Position numbers and translations under genes: made by a program | Notes under the pieces: generated by a model | What the model saw: only the letters and a program-made list of their open reading frames with translations | The model's database searches: none | Told to the model about the DNA's origin: nothing | Shown here: one piece after another, positions 1-64,000 of the stretch | How the letters are laid out: each line of letters begins with the position of its first letter | How positions within the stretch are numbered: the stretch's first letter is position 1 | IMG/VR virus record: IMGVR_UViG_3300020154_000003 | Span: 124,001 to 188,000 of that record | DNA: 64,000 nucleotides | Strand: one strand, 5' to 3'

Positions 1-17
1 CTAAGGTTAAATCCAAA

Positions 18-674
18 TTGGATTATACACACATAATCGCAGTACTGGACAAATCCAGTTCTATGCATTCAGTAGCGAATGCTGCCATGAAAGGTTTTAA
101 TGAATTCCTGACATCACAAAAAGCCTTAAAAGGGAAAGCCACTATGGACGTGTTATTGTTCAGTAGTGCTGATAAAATCGACTATATCTCGCAGGGTGTT
201 GACATCAGTGAGGTTGCTGAATTAACCTCTGAGACTTATCGTCCTCAGGGCACTACAGCATTATTCGATGCAATCGTGAAAGCCACTTCAACTTACAAAC
301 TGAAGTATGATGAATTGAAGCCTTCAAAGAGACCCGATAAGATTTTGGTAATTGCTATTACTGATGGAGAAGAAAATAGCAGCACAGAATTTCCTATAAG
401 TAAAGTTGGTGATGTCAAAGCATTGATCACAAAACGTAAGTCGGAAAACTGGCAGTTTATGTTCTTGTGCTCGACTGAAGATGCCGTGTTAACTGGCGAA
501 TCTCTTGGAGTTTCAAGAGGTAACACAATGCAGTTTACCAATAGCGATCTTGGTAATCAAGCCATGTACTCTGCTGTGGCATCTGCTGCGACCATGTACA
601 GATCGACTTCACTGAGAAGTAAGAGTTTTAGCAAGGTCAGCGATAATTTGCTGGCTGAGGATGATATTTCCTAA
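18..674 (+). CDS. von Willebrand factor A (vWA) domain protein
   Basis: MIDAS motif LDKSSSM, TALFDA, and ITDGEENSS. Confidence 0.85.
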   Translation: MDYTHIIAVLDKSSSMHSVANAAMKGFNEFLTSQKALKGKATMDVLLFSSADKIDYISQGVDISEVAELTSETYRPQGTTALFDAIVKATSTYKLKYDELKPSKRPDKILVIAITDGEENSSTEFPISKVGDVKALITKRKSENWQFMFLCSTEDAVLTGESLGVSRGNTMQFTNSDLGNQAMYSAVASAATMYRSTSLRSKSFSKVSDNLLAEDDIS

Positions 675-683
675 ATTTAATTA

Positions 684-977
684 ATGGGTGGTATGAATAA
701 TACCATCCATTTTTTTATGAAACGAAAGAAAGAACCAGTACCAATATTTCGAGATTACGTAGTGTTCTATGAGGTTAAGAATGATAAAAACTCTACCAAA
801 TGGGACATGTTATGGCGAGAAACAGGCGAAAAGGCAGGTGATGTAGAATTTTTTAAAGATAAATTCGACACTTATGTTTATAATGTTTTCCCACAATTTA
901 AGCGTTTAAGCGGGGTTTGGGTTGATCTCAGGAAACTTATAAAAGAAAAATCTGGTCACGACATTGCAAAATTCTAA
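684..977 (+). CDS. hypothetical protein (start may be ATG 717)
   Basis: ORF co-oriented with its neighbours; no recognised motif. Confidence 0.55.
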   Translation: MGGMNNTIHFFMKRKKEPVPIFRDYVVFYEVKNDKNSTKWDMLWRETGEKAGDVEFFKDKFDTYVYNVFPQFKRLSGVWVDLRKLIKEKSGHDIAKF

Positions 978-1002
978 AACATTTTTTAGATTTGCACGTA
1001 TA
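977..1002 (+). promoter_or_regulatory. ECF-type promoter (AAC-N16-CGTA) upstream of the Pth2-like/tRNA operon
   Basis: AAAC at 977-980 and CGTATA at 997-1002, with the same 16-nt spacing as the repeated promoters at 34-54 kb. Confidence 0.6.
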
Positions 1003-1022
1003 TATAGAAAACACCAAAAATC

Positions 1023-1403
1023 ATGAAAAAAGAACTGTAGATTTCCAATCCTAGCGATCTTAAACTGGTAACCATTACCAGACAAGACCTACCAATGGGC
1101 GCAATCATTGCCCAAACAGTACATTCAACAGCATCATTTGCCATCCAGTACCCTGACAAATTTCGTCATTGGGAACAAACATCAAACTACGTAGCGTGTC
1201 TAGCTGCAAAGGATGAGCAAGAACTACTCAAGTATTACGACCGATTAATAAAGGCAGGAGCCGATGTGGTATTATTCCGTGAACCCGACATGGATAACCA
1301 AGCAACATCCCTATGCTTTTACGGCACTCCTGAGTTTCGGAAAATTACAAGCAGTTTACCATTAATGTTCAAGCAGAAGAAGGAGGTGGCTATGGCAGCA
1401 TAA
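1023..1403 (+). CDS. peptidyl-tRNA hydrolase 2 (Pth2)-fold protein with in-frame TAG at codon 6 (1038-1040)
   Basis: From ATG 1023 reads MKKEL*ISNPSDLKLVTITRQDLPMGAIIAQTVH...FREPDMDNQATSLC. The Pth2 N-terminal strand (KLVxxxRxDL...AQxxH) lies upstream of the ORF-track start at 1095 and in frame with it. Confidence 0.75.
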
Positions 1404-1411
1404 TTTCACAT

Positions 1412-1486
1412 CCTTTGGTAGCTTAAGCTGGTTAAAGCCCATGACTGATCCTCATGGAGATGGTTGTTCGAATCGGCCCCAAAGGA
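1412..1486 (+). tRNA. tRNA-Ile(GAT), atypical C37/C38, no encoded CCA
   Basis: Cloverleaf: acceptor CCTTTGG/CCAAAGG, D stem GCTT/AAGC, anticodon stem CATGA/TCATG with loop CTGATCC, T arm GGTTG-TTCGAAT-CGGCC. Confidence 0.75.
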
Positions 1487-1493
1487 CTTAAAA

Positions 1494-1573
1494 CCTCGTG
1501 TAGCTTAGTGGTCTAAAGCAGCATACTTATAATATGCCTATCGTCTTAAACGGTTCGAATCCTACCACGAGGA
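1494..1573 (+). tRNA. tRNA-Ile(TAT)-like gene with a disrupted/inserted T stem
   Basis: Acceptor CCTCGTG/CACGAGG, anticodon stem GCATA/TATGC with loop CTTATAA, T loop GGTTCGAATCC. The 5' T strand is GT-CTTAAAC-GG instead of the GTAGG needed to pair with CCTAC. Confidence 0.65.
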
Positions 1574-1585
1574 CTTTAAAAAAAT

Positions 1586-1658
1586 GAGAGTATGGCTCAG
1601 TGGTTAGAGCAAGGACTTCTAAACTCCTAGGTCGTGGGTTCGAATCCCACTACTCTCT
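1586..1658 (+). tRNA. amber suppressor tRNA (anticodon CTA at 1619-1621)
   Basis: Acceptor GAGAGTA/TACTCTC, D stem GCTC/GAGC, anticodon stem AGGAC/CTCCT (C.C mismatch at 31-39) with loop TTCTAAA, variable loop AGGTC, T arm GTGGG-TTCGAAT-CCCAC. Confidence 0.8.
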
Positions 1659-1677
1659 CTCAATAAAATAAAAAGTT

Positions 1678-2205
1678 ATGAAAACAATTAGAGAAACAAG
1701 TCAACCAGTAATCGATGCTCTTTTGAAGCATGTCGATCTTTGTGATGATCATTAGATACTTGAACCTTCAGCAGGCTTCGGTAATCTTGCGGATGGAATC
1801 GTAAGAGCGTGTCCTGACATAAAAGTTGATTGTGTCGAATTGAATGAACGCAACGTACAAATTCTCAAGGAGAAAGGGCATAACGTAGTTGGTCGTGACT
1901 TCTTTCACTTCAAAACAGAAAAGAAGTACTGGTACATCATCGCAGCACCAAACTTCAAAGACAATATTGATGTCGAACACATCATGAAGATGTACACACA
2001 TCTTAGTAATGGTGGAACGATAGTATCACTCACATCCCCGTACTGGATGACAGGAAACTCTGAACGTCAGATTAAACTCAGGTACTGGTTAGCAGATAAA
2101 AATTATAAAATTGAAATGCTTCCAGACAACACTTTCATGGAAGATGGTCAGACTGTTCCAACGTGCATTATTGTAATACGTAAATCTTACTGTGATGGGA
2201 ATTGA
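1678..2205 (+). CDS. class I SAM-dependent methyltransferase with in-frame TAG at 1753-1755
   Basis: From ATG 1678 reads MKTIRE...CDDH*ILEPSAGFGNLAD...VDCVELNE...GRDFF...IIAAPNF...GGTIVSL. Motif I (LEPSAGxG) lies upstream of the ORF-track start at 1840 and in frame with it. Confidence 0.8.
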
Positions 2206-2641
2206 AAATAGCAAATATAAACCAGCGAAGAAAGTCTCTCCAATCCAAGTACGATGGAATGAGCCGTTAGGTAAAGCTGAATGTCCGTATGCTTTTAGAT
2301 GGGTGTTAAACCTTTGGGCATTCTCATTTAGAATACACCACTTCGTTAGGTCTGATGATAAGAGACATTTCCATGATCACGGTTGGTGGTTCCTTACGTT
2401 GGTATTGAAAGGTAGTTACGTGGATGTTAGCCCCGATAGGAGAGATCAATTAACCGCAGGTAGCATTAGATTCAGAAAGGCGACACATAAGCATTATGTT
2501 GAAGTACCTGATGGCGGTGTGTGGACATTCTTAATGACAGGCCCAAGTATAAGAAATTGGGGATTTTGGGTGAATGGAAAATTTAAACGACCATTGAAAT
2601 ATTTTCATCGATATGGTCATCCCCCGTGTGACGAACAATAA
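2192..2641 (+). CDS. cupin-like phage protein
   Basis: HHFVRSDDKRHFHDHGW...LKGSY...HKH...WTFLMTGP...WGFW pattern. Confidence 0.6.
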   Translation: MMGIENSKYKPAKKVSPIQVRWNEPLGKAECPYAFRWVLNLWAFSFRIHHFVRSDDKRHFHDHGWWFLTLVLKGSYVDVSPDRRDQLTAGSIRFRKATHKHYVEVPDGGVWTFLMTGPSIRNWGFWVNGKFKRPLKYFHRYGHPPCDEQ

Positions 2642-2664
2642 TTTAAAAACTAAATAATAACGCT

Positions 2665-2700
2665 ATGAAAAACTTATAGAGTATCTCGCGACCACCATAA
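2665..2700 (+). promoter_or_regulatory. putative leader peptide MKNL(TAG)SISRPP(TAA) followed by structured leader
   Basis: ATG AAA AAC TTA TAG AGT ATC TCG CGA CCA CCA TAA; hairpins at 2708-2722, 2723-2750 and 2778-2793. Confidence 0.55.
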
Positions 2701-2809
2701 TTGGGTTATACCGAATCGGTATTATAGTTCCGAAATCAGAAAAAACTATACCAACTTAGTATAATAAATTTAAAAACAGGCAGTATAATGCCTACAAAGA
2801 AAAACAATT

Positions 2810-3268
2810 ATGGAAAATACAATAGAAAAAAGACACATTAACGTGAAGGATGTAAATTATGAATTGATCATCACAACATTGAATCAAATCAAAACTTTCG
2901 TCAAGGAAAACAACTATCAATTCAAAGATGAGAAGGGGTTTGATGAGATCACAAAGGAGAACTTTGAAAAAGCTTGGAATGACTTGAGCAAGAAAAAAAG
3001 AAAGAAATTAGCGTCATACATTTGGGCAGTCACCAATCACCCAACTTTCGCTAAGGTGAATAAATTCTTGCACTTCTTGATGAAGCATTTCATGCATTCA
3101 GATACCAGAATTCGTGTAATCAAATCAGAAAAGGAAATCGCCATTCAAGAAAAACGAAAAATGTATAAGGAAGCTTTAGCGAAAGCGAAGGCAGCTTATG
3201 GAGCATATAAATTAGAGAAGGGCGACTTCTATAAAATAAGATTAGCTAAAAATCAGGGAGTTCAATAA
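2810..3268 (+). CDS. hypothetical basic helical protein downstream of the amber leader
   Basis: 152-aa ORF with an A-rich start context. Confidence 0.75.
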   Translation: MENTIEKRHINVKDVNYELIITTLNQIKTFVKENNYQFKDEKGFDEITKENFEKAWNDLSKKKRKKLASYIWAVTNHPTFAKVNKFLHFLMKHFMHSDTRIRVIKSEKEIAIQEKRKMYKEALAKAKAAYGAYKLEKGDFYKIRLAKNQGVQ

Positions 3269-3915
3269 TGAAAACAAAGGATTTTATAAAAATGCTACAG
3301 GAAGCAGACCCCACAGGTGAAGGCTATATACGCCTCCCTGATGGGGGTGCCCCGTGGTTCGCAGAACAGAAGCCCGGATATTGGGATGGGCCTTATCAGT
3401 ACTTGGAAAAAATTAACCCGGAACAACATGACCATGCAGGGAATTTCAAATTGATTACTTCAACCAAAGGTTATAAGGTGGACATCCATTGTATGGATTT
3501 TTCAAGTATTGTTTGGGATGAAGACGGTGACATGGAAGAGATCAAGAAGCGTATTGCGTTTGATTATGCTGGCTATGGCCCGGACATTAGATCAGAGAAA
3601 GAAGAGCGATGCTGGAAAACAATTGAAGACGAAGCTAAATATGCACGGAACTTACACGAAAAGTCGCTCATTGAATGGACTGATCGTGTCATACGTGATT
3701 ACGTTGACTGTGGATATGAGATACGCCAGCCGTTGGATAAACCTATTGGCTATTATCATTGCATGACTGCACATACTCTATTCACTAAAAAAGTGTTCTG
3801 TCAGGGTGAATGTATGGCCGTTATAATGAGTGGTAAATTTTATCCTGAAAAGGGAGAAAAACATTACGTCTGGAAATACGACCCGGAAAGGGGTAAAGAC
3901 TGGTCTATTCGTTGA
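3268..3915 (+). CDS. hypothetical protein
   Basis: 215-aa ORF coupled to the previous gene (TAATG). Confidence 0.75.
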   Translation: MKTKDFIKMLQEADPTGEGYIRLPDGGAPWFAEQKPGYWDGPYQYLEKINPEQHDHAGNFKLITSTKGYKVDIHCMDFSSIVWDEDGDMEEIKKRIAFDYAGYGPDIRSEKEERCWKTIEDEAKYARNLHEKSLIEWTDRVIRDYVDCGYEIRQPLDKPIGYYHCMTAHTLFTKKVFCQGECMAVIMSGKFYPEKGEKHYVWKYDPERGKDWSIR

Positions 3916-3940
3916 ATCCTTAATTAAGAAATTGAATTTA

Positions 3941-3966
3941 AGAGGCTTTTTTTAGCCTCTTTTTTT
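3941..3966 (+). terminator. intrinsic terminator closing the amber operon
   Basis: AGAGGCT...AGCCTCT followed by a T run. Confidence 0.7.
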
Positions 3967-4360
3967 TGTGTATTTGTTATTTATTACTAGATTTACACAA
4001 TATGCAAGATTTCATTTTACTCAAAAAAACCTATCCTGTCTCAATCTATGAGAGGGCTTGTGATGCCTATAAGTACTTCGCTGAGTGTACCACTGAAGAC
4101 CAGCGCAAAGAATGGGGTATCGATATATCAAAAATGAAAAAGACAATCCAACCTTACGAAAAATACATCTATCAAGCTGGTATTGAGGGAGGTAATTTTA
4201 AAACACTCAGCAGTTCTTTTGAAAACTATGCTCTTGTTCGAGAGCATGTTTTTGGTATAAAAGATAATGAGTGATTTTTATTTCGAAAAGTTTGCATTTC
4301 TTAAACTATTCACATAAGTTTACTTCTGACATAATATTATATTAAATTCCAGAACGGAAT

Positions 4361-4795
4361 ATGAGTGGAACCACTAAAAATTTGAATCAAACAAATGAGC
4401 CTAAAAGTACTTTTGAAAGAGAAATGGAGAATCCAGCATTTAAAGCTGAATTTGAGAAAGAGTACGCAAAAGATATTGAAGTAGCAGAATTAACAGAAGA
4501 TCAAATAAAATCTAAAATCGCCGAACTTCAAGAAGAAGAAAATGCAAAAAGACTCTTAAAGATTGAGGAAGTAAGAGCATTACATCCTTCTAAAGTGCTC
4601 AACCGCGCACAGCTTGAAGCACTTTTGTCTATCAAGGAAGAAGAACTGACTGATGCTGATAAAAGCAGAGTTCAACTTGCAACCCTTAGACTAAAACATC
4701 ATAAATATACTGGTACAGGCTACTCTAGCACCGAACGCAAAAAGGTTAGAGCAGCAAGAAGAGTATCCAGAAAATCTCGTAAGGTGAATAGATAA
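4361..4795 (+). CDS. hypothetical protein with very basic C-terminal tail
   Basis: Ends RKKVRAARRVSRKSRKVNR. Confidence 0.7.
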   Translation: MSGTTKNLNQTNEPKSTFEREMENPAFKAEFEKEYAKDIEVAELTEDQIKSKIAELQEEENAKRLLKIEEVRALHPSKVLNRAQLEALLSIKEEELTDADKSRVQLATLRLKHHKYTGTGYSSTERKKVRAARRVSRKSRKVNR

Positions 4796-4803
4796 AATCC
4801 GTC

Positions 4804-5163
4804 ATGGCAGAGCAAATTATTCAAAAAAAATGGGTAAGAAAAGTCGGCTATGTTTCGGAATTCGAAATTGATGCACGTTGGGTTCTCTATGAAGATGGTA
4901 ACCCAAGACCTCAAGGAAGCTTGCGTATAGTAAGCTTCCCTGATTTGCCTCCCGGACATTTAAAAAGTTTTTGCAGTATCGTCATCAAAAGAACACCAAA
5001 AACAGAACAGGAGATTATGGATACTGTAACTAAAAATGATATGACTGTCGAAGAATTAGAATTGTATTCAATTGATGAGCATATCGAAACTTGGGATGTA
5101 ACAGATACAGCACCACTATACAAACTAGAAAAAACATACGGAGTAAAAGTTTTTAACAACTAA
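4804..5163 (+). CDS. hypothetical protein
   Basis: ORF in operon context. Confidence 0.65.
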   Translation: MAEQIIQKKWVRKVGYVSEFEIDARWVLYEDGNPRPQGSLRIVSFPDLPPGHLKSFCSIVIKRTPKTEQEIMDTVTKNDMTVEELELYSIDEHIETWDVTDTAPLYKLEKTYGVKVFNN

Positions 5164-5171
5164 ACAATATA

Positions 5172-5870
5172 ATGATCATAGGACTCTCCGGGCATATCAA
5201 AAGTGGTAAATCCACAGCAGCCCAATTAATTCAAAGCGAAACCAATAATAAATTTGTTGAGAAATATTTTGCATACAAGTTAAAATTTATTGCCTCTTAC
5301 CTAACTGGTGACCCCATTCAATTGTTTGAAACTCAAGAAGGTAAGGAAGGATATTTGGAAGATTGGGGTATGACAAGGCGAGAAATTCTTCAAAAGCTTG
5401 GTACAGAATCACTCCGAGAAAATTTCGATAAAAACGTTTGGATAAAAGGAGTGTTTGCTGATTATAAACCACAATCAGTATCAGCACCTGCAGCCATATC
5501 TGGCAATCCTCAAATTGAAAAGTATCCTAATTGGATTATCTCCGATGTTCGTTTCCCCAACGAAGCTGACGCGATCAAAACAAAAGGTGGTCTATTACTT
5601 AGGGTTAACCGTCCAGTTGATTTGATATACCCCAATGAATGGAACTCTTATGCTAGTGAAAATAAGGATTCTGAGTTGAGTGAAAAAGGATTCCATGAAT
5701 GGTTATCATATGGCGATACTAAACAGTTTGATTTATTCAAAAAATTAACCCACCCATCAGAAATTGGATTGGATGACTATGAAGATTTTGACTTTATAGT
5801 TGACAATAATGACACCCTAGAATCTTTTCAAGGGAAAATTAAACATATTATTCACACACATTTAAACTAA
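5172..5870 (+). CDS. deoxynucleoside monophosphate kinase (T4 gp1-like)
   Basis: P-loop GHIKSGKST, FAYKLK, REILQKLGTE, IISDVRFPNE, HPSE. Confidence 0.9.
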   Translation: MIIGLSGHIKSGKSTAAQLIQSETNNKFVEKYFAYKLKFIASYLTGDPIQLFETQEGKEGYLEDWGMTRREILQKLGTESLRENFDKNVWIKGVFADYKPQSVSAPAAISGNPQIEKYPNWIISDVRFPNEADAIKTKGGLLLRVNRPVDLIYPNEWNSYASENKDSELSEKGFHEWLSYGDTKQFDLFKKLTHPSEIGLDDYEDFDFIVDNNDTLESFQGKIKHIIHTHLN

Positions 5871-6635
5871 ATGTCTTCACTAACATACGATGTTGCATTT
5901 GCAAAAACGCAACTAAATAAACTGATTCAAATATATGGTGCGCAACCTAATTATACTTGGTCAGTACTTTTATCAAAAATAGAACATCACTCCAATGCAA
6001 TTGCAAGGGGTGAAGACTATGATAGTAATGAGTTTCTTCATAGCGTATGGGTTCAATATTATTCATCTTTATTAAGTGAAAGTTACATTTTGAATCCTAA
6101 TGGGGATGATCGAAATCATTCATATTTGAACACTCCGAATATTGGTTTGGATATTGATGAAGTTTTAGCTGATTGGGTTACTGCTTGGACTAAGTTATAT
6201 AATTTAGAACGTCCAACAGCATGGTCTTTTGATCGTAAAATTTTAGAACGATTTAAGGAAATGGAGAAGGCAGGTACATTGGATGATTTCTATTTAAATT
6301 TAGAACCTAAATCAAAAGGTTGTGATCTTCCCTTTGAACCTGTTTGTTACATCACCTCAAGACCCGTAAAAAGCGAAGTGACTCAAGAATGGTTGCATAA
6401 ACACGGGTTCCCTTCAAAACCAGTTCATACTGTTCCAGTATACGAATCTAAAGTTAAAGTCGCGAAAGAAGCCAACGTAGAAATTTTTGTTGATGATGGA
6501 TGGCACAATTTCAGAGAGTTCAACAAGAACGGCATATGTTGTTATTTGTTTGACGCACTTCACAACCAAAAATATAAAGTAGGACATAAAAGAATTAAAT
6601 CACTAAACGAATTGCCATGTCTGTATTACAAATGA
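5871..6635 (+). CDS. HAD 5'(3')-deoxyribonucleotidase-like protein with N-terminal degenerate DUF5664 (dATP/dGTP diphosphohydrolase)-like segment
   Basis: GLDIDEVLAD, YITSR and FVDD HAD motifs; N-terminus HH..AIARGEDYD...P.GDDR. Confidence 0.7.
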   Translation: MSSLTYDVAFAKTQLNKLIQIYGAQPNYTWSVLLSKIEHHSNAIARGEDYDSNEFLHSVWVQYYSSLLSESYILNPNGDDRNHSYLNTPNIGLDIDEVLADWVTAWTKLYNLERPTAWSFDRKILERFKEMEKAGTLDDFYLNLEPKSKGCDLPFEPVCYITSRPVKSEVTQEWLHKHGFPSKPVHTVPVYESKVKVAKEANVEIFVDDGWHNFREFNKNGICCYLFDALHNQKYKVGHKRIKSLNELPCLYYK

Positions 6636-7024
6636 TTTATTTGGGTTGTGCTACTCTGCTGCTTGCAGACGCATTGTTTATGTTATTCAATTTTAAATAT
6701 AGTTATAATGTGTATTTAAAAGAACGAAAGATACATCACATAAACACCACCACGGAGGAAAGATCAGTACTTAATGATGAACATTTCAATGAGATGGGGC
6801 TGTACCGAAGTTTAGTAAAAATTTTCGTGTACTGGTTTTGGTTTATTGCAGGATTCTTCACCTTCTTGTGGCCTATACACTGTTCCGTATTCTTAATTAA
6901 TTTAATATCGGAACTGTCGGTTGGTGGGAAAATAAATATCTCAACTTTTTCATTTTTCTTTAAACTGTTTCTATATTTGTCCGTATATTTGACAACAATC
7001 ATAACTTTGTTAACAAGTTATTAA
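6617..7024 (+). CDS. membrane protein
   Basis: Several hydrophobic segments. Confidence 0.6.
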   Translation: MSVLQMIYLGCATLLLADALFMLFNFKYSYNVYLKERKIHHINTTTEERSVLNDEHFNEMGLYRSLVKIFVYWFWFIAGFFTFLWPIHCSVFLINLISELSVGGKINISTFSFFFKLFLYLSVYLTTIITLLTSY

Positions 7025-7252
7025 TCCCACCAACATGAGTATAGCAAAAGAAAAATCTTTAGAGTTGACCGACTACGAAATACTATTTAAAGATTCAAAT
7101 GAATATTTCTGTGTTGAGAAAGCCAAAATGATTCAGGAGGGCGTGTTTGTACGATTCATCTGCTTCGAATCTCAACAAGGTGTCTCCACTGTCAAGGAAA
7201 ATGTTTGGTTTCCTATAGCAAACATTCACCGCATTAAATCTTACGCAAAATA

Positions 7253-7738
7253 ATGATTGACAACAACTTGGACTACAATACCCTTGTTCAGAGGATGTAT
7301 TGTTTAACACTGTATAATATTAGCCCGATACAACAAGGTATACAATCGCTACATGCAGTTGTGGAGTACGCCAATCATTATGGCGACACACCTTCATACA
7401 AAAGATGGGCTAATGTTGATAAGACGGTAATTATTTTAAATGGTGGCTCATCCATCAGTTTAGAATCTCACATTCTCAACTTAAAAGCAATTGGTGTTGA
7501 TCTTGCAGTATTCAGAGAGCCAGATTTATTCAACGGTATTACTGCAGTTGGCCTCTTGGCAGATGAAAGAATTTGGGATCGAGAAAAATATCCAGATCGA
7601 TTACCACCATTAGAACCAATCAACGGTTTGACACCTGCGATTCATCGCGAATTTGATCTTGAGTTTTTCAAGAAAAGTATCGGAGGCGAAATGAATTTTC
7701 AATTAAAAGAATACTTATCTAAATTAAAATTAGCATAA
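7253..7738 (+). CDS. second Pth2-fold-like phage protein
   Basis: ISPIQQGIQSLHA...KTVIILNGG...FREPDL..ITAV. Confidence 0.6.
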   Translation: MIDNNLDYNTLVQRMYCLTLYNISPIQQGIQSLHAVVEYANHYGDTPSYKRWANVDKTVIILNGGSSISLESHILNLKAIGVDLAVFREPDLFNGITAVGLLADERIWDREKYPDRLPPLEPINGLTPAIHREFDLEFFKKSIGGEMNFQLKEYLSKLKLA

Positions 7739-8068
7739 ATGGGAAAAGCGAGTTCGAATGCAGGAAAAGATTATTATAGAAGACCAGATTATCAACATTT
7801 ATTCAAAGAGATCAAGGAAAAAGTTAAAGGAATACCATTTACCACCGAAACCCCGACATTTGTGGATACAGTAGTGAACACCGAGTACAAAGATAAGAAT
7901 GGGAAAGATTTGTTTTTCAGGGATGAAGTTCAGTTACAAGACGAAAAATTTATCATTGACTACGATGGAAAGCAATTCAAATGGGTAGTAAAAAATGAAA
8001 GTAAGGTAATTATGTTAAAAGAGGTCTCTAAAAAGATCGTTTTGACGAAAAAGCAAAAAAACCGTTAA
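7739..8068 (+). CDS. hypothetical protein with YopX-like C-terminal part
   Basis: TEYKDKNGKDLFFRDEV resembles the YopX TGxKDKNGxEIYEGDI motif. Confidence 0.45.
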   Translation: MGKASSNAGKDYYRRPDYQHLFKEIKEKVKGIPFTTETPTFVDTVVNTEYKDKNGKDLFFRDEVQLQDEKFIIDYDGKQFKWVVKNESKVIMLKEVSKKIVLTKKQKNR

Positions 8069-8138
8069 AACAGCTATTTTCAGCGTTTTTTAAACATTTC
8101 ACTTACTTTTTCGTATAATATTGTATTAAAGTATACAT

Positions 8139-8540
8139 ATGGACGAGGAAGAAATTTTGCTAGAAAAAACCGTTATGGCGATTAGAAACGATTTCCTTAA
8201 CAGTAATATTAAATCTCTAGGGGATTGGCTTAAAATCTATGGTGAAGAAACCTATGATGAAACGGCCAAGATCATTGAAGATTACGTTACAAAGGTCAGT
8301 GAAGGCAGATTTGACGAGATCGAGCATTGGCAAAAAGTAGTCATGCTTAATTCAATCGCACTGTACATGATTGAAATGGACTTCGATTTCATACCGCCAG
8401 TACCTGAACATAGGAATAAAATCGTTGCAACATTTATTGAAACCATCCGCACATACAAATACATTAAATTAGGGTATTTAAAACCTACAGGGGAGATATT
8501 GATCTCCAACCCTAAGACCCAAGAATTTGTACAGGCATAA
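8139..8540 (+). CDS. hypothetical protein
   Basis: ORF preceded by an AAC-N16-CGTATA motif (~8092-8118). Confidence 0.65.
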   Translation: MDEEEILLEKTVMAIRNDFLNSNIKSLGDWLKIYGEETYDETAKIIEDYVTKVSEGRFDEIEHWQKVVMLNSIALYMIEMDFDFIPPVPEHRNKIVATFIETIRTYKYIKLGYLKPTGEILISNPKTQEFVQA

Positions 8541-8563
8541 TCTTAATTAAGGATTTTATTAAA

Positions 8564-8851
8564 ATGACAGAAAAAGACAGATTGATCAGTAGATTGATCG
8601 AAAAGGGAGAAATTACGGAGCAAGAAGCTGCGTTGTTGAAAGAAAGTGAAATTGTAATTGTTAAGGAAGAAGATAATGTTTTCCCGAATGACGTGAATCC
8701 GTTCCCACCTGCACAGTTTCCGAAGAATAATTGGATTAACGATGAACTTCAAAGAAGGGCTGATATTGCCAAAAATTGTGGTTGTAATCCTGCCAATGGT
8801 GGTAGTGGTATTTGTGGATGCACCCTTACTGGCCCAATCATAACCTGTTAA
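8564..8851 (+). CDS. small protein with Cys-rich C-terminus
   Basis: NCGCNPANGGSGICGCTL. Confidence 0.65.
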   Translation: MTEKDRLISRLIEKGEITEQEAALLKESEIVIVKEEDNVFPNDVNPFPPAQFPKNNWINDELQRRADIAKNCGCNPANGGSGICGCTLTGPIITC

Positions 8852-8879
8852 TTTAGCTTTTTTCTTAGTATTTATTAGC

Positions 8880-9296
8880 ATGAAAGTTAAAGAAATTAAG
8901 AAAACGATAAATGAAAATGTGGGTAGAATGATGATTGACGAAGAATCCTTCTTTGAAGGTCATAACTTCATTACCTACGGCAAACAAATTGAATTGGTTA
9001 GCAGCGACAGTGAGCAAGGTCAAGTTGACAAGGATTCAGTAGTGGTCAAATGGATTGCCAAATTCGACATTGGAAATATTGGTGTGTTTGGTGTTAATAT
9101 TGATGTTAAATCGATCACTGCTGAAATTGGTGACGATGAGGACGAAGAGATCGAAAGAGCACCATTGAACTTAAATGGTTTCGAACACGTAATCACAAAA
9201 CGTAAAAATCCTGAAGTACAGGAATTACAAGTTTTTTTGTCGAGCGTTCATATAAACACTGCAGAACATAAAATCGAATACGAATTCACAATATAA
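8880..9296 (+). CDS. hypothetical protein (possible late gene)
   Basis: Preceded by GTATTTAT at 8868-8875. Confidence 0.65.
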   Translation: MKVKEIKKTINENVGRMMIDEESFFEGHNFITYGKQIELVSSDSEQGQVDKDSVVVKWIAKFDIGNIGVFGVNIDVKSITAEIGDDEDEEIERAPLNLNGFEHVITKRKNPEVQELQVFLSSVHINTAEHKIEYEFTI

Positions 9297-9322
9297 AAAA
9301 AGCCCTCCTTCGAGGGCTTTTT
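9295..9322. terminator. bidirectional intrinsic terminator
   Basis: AAAAAAAGCCCTC-CTTC-GAGGGCTTTTT between convergent genes. Confidence 0.8.
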
Positions 9323-9325
9323 CAT

Positions 9326-10204
9326 TTACCACATTACTGGTATTAAGTTTCTCAAAAAATCTTTATCCTGAGTGAAAATAGGTGGCTCAACGACTTGCCA
9401 AGTATTTCTCTTGATATAGTACTGGCCAACCCTTTCCAAATTCGGATGTTGATCATCATCTATCAACCATTTAACATTATCTGCAGTTTTAGGATTTTTC
9501 AAAGCAAGTTTGGCACGATCTTCGGGAAGTGCAACCCATGTCTCTTGTTTAAGAATTACCCTTCCTCTTTTTTGACCTACCGGATAATCATTCCAGTTCT
9601 GACCCTTTTTCCAAATCAGGTCTTGAAGTTGATCAGTGCTCTTCCCATTCAATTCCTTGTGTGAATATAGTGATTGAGCAACGGCCTGAATGGAGTTTCT
9701 GGTTGCATCTTGCTGCCTCCAAATGAAGTAATTAATGACTTCCTCTGATGGTGGAATGGTAAATAACCTGCTGTCAAACATTGCTGTTTTAAAATTTTCA
9801 ATATCCTCTGCAATCGGTATTAAGGCAGTTTCCTTAAACCAACGAGCAAGTCGTAATTGATTGAATTTAGCGGTAGCGAGACTCGATGAAATGGATGCCA
9901 TTTTCTGAACGTTACCATCAAACCATGCTGAGGTGGTTGTCTTTTCAAAATCACTCAATAGAATCGAAATTTCATCTGACTGGACATAACCAAATTTGGC
10001 TCCTTGAATGTTATCACAGAGATATTTTGTGGTTTCATCCATATCCTTAATTAAGTCCGCATCGAATGGTCGCTTAAGTCCACGAGTATAGGTGTGAAAT
10101 GCCTTCCCATCGATCCTTATCATTGTATAGGTTCTTCTAGGAAGATAGGTTCTACTTCTATCCTCATAATAGGTTTTCATTCTGTCGCCAAGTTCATCTT
10201 TCAT
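9326..10204 (-). CDS. thg1: tRNA(His) guanylyltransferase Thg1 / Thg1-like 3'-5' polymerase
   Basis: RIDGKAFHTYT, YVQSDEIS, FDSR, YFIWRQQDATRNS. Confidence 0.93.
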   Translation of the reverse strand: MKDELGDRMKTYYEDRSRTYLPRRTYTMIRIDGKAFHTYTRGLKRPFDADLIKDMDETTKYLCDNIQGAKFGYVQSDEISILLSDFEKTTTSAWFDGNVQKMASISSSLATAKFNQLRLARWFKETALIPIAEDIENFKTAMFDSRLFTIPPSEEVINYFIWRQQDATRNSIQAVAQSLYSHKELNGKSTDQLQDLIWKKGQNWNDYPVGQKRGRVILKQETWVALPEDRAKLALKNPKTADNVKWLIDDDQHPNLERVGQYYIKRNTWQVVEPPIFTQDKDFLRNLIPVMW

Positions 10205-10503
10205 GATTCAAAATATTTTTTGTAAAAATACGAATAATTTAAATAATATCATATATTTGCCATGTGAAGCACACAAATTTCATCAAAGATAATGAAGTAC
10301 TACTTAAAGTTGACTTTATTTTTGAGCCAATCAAGGAAATTTCGGCTGTAATTAGGATTAAAGACTGTTTATATCGAGTTGAAAAATTTTGTGATGATTT
10401 CCCCGGACATCCAAATGCACATATACGACACGTCTTTCTAATAGATTGTGAACAATTTTAAAACAAAAACAAGAACTTTACGTAAAATTCATAAATCCCC
10501 ACA

Positions 10504-11379
10504 ATGACACTAATATTAGACCTCACCAAAGGAGTCACCGAAACCACAGCATACAAAGCATGGAAATTTCCGGGTGGCGAAATTCACTTCAAGTTCTCAG
10601 ATGAATTTATACGTTGGCTAAATTCTCACAGATCGCTCGAAATTCAGACCAGAATAAACACCTCAGATGATTTTCTGTTTTTACTTCTAGTAATTGATAC
10701 GTTGAAGAAGGATTATCAGAATCACACCATCGATGTTTTCATCCCTTATATGCTTTACCAGCAAGCAGATAGAGATTTCAGTGTTGGCGAATGTTTTAGT
10801 CTCAGAACTGTAACCAAAATTCTGAATGCCATTGGTGTAAATTCATACACGATTTACGATCCCCACTCAGATGTTACTCCAGCTTTACTTCAGAACTGTA
10901 AGGTTATCGACAATAGCGATTACATCAAATGGGTGCTTGAGCAACTACCTTCATTAGGTAAATATTCCAATGGATTCAACGTTGTTATGCTTTCCCCCGA
11001 TGCTGGTGCATATAAGAAAATCTATAAACTCGCCAATAAAATTCAATTCAAGGGTGAGGTTGCGTCAGCCAATAAATCTCGTTCGATTTCAACTGGAAAT
11101 ATAGACTCATTGGAACTGTCGAAACATGATTTCGAAGGTAAGGATGTGTTGATTGTTGATGACATCTGTATCGGTGGTAGAACCTTTATTGAACTAGCAA
11201 AGAAGTTGAAGGAACGGAATGTTGGTGATTTATATCTCGCAATTTCTCACGGCATTTTTAGTAACGGATATGATGAACTAAGTCTCTACTACAAAAAGGT
11301 ATTCACTACTAACAGTAGAAAAAATGAATACAATCACGAATTAATTTCAACCTTTAACATTTTTGGCGATAATGACTGA
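10504..11379 (+). CDS. ribose-phosphate pyrophosphokinase-like protein (candidate NARP1 Adps)
   Basis: FPGGEIH, PYMLYQQADR, DPHSDV, SPDAGA, IVDDICIGGRTF, HGIFS. Confidence 0.88.
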   Translation: MTLILDLTKGVTETTAYKAWKFPGGEIHFKFSDEFIRWLNSHRSLEIQTRINTSDDFLFLLLVIDTLKKDYQNHTIDVFIPYMLYQQADRDFSVGECFSLRTVTKILNAIGVNSYTIYDPHSDVTPALLQNCKVIDNSDYIKWVLEQLPSLGKYSNGFNVVMLSPDAGAYKKIYKLANKIQFKGEVASANKSRSISTGNIDSLELSKHDFEGKDVLIVDDICIGGRTFIELAKKLKERNVGDLYLAISHGIFSNGYDELSLYYKKVFTTNSRKNEYNHELISTFNIFGDND

Positions 11380-11791
11380 TAGTTCGTTAGATACATTTTT
11401 CGATATTAAAACTTGTATTGATAGACTTTACTGCGAGTGGAAGAAACATCCCAAATTAATTATCGCTGTCGATTTCGATGACACGGTTTTTGATTTCCAT
11501 AATAGAAATCAAGTTCATGATAATGTGATTAATCTCCTTCATGAATGTAAAAAAGAAGGTTTCTACATTGTCGTATTCACAGCATCCAAGCCTGAACGCT
11601 ATGACTTCATAAAGGACTACATGGAAATGAAGGGTATCGAAATTGATGGCATTAATAAAAATGTTATCGAACTTCCTTACGGCAATAACGGAAAGATATA
11701 CTACAACATTTTATTGGATGACCGTGCTGGCTTATTTCAAGCTGTTACTATTCTCACTAGCGTTTTATTTAAAATACGAAACAAAGCATGA
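11372..11791 (+). CDS. HAD-superfamily phosphatase-like protein
   Basis: IIAVDFDDTV, FTAS, K..Y..LLDDRAG. Confidence 0.75.
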   Translation: MTDSSLDTFFDIKTCIDRLYCEWKKHPKLIIAVDFDDTVFDFHNRNQVHDNVINLLHECKKEGFYIVVFTASKPERYDFIKDYMEMKGIEIDGINKNVIELPYGNNGKIYYNILLDDRAGLFQAVTILTSVLFKIRNKA

Positions 11792-12213
11792 TAGTATTTG
11801 TGGCGACTCCATTTTGGAGTTTTGATAAAGAAGTGTCTGAACGAAGAACTGCGATAATAAGCAAGTATTGCGGGCAATTATTGCGTGAGGGTATTATGTG
11901 TACTTCGCCAGTTGTTTTTGGAGTAACTATACTGAAATATACTGACCTACCGGGAAATTTTGCCTTTTGGGATAAACTTAGTTTTACCACTTTGGCAGCT
12001 TCAGATGTGCTACACGTACTTATGCTCCCCGGATGGGATGAATCGAGAGGCGTTAGTGAGGAAATAAAATTCGCACTAGAAAGAAAAATACCAATAAAAT
12101 ATTTTGATGTTTCCGAAGATAGATATGGCAGTCCCACTTTCAAAGAAAATAGCAGATCAATAGCTATTGGCAACCTAATAAGAAAAATTAATCATAAAAA
12201 AAATAACCCATGA
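11788..12213 (+). CDS. DUF1937 / nucleoside 2-deoxyribosyltransferase-like protein
   Basis: VATPF...SPV...FW...LMLPGWDESRGVSEEIKFA. Confidence 0.7.
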   Translation: MIVFVATPFWSFDKEVSERRTAIISKYCGQLLREGIMCTSPVVFGVTILKYTDLPGNFAFWDKLSFTTLAASDVLHVLMLPGWDESRGVSEEIKFALERKIPIKYFDVSEDRYGSPTFKENSRSIAIGNLIRKINHKKNNP

Positions 12214-13781
12214 AAATGAATCCATTTTTAATGGCTGACTTTTACAAGATCGGTCACCCATTTCAATACCCCAAAGGTACAAATCTTGTTTATGCTAACT
12301 TAACACCACGTAATTCCAGAATCAAGGGAGTTGACAAGATGGTGTTCTTTGGCCTTCAATATTTTATCAAGCATTACTTGATTAAGTATTTCAACGAAAA
12401 CTTCTTCGATCTTCCGAAAGACGAAGTGATGAATTCATACAGAAGAAGAATTCTCACCTCATTAGGTTCCGATCTACCTTATTATGATCACATTGCAAAT
12501 CTTCACGATTTGGGTTATCTCCCAATCGAGATTAAAGCTTTGCCAGAAGGAAGCAAGGTGAAGATGCGTGTGCCAGTACTGACTGTCAAAAATACACACC
12601 CTGAATTTTATTGGTTGACCAATTTCATAGAAACAATCATGTCCGATATTGTGTGGCAACCATGTACCTCCGCTACTATTGCCCACGAATACCGTAAACT
12701 TCTCAACAAGTTTGGTGAAGAAACTGGTATGCACCCCGACTTTATTCAATGGCAAGGTCACGACTTCAGCTTTAGAGGTATGAGTTCCTTCGAGAGTGCA
12801 TATACTTCAGCTATGGGGCACTTATTATCTTTTACTGGCACTGACACCATTCCGGGGATTGATGCTCTTGAAACGTATTACAATGCTAATGCGGATTACG
12901 AATTAATTGGTGGTAGTGTCAATGCTACCGAACACAGTGTTATGTGTGCTGGTGAAAAGGATTCAGAGTACGAGACTTACAGACGTTTGATCTGTGATGT
13001 ATACCCTAAAGGCATCGTATCAATTGTTTCAGATACTTGGGATTTATGGTTCGTACTAACTCAGATCATACCTCAATTGAAAGAAGCGATTCTCAATAGG
13101 GAAGGTAAGGTTGTTATTCGTCCTGACAGTGGCGATCCTGTTAAAATTCTTACAGGTTACTTCAAGAACGAATTGACTGTGATCGATGGCAAATATTACC
13201 GTAACACTGATGTTGATGCTCATGATATTGACGCAACTAAGCTAACGCTTAAAGCAGGTGCCAAAGAAGTTGGTGAAGCTGAAAGAAAAGGTGTTATTGA
13301 GGTTCTTTGGGACGTGTTTGGTGGAACCATCACTGACAAAGGTTACAAACTACTGGACGAACATATTGGGGCAATTTACGGTGACAGTATCACACTTACT
13401 CGTGCAGAAGAAATTTGTCAGCGATTGAAAGATAAGGGATTTGCTTCACAAGTTGTACTTGGTATCGGTAGCTACACTTATCAGTACAACACCAGAGATA
13501 CCTTTGGTACTGCAATGAAGTCTACCTATGTTGAAGTTAACGGTGAAGGAAGAGAAATTTTCAAATCTCCTGCGACTGATGATGGAACTAAAAAATCTGC
13601 CAGAGGCTTGCTGAAAGTTGTGAAAGATGAGGACGGTGAATTCGTACTTGTAGATCAGGTGTCTTGGGAAGAAGAGGCTGAGGGAGAATTAACACCAGTC
13701 TTTAAGGATGGTAAGTTACTTGTTGACCAGTCATTGAGCGAAATAAGGGCAAGATTGAGTGAAGTAGTAGAGGTAGTATAA
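12210..13781 (+). CDS. nicotinamide phosphoribosyltransferase-like protein (candidate NARP1 Namat)
   Basis: ADFYKIGH..QYP, HDFSFRG, ATEHSVM, SIVSDTWD, IRPDSGDP, IYGDSIT, K.P.TD.G.KKSARG. Confidence 0.92.
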   Translation: MKMNPFLMADFYKIGHPFQYPKGTNLVYANLTPRNSRIKGVDKMVFFGLQYFIKHYLIKYFNENFFDLPKDEVMNSYRRRILTSLGSDLPYYDHIANLHDLGYLPIEIKALPEGSKVKMRVPVLTVKNTHPEFYWLTNFIETIMSDIVWQPCTSATIAHEYRKLLNKFGEETGMHPDFIQWQGHDFSFRGMSSFESAYTSAMGHLLSFTGTDTIPGIDALETYYNANADYELIGGSVNATEHSVMCAGEKDSEYETYRRLICDVYPKGIVSIVSDTWDLWFVLTQIIPQLKEAILNREGKVVIRPDSGDPVKILTGYFKNELTVIDGKYYRNTDVDAHDIDATKLTLKAGAKEVGEAERKGVIEVLWDVFGGTITDKGYKLLDEHIGAIYGDSITLTRAEEICQRLKDKGFASQVVLGIGSYTYQYNTRDTFGTAMKSTYVEVNGEGREIFKSPATDDGTKKSARGLLKVVKDEDGEFVLVDQVSWEEEAEGELTPVFKDGKLLVDQSLSEIRARLSEVVEVV

Positions 13782-13782
13782 T

Positions 13783-14208
13783 TTGAAAGGCGAAGATAGA
13801 TTAGATTTAAATCAGTTACTGAAAGGTTACCCAAAATGTGATCTTTTGGTGACTGATTTTTTTGGAGTTGAGGATAAGAACGAAATCCATTTCAGGGATT
13901 TATATGATTTTTTTGATAAGTACGATTACCATCCCACTGTTGAACACTATTATCGTAACGAAAACGCATATTGGGTTCACAATATAATGAACCCTTCGCA
14001 CCTACCAGTAAGTAAACAAAAAGAATTTAAGTATAGGAAAGATGCTGAACTGCAGATGTTTATACTCTCATTCCATAATATGGAGGAAATATTAACTCCA
14101 TTGGAACCACATTATAGAACTGACACAACATCAAACTTTGGATTTTATAATTATGGCGATAATGACGCTAACCAAAACACTACTGACTTTACGGAATTGC
14201 CTTTCTGA
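13783..14208 (+). CDS. hypothetical protein
   Basis: ORF directly after the NAMPT-like gene. Confidence 0.55.
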   Translation: MKGEDRLDLNQLLKGYPKCDLLVTDFFGVEDKNEIHFRDLYDFFDKYDYHPTVEHYYRNENAYWVHNIMNPSHLPVSKQKEFKYRKDAELQMFILSFHNMEEILTPLEPHYRTDTTSNFGFYNYGDNDANQNTTDFTELPF

Positions 14209-14545
14209 CGATCTTCTCAAACCAAAATATAGAAATCGGTATCGACCAATTAAAAGCACTGGTCATTGCTATGTCGCCTCTGAAGCAGTATATTATTTGG
14301 TTGGAAAGAAATTAGGATATAAACCACATTACGTTAAAATTAATGGTGATACCCATTGGTTTTTAATGACAGACAATGGAGTGGACATACTCGATCCCAC
14401 GTATGATCAATTTCCCTCATTACCAAATTATAGTTCAGGAAAGCGGTGTGGATTTTTAACAAAAAAGCCATCAAAAAGATGTAAAATTTTGTTGAAAAAG
14501 ATAAAAAGTTTAAATTTGAATAATGGACAAAGTAAACGAAATTGA
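14138..14545 (+). CDS. conserved phage hypothetical protein with C/H/D residues (true start probably downstream)
   Basis: GHCYVASEA...HWFL...ILDPT..QF...GFLTKKPSKR. Confidence 0.6.
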   Translation: MDFIIMAIMTLTKTLLTLRNCLSDDLLKPKYRNRYRPIKSTGHCYVASEAVYYLVGKKLGYKPHYVKINGDTHWFLMTDNGVDILDPTYDQFPSLPNYSSGKRCGFLTKKPSKRCKILLKKIKSLNLNNGQSKRN

Positions 14546-14933
14546 ACAACCTTCCTCATTGGAGAGTTGTTTTGAATATCTGGATAAGAAATTAGTCGAT
14601 AAAGACTTATTTAAAAACTCACCAGAAAATAAAGTGCTTGGAATGTGCCACTTTTCCTTGGGAATGTGGATGAGAAATAATTGGTATCTCTGGTGGAGTG
14701 AAGATTTGGCAAAGCAATTTGCTGAGAAGGGTTACCCACAAGAAAAACCTCTTCTAGTAAAATACTTCAATGAAGAGTTAGGGATATTTCATGCTGATGA
14801 TATGAGTAGCATTATCATAACTTCGTATCATAGAAAACTTAATGACCTCACCTTACGTCTTGACCTGCAGGCTAAGAAATATCAAGATTTCTGGCAAAAT
14901 AGTGTCGATAAAAAATTGATGGATGAAGAATAA
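14523..14933 (+). CDS. DUF6794-like protein
   Basis: HFSLGMWMRNNW.LW...GIFHADDMSSII...YHRKLN. Confidence 0.55.
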   Translation: MDKVNEIEQPSSLESCFEYLDKKLVDKDLFKNSPENKVLGMCHFSLGMWMRNNWYLWWSEDLAKQFAEKGYPQEKPLLVKYFNEELGIFHADDMSSIIITSYHRKLNDLTLRLDLQAKKYQDFWQNSVDKKLMDEE

Positions 14934-15552
14934 AATATCATACATATTAATACTCTTATTAGTAATATTAACTTCCTTTAATTCAAAACCAGCAACTGGT
15001 TGTCTCGAACTCGATTTAATTCTCATCGGGGATTACTCGTCCAGTTTAAGGGGTCAAGAACATTATTTTGTAGGTGCATGTAGAACATTCGTTAAGAAAT
15101 TTCAATTATCTGAACAAACAATCAAAATTGGTATAGTAACCTTTAATGATACTGCAAAACTAATCAGTCCTTTAAGTAGTGATACTTCCTTTATCACTAG
15201 CAGAATTAATGAGTTGGCTGAAGAAATAGGTGAAGATTGGACTAATATGGAGAAAGGATTATTCGTGGCTTTTAATGAGTTCACAAATAACGGCAGACCA
15301 AATGCACAGAAAATGATTATAATCCTTTCTGACGGTGCAGTCAACGATCCGGGCGATAAAACTTCAGCACCCATAACTACGATGGAAATTATTCAACAAC
15401 TTAGAATGACTGGTATGGGTGTGTGTAGCATCTTAATTAAGAGCGGTGAAGAGGAACCAGAATTCATGAAAGCGATTTCATCAGGATGTTACGCAGAATC
15501 TAGCTACGAAAATCTAGCAATCGAATTGGCTAAATTAGATGTTTGTCTCTAA
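14923..15552 (+). CDS. exported vWA domain protein
   Basis: N-terminal signal-like hydrophobic segment; DYSSS, TNM, LSDG. Confidence 0.8.
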   Translation: MKNKISYILILLLVILTSFNSKPATGCLELDLILIGDYSSSLRGQEHYFVGACRTFVKKFQLSEQTIKIGIVTFNDTAKLISPLSSDTSFITSRINELAEEIGEDWTNMEKGLFVAFNEFTNNGRPNAQKMIIILSDGAVNDPGDKTSAPITTMEIIQQLRMTGMGVCSILIKSGEEEPEFMKAISSGCYAESSYENLAIELAKLDVCL

Positions 15553-16153
15553 AAAAAATGTGTGGAAGCCAGCTTCTCTGGATGTGATGCGTCAAATTGC
15601 AAACGCTGAGAAAGATTGGGCATCCTTACTGAAATCGGAGAACACATATAAAAAATTTTTCAAGAAATTGCTTTTTTGGCGTAAACCAAAAACACAATTC
15701 GAAGGAGTTACGTTTCCGGTAGTAAGAAAAGTCTTTGCTAATTTGATGGCTAACGATATTGTTGGAGTACAACCAATGGCAGCACCATCCAATGGTCTTT
15801 ATGCGAATTACATCACAATAACATTCAAACTTGGGAAACCAATTAAGCATAAAATTGTTGGAAAGACACCCGGAGAATATTTAATAAATTTAATACATGC
15901 TTGGAATAGTTTGCCTGATCGATTTGTGAAAGAGGACATTGTTGGTTACTATCACTATAAACTCGCGGCACTGCTTAAGGTTTATCCTACCATCCTCGAT
16001 GAGTATGAAACTGACGATTACACAAAAGATTTGATGTTTGTATTGGAAGGACAGAAGCCCAAACATAAATTTGAAGGTTACAAACCGATACCCCAAATTT
16101 TAAATGGTAATGATGGACATATACCGTTATGGCCTATTCCAAATAAAATATAG
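15539..16153 (+). CDS. protein containing a T4 gp23 major-capsid (Gol-region)-like segment
   Basis: FPVVRKVFANLMANDIVGVQPMAAPSNG. Confidence 0.65.
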   Translation: MFVSKKNVWKPASLDVMRQIANAEKDWASLLKSENTYKKFFKKLLFWRKPKTQFEGVTFPVVRKVFANLMANDIVGVQPMAAPSNGLYANYITITFKLGKPIKHKIVGKTPGEYLINLIHAWNSLPDRFVKEDIVGYYHYKLAALLKVYPTILDEYETDDYTKDLMFVLEGQKPKHKFEGYKPIPQILNGNDGHIPLWPIPNKI

Positions 16154-16157
16154 CAAA

Positions 16158-16997
16158 ATGAAGACTAACAAAAAACAAAAACATATTGCAGTATTATTTT
16201 CCTCAGGATTGGATTCAACATATCTCATCTATAAAAATCTGAAGGAAGGACATATAGTCCAACCCTATTATGTTGACATTAAAAACAATGAGAATAAGCG
16301 GATAGTGGAATTGCAAAACGTGCAGAAGTTAACTGAATTATTCATTGAGGAATTTCCAAACATGCGATTCCATAAAACGTTGACTGAAGTTTCGGTTAAT
16401 ATTGAATGGGGTTGCGATCTTTTATTCACACAAATCCCTGTGTGGTTGTTTAGTTTATCTTTCATAAGCAATCCGAATGTTCAGGAAATTCATATCGGTT
16501 ATGTTTCAAACGATGATGCAATTTCTTATATAGATGAAATAAAGAAATTTTATAAAGCACAGCAGTGGTTACATAGAGATAAACTTCCTAAACTTTGTTT
16601 CCCGCTTTTGAAAGAAACGAAATCAAGTATGATGGAGGAACTACCAGTAAAGTACAGAACCTATATTACTTCTTGTGAAAATCCAACTTTAAAACCATAT
16701 TTTATTAAAAGTGGAAGTCGAAGAATCCAGTACTTCGAACCTTGTGGTACATGTGTCGCTTGTAATAGGGTTATAAGAGAAAAATTAGATTACAATTTTC
16801 AATATAGAAAACTCATAGTAGATCACTATAAAAAATTGGAGGAAGCACAATATTTTGCACGATTTAAAGAGCATCATCCCAAAGAATATGATGGGATTTT
16901 GAAACTCATTGAAGAAACGAATAGTAATGCTTTTGAGCAGGTGTGGATAGAATCAGGTGGGGATGTTAAAGGAGGTTATGAAGCTGTAGGATGTTGA
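16158..16997 (+). CDS. QueC-like PP-loop ATPase
   Basis: AVLFSSGLDSTY, TSC, PCGTCVAC. Confidence 0.7.
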   Translation: MKTNKKQKHIAVLFSSGLDSTYLIYKNLKEGHIVQPYYVDIKNNENKRIVELQNVQKLTELFIEEFPNMRFHKTLTEVSVNIEWGCDLLFTQIPVWLFSLSFISNPNVQEIHIGYVSNDDAISYIDEIKKFYKAQQWLHRDKLPKLCFPLLKETKSSMMEELPVKYRTYITSCENPTLKPYFIKSGSRRIQYFEPCGTCVACNRVIREKLDYNFQYRKLIVDHYKKLEEAQYFARFKEHHPKEYDGILKLIEETNSNAFEQVWIESGGDVKGGYEAVGC

Positions 16998-17518
16998 TTT
17001 TAAGCACTTTATGAATTTTTCTTAGGGGTTTTCGTACCAAAGTAAAAAATGCTGGTATTTATAGAATATTACGCAATAAACTAAAGCATGGTATGAATTA
17101 TATATTAACTGTCGATAGTTCCAAAGTAGATAAGGTTATCTCTCAGCTTTCTGCGCTGAACATTGAAATAACTGATGTCGTCCGATCAAGTGGGTACATT
17201 CATGTTAATACCAAGACCTCTCAAAAATTGAATCAATTAAATGAAGTGGTTGAAATCAAAAGAGACACATTTTTCTCCCAACTTCTTTTCTAAATTAAGC
17301 ATTTTTTTAAAAACATTTTCATTCCAGTTACGTATATTTACTACGGTGGATAAAAGCAAAATAGTAAGTATTAAGCTTGAAATATTAGAACAAAATTATT
17401 GGGAACACTTTAAATTTGCGAAGGATTTGGCACAATATTTTCCAATAAGCCACCCCAAACGGCAATTACTCGATAAAGAGATGAATTCAATGCTTAAACA
17501 GATAAACGCATTAAAACA

Positions 17519-17656
17519 ATGAAAAATCACGAAACAACCACAGCCCCTCAACCTACAATAAAGCCCGATGTTGCTCCATCACCTACGATCACTCCTAGGC
17601 CAACTCAAACCCCATTCACCCCTTCTATAGAGCCAGAAACGACTCCTAAAGGGTAA
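17519..17656 (+). CDS. 45-aa Pro/Thr-rich peptide (not in ORF track)
   Basis: MKNHETTTAPQPTIKPDVAPSPTITPRPTQTPFTPSIEPETTPKG, coupled to both neighbours. Confidence 0.6.
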   Translation: MKNHETTTAPQPTIKPDVAPSPTITPRPTQTPFTPSIEPETTPKG

Positions 17657-17657
17657 A

Positions 17658-18044
17658 ATGGAACCAGCTAAGAATCTCTTGATATTACTTTTGGCAATGG
17701 GCGTATTTACCGCCCTTTGCTGTTTATTGGGGGAAATTATTTTCCGTTACTTGAAACGGTTAGGTCAAAAGCATATGATGACATATGCCGAATACATCCC
17801 TGACTGTACTATCGGTGAAAGGGACGATAATAGATTTTTTGTCGTTTCTGGAGTGATTCGTAAGGATGGAATATTCCACTCTGGATGGTTTGTCTATGAT
17901 AGAGAACTTAAAAAATATGTTGACGTTGATTTTTCAACCACGGATCATCCTCTCGGTGTAGCAAAAGATCGTGCAGGTCTTCTCAATCATGCCAGCAGTA
18001 ATCAACCATACAATAAAGTCGTTTGGGATTTTATACAAAACTAG
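17658..18044 (+). CDS. membrane-anchored hypothetical protein
   Basis: N-terminal TM segment; ends in TAG. Confidence 0.6.
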   Translation: MEPAKNLLILLLAMGVFTALCCLLGEIIFRYLKRLGQKHMMTYAEYIPDCTIGERDDNRFFVVSGVIRKDGIFHSGWFVYDRELKKYVDVDFSTTDHPLGVAKDRAGLLNHASSNQPYNKVVWDFIQN

Positions 18045-18066
18045 GTATTTATGAGAAATCATAGAT

Positions 18067-18378
18067 ATGAAAAAGAACAGACTCTTTGAAGTATTCGAGT
18101 ACGTTACTGGTGTTAAAATCAATGAAGACTTAACCTACGCTCACGTAGATGATGCTTCGCCTGAGCAAGATCAATCTCAGATCGGTACTGAAGTCAGTGA
18201 AGGTAGAGGAATATATAACTTTGACAACAAGCCCGGACAGTCCAAGAACAATTTCCTTCAGAACGAATGGTCGAAGAAATACAGAAGACAATTCGGTTCT
18301 TATCGAGAATATCTAGCTGCAATGGAAAGTAAGGCAGTATTGAATCCTGAAACGCAGACCTATCAGTGGTCTATGTAA
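18067..18378 (+). CDS. hypothetical protein (possible late gene)
   Basis: GTATTTAT at 18045-18052 upstream. Confidence 0.6.
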   Translation: MKKNRLFEVFEYVTGVKINEDLTYAHVDDASPEQDQSQIGTEVSEGRGIYNFDNKPGQSKNNFLQNEWSKKYRRQFGSYREYLAAMESKAVLNPETQTYQWSM

Positions 18379-18454
18379 TAAAAACAAATCCCCGTAGGCC
18401 ACTCCAAACAGGATGTACAGCCATTTGTGATGCACACTTTACGGGGACATTTTT

Positions 18455-19471
18455 TTAATCTACGTACTTGTTCTTCTCGTAGTCTTTCAAATCGTAGTAG
18501 CAATTTCTTGCCAGTACCTCAAATTTTGAACGATTGGGATTACCATTCAGAATACCTTCGGTAAGTGATACTACATCGTCAGCAGGAAGTTTCGATAGTG
18601 CGACAATGAACATTTCGAAGAAAGATGGATGTTCGTAATACTTCTCAAAGTTGTCGAGCAAGTAAGTTCGGAGTGCATTGAGTAACATCTTACCACACCC
18701 AATATCTTCAATCTCGCTATAGATCGAATCAGTATATTCAGTGATCTCATAGTACTCATTCACGTCATCATAAGCATTGAGCGTGAGATAAGTGTATACT
18801 CCTTTGATAATCTCATGAACCAAGTTCACGTAATTCTTGGCCCTAGCTACAATATAAGGAACCCCATTTCTGAATTCAACTTTATTTGTGCCTCCCACAT
18901 CGTTGTGATCATTCGCCATCATAGCCATCCTTGCAAAGTGCTCGGTAGGAATGTTCAAATAAGCTGCTTCATTTGACTTCATGAGCACGTCATAATTCTC
19001 TATGAGGAACGGGCTGACATGGTTCATAGCCTCAGAGTTCATATGATGAATACTATTCATCGACACCCCTGCACCCTGAGTAATGGCATTGAGTATTTTT
19101 TGTTTGGCAATTTTTTTGTATAATTCGGGATTATCCTTCGGGGTTGGTTTAGGGAAATTTGGTGTTCCCCTTGGACTGAGATCAGTATGAGAAATCTCAT
19201 AAGAAATTTCAGCCTCGATTTGGATTTTGGCAATATCAATTACAGGGAACAATTCCTTGGCTGTTGTAACGGCCATCTGCTCCAACTGTGGTTTGTAACT
19301 AGCCTCCATGCCGATGATTTTGACCAGTGTGGGGATAATTTTACTGTAGTCAACCTGAAAGTTCAAGGCAGCAGCTTGCTGCTCTTTGAAAGCTTCGTAT
19401 TTTCGTTGGAAGGTTTGTCCAAAGAAATTAGGGTCGGCAAAACTGATGAAATTTTTATTCTTCATATACAA
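18455..19471 (-). CDS. hypothetical protein
   Basis: 338-aa ORF with its own AAC-N16-CGTATA promoter (~19474-19499); NAITQGA and LVHEIIKGVY motifs. Confidence 0.8.
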   Translation of the reverse strand: MYMKNKNFISFADPNFFGQTFQRKYEAFKEQQAAALNFQVDYSKIIPTLVKIIGMEASYKPQLEQMAVTTAKELFPVIDIAKIQIEAEISYEISHTDLSPRGTPNFPKPTPKDNPELYKKIAKQKILNAITQGAGVSMNSIHHMNSEAMNHVSPFLIENYDVLMKSNEAAYLNIPTEHFARMAMMANDHNDVGGTNKVEFRNGVPYIVARAKNYVNLVHEIIKGVYTYLTLNAYDDVNEYYEITEYTDSIYSEIEDIGCGKMLLNALRTYLLDNFEKYYEHPSFFEMFIVALSKLPADDVVSLTEGILNGNPNRSKFEVLARNCYYDLKDYEKNKYVD

Positions 19472-19582
19472 ATTATACGCAAAAATAGATAAAAGGTTTT
19501 GAATTGTTTAAACTATACTTTATTTTTGATAAATCTTTGCATGAATTTGCAACAAAATACTACGTTTTCCGTATAATTAACC

Positions 19583-21601
19583 ATGAAAGTAACGAAAGAA
19601 TATCTCAAGGCCAGAAACATCAGCGAAAACAACGGTGCTGTTCAAGCCATCCTGAAACTTACTGAAAAAAACCCAAATTATGAATTCTTTTTCATAAAAT
19701 CCCATTTTGGGACGGAGCACGTTGCCTTGAAAGATATTGAGGAAACCTTTAAAACCATGCGGGATAAAAACATTAAGGTTTCCCGGTCAGTTGATCAGTA
19801 CGTGAGATTTGTCGTTAAAGAAGCCTTCACCCATAAAGTCAACACTTATAATGATAAGGGTGAGATCACAGGCGAAAAGAAAACCGACTTTGAACAGGGT
19901 GAGGTCATTGATAAAAAACTCTATAAATCACTTCCTGACTTCGATAAAGAAAAGGTTGACGTTCGCACAGACTTCGAAGCTTTCTCTGATGAAATTCGGG
20001 ATGCGTTAACAAAAACGAACGCAAACAAAATTATCCAGCAATTCCCTGCAGCAGCTAAACATGTTGTTGAAAACTTAACTCCAGAAGAAAAGAAAGAATT
20101 TTACTTCAACTTGAATTCTTTGTTGGAAATGAACACCAAATATTTGGTGGTGAATCCCTTCGTAAAAAAATATAAAGTTGAACGTGGCGATAGAACCGAA
20201 GTCGCTGAAAAAACTTTCAACCGTGGAGCCAAACTCACTCTTGAAGTTTACAAAACTCTTACCGATGCACAAAGGGAGAATGTACTTGAAGAATATCAAA
20301 AACCCCTTCTGGCCTTCATTAAAAAATCTGCAAGGTATAAAAACAAAGAAGCATTGTTCTCTGATCTCAATGCTGCCATGTATTCTCTTTCAGGTGATGA
20401 GGAATACAAAAGCCTGATCGAGAGAATCGAAGATACGGAAGGTGCAATACTTGAAGGTCTGAATCCTGATAAGGGTATTGTGGTTGCCTCTGCTTTGAAT
20501 GCAGAAGCCTACAAGAAAATAGGTGGTAATAACACTAACCATTGTATTCGTGCTCAACACACCTTTTCTTCGTATGTTAAATTCGCATACAAGCAATATT
20601 TAATTACCAACACGAAATTGGAGCCTACTGATGACCTTCGCATTATCGGTATGACTATTGATGGGAGGGGCAACGTGACCCATGCTCACACTAAAAGTGA
20701 CGTTAACATCCGTGATAGAATATCTGGTATCCTATTAAAATGGAATATTGCTCAGTACGTTAAACCGATGAGTGAAGATGACATCATTGAGATGTTGTAC
20801 ATCGGTATCAATGATGGCACCATATTCACGGACAAGGAACGTTCTGATATGGTGGTTGCTTATCTCCCTAAACTGGATAAGACCAGATTTGAAAAGAAAA
20901 AGTTGTTGCAATTTATCCGTCATTGCCATGAGCCTAAAGAAATGATGGAGATTGTTAGAACTTCTCTGGACATGAGAAATTCTAAGGAATTCAGCGAGAA
21001 CTATGATTACTTGGCAAACAACATTTTGAAGTTGATTTCCGATGAAAATCAGTCTTACAATATCGTTCAGTCTTTTGTTGCGGAATACAACAACAAGGTT
21101 GGAATAACTCCTGAAGATGCAGTGACCATGCTGGTTAATAAATCCAAGTACATCCAACCTAATAAGTTGCTTGAAATTATTGGAAGAGATAAATTCCAGA
21201 CGTTCATAAAAGAATTTACTGAAGAGCAGTTCGAAAAAATATTGAACACTATCCCTCAATTCTTTATCAATTTTGTTAGGGATAGAAAGACTCTGAACAA
21301 CCGTGAGATCGTCAAAATCATTGCTGCGATGTATGAGTATGAAACAAGAAAAGACATCAGACAACTGGTTTTGATAAAAATCTACAAGAAAGGTTATTTT
21401 GATAACTTGGATTTGACTAGTCATCCTCAGTTGTTGAACTTAATTGTGGCTGACAATAATCCTTTGGACAATGCAATATTGGCCATTGCAGTTAAGTTAG
21501 GTCACAAGGACAATAAAATCAAGGTAGACGATAAGAAAATAGATTTCGCAAGTGCCATACAGTCAATAACCTCATCGTTAAAACCGTCTAGTCAACGGTA
21601 A
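19583..21601 (+). CDS. large hypothetical protein
   Basis: 672-aa ORF with internal repeats (FEQGEVI../FNRGAKL..) and no internal TAG. Confidence 0.85.
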   Translation: MKVTKEYLKARNISENNGAVQAILKLTEKNPNYEFFFIKSHFGTEHVALKDIEETFKTMRDKNIKVSRSVDQYVRFVVKEAFTHKVNTYNDKGEITGEKKTDFEQGEVIDKKLYKSLPDFDKEKVDVRTDFEAFSDEIRDALTKTNANKIIQQFPAAAKHVVENLTPEEKKEFYFNLNSLLEMNTKYLVVNPFVKKYKVERGDRTEVAEKTFNRGAKLTLEVYKTLTDAQRENVLEEYQKPLLAFIKKSARYKNKEALFSDLNAAMYSLSGDEEYKSLIERIEDTEGAILEGLNPDKGIVVASALNAEAYKKIGGNNTNHCIRAQHTFSSYVKFAYKQYLITNTKLEPTDDLRIIGMTIDGRGNVTHAHTKSDVNIRDRISGILLKWNIAQYVKPMSEDDIIEMLYIGINDGTIFTDKERSDMVVAYLPKLDKTRFEKKKLLQFIRHCHEPKEMMEIVRTSLDMRNSKEFSENYDYLANNILKLISDENQSYNIVQSFVAEYNNKVGITPEDAVTMLVNKSKYIQPNKLLEIIGRDKFQTFIKEFTEEQFEKILNTIPQFFINFVRDRKTLNNREIVKIIAAMYEYETRKDIRQLVLIKIYKKGYFDNLDLTSHPQLLNLIVADNNPLDNAILAIAVKLGHKDNKIKVDDKKIDFASAIQSITSSLKPSSQR

Positions 21602-21624
21602 TTTAAAATCCCCTATTTATAAGT

Positions 21625-22101
21625 ATGATGCCTCATAATTGGTGTCATACTTATTTTTGTATTATGAAACAACCTGACTCGCATAAATGGGAAATCCGCA
21701 CCGTCACACTAAGTTCTGACGAACTAAAAAAACAGCTAGGAGAAAAACGATTTGCTGCATTGATGGATGATATAAATAATAGATTGAATGTAACTATTAT
21801 TTACGAATTCTACGATGAGAATGATGACATGTTTCCTGATCAGGGAGCCTACGCACATGTCATAGGAGTAAAACCTTCAAATTTGAAAATTCAACTCAAC
21901 AACATGTCATCCTCAACTCTGAAAAAAATAATCTCGCAATCATTCGAGTCGATGGAAGAAAATCTAAAAAAGGTAATTGAAAGGCAGTCAAGGGGTGAGT
22001 ATACCTGTATTGGTTATAATGCTTACGCAGAAGATCGTAAAACATATACCATTCTGTACATTCAGTATAAACTTAAAAAGTTAGAAACAGAGGTTAATTA
22101 A
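21625..22101 (+). CDS. hypothetical protein, paralogous to 22104..22481
   Basis: Both share TxIYExYDExDxxF and YxExRK...I.Y.QYK. Confidence 0.6.
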   Translation: MMPHNWCHTYFCIMKQPDSHKWEIRTVTLSSDELKKQLGEKRFAALMDDINNRLNVTIIYEFYDENDDMFPDQGAYAHVIGVKPSNLKIQLNNMSSSTLKKIISQSFESMEENLKKVIERQSRGEYTCIGYNAYAEDRKTYTILYIQYKLKKLETEVN

Positions 22102-22103
22102 GA

Positions 22104-22481
22104 ATGGAACAATATGAGGATGAATTTGAAGACGATCAAGGGGATTTTTCTGATGATGATCCTGATCAAATAGATCAAATCGACAACAGGTTGTATCTCT
22201 ATTCTGATAATTACAATACCACCGTCATATATGAGTATTATGATGAAGAGGATAATTTATTTTTAGTTAAAGACAAAAAATATGTTGGACTTATAAGTAA
22301 GAGAAATATCCAAAGCATGGTTGACTTTTCTCGTACTGAAGAATACTTCAATGAAACGGAAAAACAAATTCAAAATAATGAAAATACTTTAATTTTACAT
22401 GCCATTCATAGCTATTGCGAATATCGAAAAGATAGTGCAATCGTGTATGTACAGTATAAAGTCAGTGCAAAAAATGAGTGA
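22104..22481 (+). CDS. hypothetical protein, paralogous to 21625..22101
   Basis: Shares the motifs above. Confidence 0.6.
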   Translation: MEQYEDEFEDDQGDFSDDDPDQIDQIDNRLYLYSDNYNTTVIYEYYDEEDNLFLVKDKKYVGLISKRNIQSMVDFSRTEEYFNETEKQIQNNENTLILHAIHSYCEYRKDSAIVYVQYKVSAKNE

Positions 22482-22734
22482 GAAAGAACTTAAGGATGAA
22501 TTAGAATACTGTTATAGCACCCTTGATACTGACAAGAATGGGGAAGATGAAGATTTATCGTACATTGACTATGATATGAGACAAGCTGATCTAGTCGATG
22601 CGTATGAAGAGTGGGAAGAACATAGTAGAAATATAATTTTCCAGAACACCCTCAATAAAATGCTTAAGAAGCAAATGAAAACTGAACGAAGAAAATATTT
22701 GAAATCGATCAATCAATTTTTAAAGTCCTAAAAA

Positions 22735-22971
22735 GTGTATTGTGCAAAACCATCCATAAATCTAAAACTAACCAGCATCGTAGTTCAAGCTGAGACAAGA
22801 AAATTACGTGCAGAATGGACACCTGAAGCAGTGATGGAAATAAATAATTTTATAGACATGGACATGGGTGTTAATGTAAATGAAGTTATGGTAGATATGT
22901 TGGTTGCAAATTTAAAAGAAAAGGAAATTATAAAATATAACGAACTCCTAAATGATTGGTTGAAACTATGA
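22735..22971 (+). CDS. small protein containing a second gp23 major-capsid-like segment
   Basis: LTSIVVQAETRKLRAEWTPE. Confidence 0.55.
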   Translation: MYCAKPSINLKLTSIVVQAETRKLRAEWTPEAVMEINNFIDMDMGVNVNEVMVDMLVANLKEKEIIKYNELLNDWLKL

Positions 22972-23496
22972 AAGGCGAAAAAGTAATTAATGAAACTATA
23001 AAATATCTCAACAATAATTCCAATAGGGTGGGGGAGAAATTAACCGAATATGATTGGCGCGAATGCTGTGACCTAATTATGTGCTTGGAGGAATTGTTGA
23101 AAACAGGAGTACTAAAAAATGTTGAACTACCTAAAAATAAATTATGAAATACGAATGGAGTTTAAGGAAGTACTGGAAGTCTTGGTTCATTCAAGATGTA
23201 AAAAAAATCTGGTATAAAACAGTGCATGGTATTGAATTAGGAAACTACAAAACCATCATCCCTAGTACTGGCAATGGTAGATTTTATTCCGTGAAAAGGA
23301 AAACAGCAATCTTCGAGATTACTGAAAAGAAAACAGGTAATTTGGTTAGGATTATTCCATACAAAGAAAACCACGGGTTCATGATTGAAAATTGGATGGA
23401 TGGAAAGTTGATCAGCAGGAAATGTTTGGGTTTCGAGGAATTATGGGTTGGTGCAGAAATTCATGAAAATGCTTAGTTAATTAAGTATTTATTGGT

Positions 23497-24309
23497 ATGG
23501 ATTTACGTAAACTAGTTCAGGAAGAGTTTGAAAATCAGATTGTACCGACACATTCTGGCCAATTCCTCTACCACGTAACCAATACCAAGAACTACAACGA
23601 CATAAAGTCCTATGGCCTGCTACCTCAATTTGGTGAGACCGTAAAACAAGCCTATGGCGATTCTTACGATCTGGATGGTGATGGAGATAACGAAGAACTG
23701 GTTAAATTGGATATTGATGGCCTGCTATTTTTCTCCGAGAAACCAATGCTTGGGTATTCTCAACCAATGCAGCAGAATTTTAAGTGGAATGAGGTACTGG
23801 TTGTGATTGTGGAAAAGAATGACACTATCTTTAGAAAGGTGGATTCTTACCCCAAATTCACTGATCATCAAGGTAATGAGGTGAGTTCTGTTAATTACAT
23901 ACACATCCATGATCTTCCTATAATCATTGAAACAGGAGATTGGTTTTCATTTGAAGAGCAGGAACCTGCCTACCTGCTTTATGGCGATCTCCTAATGAAA
24001 TTTCTGGAGAAAAACTTCCCCGATCTTATAGAAAAACACACTCCAACCTCCTTAAATGAGGGTTCCGACTTTGAGAAGTTAAAGAAAAATAAGGTAACTT
24101 TGACCGATGAGGAACGTGCTGAGGTCATGAAGCGCAAAGCTGTATGGCATATGGGGGCTGATGGGAAGGCTTCTCCTGCGGTTTGGAAGAGCGTAAACGA
24201 CAAAGGGGAGGTAACTTATGTTACCAATACTCACCGAGCCTATAACACAGCTAAAACGCTTAAAGGAGCCATTGGAAGGTATCATAAATTTATCAAAGGA
24301 ACTGCTTAA
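23497..24309 (+). CDS. ADP-ribosyltransferase/Tpt1-fold-like N-terminal domain fused to a C-terminal domain
   Basis: LYHVT...I.SYGLLP...FFS; preceded by GTATTTAT at 23485. Confidence 0.5.
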   Translation: MDLRKLVQEEFENQIVPTHSGQFLYHVTNTKNYNDIKSYGLLPQFGETVKQAYGDSYDLDGDGDNEELVKLDIDGLLFFSEKPMLGYSQPMQQNFKWNEVLVVIVEKNDTIFRKVDSYPKFTDHQGNEVSSVNYIHIHDLPIIIETGDWFSFEEQEPAYLLYGDLLMKFLEKNFPDLIEKHTPTSLNEGSDFEKLKKNKVTLTDEERAEVMKRKAVWHMGADGKASPAVWKSVNDKGEVTYVTNTHRAYNTAKTLKGAIGRYHKFIKGTA

Positions 24310-25102
24310 TTAAATGGATGAGGAATTATTATATCCATCAACTGGCTTGGTTTATGCTACAGATTATACTGCGACCTTCACCGAGCGATCCTTAGTAGAT
24401 AGAATTTATGTTGATGGTGAGATGTCAATGGCCCTAATGCTTCAAAAGATAAAAAATGATGAATATAACGCTTATAACGAATCAGTAATAAAATTTGCTT
24501 ATGGAGAATGAGATAGTTATTACCGAAATGCAAATGCCTGTTGATTATGTTGAAAACAGCACTGCGGAAAATGATTATCTGACAGCGTATATGGACACAT
24601 TACTTGAGATATGTCTAATAGAACAAGAGCAATCCCATCAAATAAAAAAAAGGCGAATGTTGCTCAAGAAAATTAAAGTTGAAGAACACAAAGCATACAA
24701 TAAACAAGTCAACCTTTTTATTGCTTCATGAAAAAAATGAAATTCTCTGATCGAGATATTTTTACTAAAATAAGATACACCGAAGGGAAAAAATATCGCG
24801 AAAACAATCCATTTTATTTCGAAACCCTTGAAGCATTTCTAGGGAAAAAAATATGTCTCTATAAACGAGACGGAGAATTTAGGTAAATGTTTATTTAAAC
24901 AATCGATTTCTGAAAGTAAACAACAAACCAGAAATACATCCCAACAAAATTAATCCATAACCTGCAATCGCTCTGAATGTTTGATTGCACAGATAACTAT
25001 CATTGCATTGCCAATCCAAAGTGTATATCAAACCAAGTCCGGGTAGTATTAGAAGTATTCCATACAACAAATCTCCTAGTCCTAAATTTTTAAAGATTTT
25101 TT

Positions 25103-25720
25103 TCATGTTACTTTTGGGGTTTCCCTGTCGAAAATATGACCTACTACCCTGACGGTTCCTTTATCAATATCAAAATAATAGTCTGACGTTTTCCACCAAA
25201 GTTTAAAACCACCATCTCGAAACTTAACAACTAAGTTGATCGTAACATCTTTGATGTAATTGTTAGTGTATGATACAATGTCGCCTTCGTAAATTTCAAC
25301 TCCAGTTATGTCCTTGATGCCAGTATATTCCTGCCACACATAATTTGCATCGGATTTAAATAAAGATTTATCCGTGATGTAAATCTCCTTACTTATGTTG
25401 TTGAATTGTACTGCATCGTAAATGATTTTCTTAGCATCCAAATCCCACGCTCTAAATTTAATGATTCTTTGAGATGGTAATACGGCATGATTCTTATTCA
25501 TTTCCTCAACTTCAAATGTTGTATAGGTTGTTTCACATAGCGGACAAATGTAACCCGCAGTGCGAATACCTCCAACTTTATTCTGTGGTTTTAATTCCCC
25601 ACATTCACATATCTGACAGATAGCACGACTTATCTCCTGAGGATTGAGAGAAACGAGGTTTGATCTTACTTCTGCTGTTTGACGTAACACTTTGAAAATT
25701 AGGGTTGAATGAGTTTCCAT
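25103..25720 (-). CDS. YopX-family protein with N-terminal Zn-ribbon
   Basis: CxxCxC..CPLC; IKFRAWD...QEYTGIKD..G.EIYEGDIV...VVGHIFD. Confidence 0.8.
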   Translation of the reverse strand: METHSTLIFKVLRQTAEVRSNLVSLNPQEISRAICQICECGELKPQNKVGGIRTAGYICPLCETTYTTFEVEEMNKNHAVLPSQRIIKFRAWDLDAKKIIYDAVQFNNISKEIYITDKSLFKSDANYVWQEYTGIKDITGVEIYEGDIVSYTNNYIKDVTINLVVKFRDGGFKLWWKTSDYYFDIDKGTVRVVGHIFDRETPKVT

Positions 25721-26807
25721 TTAAACTTAAACTTGTCTGTATTATAGGGTTTAGGTTCACCTGTACTGGCAATTTCCCGAAAAGGCAATGTCGCGAATTC
25801 TGTTGTTGTAAGTGATTTACCGCAATTAAGACATTGATACCATGCGGATAATGATCCTTGATGGTACGTTAATTGACCACCACAACTACACGCTCTTTCA
25901 GGCTCGTTCATGATGTAAGTTCTGCTTTTCCAAACATTAGTGCAAGAGCCAATCTCATATCACCAGATGCAAGCGCACCGTTGATACAAATATCTCTTTC
26001 TTTTTCATTATCCAAAATAAATTGGGCAACTTTTGTTCGCTCTTCGATACTTAAATTTTCTCTACCTCTAGCTAACAATTCCTCAAATTCTTTTTTATTC
26101 ATAATCTCAAAGTTTAAAGACAACAAAACAACCCCATATCCCATAAGCACCAATAGCAATAAAAACTAGATAGGCAAGCCAAGGGCATTCATCAAACATG
26201 CAAGTCGGATTGGGCCTTGGGCTAAGGTGCAAGTAAATGGCTTTAAATATTTTTTTCATCTTCCTTCTTGATAACAATGTTTGATGCGGGGATGTATGGG
26301 TTCATCACCTAATGCCCTAAGATATTTTGGATAAATAAACGTCTTACAAAACATCATGACTCTCTGATCACCCTCTGCGATGGCTGCAAGGAGAATACTT
26401 TCGAGTTCATACAATTTGGTTGTTGGCAATGTGACACTCATAATTTCACGAATTTTCTCTGGCCTTTAGTTGAGCGTAATCTACAAAAACGAAAGTGAAA
26501 CATTCACTATCATCTGACTGAGTTTTTTTCATTGTGGGTATTCTAAAAACAAATTTATCAGTCAGAACGATATATTCTTCAACTCCTTCACTAATTTGTC
26601 TGGTGTCAAGAGGAAGTATGATTTTACGATCATCTTTCCTGTAAAAATTCTTTTTGAACGTACAATCGAATCCACTGTAATTCTTAATTACCCTTTCGAT
26701 TCTATTGATGATAAGCTGAGGTAATTCACTCACTCCTTTATGAATTGTATTAAACTCATCAACATTATTGGTAATGATATTGGGGAAGTATGGTTTTTCG
26801 GTGGTAT

Positions 26808-27437
26808 TCATTGCCTGTATGGTTTGGTGTATTTTTTAAAATGTCCTTTACTGATTCTACCATCATCAAACTGCACATCGATGAGTGTTTCCTCACCTGA
26901 CTCATATTCGGAAAGAATTCTGGCAGGTAGATAGAATTGTGAGTTATCACCAACATCACCAATTTTTTGCCATGAGTCAGAATCGAATACGGTGACCTTA
27001 TCTTGTTTCATCATCTCGTTGTATGCTTTAACAAAATTAACGACACCCTTAAAGATCGCTTCCTTCTTGCTTAATGACTCTGCCTTCTCAATAGTTTCTA
27101 AATCCATCAACGTTTCTGCAATGACGTTGTAATCCAAACTCACAACAAACTGATGAAATTTCCCACCTGCAGAATCACGGTACTCGATAGCTGTGTGGTA
27201 ACCCATCGACTCAATTTTCTCCACAACTTCCATCAACCATTCCCAATCAGTCCTGTAGTAAAGACCTTTTTCGTCACAAATAACATATTCTTTATCCTTG
27301 ATAATTCTGCGATTAAACGGCCATGTTGATTTGAAGTGATACATGAACCTGTCACCAAACCCAAGATTATATACGTGCTGTTCAGCACCCATAAATATTG
27401 CTACAATCTCTTCATCAGTTAATGGTGTCTTTTTCAT
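26808..27437 (-). CDS. paralog array member 6
   Basis: IVAIFMG...WEWLMEVVEKIE...VVNFVKAYN. Confidence 0.75.
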   Translation of the reverse strand: MKKTPLTDEEIVAIFMGAEQHVYNLGFGDRFMYHFKSTWPFNRRIIKDKEYVICDEKGLYYRTDWEWLMEVVEKIESMGYHTAIEYRDSAGGKFHQFVVSLDYNVIAETLMDLETIEKAESLSKKEAIFKGVVNFVKAYNEMMKQDKVTVFDSDSWQKIGDVGDNSQFYLPARILSEYESGEETLIDVQFDDGRISKGHFKKYTKPYRQ

Positions 27438-27808
27438 GCCCTATCTTGTTTGTTGTTATAATACCAATCCATAAAATTCGCAACTGCCTTGTATAAGTGA
27501 TCGATTGATAAAAAAGAATCTCTGAAATAAATCCGAACAATACGCAACCTGCCAGCCCTTGTATTTGAAATGATGATTGCGTTCTCTCCAATACTCTGCT
27601 CCCAACAAACACCATATTTCTGCCTACCCCAACTCATGATCTTAATCCATACAGGCATGAGCGTATGCCATTTACGGTAATCTGGCAAAGGTACTGGCAT
27701 AGGGTCTTCCGCTCCTTTAAACCACCACTTATTACCAGTACAAATACCACCCATGAATTTGGCGATCATTGTGTCGAACTCAACTTTCCTTGTTGCTTCA
27801 ATCTCCAT
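27434..27808 (-). CDS. paralog array member 5
   Basis: MIAKFMG...WHTLMPVWIKI...YKAVANFMDWYY. Confidence 0.7.
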   Translation of the reverse strand: MEIEATRKVEFDTMIAKFMGGICTGNKWWFKGAEDPMPVPLPDYRKWHTLMPVWIKIMSWGRQKYGVCWEQSIGENAIIISNTRAGRLRIVRIYFRDSFLSIDHLYKAVANFMDWYYNNKQDRA

Positions 27809-28325
27809 ACATCGCTTCAAATTTCTTCTTCCATTCATTGAAATCAATCCCATTAATCCCTGCAGCGTAAGCAGCACGAAGTTTATCGTCAGTATGCTTC
27901 TTCTTTCGAAATCTTACTGATTTCGGTCTAACAGGGTTGTTGAACCATTCTATGAATTCAACAACTGCTTTGTATGTGGCTTGTTGCTTTGTTACATGTA
28001 ATGGTACTGGAATATTGGAAATAATTAAGTTTTCTGCTTTACGTCTATATGATGGTATACTGTCCCATACCTGACATTGATGACCATCCTCATCTTTGAA
28101 AATAGTCGTATCAAAACCAAGACTTTCAATTTTATCCACTGCAAGCATTATCCACTCCCATGAAAGGTGGAAAGCAAGATGATCAGGGTCAAATGATTTG
28201 TCATTCCCGGTAATTGGGTTGTAGAGAAAATCATCAAATTGTTTGTAATATCCGTAGACCCCGATACTATTCAGTTTCCAACCTAAAAAATCAGCGATCA
28301 GCTTATTATTTACTTGCGTGTTCAT
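27798..28325 (-). CDS. paralog array member 4
   Basis: LIADFLG...SWEWIMLAVDKIE...YKAVVEFIEWFN. Confidence 0.75.
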   Translation of the reverse strand: MNTQVNNKLIADFLGWKLNSIGVYGYYKQFDDFLYNPITGNDKSFDPDHLAFHLSWEWIMLAVDKIESLGFDTTIFKDEDGHQCQVWDSIPSYRRKAENLIISNIPVPLHVTKQQATYKAVVEFIEWFNNPVRPKSVRFRKKKHTDDKLRAAYAAGINGIDFNEWKKKFEAMYGD

Positions 28326-28638
28326 TGTGCCATTTAATATAATCAACAACTCCCATATATACGGCTTGTTTCTTTGTGCGTCTCAGTGTGCCAATTTCAA
28401 TCCACCCACTAGCGTCATCGGTGTTCTCAATTAAGATTCCTGATCGTTCAATTGTCACCCGATGCTTTTCTTCGATTTTGCTAACAACTTCCATTAGCCA
28501 TTCCCAAGAAGTGTCAAACTTGAATGTGTTAATCGTTTCAACACGTCCACCAAACCTGTACACATGATTTTTATCTGGAAATGAGTTATCAATAACCCAC
28601 CCCATGAAAATGGCAATCAACTCGTTATCGTTTCTCAT
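28306..28638 (-). CDS. paralog array member 3
   Basis: LIAIFMG...SWEWLMEVVSKIE...YMGVVDYIKWHN. Confidence 0.75.
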   Translation of the reverse strand: MRNDNELIAIFMGWVIDNSFPDKNHVYRFGGRVETINTFKFDTSWEWLMEVVSKIEEKHRVTIERSGILIENTDDASGWIEIGTLRRTKKQAVYMGVVDYIKWHNEHASK

Positions 28639-28978
28639 TCTCGTTAAGCCATTTAATGAAGTCAACAACAGCTTCGTAAAGCACTTCGAACTTCACGAAT
28701 ATTTTCATGTTTCCAATCCTGTCGGTTTGCTCAGGATATGCAAGACGATAAGTAAGCACCTGATTAACTACTGGCATAAGCCACTCATACGACTCATCAT
28801 ATTTCAATTCCTCAACTTCGACCAATTGTCCATGAAGCTTCCAGTTTGGCTTACGAAACAAAATGAATGTTCCATCTTCATTTTCAGCTTCAACCTCACC
28901 ACCCATGAAGGCAGCGATCAGTGGGTTGTAAACAGTTTTGTTGATCTTAAAAAGATCACCCATTAGTTCTTTCTCCAT
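28625..28978 (-). CDS. paralog array member 2
   Basis: LIAAFMG...SYEWLMPVV...YEAVVDFIKWLN. Confidence 0.75.
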   Translation of the reverse strand: MEKELMGDLFKINKTVYNPLIAAFMGGEVEAENEDGTFILFRKPNWKLHGQLVEVEELKYDESYEWLMPVVNQVLTYRLAYPEQTDRIGNMKIFVKFEVLYEAVVDFIKWLNENEKR

Positions 28979-29375
28979 GACTGTTATAATATTTTATGAA
29001 TTCAACAATTGCGAGATAGGTTTTATCCAAATAAGGAATCTGGTACTTGATATTACTGAAAATACCCAACGGCCCTGAAGGAGGATGTGGCCTGTCACCA
29101 GTAGATGGTAGATTGCAAATCTTTTGGTATACTACCATGAGCCATTCCCATGAGGAGTGAAACTGCATAGACCTTGTTTCCATCATCTTTTGAGATTTAC
29201 CGTTTATTATTATCCCTTCGCGGGGATGTTCAAAGATGTTGAAGTCTTTATCAGTTGGAGTTGTGTTAATGTACCCCATGAACTTCGCAATCATTCTGTT
29301 GGTAGCATAATGAGATGGCTCGAACTGTTTTCGCATAGATTCAATATCCCAATGACAATGATCTTTAGGTGTCAT
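28956..29375 (-). CDS. paralog array member 1
   Basis: MIAKFMG...SWEWLMVVYQKI...YLAIVEFIKYYN. Confidence 0.75.
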   Translation of the reverse strand: MTPKDHCHWDIESMRKQFEPSHYATNRMIAKFMGYINTTPTDKDFNIFEHPREGIIINGKSQKMMETRSMQFHSSWEWLMVVYQKICNLPSTGDRPHPPSGPLGIFSNIKYQIPYLDKTYLAIVEFIKYYNSHGERTNG

Positions 29376-30121
29376 ACTTCTTCTTTGGCTTGATGATATT
29401 CTTCTTCTGCCTTATCAGCAGTGATCGACCAGTACATGATTTCCTTCTGATTGATCTCACTCTCGTAAGGTGAAATCCAACAATAAACAGGATTACCACG
29501 TTGAACCCTTCTGTTAAGTCCGTGAGGATCGTCAATTCGATCAAGCTTCAATGCTTCAATCAAATCTTCAGCATCCCTGTATTTGGCTTGCTTAAAGGTT
29601 GAACCGTTGTAAACGTAGATCATCGATTCAGACAGTTATCTTATCAAAAAGAAATTTAAACGTTTCGATTTTGGATTGAACTGAAGCGAAAATGGTTTGA
29701 TGAACCTCAACAGGTAATTCACCATCCATGCGAAGTAATTCAATTCTCTTTCCCTTGGCTGGTTTGAAGTAGATAGGTCTGTCACCCATCCACCTATCAG
29801 GCATAATTAATTTTCCCATAGTTTTATTCTTTGAAATTGAATGGTAATTGATCTCCACGCTTCAACCTCTGAAGCACGTCCTCCCAACAGTAAGCCATAT
29901 TAGCCATAGCTGCCAGCTTCTTGGCAATCTCTGTTAACTTCTCTTCTCTGGTAGGAGGTTCAAACTCCTTAAGAACAACCCCTTGCTGTTCAGCAATCTT
30001 CAACATTTCATCGATACCCGTTTGACAAGCATACATCCAGATGTCGTAATGTAAAAAATTATCGGATGTAACACTCATGTAAAGGTGTCTCGCAAGTTTC
30101 TTTGAATCTATTTTTTCCATA

Positions 30122-30523
30122 TTATTTAAATCTTGCTTTAATCAACTCACTGGCAAGCTTACCATCGTAACGACCACCGTACTCTGCCTTCAGCACGGCC
30201 ATGATCTTGCCCATATCCTTAATGGAATTACAACCCTCATCGTCACCGATCTGAGCAATCAACATCTTAAGCTGATCCTCAGTAAGCATCGCAGGCAAGT
30301 ACGAATAAATGATCTCTGCTTCAACAGGATTCGCACTTGCAGGGTTCGTGGCATTCTCCAACATCTTTTTCAAAATGGCAGAAGCCTTCGCATCGTCAAC
30401 CTCCTTACCAACACGGTTAAACTCTCCGATGATAACCCGAAGCAACGACTTCTTAGTCTCATCCTTTGCAAGCATCGCCTGCTTTAAATCCTGTGTGATC
30501 TTCTCCTGTATAGTCATAATCAT
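30122..30523 (-). CDS. GatB/YqeY domain protein
   Basis: I.QDLKQAM.AKDE....LR...YLP.ML.EDQL...KDMGKIM..LK....G..DGK. Confidence 0.85.
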   Translation of the reverse strand: MIMTIQEKITQDLKQAMLAKDETKKSLLRVIIGEFNRVGKEVDDAKASAILKKMLENATNPASANPVEAEIIYSYLPAMLTEDQLKMLIAQIGDDEGCNSIKDMGKIMAVLKAEYGGRYDGKLASELIKARFK

Positions 30524-32487
30524 TTCATTTCAGTGTACTTAAAAGAAATCAATGCAAGTAAAGCACCACGCTTAAACCAAAACTTACTGTGCTTTGTAGG
30601 TGCATAGGTACGCTTTACTTTAGCATTCATTTCCATAGTCGATAGTACTGGCCGCAAAGCAAACAAGTGTCAAGCGGCTTCGTTTATATTTTTTTATAAA
30701 TTTTTTCAAAAACCCGCTTCTCAATACTCATAAAGAATATCTCCCTGCGTACAACCAGTACCAGATTAGATAATATTCGTTTAACCGTTTTCATTTTCTG
30801 TGGTGTTTATTTGCCTTACAAAATCCATAGCCTTCTTCGTTTCCTCCACAATGTACTTCTCACTCACTGGCCCTATGGTTATACTCATGCCCGGACGCAA
30901 TAAAGGTGCCTCGATCTTAATTATATATGGGGTATTCTTAACTGTCTTTGCCATGTTTTTATTTATTCAATTCAATCTCCTGTTTTTCAAGCAAACCCAA
31001 ACCCCTCATAAAATCCTGCTTCGCTTCATCAAAATATCTGGTGGCAGATTCACCATACTCATACCCAAGCAATGTACAAAGGTATCTGGCTGCATCCACA
31101 CTGTTACCCTCAAGTTCAATGTCCCCACCCGAACTATCCTTAAACACCAAGCTGAAATATACCAACTTGTCGTTCGCCTTGTCATCATCCTCATTCACAG
31201 GATGACCAACCTGAATGGCACATTCCCTCCTAAAGAAATTCAACACATCCCTCTTATAATACTCCGCTTTCAAATATTTCATATCCAGTACCTTTGTTTA
31301 TTTTCTAAACTTCCAACTATCATTTATGCCAGACCAATTACTGGCCCGCGATAACTCCATCTGATTTCCAATCTCACGCGACTCGTAATAAAACTGAACG
31401 TCCCTGCGATCCTGAGCACTCAAACTCGCCAGTACCTTCTTCGCTCTGGCAATACGCTCTTCATTCTCACGCTTCATGCGTTCACGCCATTGCTCAACCG
31501 TCTCTTCCATATCCAGTACTGGTTTATTTTATCGTTTTCTTCTGTCAGACCAACCTTCAAATGTCCAAACAGGTAAGGACGTATCCTTCTCAGGTAAAGC
31601 CAGTACCCGTTCCAAATCACTCTGACCGTCCGACCTTTTCTCTAACTGGCTTTCAGCCAAATATCCCCAAATGTGACCTGTCTTTTCTTCCATCACAAAA
31701 GGTACATACCAGCCCCTGTGGTCACCGTCCAGACATGCGTTGCACATTACTCGCTCCTGTCTGAAGAACTCGCCATACGGCCTGTATAAGCGAACCTGCG
31801 TGTCCTTGCAACCGTGACAGATATATTTTGCCATATCAAGTACTGGTTTAAGCTTTGTATCTGCAAACTTCCTGCGAAGTAAGAACCTTATTCAAAAGCT
31901 TCTCCTTCAATTCCATAAGATTCATACGCTCCTTGCGCAATGCATCTTCATCTGCCTGCAACTCTTCCAGCTTTTTCCAAACGTGCTTGTTTGTTGCTAT
32001 GGTGAAAACACCAGCACCTCCAAAGACCACAAGAAACCCTGCAACAACAAGCGCAGGCAAAATAAAGCCCCAATTCAAGGATACAAAGTCGATTGGCTTC
32101 TGTGACCAAATACTGATCGCCACAACAGCTATAAACATGGTGGCGATAATAGACATCGTGGCACAAATTTTATAAAGCGTTCTCATTTTTATTATTTATT
32201 TAACAGTAATTGAAACCTTTCTCCAATCTGTCTCAGTGACAGAACATGACCAGTTGGCATCTTCTATGATATTGCTCCCGATCATGTCGCAAAGAAATAG
32301 GTACACAATGGGCCTATCAGAATAATCTGCCAGATAATTCTCCAACCCTCCAGTTTCCCTGTCAAAAGCTTCCTTGAGACCATTCTCTCTGGCCAATTCA
32401 ACAATGGTAGTGTAAACCTTGGGCTTTAATGTGACCTTTTTCATTTTGTTGCGTTTATTCTATTATACGCAGAAAAATGTATATTGT

Positions 32488-33579
32488 TTAGGATTTTGTA
32501 ACCGTAAGGGTAACCTTATGGGATTGCATCACATTGAACTCACGCTCAATTACTTTGTACCTTTTTTCACCAACGTTGATCACATCACCCTTGTTTGGTA
32601 CAACATCAGCAATATATTCAACGATGGGAGAATCACTACTGCTATCCAAATAACCCCTTACCGTGATGTTGAACATCCCCGGTCTACGAGCCTTGAAATC
32701 CATATCCTCCTTGGTGATGAAATTAACTTTCTCACGATTCAAATGGCTGGATGGCATCTCATGATTGATCACAGGTTGATCAGTACCAATACGCCCAATC
32801 TTGCTCCTGTATTCAGGAGAAGTATACGCTTTGACAGCTTGGTCAGCATCCAGACAATTCACGCCCGGAATAGGTTTCATATCGTAAGACACCTTCCTTG
32901 AAACCTGTAAATCAACCCCCGAATCAGGATGGAATTCACCATACAGGGAATTCTTCTCAGATTTTAATCCAGTACCATCCGCTTTTTGAGGAATTTCCAC
33001 GATCTCGATCTTGGGTGTGGAACGCAAGAAGTTAGCAACCTCCTTGGAGAATTCCGGGGTACGCTCAGGTTCCTTGTAAACAAGTTCCTGAAACTTAAGA
33101 CTCTGCAGCGAACTGTGCAAAATGTGGGTCAGTACCTGAAGACCAGTACCTGCCTTCCCAACAATGGCAACTTGGAATTTGTCATCGACCTTTTTCATGG
33201 TTGAAATTATTTCGGGTAAAAGATGATTATTATAATAGTTTTCAGCACCCTCTAACGCATCATGAATGGTTGCGTACTTGTGCTGGACTGTGGTAGCCCC
33301 GTTAAGGTGAGATTCGCTTTTGGGATGCGTGATCTGATAGCCCCACATCGGATTGCCAGTACTAGTAGAAAAATCCTCATAGATCACAGAAACCAGATGG
33401 TCATCCAAAAACCCGACTTTAGCATAATCAGGTACTGGCCTGAATACAGCCTTGGCATTGCGATAATTCCTTTCAGCTTCCTGCCTTGCTTCGGTTATGC
33501 TGGTTCCATATTGGATTCTGACCTTATTATTCATCTTGTTTTGTTTGTAATCGTGATAATGTTTCTGCGTGTAAGGCAT
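32488..33579 (-). CDS. hypothetical protein
   Basis: 363-aa ORF downstream of an AAC-N16-CGTATA motif (~33605-33630). Confidence 0.7.
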   Translation of the reverse strand: MPYTQKHYHDYKQNKMNNKVRIQYGTSITEARQEAERNYRNAKAVFRPVPDYAKVGFLDDHLVSVIYEDFSTSTGNPMWGYQITHPKSESHLNGATTVQHKYATIHDALEGAENYYNNHLLPEIISTMKKVDDKFQVAIVGKAGTGLQVLTHILHSSLQSLKFQELVYKEPERTPEFSKEVANFLRSTPKIEIVEIPQKADGTGLKSEKNSLYGEFHPDSGVDLQVSRKVSYDMKPIPGVNCLDADQAVKAYTSPEYRSKIGRIGTDQPVINHEMPSSHLNREKVNFITKEDMDFKARRPGMFNITVRGYLDSSSDSPIVEYIADVVPNKGDVINVGEKRYKVIEREFNVMQSHKVTLTVTKS

Positions 33580-34136
33580 ATGATTGATCTGGTACTGGTT
33601 AAATTATACGTAAATATCGTTAAATTGTTTCCAGTACCTATTTAATTTCGATTTTATTGAATAGATCAAGATACTGTAGTCTATTGATTCCGTAGAGTTT
33701 CACTTTTGTCCACATCCATTGAATATTCATAAATTCCTTTTCATTCCAATGGGTGTTCCAAGTAGGCACTTCGCTAAACTCAAATCCCTCAATCAGATAG
33801 ATTTTACCCCTTTGCAGGTCTTTAGGGGTCTTATATTGCTTATCCTCATCGGTATCATCATCAACACATATGATTCGATCTCCCACAGCCAGACCGAATT
33901 TCTCCAATAACTGCTTTTCTTCTTTTCTCGTCAATTTAGTCATCTTCTCCATTGTTTAGGTTGGTTAAGTAGAACATTCATTTTTACCAAATTCAAAAAA
34001 TTTCCCGGAAAAATTTTAGGGCTTTTTTCTAAACCTAAAAAAATTTCCCCAAAAAAAATTATAAAATTTTATAAAAGGAAGAGGTCGATTTTCTAGGGAG
34101 GAAAATATTTATTCATGTAGGGCCGACAGCCCTATA

Positions 34137-34221
34137 GAGGGGGCGGGGGAGGGAGGGGAGACCAAGGGGGGGATACGGGGGCCACAGTGGGAGGGTAGTC
34201 CCAAGGTGGGAAGGGTGTCCC
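34137..34221 (+). other. G-tract cluster with G-quadruplex potential
   Basis: Ten runs of 3-7 G within about 80 nt of an AT-rich genome, preceded by A/T tracts. Confidence 0.6.
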
Positions 34222-34277
34222 ATAATGAGAAAGCCCCACCGTATTGGTGAGGCTTAATTCAGATGGGCTTTCTTAAT

Positions 34278-34562
34278 TTACTTTACCATTGCTTTGAGTT
34301 CAGCCTTAACTCTTTTTGCAACCTCCCCGCGCCAAGTGCTGGCATTGCTAAGGAAGTAGAGCACGATACTTTTTGCGTCATCCGCACCATACATATCGTT
34401 CACTGAGTTGAGCGTTCCCATTGCTTGCAGATAAGGAACAGCACCAAAGTTAACGTTTTTCCAGTCACTGCGGATTTCGCGGGCGATTTCAGATAGACTT
34501 CTTTTGCGAGTCAAATCTTTGTTCAGAAGAGTTCCGTTTGTTGTCATGATGATAAGTGCCAT
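34278..34562 (-). CDS. conserved phage hypothetical protein
   Basis: RSLSEIAREIRSDW...PYL.AM...YFLSNASTWRG. Confidence 0.7.
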   Translation of the reverse strand: MALIIMTTNGTLLNKDLTRKRSLSEIAREIRSDWKNVNFGAVPYLQAMGTLNSVNDMYGADDAKSIVLYFLSNASTWRGEVAKRVKAELKAMVK

Positions 34563-34970
34563 TTTGTTTCGTTGTTTATACTAAGTTAAACGGGAATTCT
34601 TAATTAAGGTTACAGTATATCCGCTTTTTCTTTGTAGCATTTTTCAGCATACTGAATTGCCTCAAAGTCATCGTTGGCCACAACCAGCCCATGAGTTTCC
34701 CCGAAACTTGTTAGCCAAAAGTATAAGGTTGCCTTTACCTTTCCAACCAGACAAGGGTAAATTCCTGCTTCAGTTGGCACAGGTTCAGCGATACTGAAAA
34801 TATCGTATCCGTTTTCACTCTCCAATTTGCCGTGCAGGTAAGTGAAAGGAATGCGTTTGGAAGGGAAGTCGAAACGTTGCTTTCCTAAAACTGATTCGGG
34901 GTTGATCCTAAGTGTTTCCATATCTCATTAAACGTCAAATAGTTAATTAAGGTTACACAAAAGTAATAAA

Positions 34971-34993
34971 AAAAAGGGACTTTTTTAAGTCCC
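34971..34993 (-). terminator. intrinsic terminator; GGGAC/GTCCC family also near 38363, 38825, 39171 and 40581
   Basis: Hairpin adjacent to an A run on the + strand (U tail on the - strand). Confidence 0.7.
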
Positions 34994-34999
34994 GTATTT

Positions 35000-35884
35000 T
35001 TATGCTGCTTCAACCGTTTCGGTTTCTTTGGTCAACTTTTTGTCGAACAGTTGCAGGATGTTCGCATAGATTTTATTGTCGGCTTCCATGCGTAACTTTT
35101 GCGAAAGGTCTGCTTCACAATTTTCCAAGATAAAGTTCATGGAATTGTAAAGTATCCAAAGGTTCAAGTCACATTCAAACACGTCCATTTCATACTCAAT
35201 CCGTTGAATCGTTTCGTCAATCGACTTGAGCGGGAAGTGAGTTCCTTTGACAAGGTTGCGAATTAATTTTTCAATTTTCGCAGACGTTGGCTTTTCAATG
35301 GTCACGGCTTTCATAAGGTTGATCTGATTTTCAACCGTCTCAAAATTCGTGATATAGTTATCAATGTGGGTTGAAACCTCTTCCATTGAATAAATCGCTG
35401 AGTTGCTATGTTTGAATTCATACACGAAAGAAAGACCTTTCAGGTACGTTGAGAACGTTACAGATACACGTCCCTTTTCGTCAACCATATAGCGAACCAG
35501 CCCACCGATTGCTTGTGCTTTGATTTTTCCATCGTAAGAATTCACGAAAGAAACGGCAGGCAGAATGATTTCAGATTTCGGGCTGACAGTCGGGATAGTC
35601 GGAGTAACGTTCACGAAAAATTGTGCATCTTTCGTTGACTTTACGCGAGTCTCAAAACCTTTGAATTTCTTTTCCAGTACTGGCATAAGAGGTTCGAGCA
35701 CGGCACTGTTTTCAACCAGCTTGTAAACGTCTGAACAAAAGTTCAGGGCTTTTTTACGTTTACCGATACGACCAACAATGGCGTAAGCGTTTTCGCTATT
35801 CACTTCCATTGTCGCATCTTTGAAGAGTTCCACAGTCGCCTCTTTTGTGACAGGGAAACAGATAGCTTTAATTTCGGGATGCAT
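35000..35884 (-). CDS. DUF932-like protein
   Basis: CSDVYKLVEN...NSYDG...F.H...NLW.LYN. Confidence 0.6.
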   Translation of the reverse strand: MHPEIKAICFPVTKEATVELFKDATMEVNSENAYAIVGRIGKRKKALNFCSDVYKLVENSAVLEPLMPVLEKKFKGFETRVKSTKDAQFFVNVTPTIPTVSPKSEIILPAVSFVNSYDGKIKAQAIGGLVRYMVDEKGRVSVTFSTYLKGLSFVYEFKHSNSAIYSMEEVSTHIDNYITNFETVENQINLMKAVTIEKPTSAKIEKLIRNLVKGTHFPLKSIDETIQRIEYEMDVFECDLNLWILYNSMNFILENCEADLSQKLRMEADNKIYANILQLFDKKLTKETETVEAA

Positions 35885-36471
35885 ATTTTTGGTTGTTTGT
35901 TATATCCTATTATACGTACTTAATTCAGAAAGGTTGCCTTAATTTAGAATATTTTTCTTAATTCCCTGCTAGGTACTGGCACGTATCCGGTGAATTCATA
36001 AACCTCCACTATCCTGCCAGCCGTATTGTATTTGACAAATAGCGACCTGTTTTGAGTGTATTCCCTTTTAATGAGTTCAAACACTTTTACGACTGCTAAT
36101 TGAGCACGGACTAAAGTATAGTCGGGATTGCCTAAAATATCGTTGACAGTTTTCATATTAGAATACATAACAGTTCAGTTCATACTTTACTTTCATGCCA
36201 TAGACTTGAACGGCAAGGGCTTTCTTTGACTCTTTGCCATCTTTCAGAAGGGCAATTATATAGCGATTAGTTATTCCCTCAGAAGGTCTTTTTGGCCCTA
36301 CTGTGACCTTATTAAACCAGTCCGTTTCGTCAATGGTGAAACCTTTGGAGGTTGCAACGCGAACGGCCTCTGCCATTGCTGAGGTAAAAGAGTCGTGATA
36401 TAGTTGAAAGTTCATGTGAGTATTAACGTAGTTAATTAAGAAAGGTTGCACTAAATTAAGAAAAAAGCCCG

Positions 36472-36798
36472 TTAATTTACGGGCTGTTCATTTGCAATGC
36501 GAGTCAATTGCTTTGCGTATTTCATGATTTTCTTTTTGGCCATTGCCAGTTGCTTTGCAGTCATGAAACCCTTTTCAATATACCACTTTGCAAATTTAGT
36601 CATGATAAACGCATCCGTACCGTTGAAACCTACTCCATTGTTGTGAGCAGTCGAATCGGAATTCTTTTCGTCTTCCGTTTGACGTTCATAGATTTTCACT
36701 ACCGAACGCATAACAAATTTGTCATCGTTTTCGAGCAGCAATTTGATTTGTTCAACTTGCCAGACTCTTTTTTTGGTTGCTATGATCGTTGTTTCCAT
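36472..36798 (-). CDS. conserved phage hypothetical protein
   Basis: IYERQTEDEK...HNNGVGF..D...KYAKQL. Confidence 0.7.
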   Translation of the reverse strand: METTIIATKKRVWQVEQIKLLLENDDKFVMRSVVKIYERQTEDEKNSDSTAHNNGVGFNGTDAFIMTKFAKWYIEKGFMTAKQLAMAKKKIMKYAKQLTRIANEQPVN

Positions 36799-37311
36799 AC
36801 TGAGTTAAACGGACTTAATTAAGAAAGGTTGCGTTAATTAAGAAATATTTTTCCAGTACTGGTAAAAAAAATAAAAAGTAGGTTGGAGTACACTCTCTCG
36901 AAAACATTGACGTTTTCCACCCATCTTAACATATTGCAGGTTCGATAAGTATATTAACGGCAATACTTAATTAAGGTTGCGTAAAAGCTAAATTATTTTC
37001 GAATTATTTTGGAGGTCTGACAGACCAGTTCAGTTCCCCGTTGTGGATGTAGTAACCAAACTGTTTAAATTTATCCGGGCTGTTCAGTGTAACCCTGATA
37101 ATAAAATCATGTTTCTCCTTTTCGCTCCATTGTTGTGGCATTGTTTGGCTTTCCCTATGTTCCGGGAAGTCGCACCAAAGATTTACAAGGGTATGCATAA
37201 AATGGTCAGTGCTTACCACAAAGTTTGCAAAAGTTAAAATGTGTGCTTTCATATACTGAGTTAAACGGGTAAACTTAATTAAGGTTACATAAAAAGAAAA
37301 AAATCCCTGAT

Positions 37312-38181
37312 TTATTCAGGGACTGACATATAAACGTCTTCCATTATACTATGAGTGTAACCACGTCTAAGGGTATAATTTGGTACTTCATTCTTACCGA
37401 TTAGCACGGCTTTCCAAGTGATATTCCCCTCTGAATCTTTGTAAAGTTTCACGTCCATACCGTCAAAATAATTTGCAAGTTCTTGAGCGGGATTGTTAGT
37501 ACAAAACTCTTCAAAGAATGCGTAAAAGTCACAAAGGGTATTTCTGTTTTCCAAAGTATCGGGAATCATTTTTGCAGCCATACGGTAACCGTATCTATGG
37601 AGGTCAGCAATTTTGCGGAAACTCACAGACTTTTTATAATCTTCCCCGTATTGTCTTTCATCTTCATAGTTAGTATCGGGTGAAAATTGTTTCACCTTAT
37701 TCCAGTACTCAGATATTTGATCTTCCAAGTCATAGTCATTTGTCGGACGTTGTTTCGGTACGTTGCTTTCCAGCGTTGAACCAAACTGAGTATTCCCGCA
37801 TTCAATAGATTCTTGAATCATGTCTTGAGTCGTTAACCTCATTAGTTCAGCATTTGAATAGCGATAGTTACGACCTTGCAGCCTATTCCATACTCCGAGC
37901 GTATTGATATAATACCACATTGCGCCCATTGCAGCCATTTCGCCCCCTACATTCATTGCATAGTCCCCGCGAAAGTATTTGTTTGAATATTCATGACTAT
38001 GTTCAAACACGTCATGAAAAATTCCAGTACCACCCCAAAATGCATTGAATGACGAACCTGAATGGTTATTGTCATAGGTATCTTTGTGCGCTAAACCATA
38101 TTCACCAGTTGCATCGTCACAAAAGAACGTCAATTCGACTTTTTTAACTAACCGTTTCATATTCTTTGTTGTTGTGTTCAT
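37312..38181 (-). CDS. hypothetical protein, possible HD/HExxH-like metal site
   Basis: FHDVFEH...GGEMAAMGA. Confidence 0.7.
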   Translation of the reverse strand: MNTTTKNMKRLVKKVELTFFCDDATGEYGLAHKDTYDNNHSGSSFNAFWGGTGIFHDVFEHSHEYSNKYFRGDYAMNVGGEMAAMGAMWYYINTLGVWNRLQGRNYRYSNAELMRLTTQDMIQESIECGNTQFGSTLESNVPKQRPTNDYDLEDQISEYWNKVKQFSPDTNYEDERQYGEDYKKSVSFRKIADLHRYGYRMAAKMIPDTLENRNTLCDFYAFFEEFCTNNPAQELANYFDGMDVKLYKDSEGNITWKAVLIGKNEVPNYTLRRGYTHSIMEDVYMSVPE

Positions 38182-39188
38182 GAGTATATTAACGGACTTA
38201 ATTAAGAAAGGTTGCCTTAATTAAGATTTTTTTTGAATTATTTCACCAGTACTGGTAAAAAAAAGAGGGCGTGTTGGAGTATACTCGGTGCCGTTTTTAA
38301 GAAACGTTACAAGTATATTAACGGGCAAACCTTAATTAAGGTTACACAAAAGATGAAAAAAAGAGGGACTTTTTTTGTCCCTCCCTTTCGTGTTAACTGA
38401 TTGCACTTTCCGGGCATCCCTCTGCTTTCATTGCCATTTCCTTGGCAGCTTTCAGGGATTGAGCGGTGACCTTTAAAACCTTTGTCCCGTTGTCATGTTT
38501 CAATCTGAGTGCAAAGGTTGTCATTCTTAAGTGTCGAGGCAATTTCATGCGTTTTGTGGGTTACGTAAAAGATTCATTTCGATAACTTTTTCACGGCATT
38601 GTCTACAGCTAGGCAAACTTAATGCCTGCCCCATAAATGTGGGAACCAGATTCAAACTACCTTTACCACCGTTCCATAGTCCTTTCCCGCAAAGGGTAGA
38701 GCCGTGCTGGAATTGTGTCAATCCTTCCCGACTTGCGGGCATGTGAGTAAGATCGTTTAAGTTCGTTGTCATATGTATACTAACGGGCATCCTTAATTAA
38801 GGTTACACAAAAAGGATAAAAAAAAGGGACTTTTTTTCAAGTCCCCTAATTTTCAGGCTGTTAGCAGATGTGCCACTTTGAACTTTGTCACCGTGTCGTT
38901 GAAGTCGTCAGCGAGGTTGTTTTCCTCATAGGTACGTTTCAGTTCTGCCAGTACCTTGAGATTCGATGCACCTTTGGGCAGTCCCACCAGTCTCTTAAAT
39001 TGAGCCTTTACAGGGGCAGCATTTCTGGCGATAGGCATTCCGAATTTAATTTCGGTAATGATCGACATAAGGAGGACTTTTAGAGTGAATGAATTCATAT
39101 TGTTTTTTGTTTTGTTATATGAGTTATAACGGCATTCCTTAATTAAGGTTACACAAAACGAGAAAAAAAAGGGACTTTTTTCAGTCCC

Positions 39189-39551
39189 TTAAATTTTGAT
39201 CGCTTTGTTGGTTACATGTGGCTTATTCCATTTCCCTATGTGGATGTTATAGTAATAATTCGGGATATTACCATAGTCGCCATCGGTTGAAACCGTTCTG
39301 CTTTTTGCGCTGATTATTTCAGCGATTGACAAAAGGAATTCAAGATAAGGCTTTCCCGCATGATGTTCTTTTATGTACATCGGGATAGGATTGAGTTGCA
39401 TGTAATTTTCGGGAAACTCAAAAGGGCTTTCCATTACCGCGACCTCAATGGTCGAAAGGTGTTGGCGTGTTATGCTAAATTTCACATTCGGATATTTAGC
39501 TTTGATCTTTGCCCTCATTTCCTGAACGGTCTCGGTTGTGATATAACTCAT
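39189..39551 (-). CDS. LPD29-like protein
   Basis: R.KIK.KYP.VKFSI...H...YY.NIHIGKWNKP. Confidence 0.55.
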   Translation of the reverse strand: MSYITTETVQEMRAKIKAKYPNVKFSITRQHLSTIEVAVMESPFEFPENYMQLNPIPMYIKEHHAGKPYLEFLLSIAEIISAKSRTVSTDGDYGNIPNYYYNIHIGKWNKPHVTNKAIKI

Positions 39552-39729
39552 AACTTTAACGGTTATAAAGTGAAAGTAAGTAAAAACTGGTTAACACCAA
39601 AAAAACGAAGATGTTTATTATTATGCGTTTCATGAGTATATTAACGGGCAAACGTTAATTAAGGTTACAAAAAAAAATATTTTATTTTTTCGTGAATAAT
39701 GTAACCTTTGTGAATAGTTCACGTTAATA

Positions 39730-39813
39730 TACATACGAACGCTGACAAGCTAGTAGGAGAGCCGAAAAGAAGGAAAAGGAGAGAACGGTTTCTGCAGCCA
39801 TCCGTTCTTTTTT
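39730..39813 (+). ncRNA. candidate small RNA copy 1
   Basis: Promoter at 39701-39727, no ORF, terminal hairpin GAACGG/CCGTTC plus T run. Confidence 0.55.
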
Positions 39814-41091
39814 AAAAAAAAGAGAAACAAAAAAAGGGGATTATTCTCCCCTTGCTTCTTTGTCAAGTTGTTCTTTCAGGTCTTGTTCGTGCTGTTTTTC
39901 AGCCTCGATGTCCAAAAGTTCCTCAACTTGCTGCTCGATAATAAAATCCGGGATTTCGTCTTCCATTGCTTTTTATTTAAGTTGTGGGTATCTCCATAGA
40001 GTATCTTTCACCGTGCGGTTGTTAACTATGACTTTCGTTTCATCCATGATGCAGGAAAGTTCACAGTTCCCGAAGTAGGATGTTTGAGCGTTTTTCTTTG
40101 CTTGTTTCAAAGAATTGCCCCAACCTTCCCGGACTGAATAACCTGATTGTTTCAGGCCATTTTTTTCGCAAAGTACCCTTTCCATTGCATCAGCTAAAAA
40201 GAATTCGACCAATAGAAAGTAGCAGGCGTTTCGTGTTGTTGTGTGTCTCATGAGTATATTAACGGGGATTGTTAATTAAGGTTGCGTGAAAAGAAAAAAT
40301 ATTTTTTGTAACCTTTGTTGCATTGTTCCCGTTAACAATGCCAAACAACGAAAAACTATGAAATTTTATGGCTATGTTCCCACAAAAGAGGGGAAAGAAC
40401 CTTTAGGGACTGAAGGGCGCACAATGTTTGAACTTGAAACAGTTCCGGGCGCAATTCGAAAGATGAGACGGTATGCCAGTACTGTGAATTCTCCTAAACT
40501 TTCCGCTCCATCATTTAAGCTATTCAGCTATTCTAATTTTTACGATCAATCAACTTTTACTGAAATTATTTAAAAGGAAAGGGACTATTTTTTAGTCCTT
40601 TTTAGTCCCTTTTTTTGCCTTTACCCTTGCGTAATTTCCGCTACTCTTATAGTATGTTCCCACATACGTTAGGCCATTCACTGCCTTTATTGTGACTGCC
40701 TGTCGCTTGTCACCAAAGTTTGATCGCCATTCCCTGCCAAGTACCACTACTCCTAATTTGTCGCCTGTCCAAGTTGTGGCGTATGTCATCGGAGTTCCTT
40801 CAGTGATATACAGGAAATAATTCTCAGGCTTATCGTGCATGAATTCGTAGCACTCAACCAGACTGCGAAGATCGTTTGTAACAATGTCCGCATGAGGGAA
40901 TGTCGCACAGATTTCAGCAGGGATGCCATTGGTCTTGTGCAATGTACGGTACTCTAAAGATGCTGCATCGTATTCAGCGATTTTCATCTTGTAGATTGCG
41001 TAATGTTCAGCGTTCATATCGTGTTTGTTTTGTTGTTAAGTATATTAACGGACAATGTACGTAAAGGTTACATAAAATGTTATATTATTTT

Positions 41092-41196
41092 AGGACAATG
41101 TTCACCGTGCCAGTACTGGTATAGGACAATGTACGTGCTGGTTAATTAAGGATAGGACAATGTACGCTGGCAGGGCATGAGGGAAGGACAATGTAC
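41092..41196 (+). repeat. four AGGACAATGT(A/T)C repeats at an exact 31-bp period
   Basis: GG starts at 41093, 41124, 41155 and 41186; a fifth copy at 41050. Confidence 0.85.
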
Positions 41197-41259
41197 ATAA
41201 AATAAAAAAAGGGGGTTAACAACTCCCCCTTTTGAACACAAAACAACAAAACAACAATG

Positions 41260-41898
41260 CTAATTATTATGACCCCATTCACCGTCCCAATTCGGATTGA
41301 TGTGGGAGTTCTTTTTATCTGCGATCATTCGGTCGATGAAAAGTTTCTGTCCGGGATTCAATCCCTTGATGTCAACGCGACCGTTTTTAAATGCTTTCAC
41401 TGAAATCTTTTGAACTAGTTCACCTTTCTCATCCAGAATGTGAATATCCTTCAGGTCGTTACCTGCTGCCCGGAATTCTTTTGCAATGTCAGCAGCGATG
41501 GTAAAATCCGGGTCTTGTTTCTTCAGGATCACAAAGCGAAGGAAACCAAACAGGTTTGTATCCGCATAGTGAATGTCTGAGATGGTATAATGGTCGCCAG
41601 ACTTTCTGAAGTAATAGTGCCAAAACAGGCTGTTATTGTTCGCATACGCGAGAAACAGATTTTTGTTTCCATCGTAATTTTTCTTCAGCCACTGGTCGAA
41701 CCTGTCAGCATTCCACTGAAAAGATTTCGTAAAATCGAACAGGGAGCGACCAAAGAACCTGCTTTCCCTCGGATAATATCCGATATACGTGCTCACTTTG
41801 TTTTCTGTGATTGCTTTCACAGTATCCATCAGGGCATCCTCATCCAATAGATCAAGATTATCGGAGATGTACTTGAGTCTTTTCTGAATTGTATCCAT
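41260..41898 (-). CDS. hypothetical protein
   Basis: 212-aa ORF with its own promoter; VKAFKNGRVDIK. Confidence 0.7.
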   Translation of the reverse strand: MDTIQKRLKYISDNLDLLDEDALMDTVKAITENKVSTYIGYYPRESRFFGRSLFDFTKSFQWNADRFDQWLKKNYDGNKNLFLAYANNNSLFWHYYFRKSGDHYTISDIHYADTNLFGFLRFVILKKQDPDFTIAADIAKEFRAAGNDLKDIHILDEKGELVQKISVKAFKNGRVDIKGLNPGQKLFIDRMIADKKNSHINPNWDGEWGHNN

Positions 41899-42632
41899 TT
41901 TCTTTAGTTGTTTGTTGTTACTACGTTTAACGGAAACAGTTTGAAAAGGTTACATTATTCTTCAGTTATTTGCCCCAAAAGTTCAACCAAGTCAGCAGCC
42001 GTGAATAAATTTCTTCCAGTACCTTCCAGATCATAGCTGGAATTGTATGCAAAATCATCTTCTTCAGCATCTTCAAAATCCATGTTCCCTTCATTTTCAG
42101 TTGCCAGTACCTCCACAATTCCCTTATCGCTTACCCATGCACCAACGATTGACACGTTCTCATCTTTCTCAGCAGCGAAGGGATTATCAATCAGGATTTT
42201 CCCTAATTGTTTTACCTGCTTTATAATAGCTTCGCGGGCCTGATCTTCAATCCCCTGAAGTTGTTCGAGTAATACTATTGATAGCTTATCCATCGGATTA
42301 AAGATTTTTGTCTGAAACAATTTTTTGTGCTTCTTTGAGACTCATTTTCGGTTGCTCATCTTCCCCTGAGAGGTTGAATGCTTCTTCTTCAGTCACAATT
42401 GCTTTTTGTACTGCCGTATCCTGAATGTGGTCAATGAGATTGATGATTCCTTCCAGCGTATCCCATTCAGGTTTGGTGATTGTCTTCTTTGCCTGAAGGT
42501 TAACCAGTACTGATTTTTGTGCTTTCAGTAGGGTGAAGTCCAGTTTCATTAGAACTTCGAATGCGGGTGCTGTTGCCATTTTCTTTTGTTGTTTGTTTTG
42601 TATGTATACTAACGGCTGCTATCCGCAAAAGG

Positions 42633-43331
42633 TTACGCATTCACAAAAGATTTTACGGATTTGTTGTATTGTTTGAATTCTAAATTAAACTTGTCGAATT
42701 CTTTAACGTTCAAACCTCCGAGACCATTTGTGAATAAGTCCACATCTTTCACATAGAAAGATTTGTGTTTGAAATACCACACAACAAAATCGTATGCTTC
42801 TTTCAAAGTAGGGAAACTCATTCCAGCGTACCCACCGATTCCCATTCTGCCAGCTTCGAAACTGAATTGTATGGTTCTGTTCGGGTTCTGCCAGACTTCA
42901 TAAAAGGTTTTTTCCTTTGGAAGTCTTTCCCTACTCCATACGGGTTCGAAAGTTCCCGTTATGGTGAGGTTGTATTTTTTAATTAAGATGCTCTTTCTGA
43001 ATTCAGGGTATTTCATCCCTACTTCACAACGTTGGTTGCCTTTCATGTATTGTTCTGCGAACTCAATTGCAATGCCCAACATAATCGTATCGTGCATACG
43101 CGACCAATTCCAGCTACTAGCCAATTCATTTTCGCATTGAGGCGTTTCAGGAATGCCGTGAACGGCAGCGTGAGCGTATTTGTGAGGGATGCCTGCGAAT
43201 TCCAAAATTTCAATTGCAGCTTCATTCGCTCCGGGAATTTCAATGTATCTTTCCCGGTTTTTGATGGTGGAGAAAGTGATGCCCAACTTTTTGCATACTT
43301 CGAGCACCTTGTTTGTTAATTCCGTTTTCAT
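42633..43331 (-). CDS. hypothetical protein
   Basis: 232-aa ORF with its own promoter. Confidence 0.7.
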   Translation of the reverse strand: MKTELTNKVLEVCKKLGITFSTIKNRERYIEIPGANEAAIEILEFAGIPHKYAHAAVHGIPETPQCENELASSWNWSRMHDTIMLGIAIEFAEQYMKGNQRCEVGMKYPEFRKSILIKKYNLTITGTFEPVWSRERLPKEKTFYEVWQNPNRTIQFSFEAGRMGIGGYAGMSFPTLKEAYDFVVWYFKHKSFYVKDVDLFTNGLGGLNVKEFDKFNLEFKQYNKSVKSFVNA

Positions 43332-46300
43332 CGCTTTGTTGTTTTGTTGTTGCTATGTTTAACGGCTGCTATCCGCAAAGGTTACATTATTTCCGACTAA
43401 ATTTGAAAAAGGATAAAAATAATCGAATTGAACCTCAACAAAATCGGAAGTGAATGCCATAAAGGCCATCAGTTTATTTTTGTAATACACTGAAATTACC
43501 CAACCATTTGTCGAGCGAATTTCAGAACTTACCCTAGGATCAATGTTTTTCACATTCTGAATATCCAGCGTGTAAACACTATGTTTCACCTTTCCTTCGG
43601 TGAGTTTTACGTTACCTCTTTTGAGAGACTGGAAAATCTTTTCGACACGTTTGGGAGTAGTCATTTTGTGTGTTTGTTGTGTTGTACGTATATTAACGAA
43701 AAAACCCTGCAAAGGTTGCAAGGTTTTCGTTTTTTTCTTTTCACCTTTTAGCTTATCGCATGGTGAGTCACATTGCCATCGGGAGTCATAAGGGCATAGT
43801 CAATTTTGATTTGATTCCTACCCTTTGCCGTTTGTGGCCAAATTTCAGCACTTACTACCGAGTTCCCTTTTTCTTTCTGGTACTGGTTCTCTGCTGCGAT
43901 AATTCCTTTCACTTCTTTGAAAGTCATTGCACCGTAACAGGTCTGAGTGCTCAACACTTTTCCACCGTTGGAGAGGTTGATGTTTACTGCGAAGTTACAA
44001 GTTACTGAGCGTCCCATATCGTTTTGTTTTGTTGTTAATTAGTTAAACGTGAACAAAACGAAAAGGTTACGATAATCCGTGAATAAAATTGAATAATTCT
44101 TCCACCTGCAATTCCAAAATTATTTGTAAGGATAGTTCTGAGTCCTCATTCACGAAATCGCCTTGCCTATCTGTAATTGCATAGAAAGGATTATTTATAT
44201 CCTTAATTACACTTCCAAGTAGTACGTGCTTTTCGTATGGAATGTATTTTGTGCTGGCATAGAACTTTGTGACCAGTACTGGCAGATGTGCTGCTACCCG
44301 CTTTTTCCAGTCCTTAAACTTTTCGCGGGCATATCGCTTATATCTTGCGGTTGCCATTACCAGAAAAGTGATTTTGGCAGCTTTGCTTTTTCTCTAATCC
44401 AGTCCATTACTTGTTCAGAATAGTAATGCGTAGTCAACTCATTCAGAAATTGCGTGAGTGTTCTTTGCAGTTGTGGGTCACCGATAGCCACAGTTTCGCG
44501 TGTGAATTCTTTTGCGTTTGACTGGTTGGAAGACTTTCCATAGCCTGTTGAAGTATCCCAATCTTTACCGATAACGGTGATGGTCTTCTTTGTAATTTCA
44601 ACGGTGATAACACCACCTTTGCAGTACTCACCGATTTTGAATGTTTTCGTTGCCATTTAGTTTGTTGTTTGTGTTATACTATCTTTTAACGGCTGCTATG
44701 TGAAAAGGTTACATTCTTTTCAATTTATTTAGCAAACGCATATGTTCATCGATGTATCCTTTCTTTTTCCATTTGATAGGATCGTAACAGAATTGAGGAT
44801 CGAATACCCTTCCCGATTCCCGCTCGAATTCGTTAATTAAGGATAGCAGGCGTTTGACCGTTGGATTGCTTTTTGGAATTTCTTCACCCGTTTTGAGACT
44901 GACAAATTCAACTCCATAGCAGTTAACTACCCATTGGTACTTATCACATACTCGAACTATTTCACCAAGTATTGTATCTTCGATGTGAGTAGCAAGTTTG
45001 TGAAGTTTGTCGTATTCTTTTCGTAGCGTTCTCATAATGTTAATTAACGAACCAGTACTGGAAAGGTTACACTATATAACAAAAAAAAGGGAGAAACTTT
45101 CCCCCTTTAAACTAACCTGTATTTGTAGACAAGTTCTTTCGTGCTTTCCTTTTGCAGGGCTTCTGCGATAGCTTTGCAATAGTCCCGGAAAAACATTTGT
45201 CCACTGCTGAGTCTTTTCTTTTTACTCTTTCGGGCAATTTCATTTACCAAGGCATTGATTTGATGCGTTGGAAGATTCTGAATGTTTTCGACCAAATTTT
45301 CCATAGCTTTATGATTTGTTTTCGTTTCTTTTATTTTTTACGAATTCAGCCCAATACTTGTCTCTGGCCACATGTTCTTTGATGTCCTTACCAGTCATCC
45401 GGTGTGCCAAGGGTGCATCCCATGCGTCACCTATCGGAAGGTGAATAAGTTTCACAGGTTTGGTACTGAAAACTACGTAGGCTGCTTTTCCATCAGCGTG
45501 AGGGATGTAGATCGTTTCCCCTGCGAGTTCATCTTTGCTGTTTTTCTTTGCCCATTCGCGAATGCTATTCACGTAAGCCTCTTCTGCTTCTCTTGATGCT
45601 TTCAAGTTGCGAAAGTCGAATTTCGGTAGTTCGAATTCTTTTGGAGCGTTATAAACTTTTCCCATTGTTTTGTTAGTTTGTTTTGTGTTACTACATTTAA
45701 CGGGAAAGATTTGGTAAGGTTACGTAAAATGTAAATTATTTTCTTTTTTGTATTTCTCCCATTCCGCTATGACTCTATGTTCAGACTCAAACGGATAGCG
45801 GGCGCAAAGTGTGCTCATGAGGTCGCTGGCAAAATAGGCAGCGTTATAGTTTTGCTGAACAGTATACTTTTGGCGTTCATTGTGAATTAACCATTTGGCG
45901 AATTCCAGTAGTTCATTTTTCTTTTCCATCTACGTTAAATGTTTTTCTTGCAACGTTAATTAACTGTTCATCCGTCAATCGTTCTAACCTATGGAATTCA
46001 TTCGAGGTTGCTAAACTTGCATGGATACCACAGGAACATCTTACAAAAAATGCAAGTCCTTTAAGATCATTTCTTACCTGTTCAGGCTTTCTTGTACCAT
46101 AGGCAAGCGATTCCAATTGTATCATGAAGAACCTTTTGATATGACCCTCAATTAACTCCGAAGGAATTTTTTGGTCGTCAGCAATTGGCCTGCCCGGACA
46201 AGATGTATCGTATATTGGATACATTATTCTTTATCTTTGATTGATACCTCAGTTCTTTTATTCCATGTTCTGGAATATCTGAAACCTTTTGCAGATTCCA

Positions 46301-47178
46301 CAACCAGATCAACTTTCCCGGAAGGAGTGCTGATACCTGCTGAGGGAGCGACAACCACTTTCACATTTGTGGGAGTAAGGATGTCACCTACACTTAAATC
46401 TTTTACCAGTTTTTTCACGGCTCAATTGTTTTCTGATTTCTGAAAATAAACAAACTCTTTTATTTCATCCTCGAAGTCACGTTTCACGTCATGAAAGTTA
46501 GGATATTTGCAAGCATAGTATGCTTGAACTTCCTTTTGCTTTTCCTCGGATGAGGCACGATACCATTCCTTTGCATCACTCCAAGATATTGTTTCTGTTT
46601 CCATACCCATATAAACGAAAAAAAGTACTGTAGGGTTACAGTACTTTTCACATTTTTCAAACTTTTTTTAATCTTCGACTGTTACGTCATCCAGTTTCAG
46701 GAAGTCATAGGCATCGGAACCACGTTGGTGTGCTGCTTTTTCTGACCTTTCCTCTAAGCCTTGTATTTGAGCAATTATCCTTGGATACCCGAAACGAGGT
46801 ACGGTAATGTGACCGAACGCTCTACCTTCATCCACAAAGGCATCCGCATAGATGATTCCCTTTTCAGAACCGATCATATAATACTTGATATTCGGGCTGC
46901 TGAAATGGAGTTTCAGTTTTACCGTTTTGCCATTGACAATGCCTGACACTGAAAGATCATCATGGTCAATCAGTACCCGTATATCAATGCCAGTTGCAAT
47001 TGTTGCCAGTACTGACAGAATGAGGGCGATGTCATGCTTTTGATGTGATTGAACAATTTCCATAGTTTTTTGTTGTTTGGTGATATGAGTATAAACGGCA
47101 CTATTCACAAAAGGTTGCCAGAAATTTAAAATATATTTTCTTGAATATTGTAACCTTTTCAAACGGCATCCGTTAATA

Positions 47179-47260
47179 TACATACGAACGCTAACAAAGC
47201 AAGTAGGAGAGGGGAAACCAACCAAATTAGAGGACGGTTATTGCAGGGGTCTGTCTGTTT
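47179..47260 (+). ncRNA. candidate small RNA copy 2
   Basis: Promoter at 47150-47176; ATACGAA..AGTAGGAGAG..ACGGTTATTGCAGGGGTCTGTC. Confidence 0.55.
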
Positions 47261-47284
47261 ACTATTGATGGCAAATATAGGAGG

Positions 47285-47845
47285 TTACAATTCGAACTCC
47301 AAAGTTTCTCCGTTCATTCTGATTTCAACCAACTTGTCAACGCAAAACTGTCTGAACGTATTGGTTTTCAAATTTTTGCGAATGATGTTTTTCGCGATTG
47401 TCAAAGGTGCGCTATTCACTTCCCGGTATCTTACAGGAACCAGCACTTCTTTTGAGATACGATTTCCGTAAACGTAAACTCTGCCAGTTTCATTGTGAAC
47501 GCGAACATTCGGGAAAACTTGGGTATACGTACCCTGCTGCGCCCGCGACTGATTTGATTCATTCTCAATGGCATACAAAAGGGCTATCCGGGCTTGCTCC
47601 GCATATTGAGCCACAGAACCAAATTCGAGACCAGCAATATTGCTAGGGTCGCTAAGGAATTTTCTGTCAGCTTCTTTTGCGTTTGCATAGGAGGCACCAA
47701 CGTTTACCACGTAGTTTGAAATTTCACCCTGATTGTTGCAGTAGTTTTTTACCGATACAAAGGTAGGGGTTTTTTGACCTGCCAAATTCGCATACAATTT
47801 GAGTTGAGCGATAACTTCGGAAGGTGATAAGAGGACAAGTATCAT
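47285..47845 (-). CDS. conserved phage hypothetical protein
   Basis: FVSVKNY.N..GE.SNYVVNVG.SY...Y..VNS.PLTIAK. Confidence 0.7.
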   Translation of the reverse strand: MILVLLSPSEVIAQLKLYANLAGQKTPTFVSVKNYCNNQGEISNYVVNVGASYANAKEADRKFLSDPSNIAGLEFGSVAQYAEQARIALLYAIENESNQSRAQQGTYTQVFPNVRVHNETGRVYVYGNRISKEVLVPVRYREVNSAPLTIAKNIIRKNLKTNTFRQFCVDKLVEIRMNGETLEFEL

Positions 47846-48282
47846 GGTTCGTTTTGTGTTTGGTTATATGTATTATACGGCTGCTTCAATAAAAGGTTGC
47901 GATAATATAGGGTTATTTTTCAATTAATCCATATATCCATGCTCAATTGAAAAGTCACTTTCCTTTGCACCCTCATTCTCAATTAAGTGTGCCTTAACGC
48001 GATCAAAGTAGGCGTAGTTAGTCATATTACCCTGAACAATTCCCTCAGTAATTGTCCTTCCATTTTGTCTTAAGCGCATACCGATGCAGCAAGTTCCTTG
48101 GTCACCCATTTCAGATATGACCTCCTTTGCGATTTGTTTCAGTGTTATTGCGTCCATGTTTTTTTGTGTTTGTTAATATAGAGTTAAACGGCCATGCCCG
48201 CAAAAGGTTGCGTAATTAAGGATAAAAAAAGTTAAATTATTTTCACAAATAATGTAACCTTTGTGAATAGTTCCCGTTAATA

Positions 48283-48356
48283 TACATACGAATCAAGTAG
48301 GAGAGCCGAAAAAAAGGAAATTAGAAAACGGTTATTGCAGGGGTCTGTCTTGTTTA
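48283..48356 (+). ncRNA. candidate small RNA copy 3
   Basis: Promoter at 48254-48280; same conserved blocks as copies 1 and 2. Confidence 0.55.
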
Positions 48357-48474
48357 ACTTATGCCAGTACTGGAAAAAATATTTAAACTATTTTCGTGAA
48401 AAACGTAACCTTTGTACAAAAGTCAACGTATAAAGAGCATACGCAAACAACAAACAAAACAAACTTTACTAGCT

Positions 48475-49278
48475 ATGCGACACGACTTTAATTTTTCCTA
48501 CATTGGCGGTGTTAACCTGACTGCGAAAATTGCACACGGTAAAGAGTACGGTATTGATACTTATACTCTATATTTTGCTCCTTATAAATTGAGCGGGCAA
48601 AACGTGTGCGCAAAGGCAACAAAGGAATGTATAATGGGTTGCCTTAACACGTCCGGGCGGGTTAAAATGGACAAAAAGAACATTATTGTCAATGCCCGCA
48701 CACAAAGGACTATTGCCTTTTACGAACAAAGGGAAAAATTTATGACTTTAATGATTCATGAAATTTCCCTTGCAAAAAAGCGTTCGGAAAAAAAGGGGAC
48801 TATCTTTGCAGTCCGTTTAAACGGTACTTCCGACCTGTCCCCGGAAATTTTCAAAGCGTTCGGGCAAAATATTCTCGAATTGTTCCCGGATGTTCAGTTT
48901 TACGATTACACAAAGGTACTGAACCGCAAAAAGTTGGTTGAAAAATACCCAAATTACGACCTGACTTTTTCTTATACGGGCTACAATTGGTCTGAATGCC
49001 AGCAAGCGTTATCGGACAATGTTCGGGTCGCTGTAGTGTTTGACGTGAAAAGAGGTAAAGCCCTGCCTAAAACTTTCAACGGGTACAAAGTTATTGACGG
49101 TGATTTGAATGATTACCGTCCAATGGATGAAAAGAATGTGATTGTAGGCTTACGGTGGAAAGATATTGCAAACCGTGAAAATAATACCGCGATCAAAAAT
49201 AGTCCCTTCGTGGTAAAGGTAACGACTGAAAATGTCGTTACCACTTCGGACAATGTACATGAAACACAAACAGTTTAA
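48475..49278 (+). CDS. GP88-family phage protein
   Basis: NVC..AT..C...CL..SGR, VRLNGTSD, QFYDYTK, NYDLTFS, IDGD..D.R. Confidence 0.7.
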   Translation: MRHDFNFSYIGGVNLTAKIAHGKEYGIDTYTLYFAPYKLSGQNVCAKATKECIMGCLNTSGRVKMDKKNIIVNARTQRTIAFYEQREKFMTLMIHEISLAKKRSEKKGTIFAVRLNGTSDLSPEIFKAFGQNILELFPDVQFYDYTKVLNRKKLVEKYPNYDLTFSYTGYNWSECQQALSDNVRVAVVFDVKRGKALPKTFNGYKVIDGDLNDYRPMDEKNVIVGLRWKDIANRENNTAIKNSPFVVKVTTENVVTTSDNVHETQTV

Positions 49279-50601
49279 ATAGTACTGGCATGAAAACTAC
49301 AAACCTACTCAGAAAATACAATAGGCTTGAGGACAATAACGATCACAATGAAGCTGCTGCCTTGCTGGTTAATAACTTTGGTACGGATGACGAAAAGCAA
49401 ACCATGAAGGAAATTATTGCCCGTGCTGAAAAACAAAACGGCATGACCAGTGAGGATATAAAATTGAGGTATGAAATATCTCAAAAGTACTATCCGATAA
49501 TCACAGGCAAAGCCTATCCAATACAAAAGAAGTAACCCGGACAATGTTCACCCTTAATTAATAAAGCTATGGACACTCAAAAAATTGATAACCTTATCCA
49601 TCAATTGGATAGTATTGCACGAAGTTACGATGGCTATGAGTATGGCCTGCCTACTCATCATGACCATACGATGATTGAAATGGAGAATGCTATTAAACAT
49701 GCTTTCCCGGACAATGTACAGACCAGTACTGACAAGTCAGAAAAGATGCGGGCGGTATTGGAAAAATTGGTAGCTTCGTTCCCGGAAATGGATACCGATG
49801 AACCAATAGCTGGCAGCGATGCCGTTGACATCCTTTGCGGGATGTGGGATGAAATTAAAGACGCTATAAAATAACCTCCTATGAAAAATCCGATTATCAT
49901 AATTAAGGTTGGTAAAACTGTAATTGGAGATACTAGGGATTCACGTACAACTAATGATGCTAAGAGAAAATTTCTCAAGCAATACTCAGGGTACAATCCT
50001 AAATCAGTTACTGCGACTATTAAATATAACTAATATGGCAAAGAAAAATAAAATTGTCATCACTGACAATAAGGAAATGATAGCAGAGTTCATGAACTTA
50101 ATTAACAAACCCATCTACGAAAAGAAGTCCCCGATGTTCTTTAAGGATGAGGGAGGTTATTACGTAACCAAACTGACTGCCAGTAATGAGCCTGCTGACC
50201 CTAACAAAATGTATGAATTCGGTACGCTCACAGAGGTGCCAGTACCAAATAAAAGGACTGCCATCCAATACGCAAAACAATTCGGTCGCACTGCAATATT
50301 TGGTTAGAATAATGTAACCTTTACGTACAATGTACGTTAGATAACATATGAACAAACGCATCTTAGAATTCGCAAAGCTTCCCTTGGAGGAAAGAATCAA
50401 AGTGATCATGCTCTTCGGAGTATCCCTGATGACTATCCCTCATTGTGGCCTGATTGGTTCACTCTTTACCCTTGGCACTGAGTACGTTGAAATGATGGCT
50501 GATACCCGTACTGGTGAGATAGTTCACCTTGGCATCGCGGATTACAGCGACCTGAATAAGTACGCTGCTCACATCGACCTCGATATTTAATAAACTGTAC
50601 A

Positions 50602-51267
50602 ATGTACGTCAAGTATAACGATTTCAAAGATCATTGTGGATTACTGCCTGACTGGTACTCTGAAGAGATACATGATCAAATAAACAAATACCTGCCTGAA
50701 AGTAAGCTGCAGGCCGTTAAGTATCTGAAGGACACCTCCAAAGAATTCGAGACTGAAACCACGCATGGCTTAGGGCTGAAGGAATGTAAAGACATCGTTG
50801 ACTCGATGGCCACAGTACTGGCAAAGCTTGAGTCTATTCGAGAGGCATATGATCATGAACTTTCTTCATTTATTGAGCATTCATTAATTAAGAATACCAA
50901 TACCGCCCTGTCTCTAAAAGAATTCAAACAAAAAGCAAAAATCATTCTCCCAAACTGGTATACTGAATCTTTCCATCAAAAGGTCGTTAACCTGATGGTC
51001 AATGAACAGAAACTCAATGCCTGCAAATTGATCTGCGATACCTCATCCAGCTATGGAACCCGCCACATCTATGATCTGAAGTGGGCAAAGATTGAAATCG
51101 TTGACGTACTCAACGATATGATGAGCAAAATCAATAAAGATGAACTGTCTGGCAAAATTATATCCTTAATTGAGGATGGAGCCTTCCGCACCAGTATTTT
51201 AAAAGAAGTACTGGAATTCGTCCCAAAAGCGGAAATGCTTAAAATAGTTGAAAAATATTCACCATAA
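50602..51267 (+). CDS. protein with two ribosomal L7/L12 C-terminal-like repeats
   Basis: KLQAVKYLKD...GLGLKECKDIVD and KLNACKLICD...DLKWAK; each unit preceded by LPxWYxExxH. Confidence 0.55.
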   Translation: MYVKYNDFKDHCGLLPDWYSEEIHDQINKYLPESKLQAVKYLKDTSKEFETETTHGLGLKECKDIVDSMATVLAKLESIREAYDHELSSFIEHSLIKNTNTALSLKEFKQKAKIILPNWYTESFHQKVVNLMVNEQKLNACKLICDTSSSYGTRHIYDLKWAKIEIVDVLNDMMSKINKDELSGKIISLIEDGAFRTSILKEVLEFVPKAEMLKIVEKYSP

Positions 51268-51355
51268 TTCGAAACAATTTTCTTAACTTTCGCAACCTTT
51301 ACGTACAATGTACGTTAGTATACATAAAAGAAAATAACTTTAACTAACCACTCTT

Positions 51356-51919
51356 ATGAAATCCAGCAAAGTTGTCATCCTTGAGATCAATGCAATTTAC
51401 AAAGCTTTCAAGCCTGCGATCACGAAGTACGTGAATCTCAAGATCAGGGATAAGATGATTGCTGAAGAACTCATCAATGACGTGTTCGTTAAAGTTCACA
51501 CATCTCTCCGCACCTACGATTCGAAGAAAGCACAATTTAATACTTGGATATTCAACATCGCCAAGAATGTGCTGATCGACCACTTCAGAAAGAAGTCGCT
51601 CGAAACCACCTCTCTGGAAGTTTCCAAACAGGATGACTCTGAAGACACAATGTCTGAGACTCTGCCCGTGGCTACCCCGGATCGGAACCCCCTTGAATCC
51701 ATGATCAGCGATGAAACAATGTACAATGTACAAACCGCTATGGGCCACCTCAATGAGACTCAACGTGAAATGCTCACAATGTACGCTCTGGATAACCTGA
51801 CCTACGAAGAGATCGCAGCCATGCTCAACATGCCTATGGGTACTGTCAAAGGCACGATCTTTAACGCTCGTACCAGACTGAAAGAAATCCTTGGCAACCG
51901 TATACCAGTACTGGCATGA
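51356..51919 (+). CDS. ECF-type RNA polymerase sigma factor
   Basis: Region 2 AEELINDVFVKV...FNTWIFNIAKNVLIDHFRK; region 4 LTYEEIAAMLNMPMGTVKGTIFNARTRLK. Confidence 0.93.
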   Translation: MKSSKVVILEINAIYKAFKPAITKYVNLKIRDKMIAEELINDVFVKVHTSLRTYDSKKAQFNTWIFNIAKNVLIDHFRKKSLETTSLEVSKQDDSEDTMSETLPVATPDRNPLESMISDETMYNVQTAMGHLNETQREMLTMYALDNLTYEEIAAMLNMPMGTVKGTIFNARTRLKEILGNRIPVLA

Positions 51920-54694
51920 ATAATATAGCACAACCTGAAGACATGTTGAAGTGTAGCGATTGTAAGACAATCTACGATCCTCTGCTCAACAAAAGATGTC
52001 CCTGCTGTGGGAATAACCAGCGATTTCTTAATAGCGTTATTGAAGGGCTGGATGATGAGTCCAACTTCATTGGCGAGGATGATGACCATTAATTAAGGAA
52101 ACCATGTTACAAGCATTCTTAGCACAAACCGCACAAGATTACGATCTGCCAGTACATATCGTGCAACAGATTTGGGAGAAGTATGAAGGTACTGGATTGT
52201 TTTACGATAAATTGGAAGAATATCTCAAAAGTCGTAACCTTTGTAACTAGTTCTCGTTAACATACTCATATGGACTCACCCAAAGAAATTGTAGTAAGCG
52301 TCAAGACGAAACACACCTACAAGGTAGGGGAAGACCGTCTGGAACTCGACACACCTCTGACTGTCGATATGAAGAAATATAAAAAGACAGGGGAAAATAA
52401 CCACTTCATCTTCTATACCAGAAAGTCTTCCAAATGAATAAGCATCTCATCAACACGGGAACCCCGAAGTCAGCCCAACAAGCTTATAACAAACTTGCAA
52501 GCTTTCTTCATAAGAATTCTCAAGGGATCAATGATCCTGACACAGCCTTCCTGAAGCACCAGAAAGTATTATCAGTACTGGTTGGGAGGTACACGCCCGC
52601 TATCGATATGATGATCAGGGTCTGGTATAACGTGGAAGACTTCGTGGCTGATGGCGAACCTATGGATCAGGTATGGGCTGACATCGAAGACATGTGCAAT
52701 TAAACCAGTACTGGATATGAATAAGAAAGATATAAAAGTAGCTTGCTGGCTCAAGAATGGTACTGAATGGTATTATCCGGTAAAGACTATCGACTTGAGC
52801 GAATACGATCACGTTCAACTCCTAATCAAGGATGACCATTCAGGTGACATTTACATTGCTTGGAATGGTGATTCTGATGCTCAGAAACATGCCACAGGTA
52901 GACTCTTCAAATCAAAATAAACCAGTACTGGTATGACATCATTATCCGAACAACAACTCAATGACGTTTTGGAACATCTCAAAGAAAAACTTGAGGTAAA
53001 AGTCAAGACCAAAAGAGACGAAGGTTATCTCGCAGTAAGGGTTGAACTCTATTTGGATGGCGAAGTCATCGCTGCTGATGAGGACTCAGCCAGAGTGGAT
53101 TACTAAATTAAGGATCGGACAATGTACAAGACACCCACAATAGTCGAACAATTGGATCGAATAGGAGAGGATATATTGCGAGTACTGGCCGAAGAGAAGA
53201 CCCCTATGACTGTCTTTCAACTACACGTCTTGAGAGATAAGGAAAAATGCGATCTCTCATCCTATGGCTGGTCATTCGCCCTCGATAGACTCGAAAGAAA
53301 ACATCTGGTAGAATTCGTATCACCATGCCACTGGCAACTCAAAGATCAATCCCGCACAATGTACATAAGAGAACTCGAAGATTTATTGGATAAAAGAATA
53401 ACCCCCGACTAATGAAATATTTCAGGATCACCAGCAAAAAAACCAGTACTGGTGAAGTTCACTATTACATCGAAGCAAAAAGGAAATGGTATCACTTCTG
53501 GAAACTGCAGGGTGTATATGCAACCCATAAGATCGCTGCAGGAGTACTGGAGAAGCTGCTGGCTCAACCCCTTAATTAAGTAAACTGTACAATGTACGAT
53601 GAATAAGAACGTCAAAATCTATAAGCGAGACGAAATCCAAAAGGTCTATCATCAACACGCTTACCATTGTGGTTCCGTGCTCTATTCCAATGATGGCTAT
53701 ACGTGGCAGTCAGTACCGATGGATTCCGGGAAATGGGATATTCACAAATGGTCATTCGCCTTCATTGAACGGCCAAAAACCAGTACCGTGACATCGCTGC
53801 AGAGATTCCAGAATTATGTCTATAAGAATATCTGTGGGGCATATACCCCGGAGAAGCGACTGAAATCAATCGAAACATTGTACAGTAAAATTAATGGAAA
53901 TTGATCCTGAATTCATGAACAAGTTAATACTTTTGACGTATAATTGATCACATATGAACTCTCCAATCATTTCAGTTAAACCAGTACGAGGCAGCAAAGG
54001 AAAGCTTGAAGTCTTCCCCCAACACCTCTTCGTAAAGAATTGGGTCTTCAATGAAGACGAAAAGGATGAGGCAGCACTCGCCCATTACATCGCTGCAGTA
54101 GCTGAAAAGAATGGTATGTCAGCAAATGAAGTATACCAAATATTCCCTGCCATGCTCCGTATGCTCAGAAGCAATATCGATTGGGCTAACCCCAATAAGA
54201 TCACTCAAGCTGATCTCGATAAGGCAAATGAAAAAGGAATGATGTCCAAATAAACCAGTACTGGATAATGACAACAACCATCGAGAAACTCAGAGACCTG
54301 ACCGTGGAGCAACTACTCATCCTGTCAAACGAACTTTGTCAAACGACAGTACCTGAAGACGCTCTTATCCGGGAAGTGATCAAAGATACCCAACTAGACA
54401 CACTAACTCCGGGTCTGGCTTTCATTGGCTTGGCAGGCCATCTACATGTGGAAATGGCTGAACGTCTTAAACTCTTGACCAGTACTGGACAAATATCTTC
54501 CCCGGATGATACCTTAGAAAGATTGAACCCGAAAGGAAAAATGATCCTCTAATCAGTAATTATGAATATGGAATTCCGATTCGTCCTCATGGTGCCTTGC
54601 CCTAATTGCCATATCCAAATAAGCTGCATGGCCAGTACTTGCACCCATTGCAAAACCAAAGTGAGCAATCACAATTAAAAACCAGTACTGGACA

Positions 54695-54928
54695 ATGTAC
54701 AAGACTCTTGCGCTCATCAGCATATTCCTTTTATCCTTCTCCTGTTCCCCTAAATTAAGTAAGATAGAAAGACAACAAGCCAACGCTGACTCGCTATTAA
54801 CAAAATCCCAACCAGAACAACAGCGAATTCTTAAAGAAAAGAAATATCACATTACCACAGCCAAGATTAGCTTAATTGTCTTTGCAGTATGGTTTGTGGC
54901 CTTCCAAAATGCTGAAGATAAGGATTGA
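54695..54928 (+). CDS. small lipoprotein-like membrane protein
   Basis: LLSFSC lipobox-like signal and a C-terminal hydrophobic segment. Confidence 0.5.
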   Translation: MYKTLALISIFLLSFSCSPKLSKIERQQANADSLLTKSQPEQQRILKEKKYHITTAKISLIVFAVWFVAFQNAEDKD

Positions 54929-55199
54929 CTTACTCGTCATTGATCTTGGCCAGCATCTTCTTAATTACATCAACCCTCTTCGAAGCTACCTTCAGTTCCT
55001 TTTCCAATACACTCCTGAGAATAGGCTCTTCATTCCCATCCACATGAAAGGTGATCTCATACCCATCAACCTTTACCTTCGTGTTGACATTGTTCGACTC
55101 CTGCTCTCCATCGTTCTCTGGAAACTTAGTGCGCTTCATGCTCGTCTTACCAGTACCTTTCTTGTTACGATTATAAATTCCTCTTGGCATATTAAAAAT

Positions 55200-55970
55200 T
55201 GTTTAAGTGAAAAATCTAGTCCCAATTGGTTTAATGGCCCCAAGTTAAGAAATTTTATATACCCTCCAAATCACTGACGGTACAATGTACGTTCCCGCTC
55301 GGTAATATTTACCCCTCTCCAGTACTGGCCTATACCAAATGTTCCCGCACGGTAATATATAAATCCCACAACACCATATCCTAATACCAGTACTGGCCCC
55401 TGTCAATATCAACCCCGTTTTGACAGATCGTACAATGTACTGTCAATCTTAATTAAGACTACCCCACAATGTACGGTGATAAACCAGTACCTGTATAATA
55501 AACCTCCCTAGTTTATTATCCGAGATCAGGTTTATTATATGCAATCACATATAATGTACGCCTCTCCAGTACTGGTTATATGCATTCACATATAATTCCC
55601 GTTCATGGCCCATGAACATGTAAACTTCGTGAACAGAAATTTACCAGTACTGGTTCCTGAATTAAGTATCCAGTACCTAATTAAGTATTCGAGTATTAAT
55701 TAAGGTACAGTAAAAAACAGGTACTGGCAGCAGGATACCGCGAAGAAAACGCCCATTCTGGTACTGGTTTCCACTTTTGGTACTTATAAATTTTTATAAA
55801 ACAGGATTCCCAAAATGGTACTGGTCTTAAATCGAGACATGTGGGGCATACATAAACGCTAAAATTTACGTATATGGGTTAAAAATCGCAATATCCAGTA
55901 CTTGAGTAAGATACAAAAGTACGTATACCCCCCCTATTAAGGTACAATTAAAATGGGGTTAAAAACCAGT
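55200..55970. repeat. repeat-dense non-coding region (origin/terminus-like)
   Basis: Four CCAGTACTGG, three ACAATGTAC, several TTAATTAA-like sites; direct repeats GTTCCCGCWCGGTAATAT (55291, 55341) and TTATATGCAWTCACATATAAT. Confidence 0.65.
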
Positions 55971-56611
55971 ACTACTTAACTTGTAAATGTTCGATATAGG
56001 ATTTCATCATTGCGTGAACAATGGAATTAAACATTTCTATTATTGTCTTATTATCAAATTCTTTAATCCTCAACTTAGGATTTTTACGGTTTAATTTCAT
56101 TCTGACGTATAGATCGAATCTATCCCAATCATTCTGTATAGTCTCAGGTAAATGCTTTTTAAAAACATTCAATCTCGACTTTATATATTGATGAACAGAC
56201 TTTACTTTATCGTAATGGCTCTCTGATGAAGCAGCCACTCCCATAAGACCATGAAAAAATACTTCAAATAAAATATAGGTATCGGTTACGTGAGTAGGAT
56301 ATTCTTCTTCCATAACTTATATTTAGGTGGTTTAATTATCTGATCCTAATCTTTTAATGCCAAGGAATTCGATCCATTCATTATAATAGGTCTGACCGAA
56401 TGTTGGAATATATCCTAATCTATGGCAAGTCTGTATTAATAATTCCTTATTTTCAATACGTACTGGAAAGCCATTATTCATAATGACCTGATCACCACGT
56501 TCCAGTTTTTCAAGGAGTCTACCATATTCGACACCATAGGTGAAGGATTGCGATGCATCGGGGAAGGAGATGAATAATTCCATTGGTTATAGGATAAAGT
56601 AAAGTGGGTGA

Positions 56612-57208
56612 TCACTTTTTATAATCCCATCCAGTAAGGATGGCGTGTTTATGTTTTGCTTCCACCCAAGTTTTAGGGGATATAAACTTATCTAACCAAA
56701 AATCATCATAGGCCATACGCATTTGTTTTGCTGCTTGTCCGAAGGGCATTGCACCGACACCAGTACAGAATCCGCTCATTGTTATGGAATTAATATTACG
56801 GTCAGGAGCATATTCTTTTAGGGTTAGGAATACAGCACGGGCAGCGAGATAGGCATTCAATGTATCTGGAACGAACAATGGAATTCGCATTGTTGGGGCT
56901 ACGATACACCAAGGAATATCTGTATGAGTGGTATCCACCAGAATTGCTTGGCCAACCAAGAGTTCTCCACTATAATAGTTTCTTATTATGTTTTGAACTT
57001 TAGTTTGTAGTTGCCAACCGAATCTTTTTGAAATAACCAGATCAAGGCCACCATCCATATATCCGAACGAATTAGCGGGAGAAACGATACAATCTACTTT
57101 TTGGGAGAAGAAATCACCATGTATGACATTTACGTCATTTTCACCGTGGAATTCTTTTCTCCACATTTCGACCATTTCTTCGTTTCTATCTATTAGGTAG
57201 AACTTCAT
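56612..57208 (-). CDS. macrodomain (ADP-ribose processing) protein
   Basis: IVSPANSFGYMDGGLD, APTMR, GFCTGVG. Confidence 0.9.
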   Translation of the reverse strand: MKFYLIDRNEEMVEMWRKEFHGENDVNVIHGDFFSQKVDCIVSPANSFGYMDGGLDLVISKRFGWQLQTKVQNIIRNYYSGELLVGQAILVDTTHTDIPWCIVAPTMRIPLFVPDTLNAYLAARAVFLTLKEYAPDRNINSITMSGFCTGVGAMPFGQAAKQMRMAYDDFWLDKFISPKTWVEAKHKHAILTGWDYKK

Positions 57209-57819
57209 TCCAGTACTATTTAGGAATATAACTGATGGTTGAGATAAAGGAATTCGGATAGGGTTGCATCGTATGCTTTATAGTCTTTATTCATTCTATT
57301 ACACTGGTCATATACGTGAGTGGCAAAATCGTTGGAATTGATAAGTTCTTGGTACACTACTTTTCTTGATAATATATCGATAATCTTCACCAATCTTGAT
57401 GGTATGATTAATTTGGGGATGGTATGTTCAGTATGTGGTTCCACCTTTATTTTCCCATAAAATAAGGCTTCTTCAACTAAGTATTTTCCCATATCAGTAC
57501 CTTGATTTTTTTATTGGGAGTTGACATATTCGAGTACTATTTTTTGGTAAGCTTCGTATTCATCATTAAGCATGATACATCTATCAAGAATATAGGATGC
57601 GGGTTCACAACTTTGGGTTATGTTTACCGTATGCACAGGGGTTTTAGGGTTGAATCTATCCATAATTCTCATTATACGACAGGGTATTGGATCGAGATCA
57701 TATATTCTTCCTTGGGATGCTATTTTAGGAGGATCGGAGAATGCTAAGAGTTCATCAATATAGTATCGATCATTTTTATCGCTGCGTAATGCAGGTATGT
57801 TATTCATACCAGTACTGGT

Positions 57820-58245
57820 TTAAAACAATTCCAGTTTACTAGTGATTTCATCTACTTCATCTGACCATGCAGGCCCGATTGCGCAGCAGGTGATGGTTGG
57901 TACGCCATTAAACTCGGTCAGTCCTGCATCTTTAATTAAGGAACATGGTAATCCTTTCTGTCTTGCAGCCCCATAGAGTGCCATAATTTCTTCTTCGGTT
58001 TCGACCACACAGCAGATTTTGGTGAAGATACCTGTAATCCAGTTATGTATTGCACTTTCTTTATCCAAGGTCAATACCAAATTATCCCAATCATTAGCAC
58101 CTTTTACAAATTCACCAGAGTCAAGAATTGCCTTCAGGGATGCATGGGCACCTTGGCCGATATACTTTCCTTTTCTTGGGGTGACTTTCTTTCCATCGAC
58201 AACGAAGGATTTACGCATCACTATGACTTGTTTGCTTACTTTCAT
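57820..58245 (-). CDS. pth2: peptidyl-tRNA hydrolase Pth2
   Basis: KQVIVMRK...KGK..GQGAHAS...TKI...DAGLTEF...T.TCCAIGP...VDEITSKLEL. Confidence 0.9.
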   Translation of the reverse strand: MKVSKQVIVMRKSFVVDGKKVTPRKGKYIGQGAHASLKAILDSGEFVKGANDWDNLVLTLDKESAIHNWITGIFTKICCVVETEEEIMALYGAARQKGLPCSLIKDAGLTEFNGVPTITCCAIGPAWSDEVDEITSKLELF

Positions 58246-60581
58246 ATGAATGTCTTTAGTTCTCTCATGTAATTCAATTTATTCACCTTCTTTGCCTTCT
58301 CATCTATAAACTCATCAACTGGCAACACGTAAACAATATATTCATCCCCCTTTTTAATGAATTTCAAAATATTGTATTTAGACTTACGGATAAGTATGAT
58401 GTTTCGTTTTTCAATAAACTCTTTAAAACTGGTGATAAGGTATCTTGCCCACGAATTATCTTTTTTTGGATGTTTATCTTTCCAATATAGATGACCTGTT
58501 TTAAAATCATAATAGGATAATGTTATTTTATCCATCATGTGCTTCAAATACTATATATCCTTTGGGGAGGTCGGAGTTGAATTCTTTCCAATCCCACCAC
58601 CCTTCGGTTTTTGTTTTCTTATAGGTGCCACTGGCTGAATGATAAGAAATCCAATTAGAATTAATCTCACAAACATCATTCAAGGGATCATAATTAACAC
58701 CTTTGATCAGGCTATGTGCTGGTATTGGGGTTTGGTGTTCGATGCCGTGTTGGACATAAAAATCGTCACCCTCGCGATAGTCTTTATAAAGGTTTTCGAA
58801 ATAAGTTCGCATAGCTTGAAAAGCTTCTTCCATTGAATCAGCCACGACAATCCACATCACTACTTCGTAGCTACCGAATACCTTTTGGAATATGAAGGTT
58901 TTATTCATTTACAAATTAAGGTTTATTCACTTTATTATGCAATTCCACGATCTGCAGTTTCAGCAATTCGACTTCCAGTTCTTCTTTTGTGAGGTTTACC
59001 ACAGCTACGGTAAATCCGGTATGATGTGAGGTATTATCCATACTCAGGCTCCATACGCCATACTTCATCCCATGACGTTCTTCTTCATGGTACTGGTAAT
59101 TAAAGTAAGAACTATTGTCATAAAATTTTTCCTTTGTGGAATAAGATCGTTCTTGTGCATCTGCGGTTCTTGGTTTAATCTCACAGTTAGCCAGTACTGT
59201 GAAAATGGCTATGAGTATAATTATCTTTTTCATTCTTCAGGTATGGATTTTAATTCAATAGTAAATTTCAGGGTTTTGATGTCGTAGCCACGTTCTTCCA
59301 GTTCTTTAAGGAAGTTTTCCATCTTATATGGTGGACGGTGGTTATATTTGTTTTCACTCCATTTGGTGTAGTCGAAGATCATCCTGTCACTGAGTAGCAT
59401 ATAATGGACGAGTGCGCCATCACATCTTCGTGGGTAGTGTATCATCAGATCATTCTCCCGTTTGCTCCATTTGACTGCCAGTACTGTGTCTTTCATCTTA
59501 ATTTAGGGCAGTAACTCGCCTCAAGTATGTGTTATATTCCTCATTCAGGACTTTACAGCGTTTGTCCATTTCAGTTTCAATCTTAATTACAAATTCAATT
59601 ATGGATGAACCTGTGACTTCGCCATCTTGAATTTCTTCGACTATTTGATTATTCTTATGTCTGTCAACCACACAATAATATTTTCCATCACGGGGATCAA
59701 CATCTACAGCATATCGTTCCATCAGGTATTAATTTGATCAATGAGCAGTTTCACGTAATGGAGAGCATTCTTTTTATTGGGTTTCAAGCTGGAATGCCAA
59801 GTCATTTGATCTCCATCGTAGACCACTGTGATTATGTAGTTGTACTTTTTGTAATTGAGGTTATTGTCTTTCCATATGTGAGGACGTGTTGTCCACAGTA
59901 CGTAGCCATTATCGAGATTGAATTGAACTGATTTTATTTTCATCTTAGCCCTTATGTTTTCTCATGATGGCCAGTACTGCTTCACCGAACGCAATTAATT
60001 CACGTTCCTTTACGACTATAGCTTCAACACCACGTTCTTCCCAAATGGCCAGTCGTTCTCTCCTGCGGGCTTGTACTCGTTCATACTGTTCGATAGTATA
60101 ACCCTCTTCAATAATGTCTTTGGCTGCTTCTTCTGGATTTCTCATTTATCTGTGTTTATACCTCACCTTCGAATCGTATCGCCTGCTTAGGTCTGCATAA
60201 TCCACATCATTGAAGTTCTCAGATGCCTCACCATCAGTGAAGGCAATGATCAGGTTATCATCATTAAAACCTTGGGCAGATGTAAAGAATACGTCTTTGA
60301 TGTCTTTCTTGATACCTTTGTGGATAGCAAATTTAGCATCACGTTTTATCCACCATGTAAATTCGGTATGGCCGCTCATGATTTTTCAGGGATTAGTTCA
60401 TCCAGATAAGTGAGGGAAGTGCAGTTATCACAGCAGATTACCACAGCCTGTTTCTCTTGTTGCGTATCGTCCTCAACGTATTTGCTTATTTTATAATTGA
60501 AGAACTTATTACTTCCACATATTCCGCAGATGATATGTATTCGTGGATTAGCAATTGCCATCGCCAGTACTGGTTAATATT

Positions 60582-61019
60582 TTAGTCTTCCTGATATATT
60601 TTTTCATCCTCAGGAAGTCCTTCGTTGCTATCCAGCATGGTAAGCTGTTCAGCGAAATCTCCTTCATACTTACCATTCTTGTCAGGGATAAGCAATCTCA
60701 ACACTTTTCTTCCGCATTCCATTGCTTCGATGAATCTGACCATATATCCACCTCCTACAATATTTGCGTACTCTTTATTGGGTTCAAATCTTTCCCCTGC
60801 CTTGATCTTATCAATGATGTCACCTACGATATGGTGAGCAGTTTCCATACGCAATGGTAGTACGATCTGGATGTTGGGATGGTTGTAGGATGCTTCCATA
60901 CCGTGTGTGTGGTAGTTGTAACCTCCACACGGCGTATTGTCACCTGCTGGAACGCAATGGGCGAACCATCCAAATTTCTCGAAACCTTGTTCGTCTGAAT
61001 GTGAGAGTGTGTGTGGCAT
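60582..61019 (-). CDS. DUF4262-like protein
   Basis: GW..H.V...YHTHG...HP.I.I...L.L..PD.NG.Y. Confidence 0.5.
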   Translation of the reverse strand: MPHTLSHSDEQGFEKFGWFAHCVPAGDNTPCGGYNYHTHGMEASYNHPNIQIVLPLRMETAHHIVGDIIDKIKAGERFEPNKEYANIVGGGYMVRFIEAMECGRKVLRLLIPDKNGKYEGDFAEQLTMLDSNEGLPEDEKIYQED

Positions 61020-63218
61020 ATTTTTACATTCTTGCTGTCAAATAGGTGAACGCTTTCTCTATTGCTCCATCAAAGGCATCATATTTCGTAGCGAACTCTT
61101 TATCACGGGAAATTTCAGCACCATGTTTACCAACATCAAATTTCCATTGCCACTGGCCATTATATCTGAAAGCATAGATGTAAATATCATATCGCTCAAA
61201 CCAGTCAATGACTTGCCAGTACATGGGAGCGGAAACTATATCGTCAACGGGGGATGAACGCCATGTTTTGTTGAACTCGAAGTTATTGTAGTTTAACGGC
61301 TTTCCTATTCCGATTGGCCCATTCTCTGGATAGTCCTCGTTATAGATTGAGAAGCATGGGTCAACAAATCCAAGTTCTTTTAACTTCTTTGCGGTTGGGT
61401 ATTTGACGAATACGTTTTTGAAGTCTTTCATGGTTTCTCTTTTCGCAATGCTACGAGTTTATTGATAAGTTCCTCATGAAGTAGTCTACCTTCTTGTGAC
61501 AGGTAGGGCTTATATCCACCGCTTCCCCATTGGGAGAAAGGTATATAGACACGACCAGCTTCCAAGTCTTCAGCAGCCCTTAACATTTCGTATGCATCGG
61601 GAGAGGTGTATTTCTCTTCGATGGGGTCTGAGGTTGGGTCATAGTCTGGTCTGACACCAGCATACTGGTCAATAAATTTCCTTATTTCTTCTGAGAGTGT
61701 CATCATTATTTAACGTATTCCATTTCACCCAATTCTCTTATGGTTTGGTCAAGCATCGATTTATAGAAGTATTCCTTACCCATTTTCTCGATAATCTCCA
61801 CAATAAATTTAGTTGCCTCAAGGTATTGTTGGTCAAGAGAGTTTGGATTTTTAACTTCTTGTATCCATCGTTCGTAACGAGCGAAGACATCATCTTTAAA
61901 CCTGATCGTGATGTATAGATCAAGTTCCTTAAAATATCGCCTTGCTTCTTGGTCTGGTACAATGGATTGGGAAAGGTATTTCACCCTGAAATCTTCGATC
62001 TCAGTCTTGCTCATCGAGTCCAGTACCTGCTTACCTTTTGGTTTTATTGTTGCCATTTATTTCTTATACGTAAACATGAGGAAATTGTTCAAATCCTTAA
62101 TTAAGGATGTCTGCCATTACTTTCTCATATTCCTCATGTTCGCGGTTCAACTCTTCACACAATCTATTTAACTGATCACGGTGTGGAGAATTGCCAGCAG
62201 AGAACCTTGATTTTCTAACGGTTACTTCCTCCACAACCTTCAATCCGTTCATCGTATCTAAAATACCAAAGGTTCGATAATTATGTATGGTCACCGACCT
62301 AAGGATATATCTTTTATTCACCATTATAATGAGGCCAACAACCTAATTCCATCAACTCTTTATTATACCACCTATATTCCCTATTCATCTGCTTACACAT
62401 AAATTTAATATTTCTATGCCCATCATCTTCATAATTGAATATATTAAAAAATTCTTCCTTATGAATTATTTGATATTGATTATAAGTATCTCTGAGGATG
62501 TAACGATGTTTTGAATCAACCATTTCCACATCCACAACATATCTTTCTTCAACTCCCATTCAACAACTACAGATTGACAATAGCACAATTATAAAAAACA
62601 TGAGTAGACCTGACAGGCCAGCAAGACCGAGTATCCAAGGATTGGTTTCCTTTTCCAGTTTTTTGCCTTCCATGTTTATCTATCTTGAAGGGATGCAGTC
62701 ACAATAAATTTAGAGGCAATCATCTTGCAGCGTTTCAGCTTAACAAAATTGAATGTGGTTATTGTTGTGGTTTCTCCATCGCGATCACTCACTATCCAAG
62801 AATCCTTAGTTTTAGTTCTTGTCTTCCAATTATTCTGATGGAGTTTTGTATATCCGTTACCTCTACGATGTTCCTTTTCCTTTTTATCAACATACTTCCT
62901 AGCAGCCTTTCCATTTTCAAATAGAAGGTCACCCATTACGTATGAAGCAGAATGCTCGTAATCAGTTTTATAGTTTGAGTGTTGGATGTGTTTGAGAATA
63001 ACAACCATTACTTAAAATTTAGGATCAAATCTTTCGTCAACATAGGTTCGTCTTGCCCTTGCAGCCATGTTACAGCGATCCTGTATCATTTGGTGCAGCT
63101 TCCAAGCATCTTCTTCTGCAAGGTAGATCACTAATGCTGTTTGACCATCCTCTTGGGTAAAGGTCATCTTGATCTTTCCTTGGTTGTAATCGACTGCTTC
63201 TGGATTTAACATGAGCGT

Positions 63219-63944
63219 TTACTTTATATGTTTTTGAAACCATTCATCGGAAGACATGTGTGTAATTTGGAACTTCTCAGGTGCAGTTCTATTTCCTTCC
63301 ATTGCCTTGATGAAGTTGTGATACTTATAGCAGAAGGTAATCACTTCGTCTCGCGTGTATTTTTCTTCTTCCTCAACACGATGGAGAGTAGTTTTATAGT
63401 TGGAATTTAGTTTGACTTCATATCGCCACTTATATCTATGCTCAACCCTATCCTCTGGATTAGGGTGATACACCTTTTCACATTCTACCAATACCTTATC
63501 ACCATTCTTCATCTTACCATCTACAATTGCTTGCATATGTTCAGGTGAGAATTGTTCAGGTAGGACAAGTACCTTCTTTCCCATTCCATTTGGTTCAAAA
63601 GCACCATAGTCTTTATCTTCTTTAGTATGAATTATATCGCCAGTGAAAGGCATCCACCATTTATCACCTGACTCTATATTCTCTGTTTCAGAAATGATAA
63701 TTGGTTTGTAGCATTTACCTTTAGAATCACCATCTGAGTTTATACCTAGGAATGGCTCACAGAGAAATAATCTACCGTCCGATTTCTTAAAAATTAGATA
63801 TTTATTTTCCTCCCAATGTGTTTCAATAAGAAGAAGTTTACCTTCAACAACAGGCACATCCATCGTTACCATTTGAGGTAGTCCATCATTATTATCAGGA
63901 TATGTGATGGTGTGATTTTTAATGTTTCTAACCTTAATTCCCAT
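63219..63944 (-). CDS. hypothetical protein
   Basis: 241-aa ORF in the - strand small-gene block (56-64 kb). Confidence 0.7.
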   Translation of the reverse strand: MGIKVRNIKNHTITYPDNNDGLPQMVTMDVPVVEGKLLLIETHWEENKYLIFKKSDGRLFLCEPFLGINSDGDSKGKCYKPIIISETENIESGDKWWMPFTGDIIHTKEDKDYGAFEPNGMGKKVLVLPEQFSPEHMQAIVDGKMKNGDKVLVECEKVYHPNPEDRVEHRYKWRYEVKLNSNYKTTLHRVEEEEKYTRDEVITFCYKYHNFIKAMEGNRTAPEKFQITHMSSDEWFQKHIK

Positions 63945-64000
63945 GTCTTCCTTTTATGAAGTTTTTCTTTTTAAATTCTTCCCATGCAGTTTCATCACTA

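What the first reader, a model, noticed from the sequence alone, without database searches (positions are those of the whole stretch)
977..3966. Local amber-readthrough-gated operon: a CUA tRNA flanked by three frames with an in-frame TAG
Seen: a tRNA gene with anticodon CTA (1586-1658). Within about 1.1 kb of it, three frames carry one internal TAG each: the Pth2-like gene (ATG 1023, TAG 1038), the methyltransferase (ATG 1678, TAG 1753, immediately before SAM motif ILEPSAG) and the leader MKNL*SISRPP (TAG 2677). In the two enzyme genes, conserved motifs sit between the TAG and the next ORF-track start, so intact protein appears to need readthrough. All three are TAG-A, and the frames end in TAA/TGA. 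Long genes elsewhere (523 and 672 aa) have no internal TAG, and TAG is still used as a stop (16151, 18042, 23474). Established: whole-genome TAG recoding and suppressor tRNAs occur in phages, and a purine at +4 favours suppression. Inference: this is a conditional translational switch, on only when suppressor tRNA accumulates or RF1 is limited. It would couple translation-rescue genes to readthrough, with positive coupling because the tRNA appears to be co-transcribed.
Basis: partly seen in the sequence, partly recalled or inferred. Interest (0 to 1): 0.95.

Follow-up and report, generated by a model that had tools for sequence, protein, structure and literature searches.

The report
Amber-gated genes flanking a suppressor tRNA
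A giant phage places a stop-codon-reading tRNA between two enzyme genes that each carry that same stop codon near their start, and this layout is conserved and repeatedly re-evolved in many phages that otherwise use the normal code, so these genes are probably made only when the phage's own suppressor tRNA works.

Summary
Two of the three reported frames are real. The tRNA-CUA (1586-1658) is a canonical tRNA. It sits between a Pth2-like gene (ATG 1023, in-frame TAG 1038) and a small adenine-methyltransferase-like gene (ATG 1678, in-frame TAG 1753). The third frame, the leader at 2666-2701, is a chance mini-ORF.

Comparative data turn this into a strong finding. Every close relative of the Pth2-like gene has ATG, then 1-8 codons, then a stop, before the conserved domain. 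This holds in about 28 metagenomic loci, 22 of 40 IMG/VR loci, five huge-phage genomes and the cultured Tenacibaculum phage pT24. A matching suppressor tRNA usually lies within 2 kb.

One lineage carries tRNA-UUA and has TAA in both genes. The methyltransferase gained an in-frame stop at least five separate times.

The stops are local. I found no other recoded gene in 93 kb of this genome, in 790 kb of related loci, or in the complete pT24 genome, and TAG still ends about 9-12% of genes.

My best reading is a private, suppressor-dependent translational gate. Its purpose is inferred, not shown. I found no description in the literature searched. I rate it a new variant of stop-codon recoding, and it can be tested in pT24.

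The parts
1023..1403 (+). Pth2-like gene of the 'EPD' subtype, 126 codons including one in-frame TAG at codon 6
   Evidence: Pfam PF01981 scores 31.4 bits against a cut-off of 23. A profile of 16 homologues matches solved Pth2 structures at E 2.6e-9. The leader-plus-stop architecture is conserved in all close homologues.
1038..1040 (+). Gating amber codon 1 (TAG followed by ATT)
   Evidence: The same TAG is present in the independent assembly L083.
1412..1574 (+). tRNA-Ile(GAU) at 1412-1487 and tRNA-Ile(UAU) at 1494-1574
1586..1658 (+). Amber suppressor tRNA, anticodon CUA, class I with a 5-nt variable loop and U at the discriminator position
   Evidence: ARAGORN, Rfam at 67.1 bits, sequence read.
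1678..2205 (+). Small SAM methyltransferase, 175 codons including an in-frame TAG at codon 26. It is a gamma-class N6-adenine-type core with no target-recognition domain.
   Evidence: Pfam N6_Mtase and PHROGs. AF2 model of relative P0002 has pLDDT 87.7. Foldseek gives TM 0.74-0.79 to the M.TaqI catalytic domain and about 0.7 to Dim1/KsgA/ErmC.
1753..1755 (+). Gating amber codon 2 (TAG followed by ATA), directly before motif I
   Evidence: The same column is a TAG in L001, L085, L146 and L147.
2195..2641 (+). Small metal-cupin gene overlapping the methyltransferase stop by 11 nt, so it may be translationally coupled. It is conserved downstream of the methyltransferase in relatives.
   Evidence: phrog_4786. 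Homologues are 55-84% identical and have no Pfam match. Model pLDDT 87.6; best Foldseek matches are TM1459-like cupins. Gene order seen.
2810..3915 (+). Two further ORFs of unknown function (2810-3268 and 3268-3915) before the next terminator-like hairpin
   Evidence: no informative family.
3940..3961 (+). Terminator-like hairpin with a T run. The previous + strand terminator-like site is at 683-711.

Best explanation
This is a suppressor-tRNA cassette in a 366-kb jumbo phage that otherwise uses the standard code. The phage encodes an amber suppressor tRNA(CUA). The two genes on either side of it each carry one early in-frame UAG. A ribosome starting at ATG 1023 or ATG 1678 is released by RF1 after 5 or 25 residues unless the phage tRNA decodes the UAG.

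The full-length Pth2-like hydrolase and methyltransferase are therefore made only when the suppressor is transcribed, matured, charged and able to compete with RF1. Through the overlapping start, the downstream cupin may depend on it too. The UAG acts as a private codon that ties these genes to suppressor activity.

Shown:
- The stops are real, conserved and selected.
- They match the linked tRNA's anticodon.
- They are confined to these genes.

Inferred:
- That they are read through by this tRNA.
- That the gate sets timing or dosage. Most plausibly it makes an enzyme that handles (peptidyl- or aminoacyl-)tRNA only when suppression is active, or it feeds back on the level of suppression.
- The inserted amino acid is unknown.
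For: - **Conserved leader in the Pth2-like gene.** All Pth2-like homologues of this subfamily in the MTase-anchored loci (about 28 loci, 36-100% identity) have ATG, 1-8 codons and a stop, with no canonical start before the conserved KLxxVTRxDL strand. The same holds in cultured phage pT24 and in huge phages LR745206 and LR756500/1/2/4. It holds in 22 of 40 independent IMG/VR loci, 19 of which have tRNA-CUA within 6 kb.
- **Anticodon-stop covariation.** L112/L114 carry tRNA-UUA and have TAA, not TAG, in both the Pth2-like gene (codon 9) and the MTase (codon 130).
- **Repeated gain in the MTase.** Its in-frame stops sit at codons 10 (twice), 17, 26 and 130, each in a separate clade. No MTase gene ends in TAG.
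- **Selection upstream of the stop.** In class B the pre-TAG segment shows 267 synonymous against 199 non-synonymous differences in frame, compared with 86/403 and 29/467 in the shifted frames.
- **The stops are local.** Code-11 coding density is 0.86-0.93 with no gain when TAG is read as sense. A tblastn census of 790 kb of loci found robust in-frame stops only in the MTase; it cannot see the very short Pth2 leaders. In the complete pT24 genome the Pth2-like gene is the only one needing UAG decoding.
- **Context.** All gating stops are followed by a purine. Terminator TAGs are 40-47% purine at +4, with T commonest.
- **Specificity.** Ungated paralogues in this window (7253-7738, 57820-58245) and in PVP-SE1, VH7D and Aeromonas phage 65 have no suppressor tRNA beside them.
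Against: - There is no direct evidence of readthrough: no proteomics or ribosome profiling.
- The codon after the stop is nearly always Ile or Val (ATT, ATA, GTA, GTG). That would also fit re-initiation at a near-cognate codon after a mini-ORF. In Mycobacterium Bixzunavirus phages the annotated start is the GTG directly after 'ATG TAG', with a well-spaced Shine-Dalgarno sequence.
- About 273 kb of this phage's contig was not examined, so late genes there could be recoded.
- Three gated IMG/VR loci, three huge-phage loci and a few MTase-anchored loci (L113, L145) show no suppressor tRNA within the flanks fetched.
- The window tRNA has a C31-C39 mismatch and an unusual U discriminator. Its charging is unknown.
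Confidence: 0.7

Rival explanations
1. Block-wise code change (genetic code 15 type). The phage reassigns TAG in part of its genome, for example in late genes, and these two genes are simply among many recoded genes.
For: Suppressor tRNAs and TAG recoding of late genes are established in crAss-like and Lak phages (papers listed). This genome has two CUA tRNAs. Only about 93 of 366 kb was read. A public gene caller chose code 15 for the short contigs L146 and L147.
Against: There is no coding-density gain with TAG read as sense in the window, its flanks or 18 related loci. TAG ends 13 of 152 ORFs here. Complete pT24 has all structural and replication genes intact in code 11, 38 TAG terminators, and no excess of TAG-separated in-frame ORF pairs. 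The homology census found no other interrupted gene.
Confidence: 0.1
2. Leader mini-ORF with termination and re-initiation. The 1-8-codon ORF ends at the stop, and ribosomes restart at the adjacent Ile/Val codon. The suppressor tRNA would be linked for another reason.
For: The codon after the stop is ATT, ATA, GTA or GTG in about 90% of cases. In Bixzunavirus phages a GTG start with a good Shine-Dalgarno spacing follows 'ATG TAG' directly. Mini-ORFs of 2-3 codons recall the lambda bar minigenes, whose effect depends on Pth (my own knowledge).
Against: It does not explain why the stop is TAA exactly where the linked tRNA is UUA, or why suppressor tRNAs co-occur at all. GTA is not a known start codon. 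In the MTase, the 9-25 conserved residues upstream of the stop include invariant R5 and T7 and evolve as part of the protein. A stop at codon 130 (L114) cannot be a leader.
Confidence: 0.12
3. Decay or error. The TAGs are nonsense mutations in dying genes, or sequencing errors.
For: Each gene has a single stop in this one genome.
Against: The same stops occur in dozens of diverged genomes from unrelated samples and assemblers. An independent assembly agrees. There is purifying selection on both sides of the stop, and no frameshifts or extra stops.
Confidence: 0.01
4. Pyrrolysine-type decoding. ARAGORN labels the tRNA 'Pyl', and a CUA tRNA next to a methyltransferase with an in-frame UAG superficially resembles the pyl system.
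For: The ARAGORN label and the UAG in a methyltransferase gene.
Against: The tRNA is canonical: D-loop GG, TTCGAAT T-loop, 5-nt variable loop and 67 bits to the general tRNA model. It lacks the compact features of tRNA-Pyl (my own knowledge). The enzyme is a class I SAM methyltransferase, not an MtmB-type protein. No PylS or PylBCD was seen among the proteins I scanned, though I did not search for them exhaustively.
Confidence: 0.01

Closest known systems
Stop-codon-recoded phages (TAG read as Gln, 'code 15': crAss-like, Lak and related phages; PMC9523058, PMC10879173, PMC11210395)
   Same: A phage-encoded CUA suppressor tRNA. In-frame TAG in phage genes while the host uses the standard code. 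A proposed role in timing of expression.
   Different: There, tens to hundreds of genes (typically late blocks) are recoded, coding density rises under code 15, and TAG is not used as a terminator in those blocks. Here only one or two genes next to the tRNA carry the stop, and TAG remains a normal terminator. The inserted residue is unknown. The 'Q' in database relatives comes from code-15 translation, not from a sense codon.
prfB (RF2) autoregulation through an early in-frame stop (PMC12421855)
   Same: An early in-frame stop codon acts as a sensor of the cell's capacity to decode or terminate at that codon, in a gene of the translation apparatus.
   Different: prfB uses a +1 frameshift and senses its own product. 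Here the frame is kept and the decoding agent is a separate, linked tRNA. Whether the product feeds back on UAG decoding is untested.
Suppressor tRNAs of non-recoded jumbo phages, such as Xanthomonas phage XacN1 (PMC5852040)
   Same: CUA tRNAs in a jumbo phage that uses the standard code.
   Different: The XacN1 authors read through terminal amber codons and found no targets. The XacN1 suppressor tRNAs are not flanked by these genes. Here the targets are identified: early in-frame stops in the neighbouring genes.
PTH2 genes of jumbo phages (Iyer et al. 2021, PMC7824862)
   Same: An archaeo-eukaryotic-type peptidyl-tRNA hydrolase fold, encoded among tRNA and RNA-repair genes.
   Different: That survey does not mention suppressor tRNAs or stop codons. 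The gated gene belongs to a divergent subfamily with an E-P-D motif where canonical Pth2 has D-A-G-x-T.
Lambda bar minigenes and Pth (my own knowledge, not checked in a paper here)
   Same: A two- to few-codon ORF followed by a stop, with a functional link to peptidyl-tRNA hydrolase.
   Different: bar minigenes are free-standing and toxic in Pth-deficient hosts. Here the mini-ORF is fused in frame to a Pth2-like gene and linked to a suppressor tRNA.

Membership tests
Genome- or block-wise TAG-recoded phage (code 15) | Suppressor tRNA(CUA) encoded by the phage | tested here: met
Genome- or block-wise TAG-recoded phage (code 15) | Many genes interrupted by TAG; coding density rises when TAG is read as sense | tested here: not met
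   Window density is 0.898 against 0.905. Flanks and 18 loci show no gain. pT24 is 0.933 against 0.923. The census found only the MTase. About 273 kb of this contig was not read.
Genome- or block-wise TAG-recoded phage (code 15) | TAG not used as a terminator in the recoded part | tested here: not met
   13 of 152 ORFs end in TAG in the window, and 38 of 310 in pT24
Programmed, tRNA-dependent stop-codon readthrough of a specific gene | The in-frame stop is conserved in homologues, with coding constraint on both sides | tested here: met
Programmed, tRNA-dependent stop-codon readthrough of a specific gene | A cognate decoding agent is present and covaries with the stop type | tested here: met
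   TAG with CUA in most loci; TAA with UUA in L112/L114
Programmed, tRNA-dependent stop-codon readthrough of a specific gene | A full-length product containing an amino acid at the stop position | not testable with these tools
   Needs mass spectrometry or reporters
PTH2 peptidyl-tRNA hydrolase (PF01981) | Sequence and profile match over the whole domain | tested here: met
   Pfam 31.4 bits against a cut-off of 23. The profile matches 2zv3 at E 2.6e-9 over positions 1-101.
PTH2 peptidyl-tRNA hydrolase (PF01981) | Canonical active-site motif D-A-G-x-T | tested here: not met
   It is replaced by an invariant E-P-D ... T. The window's other PTH2 gene (57820-58245) keeps DAGLT.
PTH2 peptidyl-tRNA hydrolase (PF01981) | Hydrolysis of peptidyl-tRNA | not testable with these tools
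   Needs an enzyme assay
Gamma-class N6-adenine methyltransferase (N6_Mtase, M.TaqI-like) | SAM-binding motif I and a class I Rossmann fold | tested here: met
   ILEPSAGFG. Model pLDDT 87.7. TM 0.74-0.79 to M.TaqI.
Gamma-class N6-adenine methyltransferase (N6_Mtase, M.TaqI-like) | Motif IV (D/N/S)PP(Y/F) | tested here: inconclusive
   The window has A-P-N-F. Relatives have APPF or CPTF.
Gamma-class N6-adenine methyltransferase (N6_Mtase, M.TaqI-like) | Target-recognition domain and a DNA substrate | tested here: not met
   The protein is 175 aa, catalytic core only. The substrate (DNA, rRNA, tRNA or protein) is unknown. Erm, KsgA, RsmC-like and HemK also match weakly.
Pyrrolysine system | Compact tRNA-Pyl architecture plus PylS and PylBCD | tested here: not met
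   Canonical tRNA. No Pyl genes among the proteins scanned. The search was not exhaustive.

The most novel reading that the evidence does not exclude
The EPD-type Pth2-like protein is a dedicated partner of the suppressor tRNA. It might deacylate or hydrolyse (peptidyl- or aminoacyl-)tRNA-CUA, or otherwise act at UAG-paused ribosomes. Its leader UAG would then be an autoregulatory sensor, so the cassette works as a homeostat that sets how strongly UAG is suppressed in an infected cell. The linked methyltransferase, which acquired matching stops at least five times, and the cupin would form a small 'suppressor regulon'. This would be a self-contained, portable module for a controlled, partial change of the genetic code. 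It is found from Bacteroidota jumbo phages to 735-kb huge phages, with at least the Pth2-tRNA linkage extending to mycobacteriophages.
Probability: 0.3. Interest if true: 0.9.

Novelty: new variant of a known kind. Interest (0 to 1): 0.8.

Why it matters
Suppressor tRNAs are common in large phages that do not use an alternative code, and their targets have been an open question. The XacN1 authors stated they could find none. A Klebsiella phage paper calls the purpose unknown.

This finding names concrete targets: one or two genes beside the tRNA, each with an early matching stop.

Three lines of evidence show the dependence is selected for:
- covariation of anticodon and stop type;
- at least five independent gains of a stop in the methyltransferase;
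- near-universal conservation of the leader-plus-stop architecture in the gated Pth2-like subfamily.

It also has practical consequences:
- Standard annotation truncates these genes. In pT24, BPT24_235 is annotated from an internal start.
- Code-15 gene callers write a 'Q' in protein databases that is not evidence for glutamine.
- The gate offers a natural, compact design in which a gene is expressed only if a given tRNA is active.
- It is directly testable in the cultured phage pT24.

Tried and rejected
1. **'TAG = Gln'.** The closest database homologues show Q at both TAG positions. I rejected this because their contigs carry TAG there and were translated with code 15. At DNA level the aligned residues in stop-free relatives vary (S, K, R, L, T, E). 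The suppressor tRNAs are heterogeneous in acceptor stem and discriminator. The inserted residue is therefore unknown.
2. **Third gated frame (2666-2701).** Not conserved.
3. **Other candidate N-terminal TAGs in the window** (17628 and 34583). The upstream segments do not look coding, and the real starts are plausible. The frequency of 'TAG upstream with an ATG leader' matches that of the TAA and TGA controls.
4. **XacN1 as a cultured example.** Its suppressor tRNAs are flanked by unrelated genes.
5. **Gated gene beside the second CUA tRNA** (about 460 nt upstream of the window). None found.
6. **Backup stops after terminator TAGs.** No enrichment.
7. **Function of the cupin.** Only generic small metal-cupin matches.
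8. **IMG/VR scan with the 16-sequence Pth2 alignment.** It failed for lack of a conserved stretch and was repeated with 7 sequences.
9. **Nucleotide search against cultured phages.** Only the tRNA matched.

Note on method: window proteins were always searched as pieces on either side of the stop. The structure model of the methyltransferase used database protein P0002 as first sequence. P0002 later proved to be a code-15 translation with Q at the TAG position.


Full report
**What is in the window**

The window is positions about 124,001-188,000 of a 366,038-bp metagenomic contig (JGI 3300020154, Ga0196965_1000004). It has 38% GC, and no cultured phage matches at nucleotide level except through the tRNA. 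The region is a tRNA and RNA-maintenance island:
- 20 tRNAs lie in the 20 kb around the finding.
- RNA ligase and PNKP lie just upstream of the window.
- Thg1, NAMPT, PRPP synthase and a QueC-like gene lie inside it.
- A Macro-domain gene lies next to a canonical PTH2 gene.

**The observation**

ARAGORN and Rfam agree on a canonical tRNA with anticodon CUA at 1586-1658. Upstream, ATG 1023 opens a frame that hits TAG at 1038 and then continues without a canonical start codon into the first strand of a PTH2 domain. Downstream, ATG 1678 opens a frame that hits TAG at 1753, directly before SAM motif I of a small methyltransferase. The first canonical starts after the stops, at 1095 and 1840, would delete conserved parts of both proteins. 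The third frame reported, at 2666-2701, is an 11-codon mini-ORF that is not conserved in the nearest relative, so I drop it.

**Are the stops real and selected?**

I searched the pieces on either side of each stop separately.
- Relatives of the methyltransferase from a Logan assembly (L001), IMG/VR (L002) and 62 metagenome loci show an in-frame TAG in the N-terminal part at three different codons: 26 as in the window, 17 in about 20 loci, and 10 in two unrelated lineages. All are followed by a purine, and none of these genes ends in TAG.
- A maximum-likelihood tree places the stop classes in separate clades. That implies at least five independent gains, counting a TAA at codon 130.
- Synonymous changes dominate upstream of the stop only in the gene's own frame. 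The leader is therefore translated as part of the protein, and the TAG itself stays invariant while its neighbours drift.
- For the Pth2-like gene the pattern is stronger still. Every homologue in these loci has ATG, 1-8 codons and a stop before the conserved domain. An independent assembly of the window's own phage has the same TAG.

**Link to the tRNA**

Nearly all stop-bearing loci carry tRNA-CUA 0.2-1 kb upstream of the methyltransferase. Methyltransferase relatives without a stop mostly lack any suppressor tRNA. The decisive case is L112/L114, from a 447-kb contig. There the linked tRNA has anticodon UUA, and both genes carry TAA instead of TAG.

An independent sample anchored on the Pth2-like protein gave 40 IMG/VR loci.
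- 22 have the leader-plus-TAG architecture, and 19 of those have tRNA-CUA within 6 kb.
- Eight of the 18 ungated ones still have tRNA-CUA directly downstream.

The Pth2-like/tRNA-CUA pair is therefore the conserved core, and the amber gate is a frequent addition. The same architecture occurs in five huge-phage genomes of 462-735 kb and in the cultured Tenacibaculum phage pT24. In Mycobacterium Bixzunavirus phages the Pth gene lies 250 nt from a CUA tRNA. Its annotated GTG start is directly preceded by ATG TAG, but a well-placed Shine-Dalgarno sequence suggests the GTG is used there.

**Local or genome-wide?**

- In the window, code-11 ORFs cover 90% of the sequence, and reading TAG as sense adds nothing.
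- TAG terminates 13 of 152 ORFs.
- Two 10-kb extensions of the contig behave the same way.
- A tblastn census across 790 kb of related loci found homology-supported in-frame stops only in the methyltransferase.
- The complete pT24 genome (234,670 bp) has 93% coding density in code 11 and intact structural and replication genes. It has 38 TAG terminators and no excess of TAG-separated in-frame ORF pairs. Exactly one gene has conserved coding sequence between a TAG and its first canonical start: the Pth2-like gene, which the public annotation truncates.

This is not code-15-type recoding, at least in pT24 and in the quarter of this genome that I could read.

**What the genes are**

- *Pth2-like gene.* It is a true PTH2-fold relative, but it has an invariant E-P-D motif where canonical enzymes have D-A-G-x-T. 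The window holds two more PTH2-fold genes, both ungated: a canonical one at 57820-58245 and another EPD-type one at 7253-7738. Homologues of the latter in PVP-SE1, VH7D and Aeromonas phage 65 have no tRNA beside them. The gated copy is therefore a specialised paralogue.
- *Methyltransferase.* It models confidently as a gamma-class N6-adenine methyltransferase core without a recognition domain. It is closest to the M.TaqI catalytic domain, then to Dim1/KsgA/Erm. Its substrate is open.
- *Downstream gene.* It overlaps the methyltransferase stop and is a small metal cupin of unknown function.
- *Transcription unit.* No terminator-like site lies between 711 and 3940 on the + strand.

**Mechanism**

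The best-supported mechanism is suppressor-dependent translation. RF1 releases a 5- or 25-residue peptide unless the phage tRNA-CUA reads the UAG. The +4 purine found at every gating stop is the context known to favour amber suppression (my own knowledge). Terminator TAGs in the same genomes most often have T at +4.

I could not establish which amino acid is inserted. The 'Q' in database relatives is an artefact of code-15 gene calling, and the tRNAs are heterogeneous.

The near-constant Ile or Val codon after the stop is unexplained. It keeps a re-initiation model alive, although that model cannot account for the TAA/UUA covariation or for the stop at codon 130.

The purpose of the gate is inference. 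The options are timing, coupling a tRNA-handling enzyme to active suppression, or feedback on the level of suppression.

**Novelty**

Full-text searches found recoded phages, theta ribozymes next to suppressor tRNAs, prfB autoregulation and PTH2 in jumbo phages. They found no description of early matching stops in the genes beside a phage suppressor tRNA. The XacN1 paper states that the targets of its suppressor tRNAs could not be found. I rate this a new variant of stop-codon recoding, with high interest.

Noticed in passing
L084:7863-7936 (about 460 nt upstream of window position 1); L084:1-9982: A second, different tRNA-CUA in the same phage, and an array of 20 tRNAs in 10 kb. No gated gene lies next to the second suppressor.
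   Followed up: partly
window 57820-58245 (-) and 7253-7738 (+): Two more PTH2-fold genes in the same window, both with normal starts and no internal stop. One is canonical with a DAGLT motif, next to a Macro-domain gene (56612-57208). The other is EPD-type, with homologues annotated 'hydrolase' in PVP-SE1, Vibrio VH7D and Aeromonas phage 65.
   Followed up: partly
window 9326-10204 (-), 10504-11379, 12210-13781, 16104-16997; L203:130-1038 and 5482-6597: An RNA-repair and metabolism island: Thg1-like tRNA-His guanylyltransferase, PRPP synthase, NAMPT, a QueC-like gene, and PNKP and RNA ligase just upstream of the window.
   Followed up: no
All gated genes (for example window 1041-1043 and 1756-1758): The codon after the in-frame stop is almost always Ile or Val (ATT, ATA, GTA, GTG), so +4 is a purine and +5 is usually T. 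Phage tRNA-Ile(UAU) genes sit beside the suppressor in the window, L146, L147 and pT24.
   Followed up: partly
L001:9531-9665 and 9690-9840; L001:6157-7825: Two tRNA-like genes after the CUA tRNA appear to be interrupted by inserts of about 60-70 nt (possible introns) and were not called by ARAGORN. An IS605-type Y1 transposase/TnpB pair lies 1.5 kb upstream.
   Followed up: no
L021:7386-7388 (IMG/VR 7.8-kb contig): A distantly related, larger DNA-methyltransferase-like gene also has a TAG directly before VLEPSAG. There is no tRNA on that short contig.
   Followed up: no
L156 (LR756501, 735-kb phage), about 6094: Its Pth2-like gene has a second in-frame TAG inside the domain (FP*IYEQW), and two CUA tRNAs lie 2.4 kb downstream.
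   Followed up: no
L160:2971-2979 and L161:1471-1479 (Mycobacterium phages IkeLoa and Grungle): The annotated GTG start of the peptidyl-tRNA hydrolase is directly preceded by ATG TAG, and a tRNA(cta) lies 250-300 nt downstream. This could be a relic or a variant of the same architecture.
   Followed up: partly
Proteins P0001, P0002, P0122, P0123 (contigs L146, L147): These public protein entries were translated with TAG as Q. In this family a 'Q' in database homologues can hide a stop codon.
   Followed up: yes
L085:3073-3120: A 12-nt unit (GAGGGAATAAAT) repeated four times in tandem at the 3' end of the cupin gene. It is absent from the window.
   Followed up: no
pT24 record 32066-33238 (-): Two adjacent genes annotated 'ABC transporter ATP-binding' are in the same frame, separated by a TGA and 24 codons. 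This may be a split gene or a TGA-interrupted gene.
   Followed up: no

Follow-up and report, generated by a model that had tools for sequence, protein, structure and literature searches.

The tRNA gene at 1586-1658 most likely encodes a functional amber suppressor that decodes an early UAG in both of its flanking genes, the UAG serving in each as a gate. The upstream gene specifies a PTH2-type peptidyl-tRNA hydrolase and the downstream gene an adenine-methyltransferase-like protein. They lie in the window analysed here, a stretch of 64,000 nucleotides which corresponds to bases 124001-188000 of a 366,038-bp virus record (36% G+C); coordinates are those of the window unless stated otherwise. 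The PTH2 gene, a pair of tRNA-Ile-like genes, tRNA(CUA) and the methyltransferase gene would be carried on one transcript, and the two proteins would be made only if the suppressor were expressed, processed, charged by the host and able to beat release factor 1. Because both proteins would depend on a working suppressor, the UAGs would represent a translational gate or a form of dosage control and not a change of genetic code. The features concerned are listed below.

987..1004, plus strand: promoter-like motif, TAnnTTTG then GTATATA, roughly 20 nt upstream of the start of PTH2 (putative function)
1023..1403, plus strand: gene for a PTH2-type peptidyl-tRNA hydrolase (Pfam PTH2), predicted to be read through one in-frame TAG
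1038..1040, plus strand: the PTH2 in-frame TAG, codon 6, followed by ATT
1412..1487, plus strand: tRNA-Ile(GAU)-like gene with pyrimidines at 37 and 38 (ARAGORN; Rfam, 46.7 bits; syntenic in relatives)
1494..1574, plus strand: tRNA-Ile(UAU) gene whose variable region is long (14 nt) and whose T stem pairs poorly (ARAGORN; Rfam, 45.6 bits)
1586..1658, plus strand: amber suppressor tRNA(CUA) (Rfam, ARAGORN, alignment of relatives)
1616..1624, plus strand: C31, the loop UUCUAAA (anticodon 1619-1621) and C39, where the anticodon stem is open at its lower end
1678..2205, plus strand: adenine-methyltransferase-like gene, 175 aa, catalytic core only, with one in-frame TAG (Pfam, AlphaFold, dN/dS)
1753..1755, plus strand: the methyltransferase in-frame TAG, codon 26, followed by ATA and just before ILEPSAG (motif I)
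Genome 123540-123613 (L106:363-436), 388 nt before window base 1: a second tRNA(CUA) (Rfam, 57.6 bits)

Anatomy of the cassette

The match of Rfam RF00005 to 1586-1658(+), at 67.1 bits (gathering score 29), is the top tRNA score within the window. CUA falls in the anticodon columns of the Rfam model and ARAGORN likewise reads CTA, so that the suppressor proposed in the initial annotation is a genuine CUA tRNA in the canonical register. The acceptor stem consists of G1-C72, A2-U71, G3-C70, A4-U69, G5-C68, U6-A67 and A7-U66, with U73 as discriminator. In the anticodon stem, A27-U43, G28-C42, G29-C41 and A30-U40 are followed by C31 (1616) facing C39 (1624). The D arm, with an 8-nt loop including G18-G19, and the T arm are standard, and the variable loop has 5 nt. 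The C31.C39 mismatch, the discriminator, the first three acceptor pairs and the string CUUCUAA, which occupies positions 31-37, all read as originally described. ARAGORN's name for the gene, 'tRNA-Pyl', is a label for CUA only. tRNA-Pyl has a three-nt variable loop, a 6-bp anticodon stem and a small D loop without G18-G19; the D and variable loops given above and an anticodon stem of 4-5 positions led to rejection of this identity. Exact matches to the tRNA were not found in IMG/VR.

The loop string had raised the question of whether folding would place UCU, as in tRNA-Arg, at positions 34-36. This register has a pairing probability of zero (ViennaRNA) and the shifted structure is at least 6 kcal/mol worse; the CUA register is kept. 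For the unmodified RNA alone, the 4-bp anticodon stem is predicted to be marginal, with a pairing probability of about 12% (ViennaRNA). The general hallmarks of a tRNA (four helices, U8, G18-G19, T loop, U33, purine at 37) are all present. Covariation among 19 relatives speaks for the cloverleaf, with 95% of cells paired and double changes in 15 pairs, and none of 500 shuffles matches the score. Decoding of a quadruplet (UAGA) through a 9-nt loop was ruled out because the PTH2 and methyltransferase frames both continue unchanged past the TAG.

The genes follow one another in the order PTH2(UAG), two tRNA-Ile-like genes, tRNA(CUA) and methyltransferase(UAG). Because the gaps between them are only 6-20 nt, the cassette is probably a single transcript. 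The promoter-like pattern has its sole exact match in the window at 987..1004, and a similar motif occurs in related loci. The two tRNA-Ile-like genes lie directly upstream of the suppressor and are syntenic in related phages; the GAU-like gene has C37, C38 and a C1-G72 start.

Residue 13, at which the Pfam PTH2 match begins, precedes the first code-11 ATG, and the gene is under purifying selection on both sides of its TAG. An N-terminal MK..-TAG-I/V pattern is found in all 17 PTH2-bearing related loci save L118, the TAG standing 2-5 codons after the ATG; L118 has a TAA, at codon 9. Where the window's PTH2 has an internal Met, L024 has Leu. The codons which follow the gating TAGs are ATT, ATA, GTA and GTT, never ATG, GTG or TTG, and the base directly behind the TAG is in every case a purine, a context that Bossi (1983) is reported to have found to favour suppression.

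The methyltransferase gene starts 20 nt downstream of tRNA(CUA), and its TAG directly precedes ILEPSAGFG (…DDH-X-ILEPSAGFGNLADGIVR). Two Pfam matches, MTS (residues 14-100) and RrnaAD (7-92), span the TAG. A confident AlphaFold model (pLDDT 88.7) most resembles, at TM 0.72-0.76 on the query, the catalytic domains of two adenine DNA methyltransferases, CamA and M.TaqI; motif IV is APNF and there is no target-recognition domain. Comparison with L021 gives 8 synonymous and 0 non-synonymous changes in codons 1-25, before the TAG, and a dN/dS of 0.046 with a dS of about 1.3 in codons 27-170, the TAG itself being unchanged. Against the more distant sisters L024 and L025, dN/dS upstream of the TAG is ~0.2. 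The methyltransferase is thus under purifying selection on each side of its TAG. PHROG matches include giant proteins into which a methyltransferase domain is fused.

Related loci and the genetic code of the phage

Protein searches and two contig scans brought together about 20 distinct related phage loci, which retain the PTH2/suppressor/methyltransferase arrangement; the homologue search for the methyltransferase covered proteins of 96-306 aa. The window's cassette itself is carried by the L021 and L022 contigs. The methyltransferase TAG occupies three independent positions, one per clade: codon 26 (the window's clade, L023 and L188), codon 17 (…FM-TAG-VADIQDGHKVLEPSAG) or codon 10 (…ETSH-TAG-VIQ). 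These gated sites are variable surface positions, at helix ends or in loops of the AlphaFold model. A CUA tRNA lies within the fetched flank at 17 of the 19 assessable TAG-bearing loci, the exceptions being L121 and L187, and at none of the loci of 10 close TAG-less methyltransferase homologues. More distant homologues in ~40 kb phages have neither TAG nor suppressor.

L118 provides a natural control. It has TAA at PTH2 codon 9 and at methyltransferase codon 129, a canonical tRNA(UUA) at L118 4383-4455 and no CUA tRNA at the locus. The type of stop thus switches together with the tRNA anticodon. The same contig encodes two tRNAs of 59 and 69 bits (L118:1572-1645 and 1786-1862) with 5-bp anticodon stems and 9-nt loops, CCUUAAAAA and CUUUAAAAC, which present UUA when counted from the 5' side and are labelled Leu(UAA) by ARAGORN. 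Other unusual tRNA genes occur in the related phages. In tRNA-shaped genes situated between suppressor and methyltransferase (L109:2190-2266, L112:2272-2348, L122:1246-1322, L116:2271-2347, L017:2504-2580, L111:611-688), a 7-8 bp hairpin with a GAAA or UUCG tetraloop takes the place of the whole anticodon arm and leaves no anticodon loop. The tRNA clusters also contain intron-bearing tRNA genes, interrupted by 60-200 nt either within the anticodon loop or after it (L023:3505-3900, L017:2580-3000, L118:1916-2058).

The initial annotation had placed the suppressor in the setting of recoded phages. This does not hold for the genome, which uses the standard code: coding coverage by greedy ORF cover is 0.901 with code 11 and 0.900 with TAG as sense, and TAG, the rarest stop (TAA 373, TGA 122, TAG 42), terminates 42 of 537 ORFs (~8%). 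TAG was accordingly translated as X or Q only within individual frames. Early in-frame TAG patterns are no commoner genome-wide than early TGA or TAA patterns, and a TAG-recoded (code 15) genome was rejected on both counts. Pfam domains span a TAG in only one of 16 candidate TAG-containing frames, that of the methyltransferase; the 15 further frames in the 366 kb have no Pfam domain across a TAG. Because neither these frames nor the early-TAG patterns gave support elsewhere, gating is considered local to PTH2 and the methyltransferase. Moreover, 38 genes of at least 80 aa have TAG as their stop, and back-up stops are not in excess near these terminal TAGs, so that an efficient suppressor would be costly. 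Like the marginal anticodon stem predicted for the unmodified RNA, this weighs against a suppressor that is both strong and global, and an adaptation of the genome to global suppression was rejected for want of surplus back-up stops.

ARAGORN finds 54 tRNA genes, nearly all at 89-126 kb of the genome, which together cover all amino acids; nearly all lack an encoded CCA and have C directly after the discriminator. They include the second tRNA(CUA), ~2 kb upstream of 1586-1658, with a fully paired stem bottom (U31-A39), C32, A37-A38 and A73; no TAG-containing gene lies beside it. The phage therefore carries both types of arm, open at 31/39 and canonical. A further ARAGORN call, tRNA-Arg(CCG) at 33954-34038 (-), is probably a false positive: the sequence is A/T-rich and folds weakly (-13 kcal/mol), and Rfam does not match it at the gathering score. 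Encoded nearby (9326-10204 (-), 10504-11379, 12210-13781, 16104-16997) are a Thg1-like tRNA-His guanylyltransferase, a PRPP-synthetase-like protein, a nicotinamide phosphoribosyltransferase and a QueC-like protein, a neighbourhood of tRNA repair and NAD salvage.

The 25 nt upstream of 317 ORFs are not enriched in Shine-Dalgarno sequences (9.1% against a background of 9.1%), and leaders are A-rich. This lack of enrichment, together with a tRNA match to a Cellulophaga phage (see below), suggests a Bacteroidota host; promoter motifs gave no significant indication of host.

The anticodon arm and the inserted residue

An open bottom pair in the anticodon stem is common among these suppressors. In an alignment of 19 distinct CUA tRNAs from the window's phage group and from the phage XacN1, position 31/39 is non-Watson-Crick in 12 (A.C in 6, C.A in 3, C.C in 2 and U.U in 1), against 5 of 99 among the remaining tRNAs of those loci (Fisher p 2.7e-8, relatedness uncorrected) and 0 of 29 tRNAs in one bacterial genome. 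It is accompanied by U32, and the seven CUA tRNAs with U31-A39 have C32. Position 27/43 is open in 6 of the 19 and paired (A27-U43) in the window's tRNA. Pairing in the acceptor, D and T helices amounts to 97-100%, with many double substitutions. The window's tRNA is identical (74/74) in L021 and L022, where dS in the adjoining coding sequence is about 0.9-1.3; its orthologue in L025 (62/74 identical) keeps C31/C39, and pairs 2-71, 28-42 and 49-65 have changed compensatorily. Because the mismatch recurs at this frequency and L025 retains it amid compensatory changes, an unpaired 31/39 with U32 looks like a selected property of many such suppressors, and the odd arm pointed out in the initial annotation proves to be a conserved feature.

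Plausibly, the open 31/39 position tunes decoding strength or acceptance by a synthetase. In E. coli amber suppressors, the identity of pair 31-39 shifts acceptance between LysRS and GlnRS; the pairs compared were Watson-Crick (A-U, G-C, U-A, C-G), with no C.C or A.C, and the window's host is probably not enterobacterial (PMC1483225). Opening of the top anticodon-stem pair, 27-43, can raise readthrough, according to work cited in PMC13092985. A shortened, 4-bp anticodon stem is linked there to the reading of stops, as may be the case here; those tRNAs, however, are open at 27-43 and have a near-cognate anticodon, whereas the window's tRNA is open at 31-39 and fully cognate. Since A27-U43 pairs in the latter, it was not assigned to the 27-43-open class.

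Descent from a tRNA-Arg, suggested initially on the basis of the 7-letter loop string, is not supported. The string is in the wrong register, and U occupies both position 20, in the D loop AGUGGUUA, and position 35, where the arginine identity nucleotides are A20 and C35. In pairwise comparison with 118 tRNAs, none of the tRNA-Arg(UCU) genes of the phage itself ranks within the top 18 for tRNA(CUA). Among cultured phages, blastn matches tRNA-Arg(UCU) of Raoultella phage Ro1 (59/73) and, equally, tRNA-Asn of Cellulophaga phage phi17:2 (59/73); the other best matches are tRNA-Arg of Citrobacter phage Tr1 and the XacN1 suppressors, and all share generic D and T arms. The same frame of D arm and T loop was sought in 185,579 species genomes and is found in 79 cellular tRNAs, comprising 51 CAU, 12 Thr, 6 Arg(UCG), 5 Val, 3 UUU (Lys-type), 1 Gly and 1 Asn.

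The initial annotation had doubted that the inserted residue is the glutamine typical of recoded phages, and rightly so: glutamine is not established. For all the close full-length homologues examined (P0002, P0003, P0006, P0009 and P0013), the DNA gives the database sequence only with TAG translated as Q. Because the gene caller read TAG as Q, this residue is not independent evidence, and the deduction of glutamine from these proteins was rejected. Public protein collections hold such translations from short contigs, which mimic evidence for glutamine, and they should be used with caution.

Sense residues at the columns aligned with the TAGs vary: P/K/A/L/D/S/Q at column 10 and K/Q/I/S/N at column 17. 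At column 26 the codon-10 clade has R and the codon-17 clade K, and more distant homologues have T/K/E/I/L/V/S/R. The R or K expected before ILEPSAG is therefore seen in two sister clades, before (I/V)LEPSAG, but the consensus that was hoped for from homologues did not emerge, since the columns are variable overall and name no residue.

Nor does the acceptor end resemble that of tRNA-Gln, which has U1.U72 or U1-A72 with A73 in the phage's own genes and U1-A72 with G73 in one bacterial tRNA-Gln; a tRNA-Gln-type end was rejected for 1586-1658. The phage has U73 in its tRNAs for Gly, Cys and Thr and in one for Asn, and the bacterial genome has it in its Gly, Cys and Thr tRNAs; within the phage genome, the acceptor of tRNA(CUA) is best matched by tRNA-Gly(UCC), at 14 of 17 positions. 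With U73, G1-C72 and G3-C70, the acceptor end belongs to the Gly/Cys/Thr class. In the anticodon, GlnRS and LysRS read C34 and U35, and E. coli laboratory amber suppressors are likewise CUA tRNAs prone to charging by one or the other (PMC1483225). The sister suppressors in the same slot have U73 (L025), G73 with C1-G72 (L024) or A73 (L023 and the codon-17 clade); because of this diversity, the inserted residue may vary between phages, or may not matter. In rough terms, glutamine is the foremost single candidate, with a probability well short of even; lysine comes next, level with the residues not named here taken together, and glycine is slightly less probable again, level with cysteine, threonine and asparagine combined.

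Pfam searches of the phage (PF00749, PF00152, PF00587, PF00472) gave no match for GlnRS/GluRS, an Asp/Asn/Lys-type class II synthetase, a class IIa synthetase or RF-1. Because the synthetase domains searched for are absent from the phage, tRNA(CUA) would be charged by a host synthetase.

Competing explanations and relation to known systems

The suppressor might be a general tool that reads UAG stops of host or phage, for takeover, for C-terminal extensions or as a step towards recoding, with the adjoining TAGs as mere passengers. TAG being the rarest stop fits a path of depletion followed by recoding (bioRxiv 10.1101/2021.08.26.457843), and the gated sites, variable and at the surface, would tolerate such passengers. 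A neutral TAG should, however, revert to sense, and here it has been kept at a dS of at least 1. Its recurrence at three methyltransferase positions and, in all lineages, within the first 3-6 codons of PTH2, the switch to TAA along with the anticodon, the absence in 366 kb of any other gene with a supported in-frame TAG, and terminal TAGs without surplus back-up stops also speak against this explanation, which is considered unlikely. Somewhat more doubtful still is the proposal that the C.C mismatch and the 4-bp stem make the 1586-1658 tRNA a paralogue that is crippled or inactive, and that the canonical-armed CUA tRNA 2 kb upstream does the decoding. The latter has the arm type of efficient laboratory suppressors (U31-A39, C32, A37-A38), and the weak anticodon stem of the former is predicted to compete with an alternative hairpin. 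Yet it is the former that is 100% conserved despite saturated synonymous divergence, scores higher in Rfam (67.1 against 57.6 bits) and holds a syntenic slot beside the methyltransferase in sister phages; its mismatch, moreover, takes four chemical forms among relatives in which the other stems keep their pairs by compensatory changes. We infer that decoding is by the 1586-1658 tRNA and not by the second copy.

Least probable of all is the absence of any readthrough, with the two genes being pseudogenes or starting internally or at non-canonical codons after the TAG, and the adjacency of the tRNA a coincidence. Code-11 frames do exist downstream, of 121 aa for the methyltransferase (TTG 1840) and 102 aa for PTH2 (ATG 1095), but motif I of the methyltransferase and the first strand of PTH2 would be missing from them. 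The internal Met of PTH2 is Leu in L024, the 25 codons before the methyltransferase TAG have changed only synonymously, and the codons after the TAGs are never the start codons ATG, GTG or TTG. For PTH2, a mini-ORF might conceivably end at the TAG with restart at the adjacent AUU or GUN codon.

The preferred reading, decoding of both early UAGs by the neighbouring suppressor, leaves room for ideas about purpose. Coupling the level of peptidyl-tRNA hydrolase to that of suppression could, speculatively, be a form of damage control, and an action of the methyltransferase on tRNA is an equally speculative reason for gating it. It is conceivable, if rather improbable, that the cassette is a self-contained translational switch, shared by a whole group of large phages, in which a suppressor and two stop-gated enzymes acting on the translation machinery form a feedback loop sensing suppression against release factor 1. 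The hydrolase would clear peptidyl-tRNA, the adenine methyltransferase core might modify tRNA or another RNA, and suppressor strength, or the choice of synthetase, would be tuned through the unpaired 31/39. Such a gate could be rebuilt with another stop codon, as in the TAA/UUA version of L118.

A translation-factor gene with an early in-frame stop has a precedent in E. coli prfB (release factor 2), the output of which reports termination efficiency. prfB, however, uses a +1 frameshift at UGA and no suppressor tRNA, whereas here the same frame continues past the UAG. Suppressor tRNAs in phages, and the gating of late genes by stop codons, are already known (bioRxiv 10.1101/2021.08.26.457843; PMC9523058). 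In the code 15 crAss-like and Lak phages, as here, the phage encodes a tRNA(CUA) and its host uses the standard code, and in-frame UAGs have been proposed as a tRNA-dependent gate (bioRxiv 10.1101/2021.08.26.457843; PMC9523058). Unlike those phages, the present one has a standard-code genome in which only two genes are gated, by one UAG near each start; the targets are translation- or nucleic-acid-related genes next to the tRNA and not lysis or structural genes, and glutamine is not supported. The Xanthomonas jumbo phage XacN1, which also combines a standard code with a large tRNA set, has two tRNA-Sup(CUA) genes for which its authors found no targets (PMC5852040). Its CUA tRNAs are 86% identical to the present one over 56 nt and are also open at 31/39 (C.A), and at 27/43. 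No methyltransferase or PTH2 lies beside the XacN1 suppressors, whereas targets are identifiable in the window's phage group. A full-text literature search found no description of an amber-gated PTH2/methyltransferase cassette.

The purpose of suppressor tRNAs in large phages of standard code has so far been unclear, and the cassette would supply explicit targets for them. Its conserved architecture and the natural control, in which stop codon and anticodon change together, make the function directly testable. Position 31/39 of the anticodon arm would be a recurrent, selected feature of natural suppressors, and stop-codon gating could act on just two genes and not on a whole late-gene block.

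Follow-up and report, generated by a model that had tools for sequence, protein, structure and literature searches.

The RAPP/RAGP-type arrest peptides SecM, ApcA, ApdA, and ApdP (PMC7897499, PMC10951233, PMC10987492, PMC12992588) are more than 100 residues long, lie upstream of the gene that they control, and carry a C-terminal core of Arg, a small residue, and Pro by the peptidyl-transferase centre (PTC). Mutagenesis of this R-x-P motif in ApdA and ApdP shows that P, G, A, S, and D are permissive at x, with Pro being partly or fully so (PMC12992588), and Thr, Asp, and Val rank among the best A-site residues other than Pro for arrest (PMC12992588, PMC7897499). The Arg is reported to be irreplaceable in ApdA, ApdP, and SecM, and a Pro codon is required in the A site (PMC12992588). 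In the ErmCL/ErmBL, MifM-yidC2, and SecM-secA systems, a ribosome paused on a short upstream open reading frame (uORF) melts a helix that hides the initiation region, and in TnaC and PepNL (PMC11890864) the nascent peptide hinders the release factor at the uORF stop. Phage suppressor tRNAs are common, and their targets are often unknown; the authors describing XacN1 found none (PMC5852040).

The locus described here lies in a 64,000-nucleotide stretch of virus record IMGVR_UViG_3300020154_000003 (the window), with all of the features below on its + strand, and is likely a suppression-dependent translational switch consisting of a very short arrest-peptide leader and a helix that sequesters the start codon of the following gene. 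There is no experimental evidence of any kind for this switch, which weighs against it. The leader is a uORF at 2665..2700 with the codons ATG AAA AAC TTA TAG AGT ATC TCG CGA CCA CCA TAA, giving MKNL-stop-SISRPP-stop by direct reading, 11 codons in all and without a hydrophobic segment. Its start codon (2665-2667) is followed by an internal amber codon, the 'gate', at 2677..2679 (TAG, then A at +4) and by an arrest-like tail at 2689..2700, in which Arg-Pro-Pro (CGA CCA CCA, with CGA at 2689-2691 and the last CCA at 2695-2697) precedes the terminal TAA (2698-2700). The strict pattern ATG-x(0-6)-TAG-x(1-10)-[RK]PP-stop has a single match, at 2665, on both strands of the 64 kb window.

Leaders of this type are conserved upstream of homologues of the gene at 2810..3268 (gene X). 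We compared 96 non-redundant loci encoding gene X homologues, all of them metagenomic and with 73 distinct leader sequences among them, a leader being defined as a short ORF 40-180 nt upstream of gene X with M-x(1-5), an internal stop, x(1-6), and [R/K]-x-P-(P/T)-stop. Such a mini-ORF is present in 82/96 loci, and the other 14 are mostly contig-edge truncations or close variants (e.g., IRSPV..). Truncated contigs and close variants together cover all of the leaderless loci except one. The strict pattern occurs upstream of gene X in 48/83 regions and a loose pattern in 76/83, with means of 0.0 (strict) and 0.22 (loose) in dinucleotide shuffles of the 83 regions; over 464 kb of related loci, 74 matches to the pattern fall in the leader position and 4 fall elsewhere. 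It is kept where the neighbouring protein has 30-65% identity, and an 84%-identical relative reads MKNL-stop-IISRPP-stop, in which ATC and TCG downstream of the TAG have changed synonymously to ATT and TCA. All of the distinct leaders (73/73) have the internal stop, at codon 3-7 and following a pre-TAG part of 2-6 codons, and the other leader codons diverge freely. The base at +4 of this stop is A in 58/73 leaders and G in 13/73 (purine in 71/73); a purine after the stop favours suppression according to the E. coli suppression literature. The terminal stops of the distinct leaders are TAA (63), TGA (8), and TAG (2), such that 71/73 do not end in TAG. The leader uORF is not a chance ORF, and its pattern is far beyond chance expectation.

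By analogy, and without stalling data, the tail residues (x, and the P, T, D, and V that come after the Pro) match the published R-x-P arrest rules. Among the distinct leaders the tails are KPP (25), RPP (22), RGP (5), RGPT (4), RYPP (4), RSP (2), and RDP (2), with rarer forms being RHPP (2), RNPP (2), RAPT (2), RAPP (1), RAPD (1), and REPP (1). Arg is at -2 or -3 from the last Pro in 48/73 distinct leaders, including that of the window, and Lys takes its place (K-P-P-stop) in 25/73; only 12/73 leaders have the canonical register of the R-x-P-P classes. TAA follows R-P-P in the window, so the requirement for a Pro codon in the A site is not met, and in the alternative register, x-R-P with an A-site Pro, the Arg is one position off its place in the motif. 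The motif is better described as R/K-x-P with a stop (or Thr, Asp, or Val) in the A site, with RPP-stop being one version. A preliminary description of the locus, made from the sequence alone, had read the uORF as MKNL (stop at TAG) or as MKNL-X-SISRPP (stop at TAA 2698), which holds exactly. It had further suggested a search for a conserved M-x(3-5)-TAG-x(3)-RPP-stop upstream of homologues of the gene at 2810, and this does recover a conserved leader, with a broader motif; the R-x-P-P motif that it invoked is too narrow, and the RPP-stop tail itself fits the R-x-P rules.

The presumed reader of the internal TAG is a suppressor tRNA with anticodon CUA at 1586..1659 (identified by ARAGORN; 67 bits with Rfam tRNA), and a second tRNA(CUA) copy lies ~2 kb further upstream in the source contig (L001). 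Within the fetched flanks, 61/96 loci have a tRNA(CUA), which in most cases either follows gene X by 14-150 nt or immediately precedes the leader. Also in this region is a PTH2-like peptidyl-tRNA hydrolase gene at 1023..1403, which has an in-frame TAG at codon 6 (1038-1040; MKKEL-TAG-ISNPSDLKLVTITRQD...), and whose post-TAG piece matches Pfam PTH2 (E = 2e-7). PTH2-like genes are upstream of gene X on the same strand in 69/96 loci; an ATG lies no more than 8 codons before the in-frame TAG in 65/67 distinct PTH2-like N-termini, only 12 of which offer a further start codon after the TAG and ahead of the conserved core. The type of internal stop covaries with the neighbouring suppressor tRNA, as judged from the switch in one genome (L052/L114) that has a tRNA(UUA), an internal TAA in both the leader and the PTH2-like gene, and a terminal TAG. 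Megaphage L020 has no leader, and its gene X starts ~10-20 nt after the stop of an amber-gated PTH2-like gene, which we infer to be a different route to the same dependence on suppression.

Convincing in-frame TAGs are found in the window only at 1038, 1753, and 2677, the two or three TAG-bearing genes all adjoin the tRNA, and reading TAG as sense does not alter the longest ORFs. Ten of the 111 crude window ORFs still end in TAG, so suppression has side effects, which counts against the switch. Genome-wide TAG recoding is not supported by ORF lengths in the window, which covers 64 of ~366 kb. Identification of the amino acid carried by the suppressor from acceptor-stem and discriminator positions was dropped; the ARAGORN boundaries are inconsistent and the tRNAs are heterogeneous.

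Gene X is an intact ORF of 152 aa, lysine-rich and mostly helical (AlphaFold2 model with pLDDT of 92), and belongs to a family of 338 clusters at 50% identity with an invariant C-terminal motif, YKxEKGDFYK. Two Foldseek searches gave no match among PDB or BFVD folds, there is nothing in Pfam above cut-off, PHROGs, or PADLOC, and no named or structural relative was found in the ESM Atlas or in profile searches of 5.8 + 1.8 billion proteins. A protein search of INPHARED matched no cultured phage and one unannotated 636-kb metagenomic phage, and the longer family members have no informative fusion domain. At the DNA level, the whole window matches no known phage by megablast, and sensitive blastn finds only tRNAs. 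The product is soluble-looking and uncharacterised, and there is no Sec/YidC-type gene downstream of the leader. We infer that gene X is the gene regulated by the leader, although there are no expression data; its function is unassigned, so the biological logic cannot be closed. A 215-aa ORF at 3268..3915, whose ATG overlaps the gene X TAA by one base, is likely translationally coupled to gene X, and the same arrangement is seen in one other locus (L002); it is kept in only 15/96 loci and is therefore not a core part of the module.

The RNA part of the element is a long-range helix between the end of the uORF and the start of gene X. Its anti-start arm, CCATAATTG at 2695..2703, runs from the last Pro codon through the TAA stop to 3 nt beyond it, and is 100% complementary to the start arm, CAATTATGG at 2805..2813, which contains the gene X ATG (2810-2812). 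This perfect 9-bp helix is present in both the minimum-free-energy and centroid folds and is the dominant element in the fold of the intergenic RNA (2642-2815), which is at -30 kcal/mol (z = -3.5), with 1/200 shuffles being as stable. When 16 sequences are aligned, 93% of the helix cells are paired with compensatory changes at 3 pairs, and the covariation score is 0.175 versus 0.071 in shuffles (0/500 as high); slid registers are 18-42% paired. The arms also prefer their own partners to permuted ones (z = -10.6; 0/5000 permutations as low), and examples of compensatory arm pairs across the family are CCATAATTG/CAATTATGG, CCATAACTG/CAGTTATGG, TTCCATTTT/AAAATGGAA, and CCATGAT/ATCATGG. The duplex is significant in 60/81 leaders; no significant anti-start pairing was found in the range searched for the other 21/81, mostly of the RGPT and RAPP classes, and it is possible that the RNA part differs in these or that the model is incomplete. 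Relative to the terminal stop the arm starts at -6 to +8 nt, and relative to the internal stop it starts 15-28 nt downstream. In modelling across the family, opening the start region costs 5.4 kcal/mol when the mRNA is free, 6.5 when a ribosome occupies the internal stop, and 1.0 when one occupies the terminal stop (5.4, 6.1 at TAG, and 1.1 at TAA for the window); the modelled cost falls by at least 2 kcal in 64/79 loci and rises in 0/79. Conservation of the parts, covariation, and geometry are thus shown.

Enclosed by this helix are three inverted repeats, ATACCGA/TCGGTAT (2708-2722), TATAGTT/AACTATA (2723-2750, with arms at 2723-2729 and 2744-2750), and AGGCA/TGCCT (2778-2793, with arms at 2778-2782 and 2789-2793), within an A/T-rich, C-poor spacer between the uORF and gene X. 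The first of these loses two pairs in the 84%-identical relative, and the same position in other loci has stable but unrelated hairpins, with no homology between subfamilies. The long-range anti-start:start helix is likely the functional RNA element, and the hairpins are inserts that it closes; because the helix pairs with the start codon, the design points to translational control and not to transcription attenuation. The window leader has no Rfam cis-regulatory match at E <= 1, and five related loci have none at gathering score. A hammerhead-like CTGATGAG in two leaders (L083 and L123) was rejected, having no Rfam match.

These results revise the RNA part of the preliminary description. The inverted repeats of the three hairpins that it placed after the uORF are present, but their role as a functional RNA element is not upheld, and its TTGG/CCAA closing helix fails, being absent from the minimum-free-energy and centroid folds. 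It had looked to covarying hairpins; covariation is found in the long-range helix, which it missed, and hairpin 1 is not conserved. Its attenuator with alternative hairpins is corrected to translational control via the long-range helix, and its core idea, that only readthrough ribosomes reach a stall site, remodel the leader, and report suppressor/release factor 1 (RF1) status, is supported by the comparative evidence.

In the proposed switch, translation would begin at the ATG at 2665 and, without suppression, RF1 would terminate it at the UAG at 2677. A ribosome there is predicted to cover the mRNA to ~2688 only, so that helix 2695-2703/2805-2813 would stay closed with the gene X AUG buried; the phage genes lack a Shine-Dalgarno sequence, and so initiation depends on an unstructured start region. 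When tRNA(CUA) reads the UAG, the ribosome would reach Arg-Pro-Pro with UAA in the A site, and the R-x-P nascent chain may slow peptide release at this terminal stop. The paused ribosome on the anti-start arm would hold the helix open, so that gene X can be started by other ribosomes or by the same one after release, as probably could the overlapping next ORF. Gene X output would then reflect how active the suppressor tRNA is relative to RF1, and the PTH2-like gene would be tied to the same signal more simply, through the in-frame TAG at its own codon 6. UAG readthrough, ribosome stalling, and the turning on (rather than off) of gene X are all inferred.

We note several points against the arrest model. 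K-P-P is present in one third of the leaders despite the Arg being regarded as 'irreplaceable', and in the R-[YNH]-P-P leaders x is not among the residues shown to be permissive. The nascent chains are just 7-12 residues, shorter than the characterised RAPP peptides, and arrest with a release factor rather than Pro-tRNA in the A site is inferred, the motif being unproven in that setting.

Two alternatives survive best, although we consider both to be unlikely. The first is tna-like transcription attenuation, in which a ribosome stalled at the terminal stop would block Rho loading or a terminator hairpin and transcription would run into gene X and often a tRNA(CUA) gene, with release at the UAG exposing the RNA and ending transcription. 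TnaC also ends in Pro-stop and works in this way (references in PMC6412442), and a synthetic amber-in-leader switch built on TnaC is functional (Liu et al. 2011, cited in PMC6412442); stable hairpins are always present between the uORF and gene X, and the tRNA(CUA) gene is often 3' of gene X, so transcriptional feedback would make sense. However, no T-run is seen 3' of any of the window hairpins, the A/T-rich, C-poor spacer is a poor Rho loading site, and the covarying element is a pairing with the gene X AUG that a transcriptional mechanism does not need. It is possible that transcriptional and translational mechanisms co-exist.

The second, for which the case is similarly weak, invokes amber gating and termination-reinitiation coupling without any true arrest. 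Here the helix would bring the uORF stop beside the gene X AUG, the terminating ribosome would melt the helix and restart, and the Pro-Pro tail would be minor or set mainly by RNA pairing. Leaders of the window class have their final Pro codon and stop within the helix (CCA TAA / TTA TGG), so the RNA constrains those codons; this Pro codon is CCA in 16/18 of them and varies in leaders whose arm is located 3' of the stop. Gene X has no Shine-Dalgarno sequence even where the uORF has one (the short-class uORFs have a strong AAGGAGG in 28/35 loci and gene X never does), and in L020 gene X seems to be simply coupled to the PTH2-like gene. Against this, [K/R]-P-P is invariant in the short class although the anti-start arm lies 2-8 nt 3' of the stop and the Pro codons vary freely, which shows that selection acts on the peptide. 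In no class does the long-range helix include the first Pro or the Arg/Lys, and the range of tails (RGP, RSP, RDP, RAPT, RGPT, and RAPP) obeys arrest-peptide rules and no RNA rule.

Much less likely is a minigene or decoy, in which ATG-x(1-5)-TAG alone would do the work, acting like lambda bar by releasing short peptidyl-tRNAs or by occupying RF1, and the post-TAG frame would be incidental. Lambda bar minigenes are prone to drop-off, and the pre-TAG part of the leaders is in their size range; a minigene would also explain the neighbouring peptidyl-tRNA hydrolase gene that is linked in so many of the loci. However, the post-TAG frame, the R/K-x-P tail, the non-TAG terminal stop, and the geometry to the helix are all conserved, and in the PTH2-like gene this gate is in frame with a genuine enzyme domain, which implies that its readthrough is intended. 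The idea that the ORF and hairpins arose by chance in an A/T-rich spacer serving only as a promoter site can be virtually ruled out: there are TATAAT-like hexamers at 2760 and 2784, AGTATAAT is present twice in the spacer, AATTTAAAAAC is repeated at 2640 and 2767, and short A/T-rich complementarities are common, but the pattern persists at 30-65% protein identity with essentially none in shuffles, the helix covaries, and with 73 distinct leaders the loci are not assembly artefacts of one sequence. As to promoters, AGTATAAT and AATTTAAAAAC are not enriched in the window, and a scan for consensus promoters and terminators was at background level.

We thus favour the suppression-dependent translational switch, and the module supplies concrete conserved suppressor targets in the form of a stop-gated hydrolase gene and a leader through which readthrough would lead to the translation of another gene. 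Should the mechanism prove correct, the leader would be a natural nonsense-suppression sensor made from an arrest peptide of 7-12 residues, R-x-P arrest would extend to termination complexes and very short chains, and the timing and control of phage code changes would be directly testable with simple reporters. It would also provide a compact, portable synthetic-biology part that reads out the efficiency of amber suppression without a TAG in the reporter. The gene X family, which is unannotated, and the PTH2-like family are likely players in phage manipulation of translation termination. A bolder reading, which we advance tentatively and lean slightly against, is that many large phages carry a self-monitoring 'genetic-code switch' made up of gene X, its amber-gated arrest leader, the suppressor tRNA, and the PTH2-like hydrolase with its own amber gate. 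In this switch the leader would gauge suppressor versus RF1 activity in real time and gene X, as a new fold, would be an effector acting back on termination or suppression and giving feedback control of the code change. Antagonising RF1, handling the suppressor tRNA, and rescuing ribosomes are possible examples of such a role, and if this reading is true the leader would be the first natural regulatory element with codon meaning as its input.

No description of such a leader was found in the literature searched, and the closest systems each share only some of its features. Like the RAPP/RAGP-type arrest peptides, the phage leaders have the Arg-small residue-Pro core and lie upstream of the controlled gene, and those of one class (L051 and L062) are literally R-A-P-P. 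In contrast, the phage peptides are only 7-12 residues, lack a signal or membrane segment, are not linked to a Sec/YidC gene, mostly have a stop rather than a Pro codon in the A site, and in one third of cases have Lys for Arg; the internal-stop gate has no counterpart in the known family. The locus meets the criterion for Erm/MifM/SecM-type switches that the initiation region be base-paired with one arm under the predicted footprint of the paused ribosome. However, the phage helix hides the AUG itself in a context without a Shine-Dalgarno sequence, it is long-range (~100 nt) and closes around unrelated hairpins, and its input is inferred to be nonsense suppression rather than a drug or membrane-insertion activity. 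TnaC has a Pro-stop end as does the phage leader, but it needs free tryptophan and acts through Rho; the phage peptide is too short for upstream determinants like Trp12 and Asp16 and its spacer is C-poor, and the TnaC-type criteria are thus not met. PepNL also links arrest to readthrough, but there readthrough of the arrest stop relieves arrest, whereas in the phage leader readthrough of an earlier stop would be the precondition for arrest, the opposite logic.

Recoded phages, including crAss-like phages and megaphages (Borges et al. preprint 10.1101/2021.08.26.457843), have a phage tRNA(CUA) and in-frame TAGs as here. Those phages have many TAGs in late and structural genes, whereas those of the window are in two or three genes by the tRNA, and gene X has no TAG and would be tied to suppression through its leader; the preprint does not mention a leader or a peptidyl-tRNA hydrolase. 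The synthetic amber-in-leader switch (Liu, Qi, Yanofsky and Arkin 2011, in PMC6412442) is an engineered equivalent with decoding of a leader stop as its input, but is man-made and transcriptional. The RF2 gene, prfB, also uses stop-codon decoding as a regulatory input, sensing RF2 by a +1 frameshift in its own gene without an arrest peptide or RNA switch. In the mammalian AMD1 C-tail (PMC13025110), as in the phage model, only readthrough ribosomes reach an arrest at the next in-frame stop, and both have an arginine in the PTC, which in the phage leader would likewise block termination. The AMD1 C-tail is a eukaryotic, 384-nt extension of a main ORF that depends on readthrough occurring spontaneously and is believed to act through queueing to repress the mRNA that carries it, whereas the phage leader is a dedicated uORF that would depend on a suppressor tRNA and is predicted to activate the downstream gene.

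The leader upstream of gene X has an uORF at 2665-2700 that reads ATG AAA AAC TTA TAG AGT ATC TCG CGA CCA CCA TAA (MKNL-stop-SISRPP-stop), and gene X (2810-3268) follows directly after the leader region. This reading had been proposed in a preliminary description and is confirmed on the sequence, and the three short inverted repeats listed there after the uORF are all real. The list lacks the dominant element, however, a long-range helix in which an anti-start arm, CCATAATTG (2695-2703, the last Pro codon, TAA, and three more bases), is perfectly complementary to a start arm, CAATTATGG (2805-2813), containing the gene X ATG. This closing helix encloses the hairpins listed earlier and dominates the predicted fold of the spacer (2642-2815; -30 kcal/mol, z = -3.5 against dinucleotide shuffles).

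The helix is supported by covariation across gene X relatives. When 34 nt around each uORF stop are paired with 20 nt around the gene X ATG, pairing is better than 95% of shuffles in 60 of 81 leaders (median z = -3.7), and own partners sum to -755 kcal/mol versus -571 ± 17 kcal/mol for partners from other loci (z = -10.6, with 0 of 5000 permutations as low). The start contexts covary with the arms (CAATTATGG/CCATAATTG, CAGTTATGG/CCATAACTG, AAAATGGAA/TTCCATTTT, and ATCATGG/CCATGAT), and an alignment of 16 sequences from the subfamily to which the window belongs has 93% of cells paired and double changes at three pairs, with a higher covariation score than any of 500 shuffles; slid registers pair at 18 to 42%. 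The last Pro codon is CCA in 16 of the 18 leaders whose arm covers it, and it varies freely in those whose arm follows the uORF stop.

The leader itself is also conserved. Collecting homologues of the gene X product (152 aa) among viral and metagenomic contigs yielded 130 loci, with 96 nonredundant upstream regions. Of these regions, 63 have the pattern ATG-x(1-5)-TAG-x(1-7)-Pro-Pro-stop, 76 to 183 nt before gene X; when the tail is relaxed to [R/K]-x?-P-x?-stop, a leader is present in 82. The strict and loose patterns occur in 48 and 76 of 83 regions, respectively, versus 0.0 and 0.22 in dinucleotide shuffles of the same regions, and 464 kb of loci contain 74 copies of the pattern in leaders and 4 in other places. 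A relative with 84% identity codes for MKNL-stop-IISRPP-stop, with synonymous changes after the TAG. Among the 14 regions without the loose pattern, eight are on contigs truncated within or too near the leader, and three read IRSPV and then continue without a stop. Also lacking it are two variants, one that has lost the stop after IRGPT (L130) and one with the leader in frame with gene X (L032), and a megaphage locus has no leader at all. In L032 (∼2900-2940), MKK-stop-TNIRGPDP reads in frame through to the ATG called as the start of gene X (GGACCTGATCCA ATG), and this could be either a fused variant or a wrongly called start. Two other leaders (L083 and L123) share a hairpin, GGTCACCTCACTGATGAGGCGACC, between the uORF and gene X that holds a hammerhead-like core, CTGATGAG, and an Rfam search of this hairpin returned no hammerhead or other family at threshold.

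Relative to the terminal stop, the arm starts between -6 and +8 nt; relative to the internal stop, it starts 15 to 28 nt downstream. With a ribosome footprint masked from -15 to +11 of the A site, the modeled median cost of opening the gene X start region is 5.4 kcal/mol for free RNA; placing the ribosome at the internal stop gives 6.5, and placing it at the terminal stop gives 1.0 (5.4, 6.1, and 1.1 in the window); the cost falls by at least 2 kcal in 64 of 79 loci and rises in none. AAGGAGG accompanies the uORF in 28 of the 35 loci of the short-leader class, and gene X never has a Shine-Dalgarno (SD) sequence. We note that the 11-mer AATTTAAAAAC is exactly repeated, 14 nt 5' of the uORF ATG (2640-2650) and 32 nt 5' of the gene X ATG (2767-2777). 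It also occurs 6 nt before the ATG of a peptidyl-tRNA hydrolase-like (PTH2-like) gene at a related locus (L002, 5479-5489), and TTTAAAC-N9-ATG recurs before uORFs of the window's subfamily. The repeat is not enriched across the window, and a promoter or initiation role is only a possibility.

In 61 of 96 loci, the fetched flanks encode a suppressor tRNA(CUA), most often 14 to 150 nt 3' of gene X or just 5' of the leader; in the window it is at 1586-1659, ∼1.1 kb upstream of the leader, adjoining two tRNA-Ile genes. The sole pair of loci with a tRNA(UUA), L052/L114, has an ochre module (1666-1700, 2860-2886, and 3473-3547) of tRNA(UUA), TAA-gated PTH2-like gene, and TAA-gated leader, with TAG as the leader's terminal stop. 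Other leaders end in TAA (63) or TGA (8), with hardly any ending in TAG. The internal stop type thus matches the anticodon of the resident tRNA, and we infer that this tRNA reads it, although readthrough has not been demonstrated. A UUA anticodon may wobble onto UAG, and it would then be unexplained how the terminal TAG of L052/L114 remains a stop. Of 73 leaders, 58 have A and 13 have G immediately 3' of the internal stop, chiefly in the triplets ATT, ATA, or GTA. Leaders and hydrolase genes alike mostly place an Ile codon next to this stop (ATT 32/73, ATA 14/73). The window's tRNA cluster (1412-1659) comprises Ile(GAU), Ile(UAU), and Sup(CUA), and the Ile tRNAs could conceivably be connected with the readthrough context.

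The tails of distinct leaders are KPP (25), RPP (22), RGP (5), RGPT (4), RYPP (4), RSP, RDP, RHPP, RNPP, and RAPT (2 each), and RAPP, RAPD, and REPP (1 each); any sense codon after the tail Pro is Pro, Thr, Asp, or Val. In systematic mutagenesis of ApdA/ApdP, Arg and Pro of R-A-P proved essential, and Gly was a full substitute for Ala, with Pro, Ser, Asp, or Glu a partial one; earlier selections on random libraries had yielded RxPP with x = G, A, S, or P (PMC12992588). Arrest by RAPP and RGPP occurs in differing N-terminal contexts and is EF-P resistant. The phage tails share the same small x residues as ApdA/ApdP, but unlike RAPP-type peptides, most have a stop codon in the A site, one-third have Lys for Arg, and the chains are only 7 to 12 residues long. 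The tails look like an arrest motif, and pausing at them is inferred.

We propose that termination at UAG would leave the gene X start codon buried, whereas suppression would take the ribosome to R-P-P/UAA, where release would be slow; the ribosome paused there would keep the helix open and permit translation of gene X, probably along with the overlapping ORF at 3268-3915. The data directly establish the anatomy, its conservation and covariation, and the agreement between stop and anticodon; the sign of this regulation, like the readthrough and the pause, is inferred. It is also possible that the same ribosome reinitiates at gene X, that the mRNA is cleaved in the A site at the pause, or that there is an additional Rho component, and present data do not separate any of these from the proposed mechanism.

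Gene X has a confident structure model (pLDDT 92), but structure and sequence searches found no relative of known function, and its role is a matter of inference. The PTH2-like gene (1023-1403) has an in-frame TAG at codon 6 (1038-1040), and relatives conserve the stretch between this TAG and the next ATG; the gene can be annotated only with this TAG read through. It is upstream on the same strand in 69 of 96 loci, and 65 of 67 distinct PTH2-like N termini near gene X start ATG-x(0-7)-TAG, only 12 of the 65 having an alternative start before the conserved core. The first codons often echo the same genome's leader (e.g., MKDT-stop-I in both). From this linkage we conclude that suppressor tRNA, gated hydrolase, gated leader, and gene X constitute a conserved module. 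In the leaderless locus (L020, 2511-3414; 636-kb megaphage WNFQ01000001.1, also LR756504.1), gene X directly follows the amber-gated hydrolase gene, starting ∼10 to 20 nt past its stop, an arrangement suggesting that direct translational coupling may replace the leader.

The window belongs to a 366-kb phage contig (L001/L009, 100% identity), has 38% G+C, and uses the standard code, judging from ORF lengths. Its genes lack SD sequences (an SD-like 4-mer in 6 of 95 versus an 11.6% background) and have A-rich, G-poor upstream regions, a pattern typical of hosts such as Bacteroidota. The sole DNA matches to the tRNA region include Cellulophaga phages. An N6-adenine-methyltransferase-like gene (1678-2205) also has an in-frame TAG (1753-1755), with EPSAGFG (motif I) located shortly after it and before the first later start codon; the standard ORF call (1840-2205, TTG start) loses this motif. 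There is a single homologue of this gene among the fetched loci. Strong PHROG matches identify a ribose-phosphate pyrophosphokinase and a nicotinamide phosphoribosyltransferase (10504-11379 and 12210-13781), a phage-encoded NAD+ salvage pair. TAG ends 10 of 111 crude window ORFs (e.g., 15539-16153, 17658-18044, and 41260-41898), and an active suppressor would lengthen such ORFs by anything from a few codons to dozens.

Full-text literature searches covering arrest peptides, suppressor tRNAs, phage recoding, and peptidyl-tRNA hydrolase turned up no account of this element, although coverage was partial and a prior description is possible; the main recoding survey mentions neither leader nor hydrolase, and Rfam has no family matching the leader. 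If the inferred mechanism is correct, this would be an arrest-leader switch whose input, nonsense suppression, is without natural precedent in that literature. Its parts resemble RAPP-type arrest peptides and switches of the Erm, MifM, and SecM type, and its logic is like that of the AMD1 readthrough-stall, inverts that of PepNL, and corresponds to that of a synthetic amber-in-leader switch.

What the first reader, a model, noticed from the sequence alone, without database searches (positions are those of the whole stretch)
10504..13781. NARP1-like NAD+ reconstitution pair with two extra enzymes inserted
Seen: Prs-like and NAMPT-like genes in one overlapping operon, separated by a HAD phosphatase and a DUF1937/deoxyribosyltransferase-like gene; I recognised no NMNAT in the window. 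Established: the phage NARP1 pathway (Adps + Namat) rebuilds NAD+ from ADP-ribose and nicotinamide to counter NAD+-depleting defences. Inference: the two inserted genes, and the macrodomain at 56612, may widen the substrate range, for example to phospho-ADPR or ADPR-derived signals.
Basis: partly seen in the sequence, partly recalled or inferred. Interest (0 to 1): 0.6.

Follow-up and report, generated by a model that had tools for sequence, protein, structure and literature searches.

The report
Four-gene extended NAD+ rebuilding operon
A soil jumbo phage carries the known two-enzyme NARP1 pathway, which rebuilds NAD+ after bacterial defences destroy it. Two extra enzymes sit inside the operon (a small HAD phosphatase and a DUF1937 glycosidase-like protein), and both recur in NARP1 operons of many unrelated phages, so they are probably undescribed add-on modules of this counter-defence.

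Summary
Window 10504-13781 (+) holds four overlapping genes: Adps-like (291 aa), capless HAD phosphatase (139 aa), DUF1937/N-deoxyribosyltransferase-like (141 aa) and Namat-like (523 aa).

- **NARP1 core.** The last gene is a true Namat: 596 bits to the solved SPbetaL1 Namat, with the published adenine-clamp signature as GSYTYQYNTRD. The first keeps the catalytic Lys185 and most acceptor residues of the characterised ICP1 Adps, and scores below NCBIfam's PRPS cut-offs. The complete 366-kb genome has no NMNAT.
- **HAD.** It sits beside Adps and Namat in 28 of 39 homologue clusters (70% identity), in five gene orders, including cultured Bacillus, crAss-like and Vibrio phages. Two operons also carry the published Macro phosphatase Adpp, so HAD probably acts on a different phosphate. 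My favoured candidate is NADP-derived 2'-phospho-ADPR.
- **DUF1937.** Five of its eight nearest clusters lie inside Adps...Namat operons. It has an NDT/DNPH1/TIR-like fold and an invariant Glu.
- **Caveats.** Related jumbo phages carry HAD alone, or HAD plus DUF1937, without NARP1. The Macro gene at 56612-57208 is unlinked and is not Adpp-type. Substrates are inferred, not shown.

Verdict: a new variant of a known kind.

The parts
10264..10461 (+). Small upstream ORF (65 aa), function unknown. It may be the first gene of the transcription unit.
   Evidence: No Pfam or PHROG hit. Conserved in the same position in L016 (68% identity) and L007 (39%). Its membership in the operon is not shown.
10504..11379 (+). 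Adps: a PRPS-like ADP-ribose pyrophosphokinase (ADPR + ATP gives ADPR-PP + AMP).
   Evidence: phrog_619 at 9e-70. 34% identity to the biochemically and structurally characterised ICP1 Adps. Invariant F18, H121, D161, K185, D212, D213 and F221; F92 is conserved; R87 is Gln (PMC13586617). Below every NCBIfam PRPS cut-off (110.9 vs 113 for TIGR01251; equivalogs far below). Best solved PRPS scores only 66.7 bits.
11372..11791 (+). Capless (C0) HAD-superfamily phosphatase, a recurrent third gene of NARP1 operons.
   Evidence: Motifs D34-x-D36-D37-T38, T70-A71-S72, K108 and D116-D117. AF2 model with pLDDT 81. Nearest folds: BT0820 (Z 9.8), KdsC/YrbI (8.2), T4 Pnkp 3'-phosphatase (7.8), HisB-N and GmhB (about 7.4). 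Of 39 homologue clusters at 70% identity, 28 have Adps and Namat within 5 kb, in five gene orders. An alternative TTG start lies at 11363.
11788..12213 (+). DUF1937 / N-deoxyribosyltransferase-like (DrHyd/TIR-like fold) protein, a predicted N-glycosidase and second accessory gene.
   Evidence: PF09152 at 1e-8. AF2 model with pLDDT 93. Foldseek: 1T1J (TM 0.75-0.79), then NDTs, MilB, DNPH1 and TIR domains. Invariant G82, S86, G88 and E92 in 30 homologues. Five of the eight nearest clusters are embedded in Adps...Namat operons.
12210..13781 (+). Namat: nicotinamide ADP-ribose transferase (ADPR-PP + nicotinamide gives NAD+ + PPi).
   Evidence: E 4e-178 and 596 bits to PDB 9W5X/9W5W, the SPbetaL1 Namat. 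Carries the Namat-specific SCH signature GSxPhixPhixPhiTRD as GSYTYQYNTRD. It is the only NAPRTase-family gene in the genome. It has an insertion of about 40 aa (residues 317-355) relative to SPbetaL1 Namat.
13811..13867 (+). Terminator-like hairpin (20-bp stem plus T-run), the probable 3' end of the operon.
   Evidence: Consensus scan only. It begins 30 nt after the Namat stop. It lies inside the mechanically listed ORF 13783-14208, which is nevertheless conserved in L016 (85% aa identity, dN/dS 0.15).
56612..57208 (-). Macro-domain protein (198 aa). It was named in the finding, but no link to the operon could be shown.
   Evidence: PF01661 at 6e-12. It is the only Macro in the genome. Homologues are MacroD/'Appr-1-p processing' proteins of Rhizobium, Sinorhizobium, Gifsy-1 and jumbo phages. 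No similarity to Adpp (E 0.26 vs RYC Adpp). Neighbours include a PTH2 peptidyl-tRNA hydrolase.

Best explanation
This is an extended NARP1 counter-defence operon of a 366-kb soil jumbo phage. Established by homology: Adps pyrophosphorylates ADP-ribose to ADPR-PP, and Namat joins ADPR-PP to nicotinamide, rebuilding NAD+ from the products of NAD+-depleting defence systems. Inferred from gene linkage and fold: the two inserted, translationally coupled genes are accessory input enzymes that turn other NAD-derived products into NARP1 substrates. The HAD is a capless sugar- or nucleotide-phosphate phosphatase. Because it co-occurs with the ADPR-1''-P phosphatase Adpp in some operons, it most likely removes a different phosphate. 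My favoured substrate is 2'-phospho-ADPR, which TIR-type NAD(P)ases make from NADP+ (or NADP+ itself). The DUF1937 protein has the N-deoxyribosyltransferase/DNPH1/TIR-like fold and an invariant Glu in an S-x-G-V-x-x-E motif. It most likely hydrolyses an N-ribosyl bond in an NAD-derived molecule, for example N-linked cyclic ADPR or an ADPR-base or ADPR-amino-acid conjugate, releasing ADPR. That would parallel what RyDEP does for O-linked 2'/3'cADPR.
For: Namat identity. Adps identity: and PMC13586617. No NMNAT and only one NAPRT-family gene in a complete genome. Overlapping junctions and purifying selection. HAD catalytic motifs and fold. HAD-NARP1 linkage in five gene orders across crAss-like, Bastille-like Bacillus, T5-like Vibrio, Phass-1 and many IMG/VR phages. 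Background NARP1 frequency is about 4.3% of phages (PMC13586617). Adpp and HAD together in L040 and L085. DUF1937 in NARP1 operons with HAD (L016, L024, P0008 contig) and without HAD (L026-L028, L102). DUF1937 fold and invariant Glu. Precedents for accessory genes that feed NARP1: Adpp (bioRxiv 10.64898/2026.01.28.702374) and RyDEP (bioRxiv 10.64898/2026.05.28.727677), the latter also present in one phage and absent from a close relative. A defence TIR NADase converts NAD+ and NADP+ equally, to NAM plus ADPR(P) (PMC9097488). A TIR-fold cADPR hydrolase exists (PMC13455253, abstract).
Against: No biochemical data exist for any of the four proteins. The substrates of HAD and DUF1937 are inferred from context and fold only. 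In the same Thg1...DUF6794 slot, related jumbo phages carry HAD alone (L030; its complete genome has only a distant non-Namat NAPRT-family gene 45 kb away) or HAD plus DUF1937 without Adps or Namat nearby (L025). Both enzymes can therefore be kept without NARP1. The closest relative with 64-72% identical Adps and HAD (L007) lacks DUF1937. Most of the large DUF1937 family (4,181 representatives) has no known NARP1 link. Adps has Gln in place of the adenine-contacting Arg87. That E92 is equivalent to the catalytic Glu of NDT/DNPH1 rests on motif spacing recalled from memory and on fold similarity, not on a residue-level structural alignment.
Confidence: 0.6

Rival explanations
1. Independent enzymes in a variable accessory slot. 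HAD and DUF1937 do not feed NARP1. They act on their own, for example by degrading phosphorylated or N-ribosyl immune signals, converting NADP+ to NAD+, or hydrolysing (d)NMPs as DNPH1 does. They sit beside Adps and Namat because anti-defence and auxiliary genes accumulate in the same early-gene hotspot.
For: L030 has HAD only and L025 has HAD plus DUF1937 in the same Thg1...DUF6794 slot, without Adps or Namat. HAD lies 14 kb or more from the NAPRT-family gene in G002 and G003. Distant DUF1937 homologues in phiCbK-like and other phages have no NARP1 nearby. The P0012 homologue lies next to a dNMP-kinase-like gene.
Against: Linkage to Adps and Namat is kept through at least five different gene orders and in unrelated phage families, usually with overlapping or abutting ORFs. 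A hotspot confined to one lineage does not explain that. Acting alone and feeding NARP1 are also not exclusive: RyDEP does both.
Confidence: 0.2
2. By-product removal. The accessory enzymes relieve product inhibition rather than widen the input range. HAD would act as an AMP 5'-nucleotidase, or DUF1937 as an AMP/NMP N-glycosidase, removing the AMP that Adps releases.
For: AMP inhibits ICP1 Adps, leaving about 35% activity at 0.5 mM (PMC13586617). Relatives with the DNPH1/MilB/LOG-type fold hydrolyse nucleoside 5'-monophosphates. S86 corresponds by motif spacing to a phosphate-binding Ser of DNPH1 (recalled from memory, not tested).
Against: Host cells already turn over AMP through adenylate kinase. 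Most NARP1 operons work without either gene. Capless HADs usually take large or bis-phosphorylated substrates (nearest folds). This role would not explain retention of HAD or DUF1937 in phages lacking Adps (L025, L030).
Confidence: 0.12
3. Ordinary PRPP/NMN salvage. The pair is Prs plus Nampt, making PRPP and NMN, with the host NMNAT completing NAD+ synthesis (a NARP2-like logic). HAD and DUF1937 would then be nucleotide-salvage enzymes supplying ribose-5-phosphate or nicotinamide.
For: Both core proteins belong to the PRPS and NAMPT superfamilies. The Adps score is only just below the TIGR01251 cut-off. Namat retains NAM-PRPP catalysis in vitro (PMC12774641, section heading).
Against: The Namat-specific adenine clamp motif is present, and true Nampt-like proteins read GGGLLQK.NRD at that site. 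The protein is 55% identical to the crystallised SPbetaL1 Namat. Adps is closer to the characterised Adps proteins than to any solved PRPS. No phage NMNAT is present.
Confidence: 0.05

Closest known systems
NARP1 (Adps + Namat; Osterman et al., bioRxiv 10.1101/2024.02.11.579819; structures in PMC12774641 and PMC13586617)
   Same: Adjacent Adps and Namat homologues. The Namat SCH signature is present. The Adps catalytic Lys and most acceptor residues are conserved. No NMNAT is needed.
   Different: Two extra enzyme genes lie between Adps and Namat. Adps has Gln at the Arg87 position. Namat has an insertion of about 40 aa.
NARP1-AP (Adps-Adpp-Namat; Macro-domain ADPR-1''-P phosphatase; bioRxiv 10.64898/2026.01.28.702374)
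   Same: A phosphatase gene embedded in the NARP1 operon, and the concept of an input-widening accessory.
   Different: The phosphatase here is a HAD-fold enzyme, not a Macro domain. HAD and Adpp co-occur in L040 and L085, so they are probably not redundant. The window's own Macro gene is distant and not of the Adpp clade.
RyDEP-NARP1 (RyR-domain O-glycosidase converting 2'/3'cADPR to ADPR; bioRxiv 10.64898/2026.05.28.727677)
   Same: A small gene inserted in a NARP1 operon in some phages and absent from close relatives. It is a predicted glycosidase whose product could be ADPR.
   Different: The fold is unrelated (DrHyd/NDT/TIR-like rather than a RyR repeat). The predicted chemistry is N-glycosidic, not O-glycosidic. 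Activity is untested.
DNPH1/Rcl, nucleoside 2'-deoxyribosyltransferases, MilB, and uncharacterised PA1492 (PDB 1T1J)
   Same: Same fold, and an S-x-G-V-x-x-E motif with an invariant Glu.
   Different: Only 12-25% identity. No member of PF09152 has a known function. The substrate is unknown.
Capless HAD phosphatases: BT0820 (2OBB), KdsC/YrbI, T4 Pnkp 3'-phosphatase, HisB-N, GmhB
   Same: The four HAD motifs and a cap-less Rossmannoid core.
   Different: At most 20% identity. The NCBIfam BT0820 model scores 21 bits against a cut-off of 165, so this is a distinct, phage-borne, NARP1-linked family (phrog_1238, misnamed 'phosphoheptose isomerase').
NARP2 (Nampt + NMNAT/Nudix) and NARP3 (PnuC + NadR; PMC13464706)
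   Same: The goal is the same: restoring NAD+ during infection.
   Different: No NMNAT/CTP_transf_like domain is present in the genome, and the Namat signature is present instead of the Nampt pattern.

Membership tests
NARP1 | [quoted passage not shown] | tested here: met
   Both lie within one 3.3-kb overlapping gene string.
NARP1 / Namat | SCH selectivity-clamp signature GSxPhi1xPhi2xPhi3TRD with aromatic x residues (PMC12774641) | tested here: met
   The window has GSYTYQYNTRD. The same pattern occurs in the ICP1, SPbetaL1, PaP1, RYC and BPS13 Namats. It is absent from Nampt-like L099 and L101.
NARP1 / Namat | SCL loop supplying a third adenine-stacking residue | not tested
   The loop is variable by the authors' account, and I did not map it.
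NARP1 / Adps | Catalytic Lys185 and acceptor/donor residues of ICP1 Adps (PMC13586617) | tested here: met
   F18, F92, H121, D161, K185, D212, D213 and F221 are conserved. R87 is Gln. D216 is Ile, but D216 is also Ser in the characterised SPbetaL1 Adps.
NARP1 | ADPR-PP formation and ADPR-PP-dependent NAD+ synthesis | not testable with these tools
   Needs enzymology.
Canonical PRPS (Prs) | Score above the NCBIfam PRPS model cut-offs | tested here: not met
   TIGR01251 scores 110.9 against 113, and equivalog models score 35-100 bits against cut-offs of 296-536.
NARP1-AP | Adpp-type Macro gene within two genes of Adps/Namat | tested here: not met
   The only Macro gene is 43 kb away on the minus strand and is unrelated to Adpp at sequence level.
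NARP2 | Nampt together with a phage NMNAT | tested here: not met
   No PF01467 match in the complete genome; controls were 14 of 14 positive.
HAD phosphatase superfamily | Motifs I-IV (DxDxT, S/T, K, DD) on a Rossmannoid core | tested here: met
   D34/D36/T38, T70, K108 and D116-D117 are present. D34, D36, T38, K108 and D117 are invariant in 7 homologues. The fold is confirmed.
N-deoxyribosyltransferase / DrHyd superfamily (PF09152 DUF1937) | Fold, plus a conserved acidic catalytic residue after strand 4 | tested here: inconclusive
   Fold is met (1T1J TM 0.75-0.79; NDT, MilB and DNPH1 at probability about 1.0). E92 is invariant. Its positional equivalence to the NDT/DNPH1 nucleophile was not verified residue by residue.
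RyDEP | RyR Repeat12-like domain | not tested
   No Pfam RyR hit appeared among the operon ORFs scanned, but I made no dedicated search.

The most novel reading that the evidence does not exclude
HAD and DUF1937 define two new enzymatic entry branches into NARP1. In this reading the HAD recycles NADP-derived 2'-phospho-ADPR (or another phospho-ADPR that Adpp cannot handle). The DUF1937 protein would be the first phage N-glycosidase that destroys N-linked ADPR immune signals or conjugates, both silencing signalling and supplying ADPR for NAD+ resynthesis. It would also give PF09152, a family of more than 4,000 clusters, its first function.
Probability: 0.2. Interest if true: 0.85.

Novelty: new variant of a known kind. 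Interest (0 to 1): 0.64.

Why it matters
NAD+ depletion is among the commonest bacterial anti-phage strategies. Recent work shows the arms race proceeds by defences making altered cleavage products and phages adding accessory enzymes to NARP1, such as Adpp and RyDEP. The HAD gene described here is a frequent but, in the literature I could search, undescribed third NARP1 gene. It is present in cultured, tractable phages: Bacillus BPS13/W.Ph.-like phages, Bacteroides crAss-like DAC15, and Vibrio VPT02. Its co-occurrence with Adpp predicts a further class of phosphorylated NAD(P) breakdown product that matters in infection. The DUF1937 gene offers a functional context for a large family of unknown function. 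Both predictions can be tested directly with standard enzymology and defence-rescue assays.

Tried and rejected
- **Megablast of the locus against the phage collection:** no match, so I used protein-level searches.
- **"DUF1937 is a one-off insertion":** this was my interim conclusion after (L007 lacks it; L004 and L006 have no NARP1). I rejected it after the full HMMER search and context look-ups.
- **[quoted passage not shown]:** the host taxa looked disjoint in Table S1, but L040 and L085 carry both, so I rejected simple replacement.
- **Macro gene as part of the system:** no linkage and no Adpp similarity.
- **The search for related loci with the DUF1937 alignment:** failed, because the alignment has no conserved stretch long enough.
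- **Solved Adps structures:** not in the PDB copy, so I checked residues by alignment to the ICP1 gene.
- **Domain fusions of DUF1937 homologues:** uninformative, showing only ParB_N and tandem DUF1937.
- **Literature:** no paper mentions BT0820, DUF1937 together with NARP, or phospho-ADPR in anti-phage work.
- **ESM Atlas for ORF 13783-14208:** nothing usable.
- **Not run:** Complex prediction, because I make no binding claim, and read laying.
Full report
**What is there**

The window is bases 124001-188000 of a 366,038-bp virus record that CheckV rates as complete. It is found in soil metagenomes. On the + strand, four ORFs run head to tail: 10504-11379, 11372-11791, 11788-12213 and 12210-13781. 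Their junctions overlap by 8, 4 and 4 nt. Family scans name them as a PRPS-like protein, a weak HAD hydrolase (phrog_1238), a DUF1937/DUF4406 protein (phrog_355, 'nucleoside 2-deoxyribosyltransferase') and a NAPRTase/NAMPT_N protein. A 20-bp hairpin with a T-run starts 30 nt after the last stop.

**The core pair is NARP1, not Prs plus Nampt**

The 523-aa protein matches the crystallised SPbetaL1 Namat (9W5X/9W5W) at E 4e-178. It carries the Namat-specific selectivity-clamp helix signature GSxPhixPhixPhiTRD (PMC12774641) as GSYTYQYNTRD. In my alignment of about 80 NAMPT-family proteins, the characterised or operon-linked Namats of ICP1, SPbetaL1, PaP1, RYC, BPS13 and DAC15 share this pattern. 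Nampt-like proteins read GGGLLQK.NRD at the same site.

The 291-aa protein is 34% identical to ICP1 Adps, the enzyme whose structures and kinetics were published (PMC13586617). It keeps F18, F92, H121, D161, the catalytic K185, D212, D213 and F221. R87 is Gln. D216 is Ile, but that position is also not conserved in the active SPbetaL1 enzyme. The protein falls below all NCBIfam PRPS cut-offs and scores only 66.7 bits against the best solved PRPS.

The genome has no NMNAT-type domain, while all 14 control genomes were positive. It has a single NAPRT-family gene.

**The HAD gene is a recurrent third NARP1 gene**

The protein has all four HAD motifs. Its model is a cap-less HAD core (pLDDT 81). 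The closest solved folds are BT0820 (Z 9.8), KdsC/YrbI, the T4 Pnkp 3'-phosphatase, HisB-N and GmhB. All of these enzymes act on sugar phosphates, sugar bisphosphates or nucleotide phosphates.

Homologues occur in 92 phage records and 70 IMG/VR loci. An HMM survey of all fetched loci found these gene orders:

| Gene order | Loci |
|---|---|
| Adps-Namat-HAD | 36 |
| Adps-HAD-Namat | 19 |
| Namat-HAD-Adps | 2 |
| HAD-Namat-Adps | 2 |
| HAD-Adps-Namat | 1 |

After clustering the HADs at 70% identity there are 39 clusters. Of these, 28 have both core genes within 5 kb, 3 have one, and 8 have none. NARP1 occurs in only about 4.3% of phages (PMC13586617). Examples in cultured phages:

- Bacillus BPS13
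- Bacteroides crAss-like DAC15
- Vibrio VPT02
- Phass-1

The aRES/NARP1-AP preprint states that NARP1 operons sometimes hold extra genes, but it tabulates only Macro-domain neighbours. No paper I could search links a HAD to NARP1.

**HAD is not simply an Adpp substitute**

Table S1 of that preprint contains no Bacillus, Bacteroides, crAss-like, Ralstonia or Burkholderia phages, which at first suggested mutual exclusion. However, L040 and L085 read Adps-Adpp-HAD-Namat. Their inserted ORFs are true Adpp-clade Macro proteins (E 1e-15 and 1e-7, with shared motifs). Two phosphatases in one operon argues for different substrates.

A defence TIR NADase (SPARTA) cleaves NAD+ and NADP+ at similar rates, giving NAM and ADPR(P) (PMC9097488). 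2'-phospho-ADPR is therefore a real product that core NARP1 has no described way to use. That is why I rank it, or NADP+ itself, first. This step is inference.

**The DUF1937 gene is also a recurrent NARP1 insert, in a narrower clade**

The word search found only one relative (82% identity). Its 13.7-kb contig has the same Adps-HAD-DUF1937-Namat string and the same flanks. The full HMMER search found 4,181 family representatives. Contexts of the nearest clusters:

| Protein | Identity | Context |
|---|---|---|
| P0003 | 52% | Adps-HAD-DUF1937-88aa-Namat |
| P0005 | 41% | Adps-DUF1937-Namat, no HAD |
| P0008 | 43% | Adps-138aa-DUF1937-Namat on a 52-kb contig (no DNA held, so the 138-aa ORF is unverified) |
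| P0010 | 39% | Adps ... DUF1937, two PF15891 NDT-like genes ... Namat |
| P0006 | 42% | Beside a Nampt-like, non-Namat PRTase |
| P0004 | 46% | HAD plus DUF1937 only |
| P0012 | about 43% | 1.3-kb contig, uninformative |

More distant phage homologues show no NARP1 nearby.

The model (pLDDT 93) superposes on the uncharacterised 1T1J. Next come nucleoside 2'-deoxyribosyltransferases, MilB, DNPH1 and TIR domains. G82, S86, G88 and E92 are invariant. From memory, the S-x-G-V-x-x-E spacing matches the phosphate-binding Ser and nucleophilic Glu of DNPH1; I did not verify this residue by residue.

The RyDEP study gives an exact precedent for a gene inserted in one phage's NARP1 operon and missing from a near relative. 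A 2022 survey of viral NAD/ADPr systems reported only ARC-type DrHyd domains in viruses. The DUF1937-NARP1 link therefore appears not to have been noticed.

**Caveats from the jumbo-phage lineage itself**

The slot between a Thg1-like gene (minus strand) and a DUF6794 gene varies across relatives:

| Locus | Slot content |
|---|---|
| window, L016 | Adps-HAD-DUF1937-Namat |
| L024 | Adps-HAD-DUF1937-88aa-Namat |
| L007 | Adps-HAD-Namat |
| L025 | HAD-47aa-DUF1937 |
| L030 | HAD alone |

L030's complete 362.6-kb genome has only a distant NAPRT-family gene lacking the clamp motif, 45 kb away. L013 keeps a HAD next to a Namat remnant with a stop codon. HAD, and HAD plus DUF1937, can thus persist without NARP1. 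This supports either an autonomous benefit (for example signal destruction, or NADP+ to NAD+ conversion) or recent loss of the core genes.

AMP inhibits Adps, which gives a further rival role: by-product removal.

**The Macro gene**

ORF 56612-57208 (minus strand) is the genome's only Macro domain. It is of the MacroD/'Appr-1-p processing' type. It shows no similarity to Adpp and lies 43 kb from the operon, near a PTH2 gene. Such Macro domains can act on ADPR-1''-P in vitro, according to the literature cited in the aRES preprint. A role in trans cannot be excluded, but nothing here supports it.

**Verdict**

The locus is a genuine NARP1 operon extended by two accessory enzymes, both under purifying selection (dN/dS 0.02-0.07). 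That both are functionally tied to NARP1 is well supported for HAD and reasonably supported for DUF1937. Their substrates are hypotheses. The concept of an extended NARP1 is already known, but these two modules are not described in the literature I could search, so I rate it a new variant of a known kind.

Noticed in passing
window 1412-1659 (+): Three clustered tRNA genes: Ile(GAT), Ile(TAT) and a tRNA with anticodon CTA, which ARAGORN labels 'Pyl' and which would read TAG. It is a possible amber-suppressor tRNA, as seen in some huge phages with late-gene stop-codon recoding. I used only code 11, and the operon genes end in TGA or TAA.
   Followed up: no
window 9326-10204 (-): A Thg1-like tRNA-His guanylyltransferase (PF04446 at 2e-27; phrog_4717 at 1e-85), divergently oriented just upstream of the operon. 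It is conserved in that position in all related jumbo-phage loci (L007, L016, L024, L025, L030).
   Followed up: partly
window 12210-13781, Namat residues about 317-355: An insertion of about 40 residues relative to the crystallised SPbetaL1 Namat splits the alignment into two blocks. Relatives vary in length here: L007 Namat is 580 aa and L024 is 534 aa.
   Followed up: no
window 13783-14545 (+): Two small ORFs after Namat (141 and 135 aa; the second matches phrog_12251). Both are conserved in L016, and the second also in L024 directly after Namat. The first contains the terminator-like hairpin and has an unusually low dS (0.46, against 0.9-1.7 for its neighbours), which hints at a nucleotide-level constraint.
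   Followed up: partly
window 14523-15552 (+): A DUF6794 gene and a VWA-domain gene follow. DUF6794 marks the downstream border of the variable slot in all related jumbo phages.
   Followed up: partly
window 57820-58245 (-): A PTH2-type peptidyl-tRNA hydrolase gene lies two genes from the Macro-domain gene. Together with Thg1 and the tRNAs, it suggests a sizeable tRNA and translation repair toolkit.
   Followed up: no
L102 2291-3736 (also L103): Another phage's NARP1 operon holds a DUF1937 gene followed by two PF15891 (Nuc_deoxyri_tr2) genes between Adps and Namat. That makes three N-ribosyl-hydrolase-like genes in one NAD+ operon.
   Followed up: partly
L051-L091 (IMG/VR loci, Adps-Namat-HAD order): A large clade of operon-linked Namat-like proteins has a variant clamp helix (GAFCF[TH]AI, then an insertion of about 9 residues, then TRD) instead of the published consensus. 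Whether these proteins prefer ADPR-PP is unknown.
   Followed up: partly
L021 2896-3441 (Phage Phass-1): A gene annotated as nicotinamidase directly precedes Adps-Namat-HAD. This is odd, because nicotinamidase would consume the Namat substrate.
   Followed up: no
L013 / L100 (G004 37539-37748): A 71-aa Namat remnant with an in-frame TAA sits next to an intact HAD. This looks like decay of the core gene while the accessory gene is retained.
   Followed up: partly
G000 329254-329607 (-) and 264894-265175 (-), outside the window: Two Nudix-domain ORFs (284 and 149 aa) lie elsewhere in the genome. Either could act on ADPR or NAD-related nucleotides. I did not examine them.
   Followed up: no
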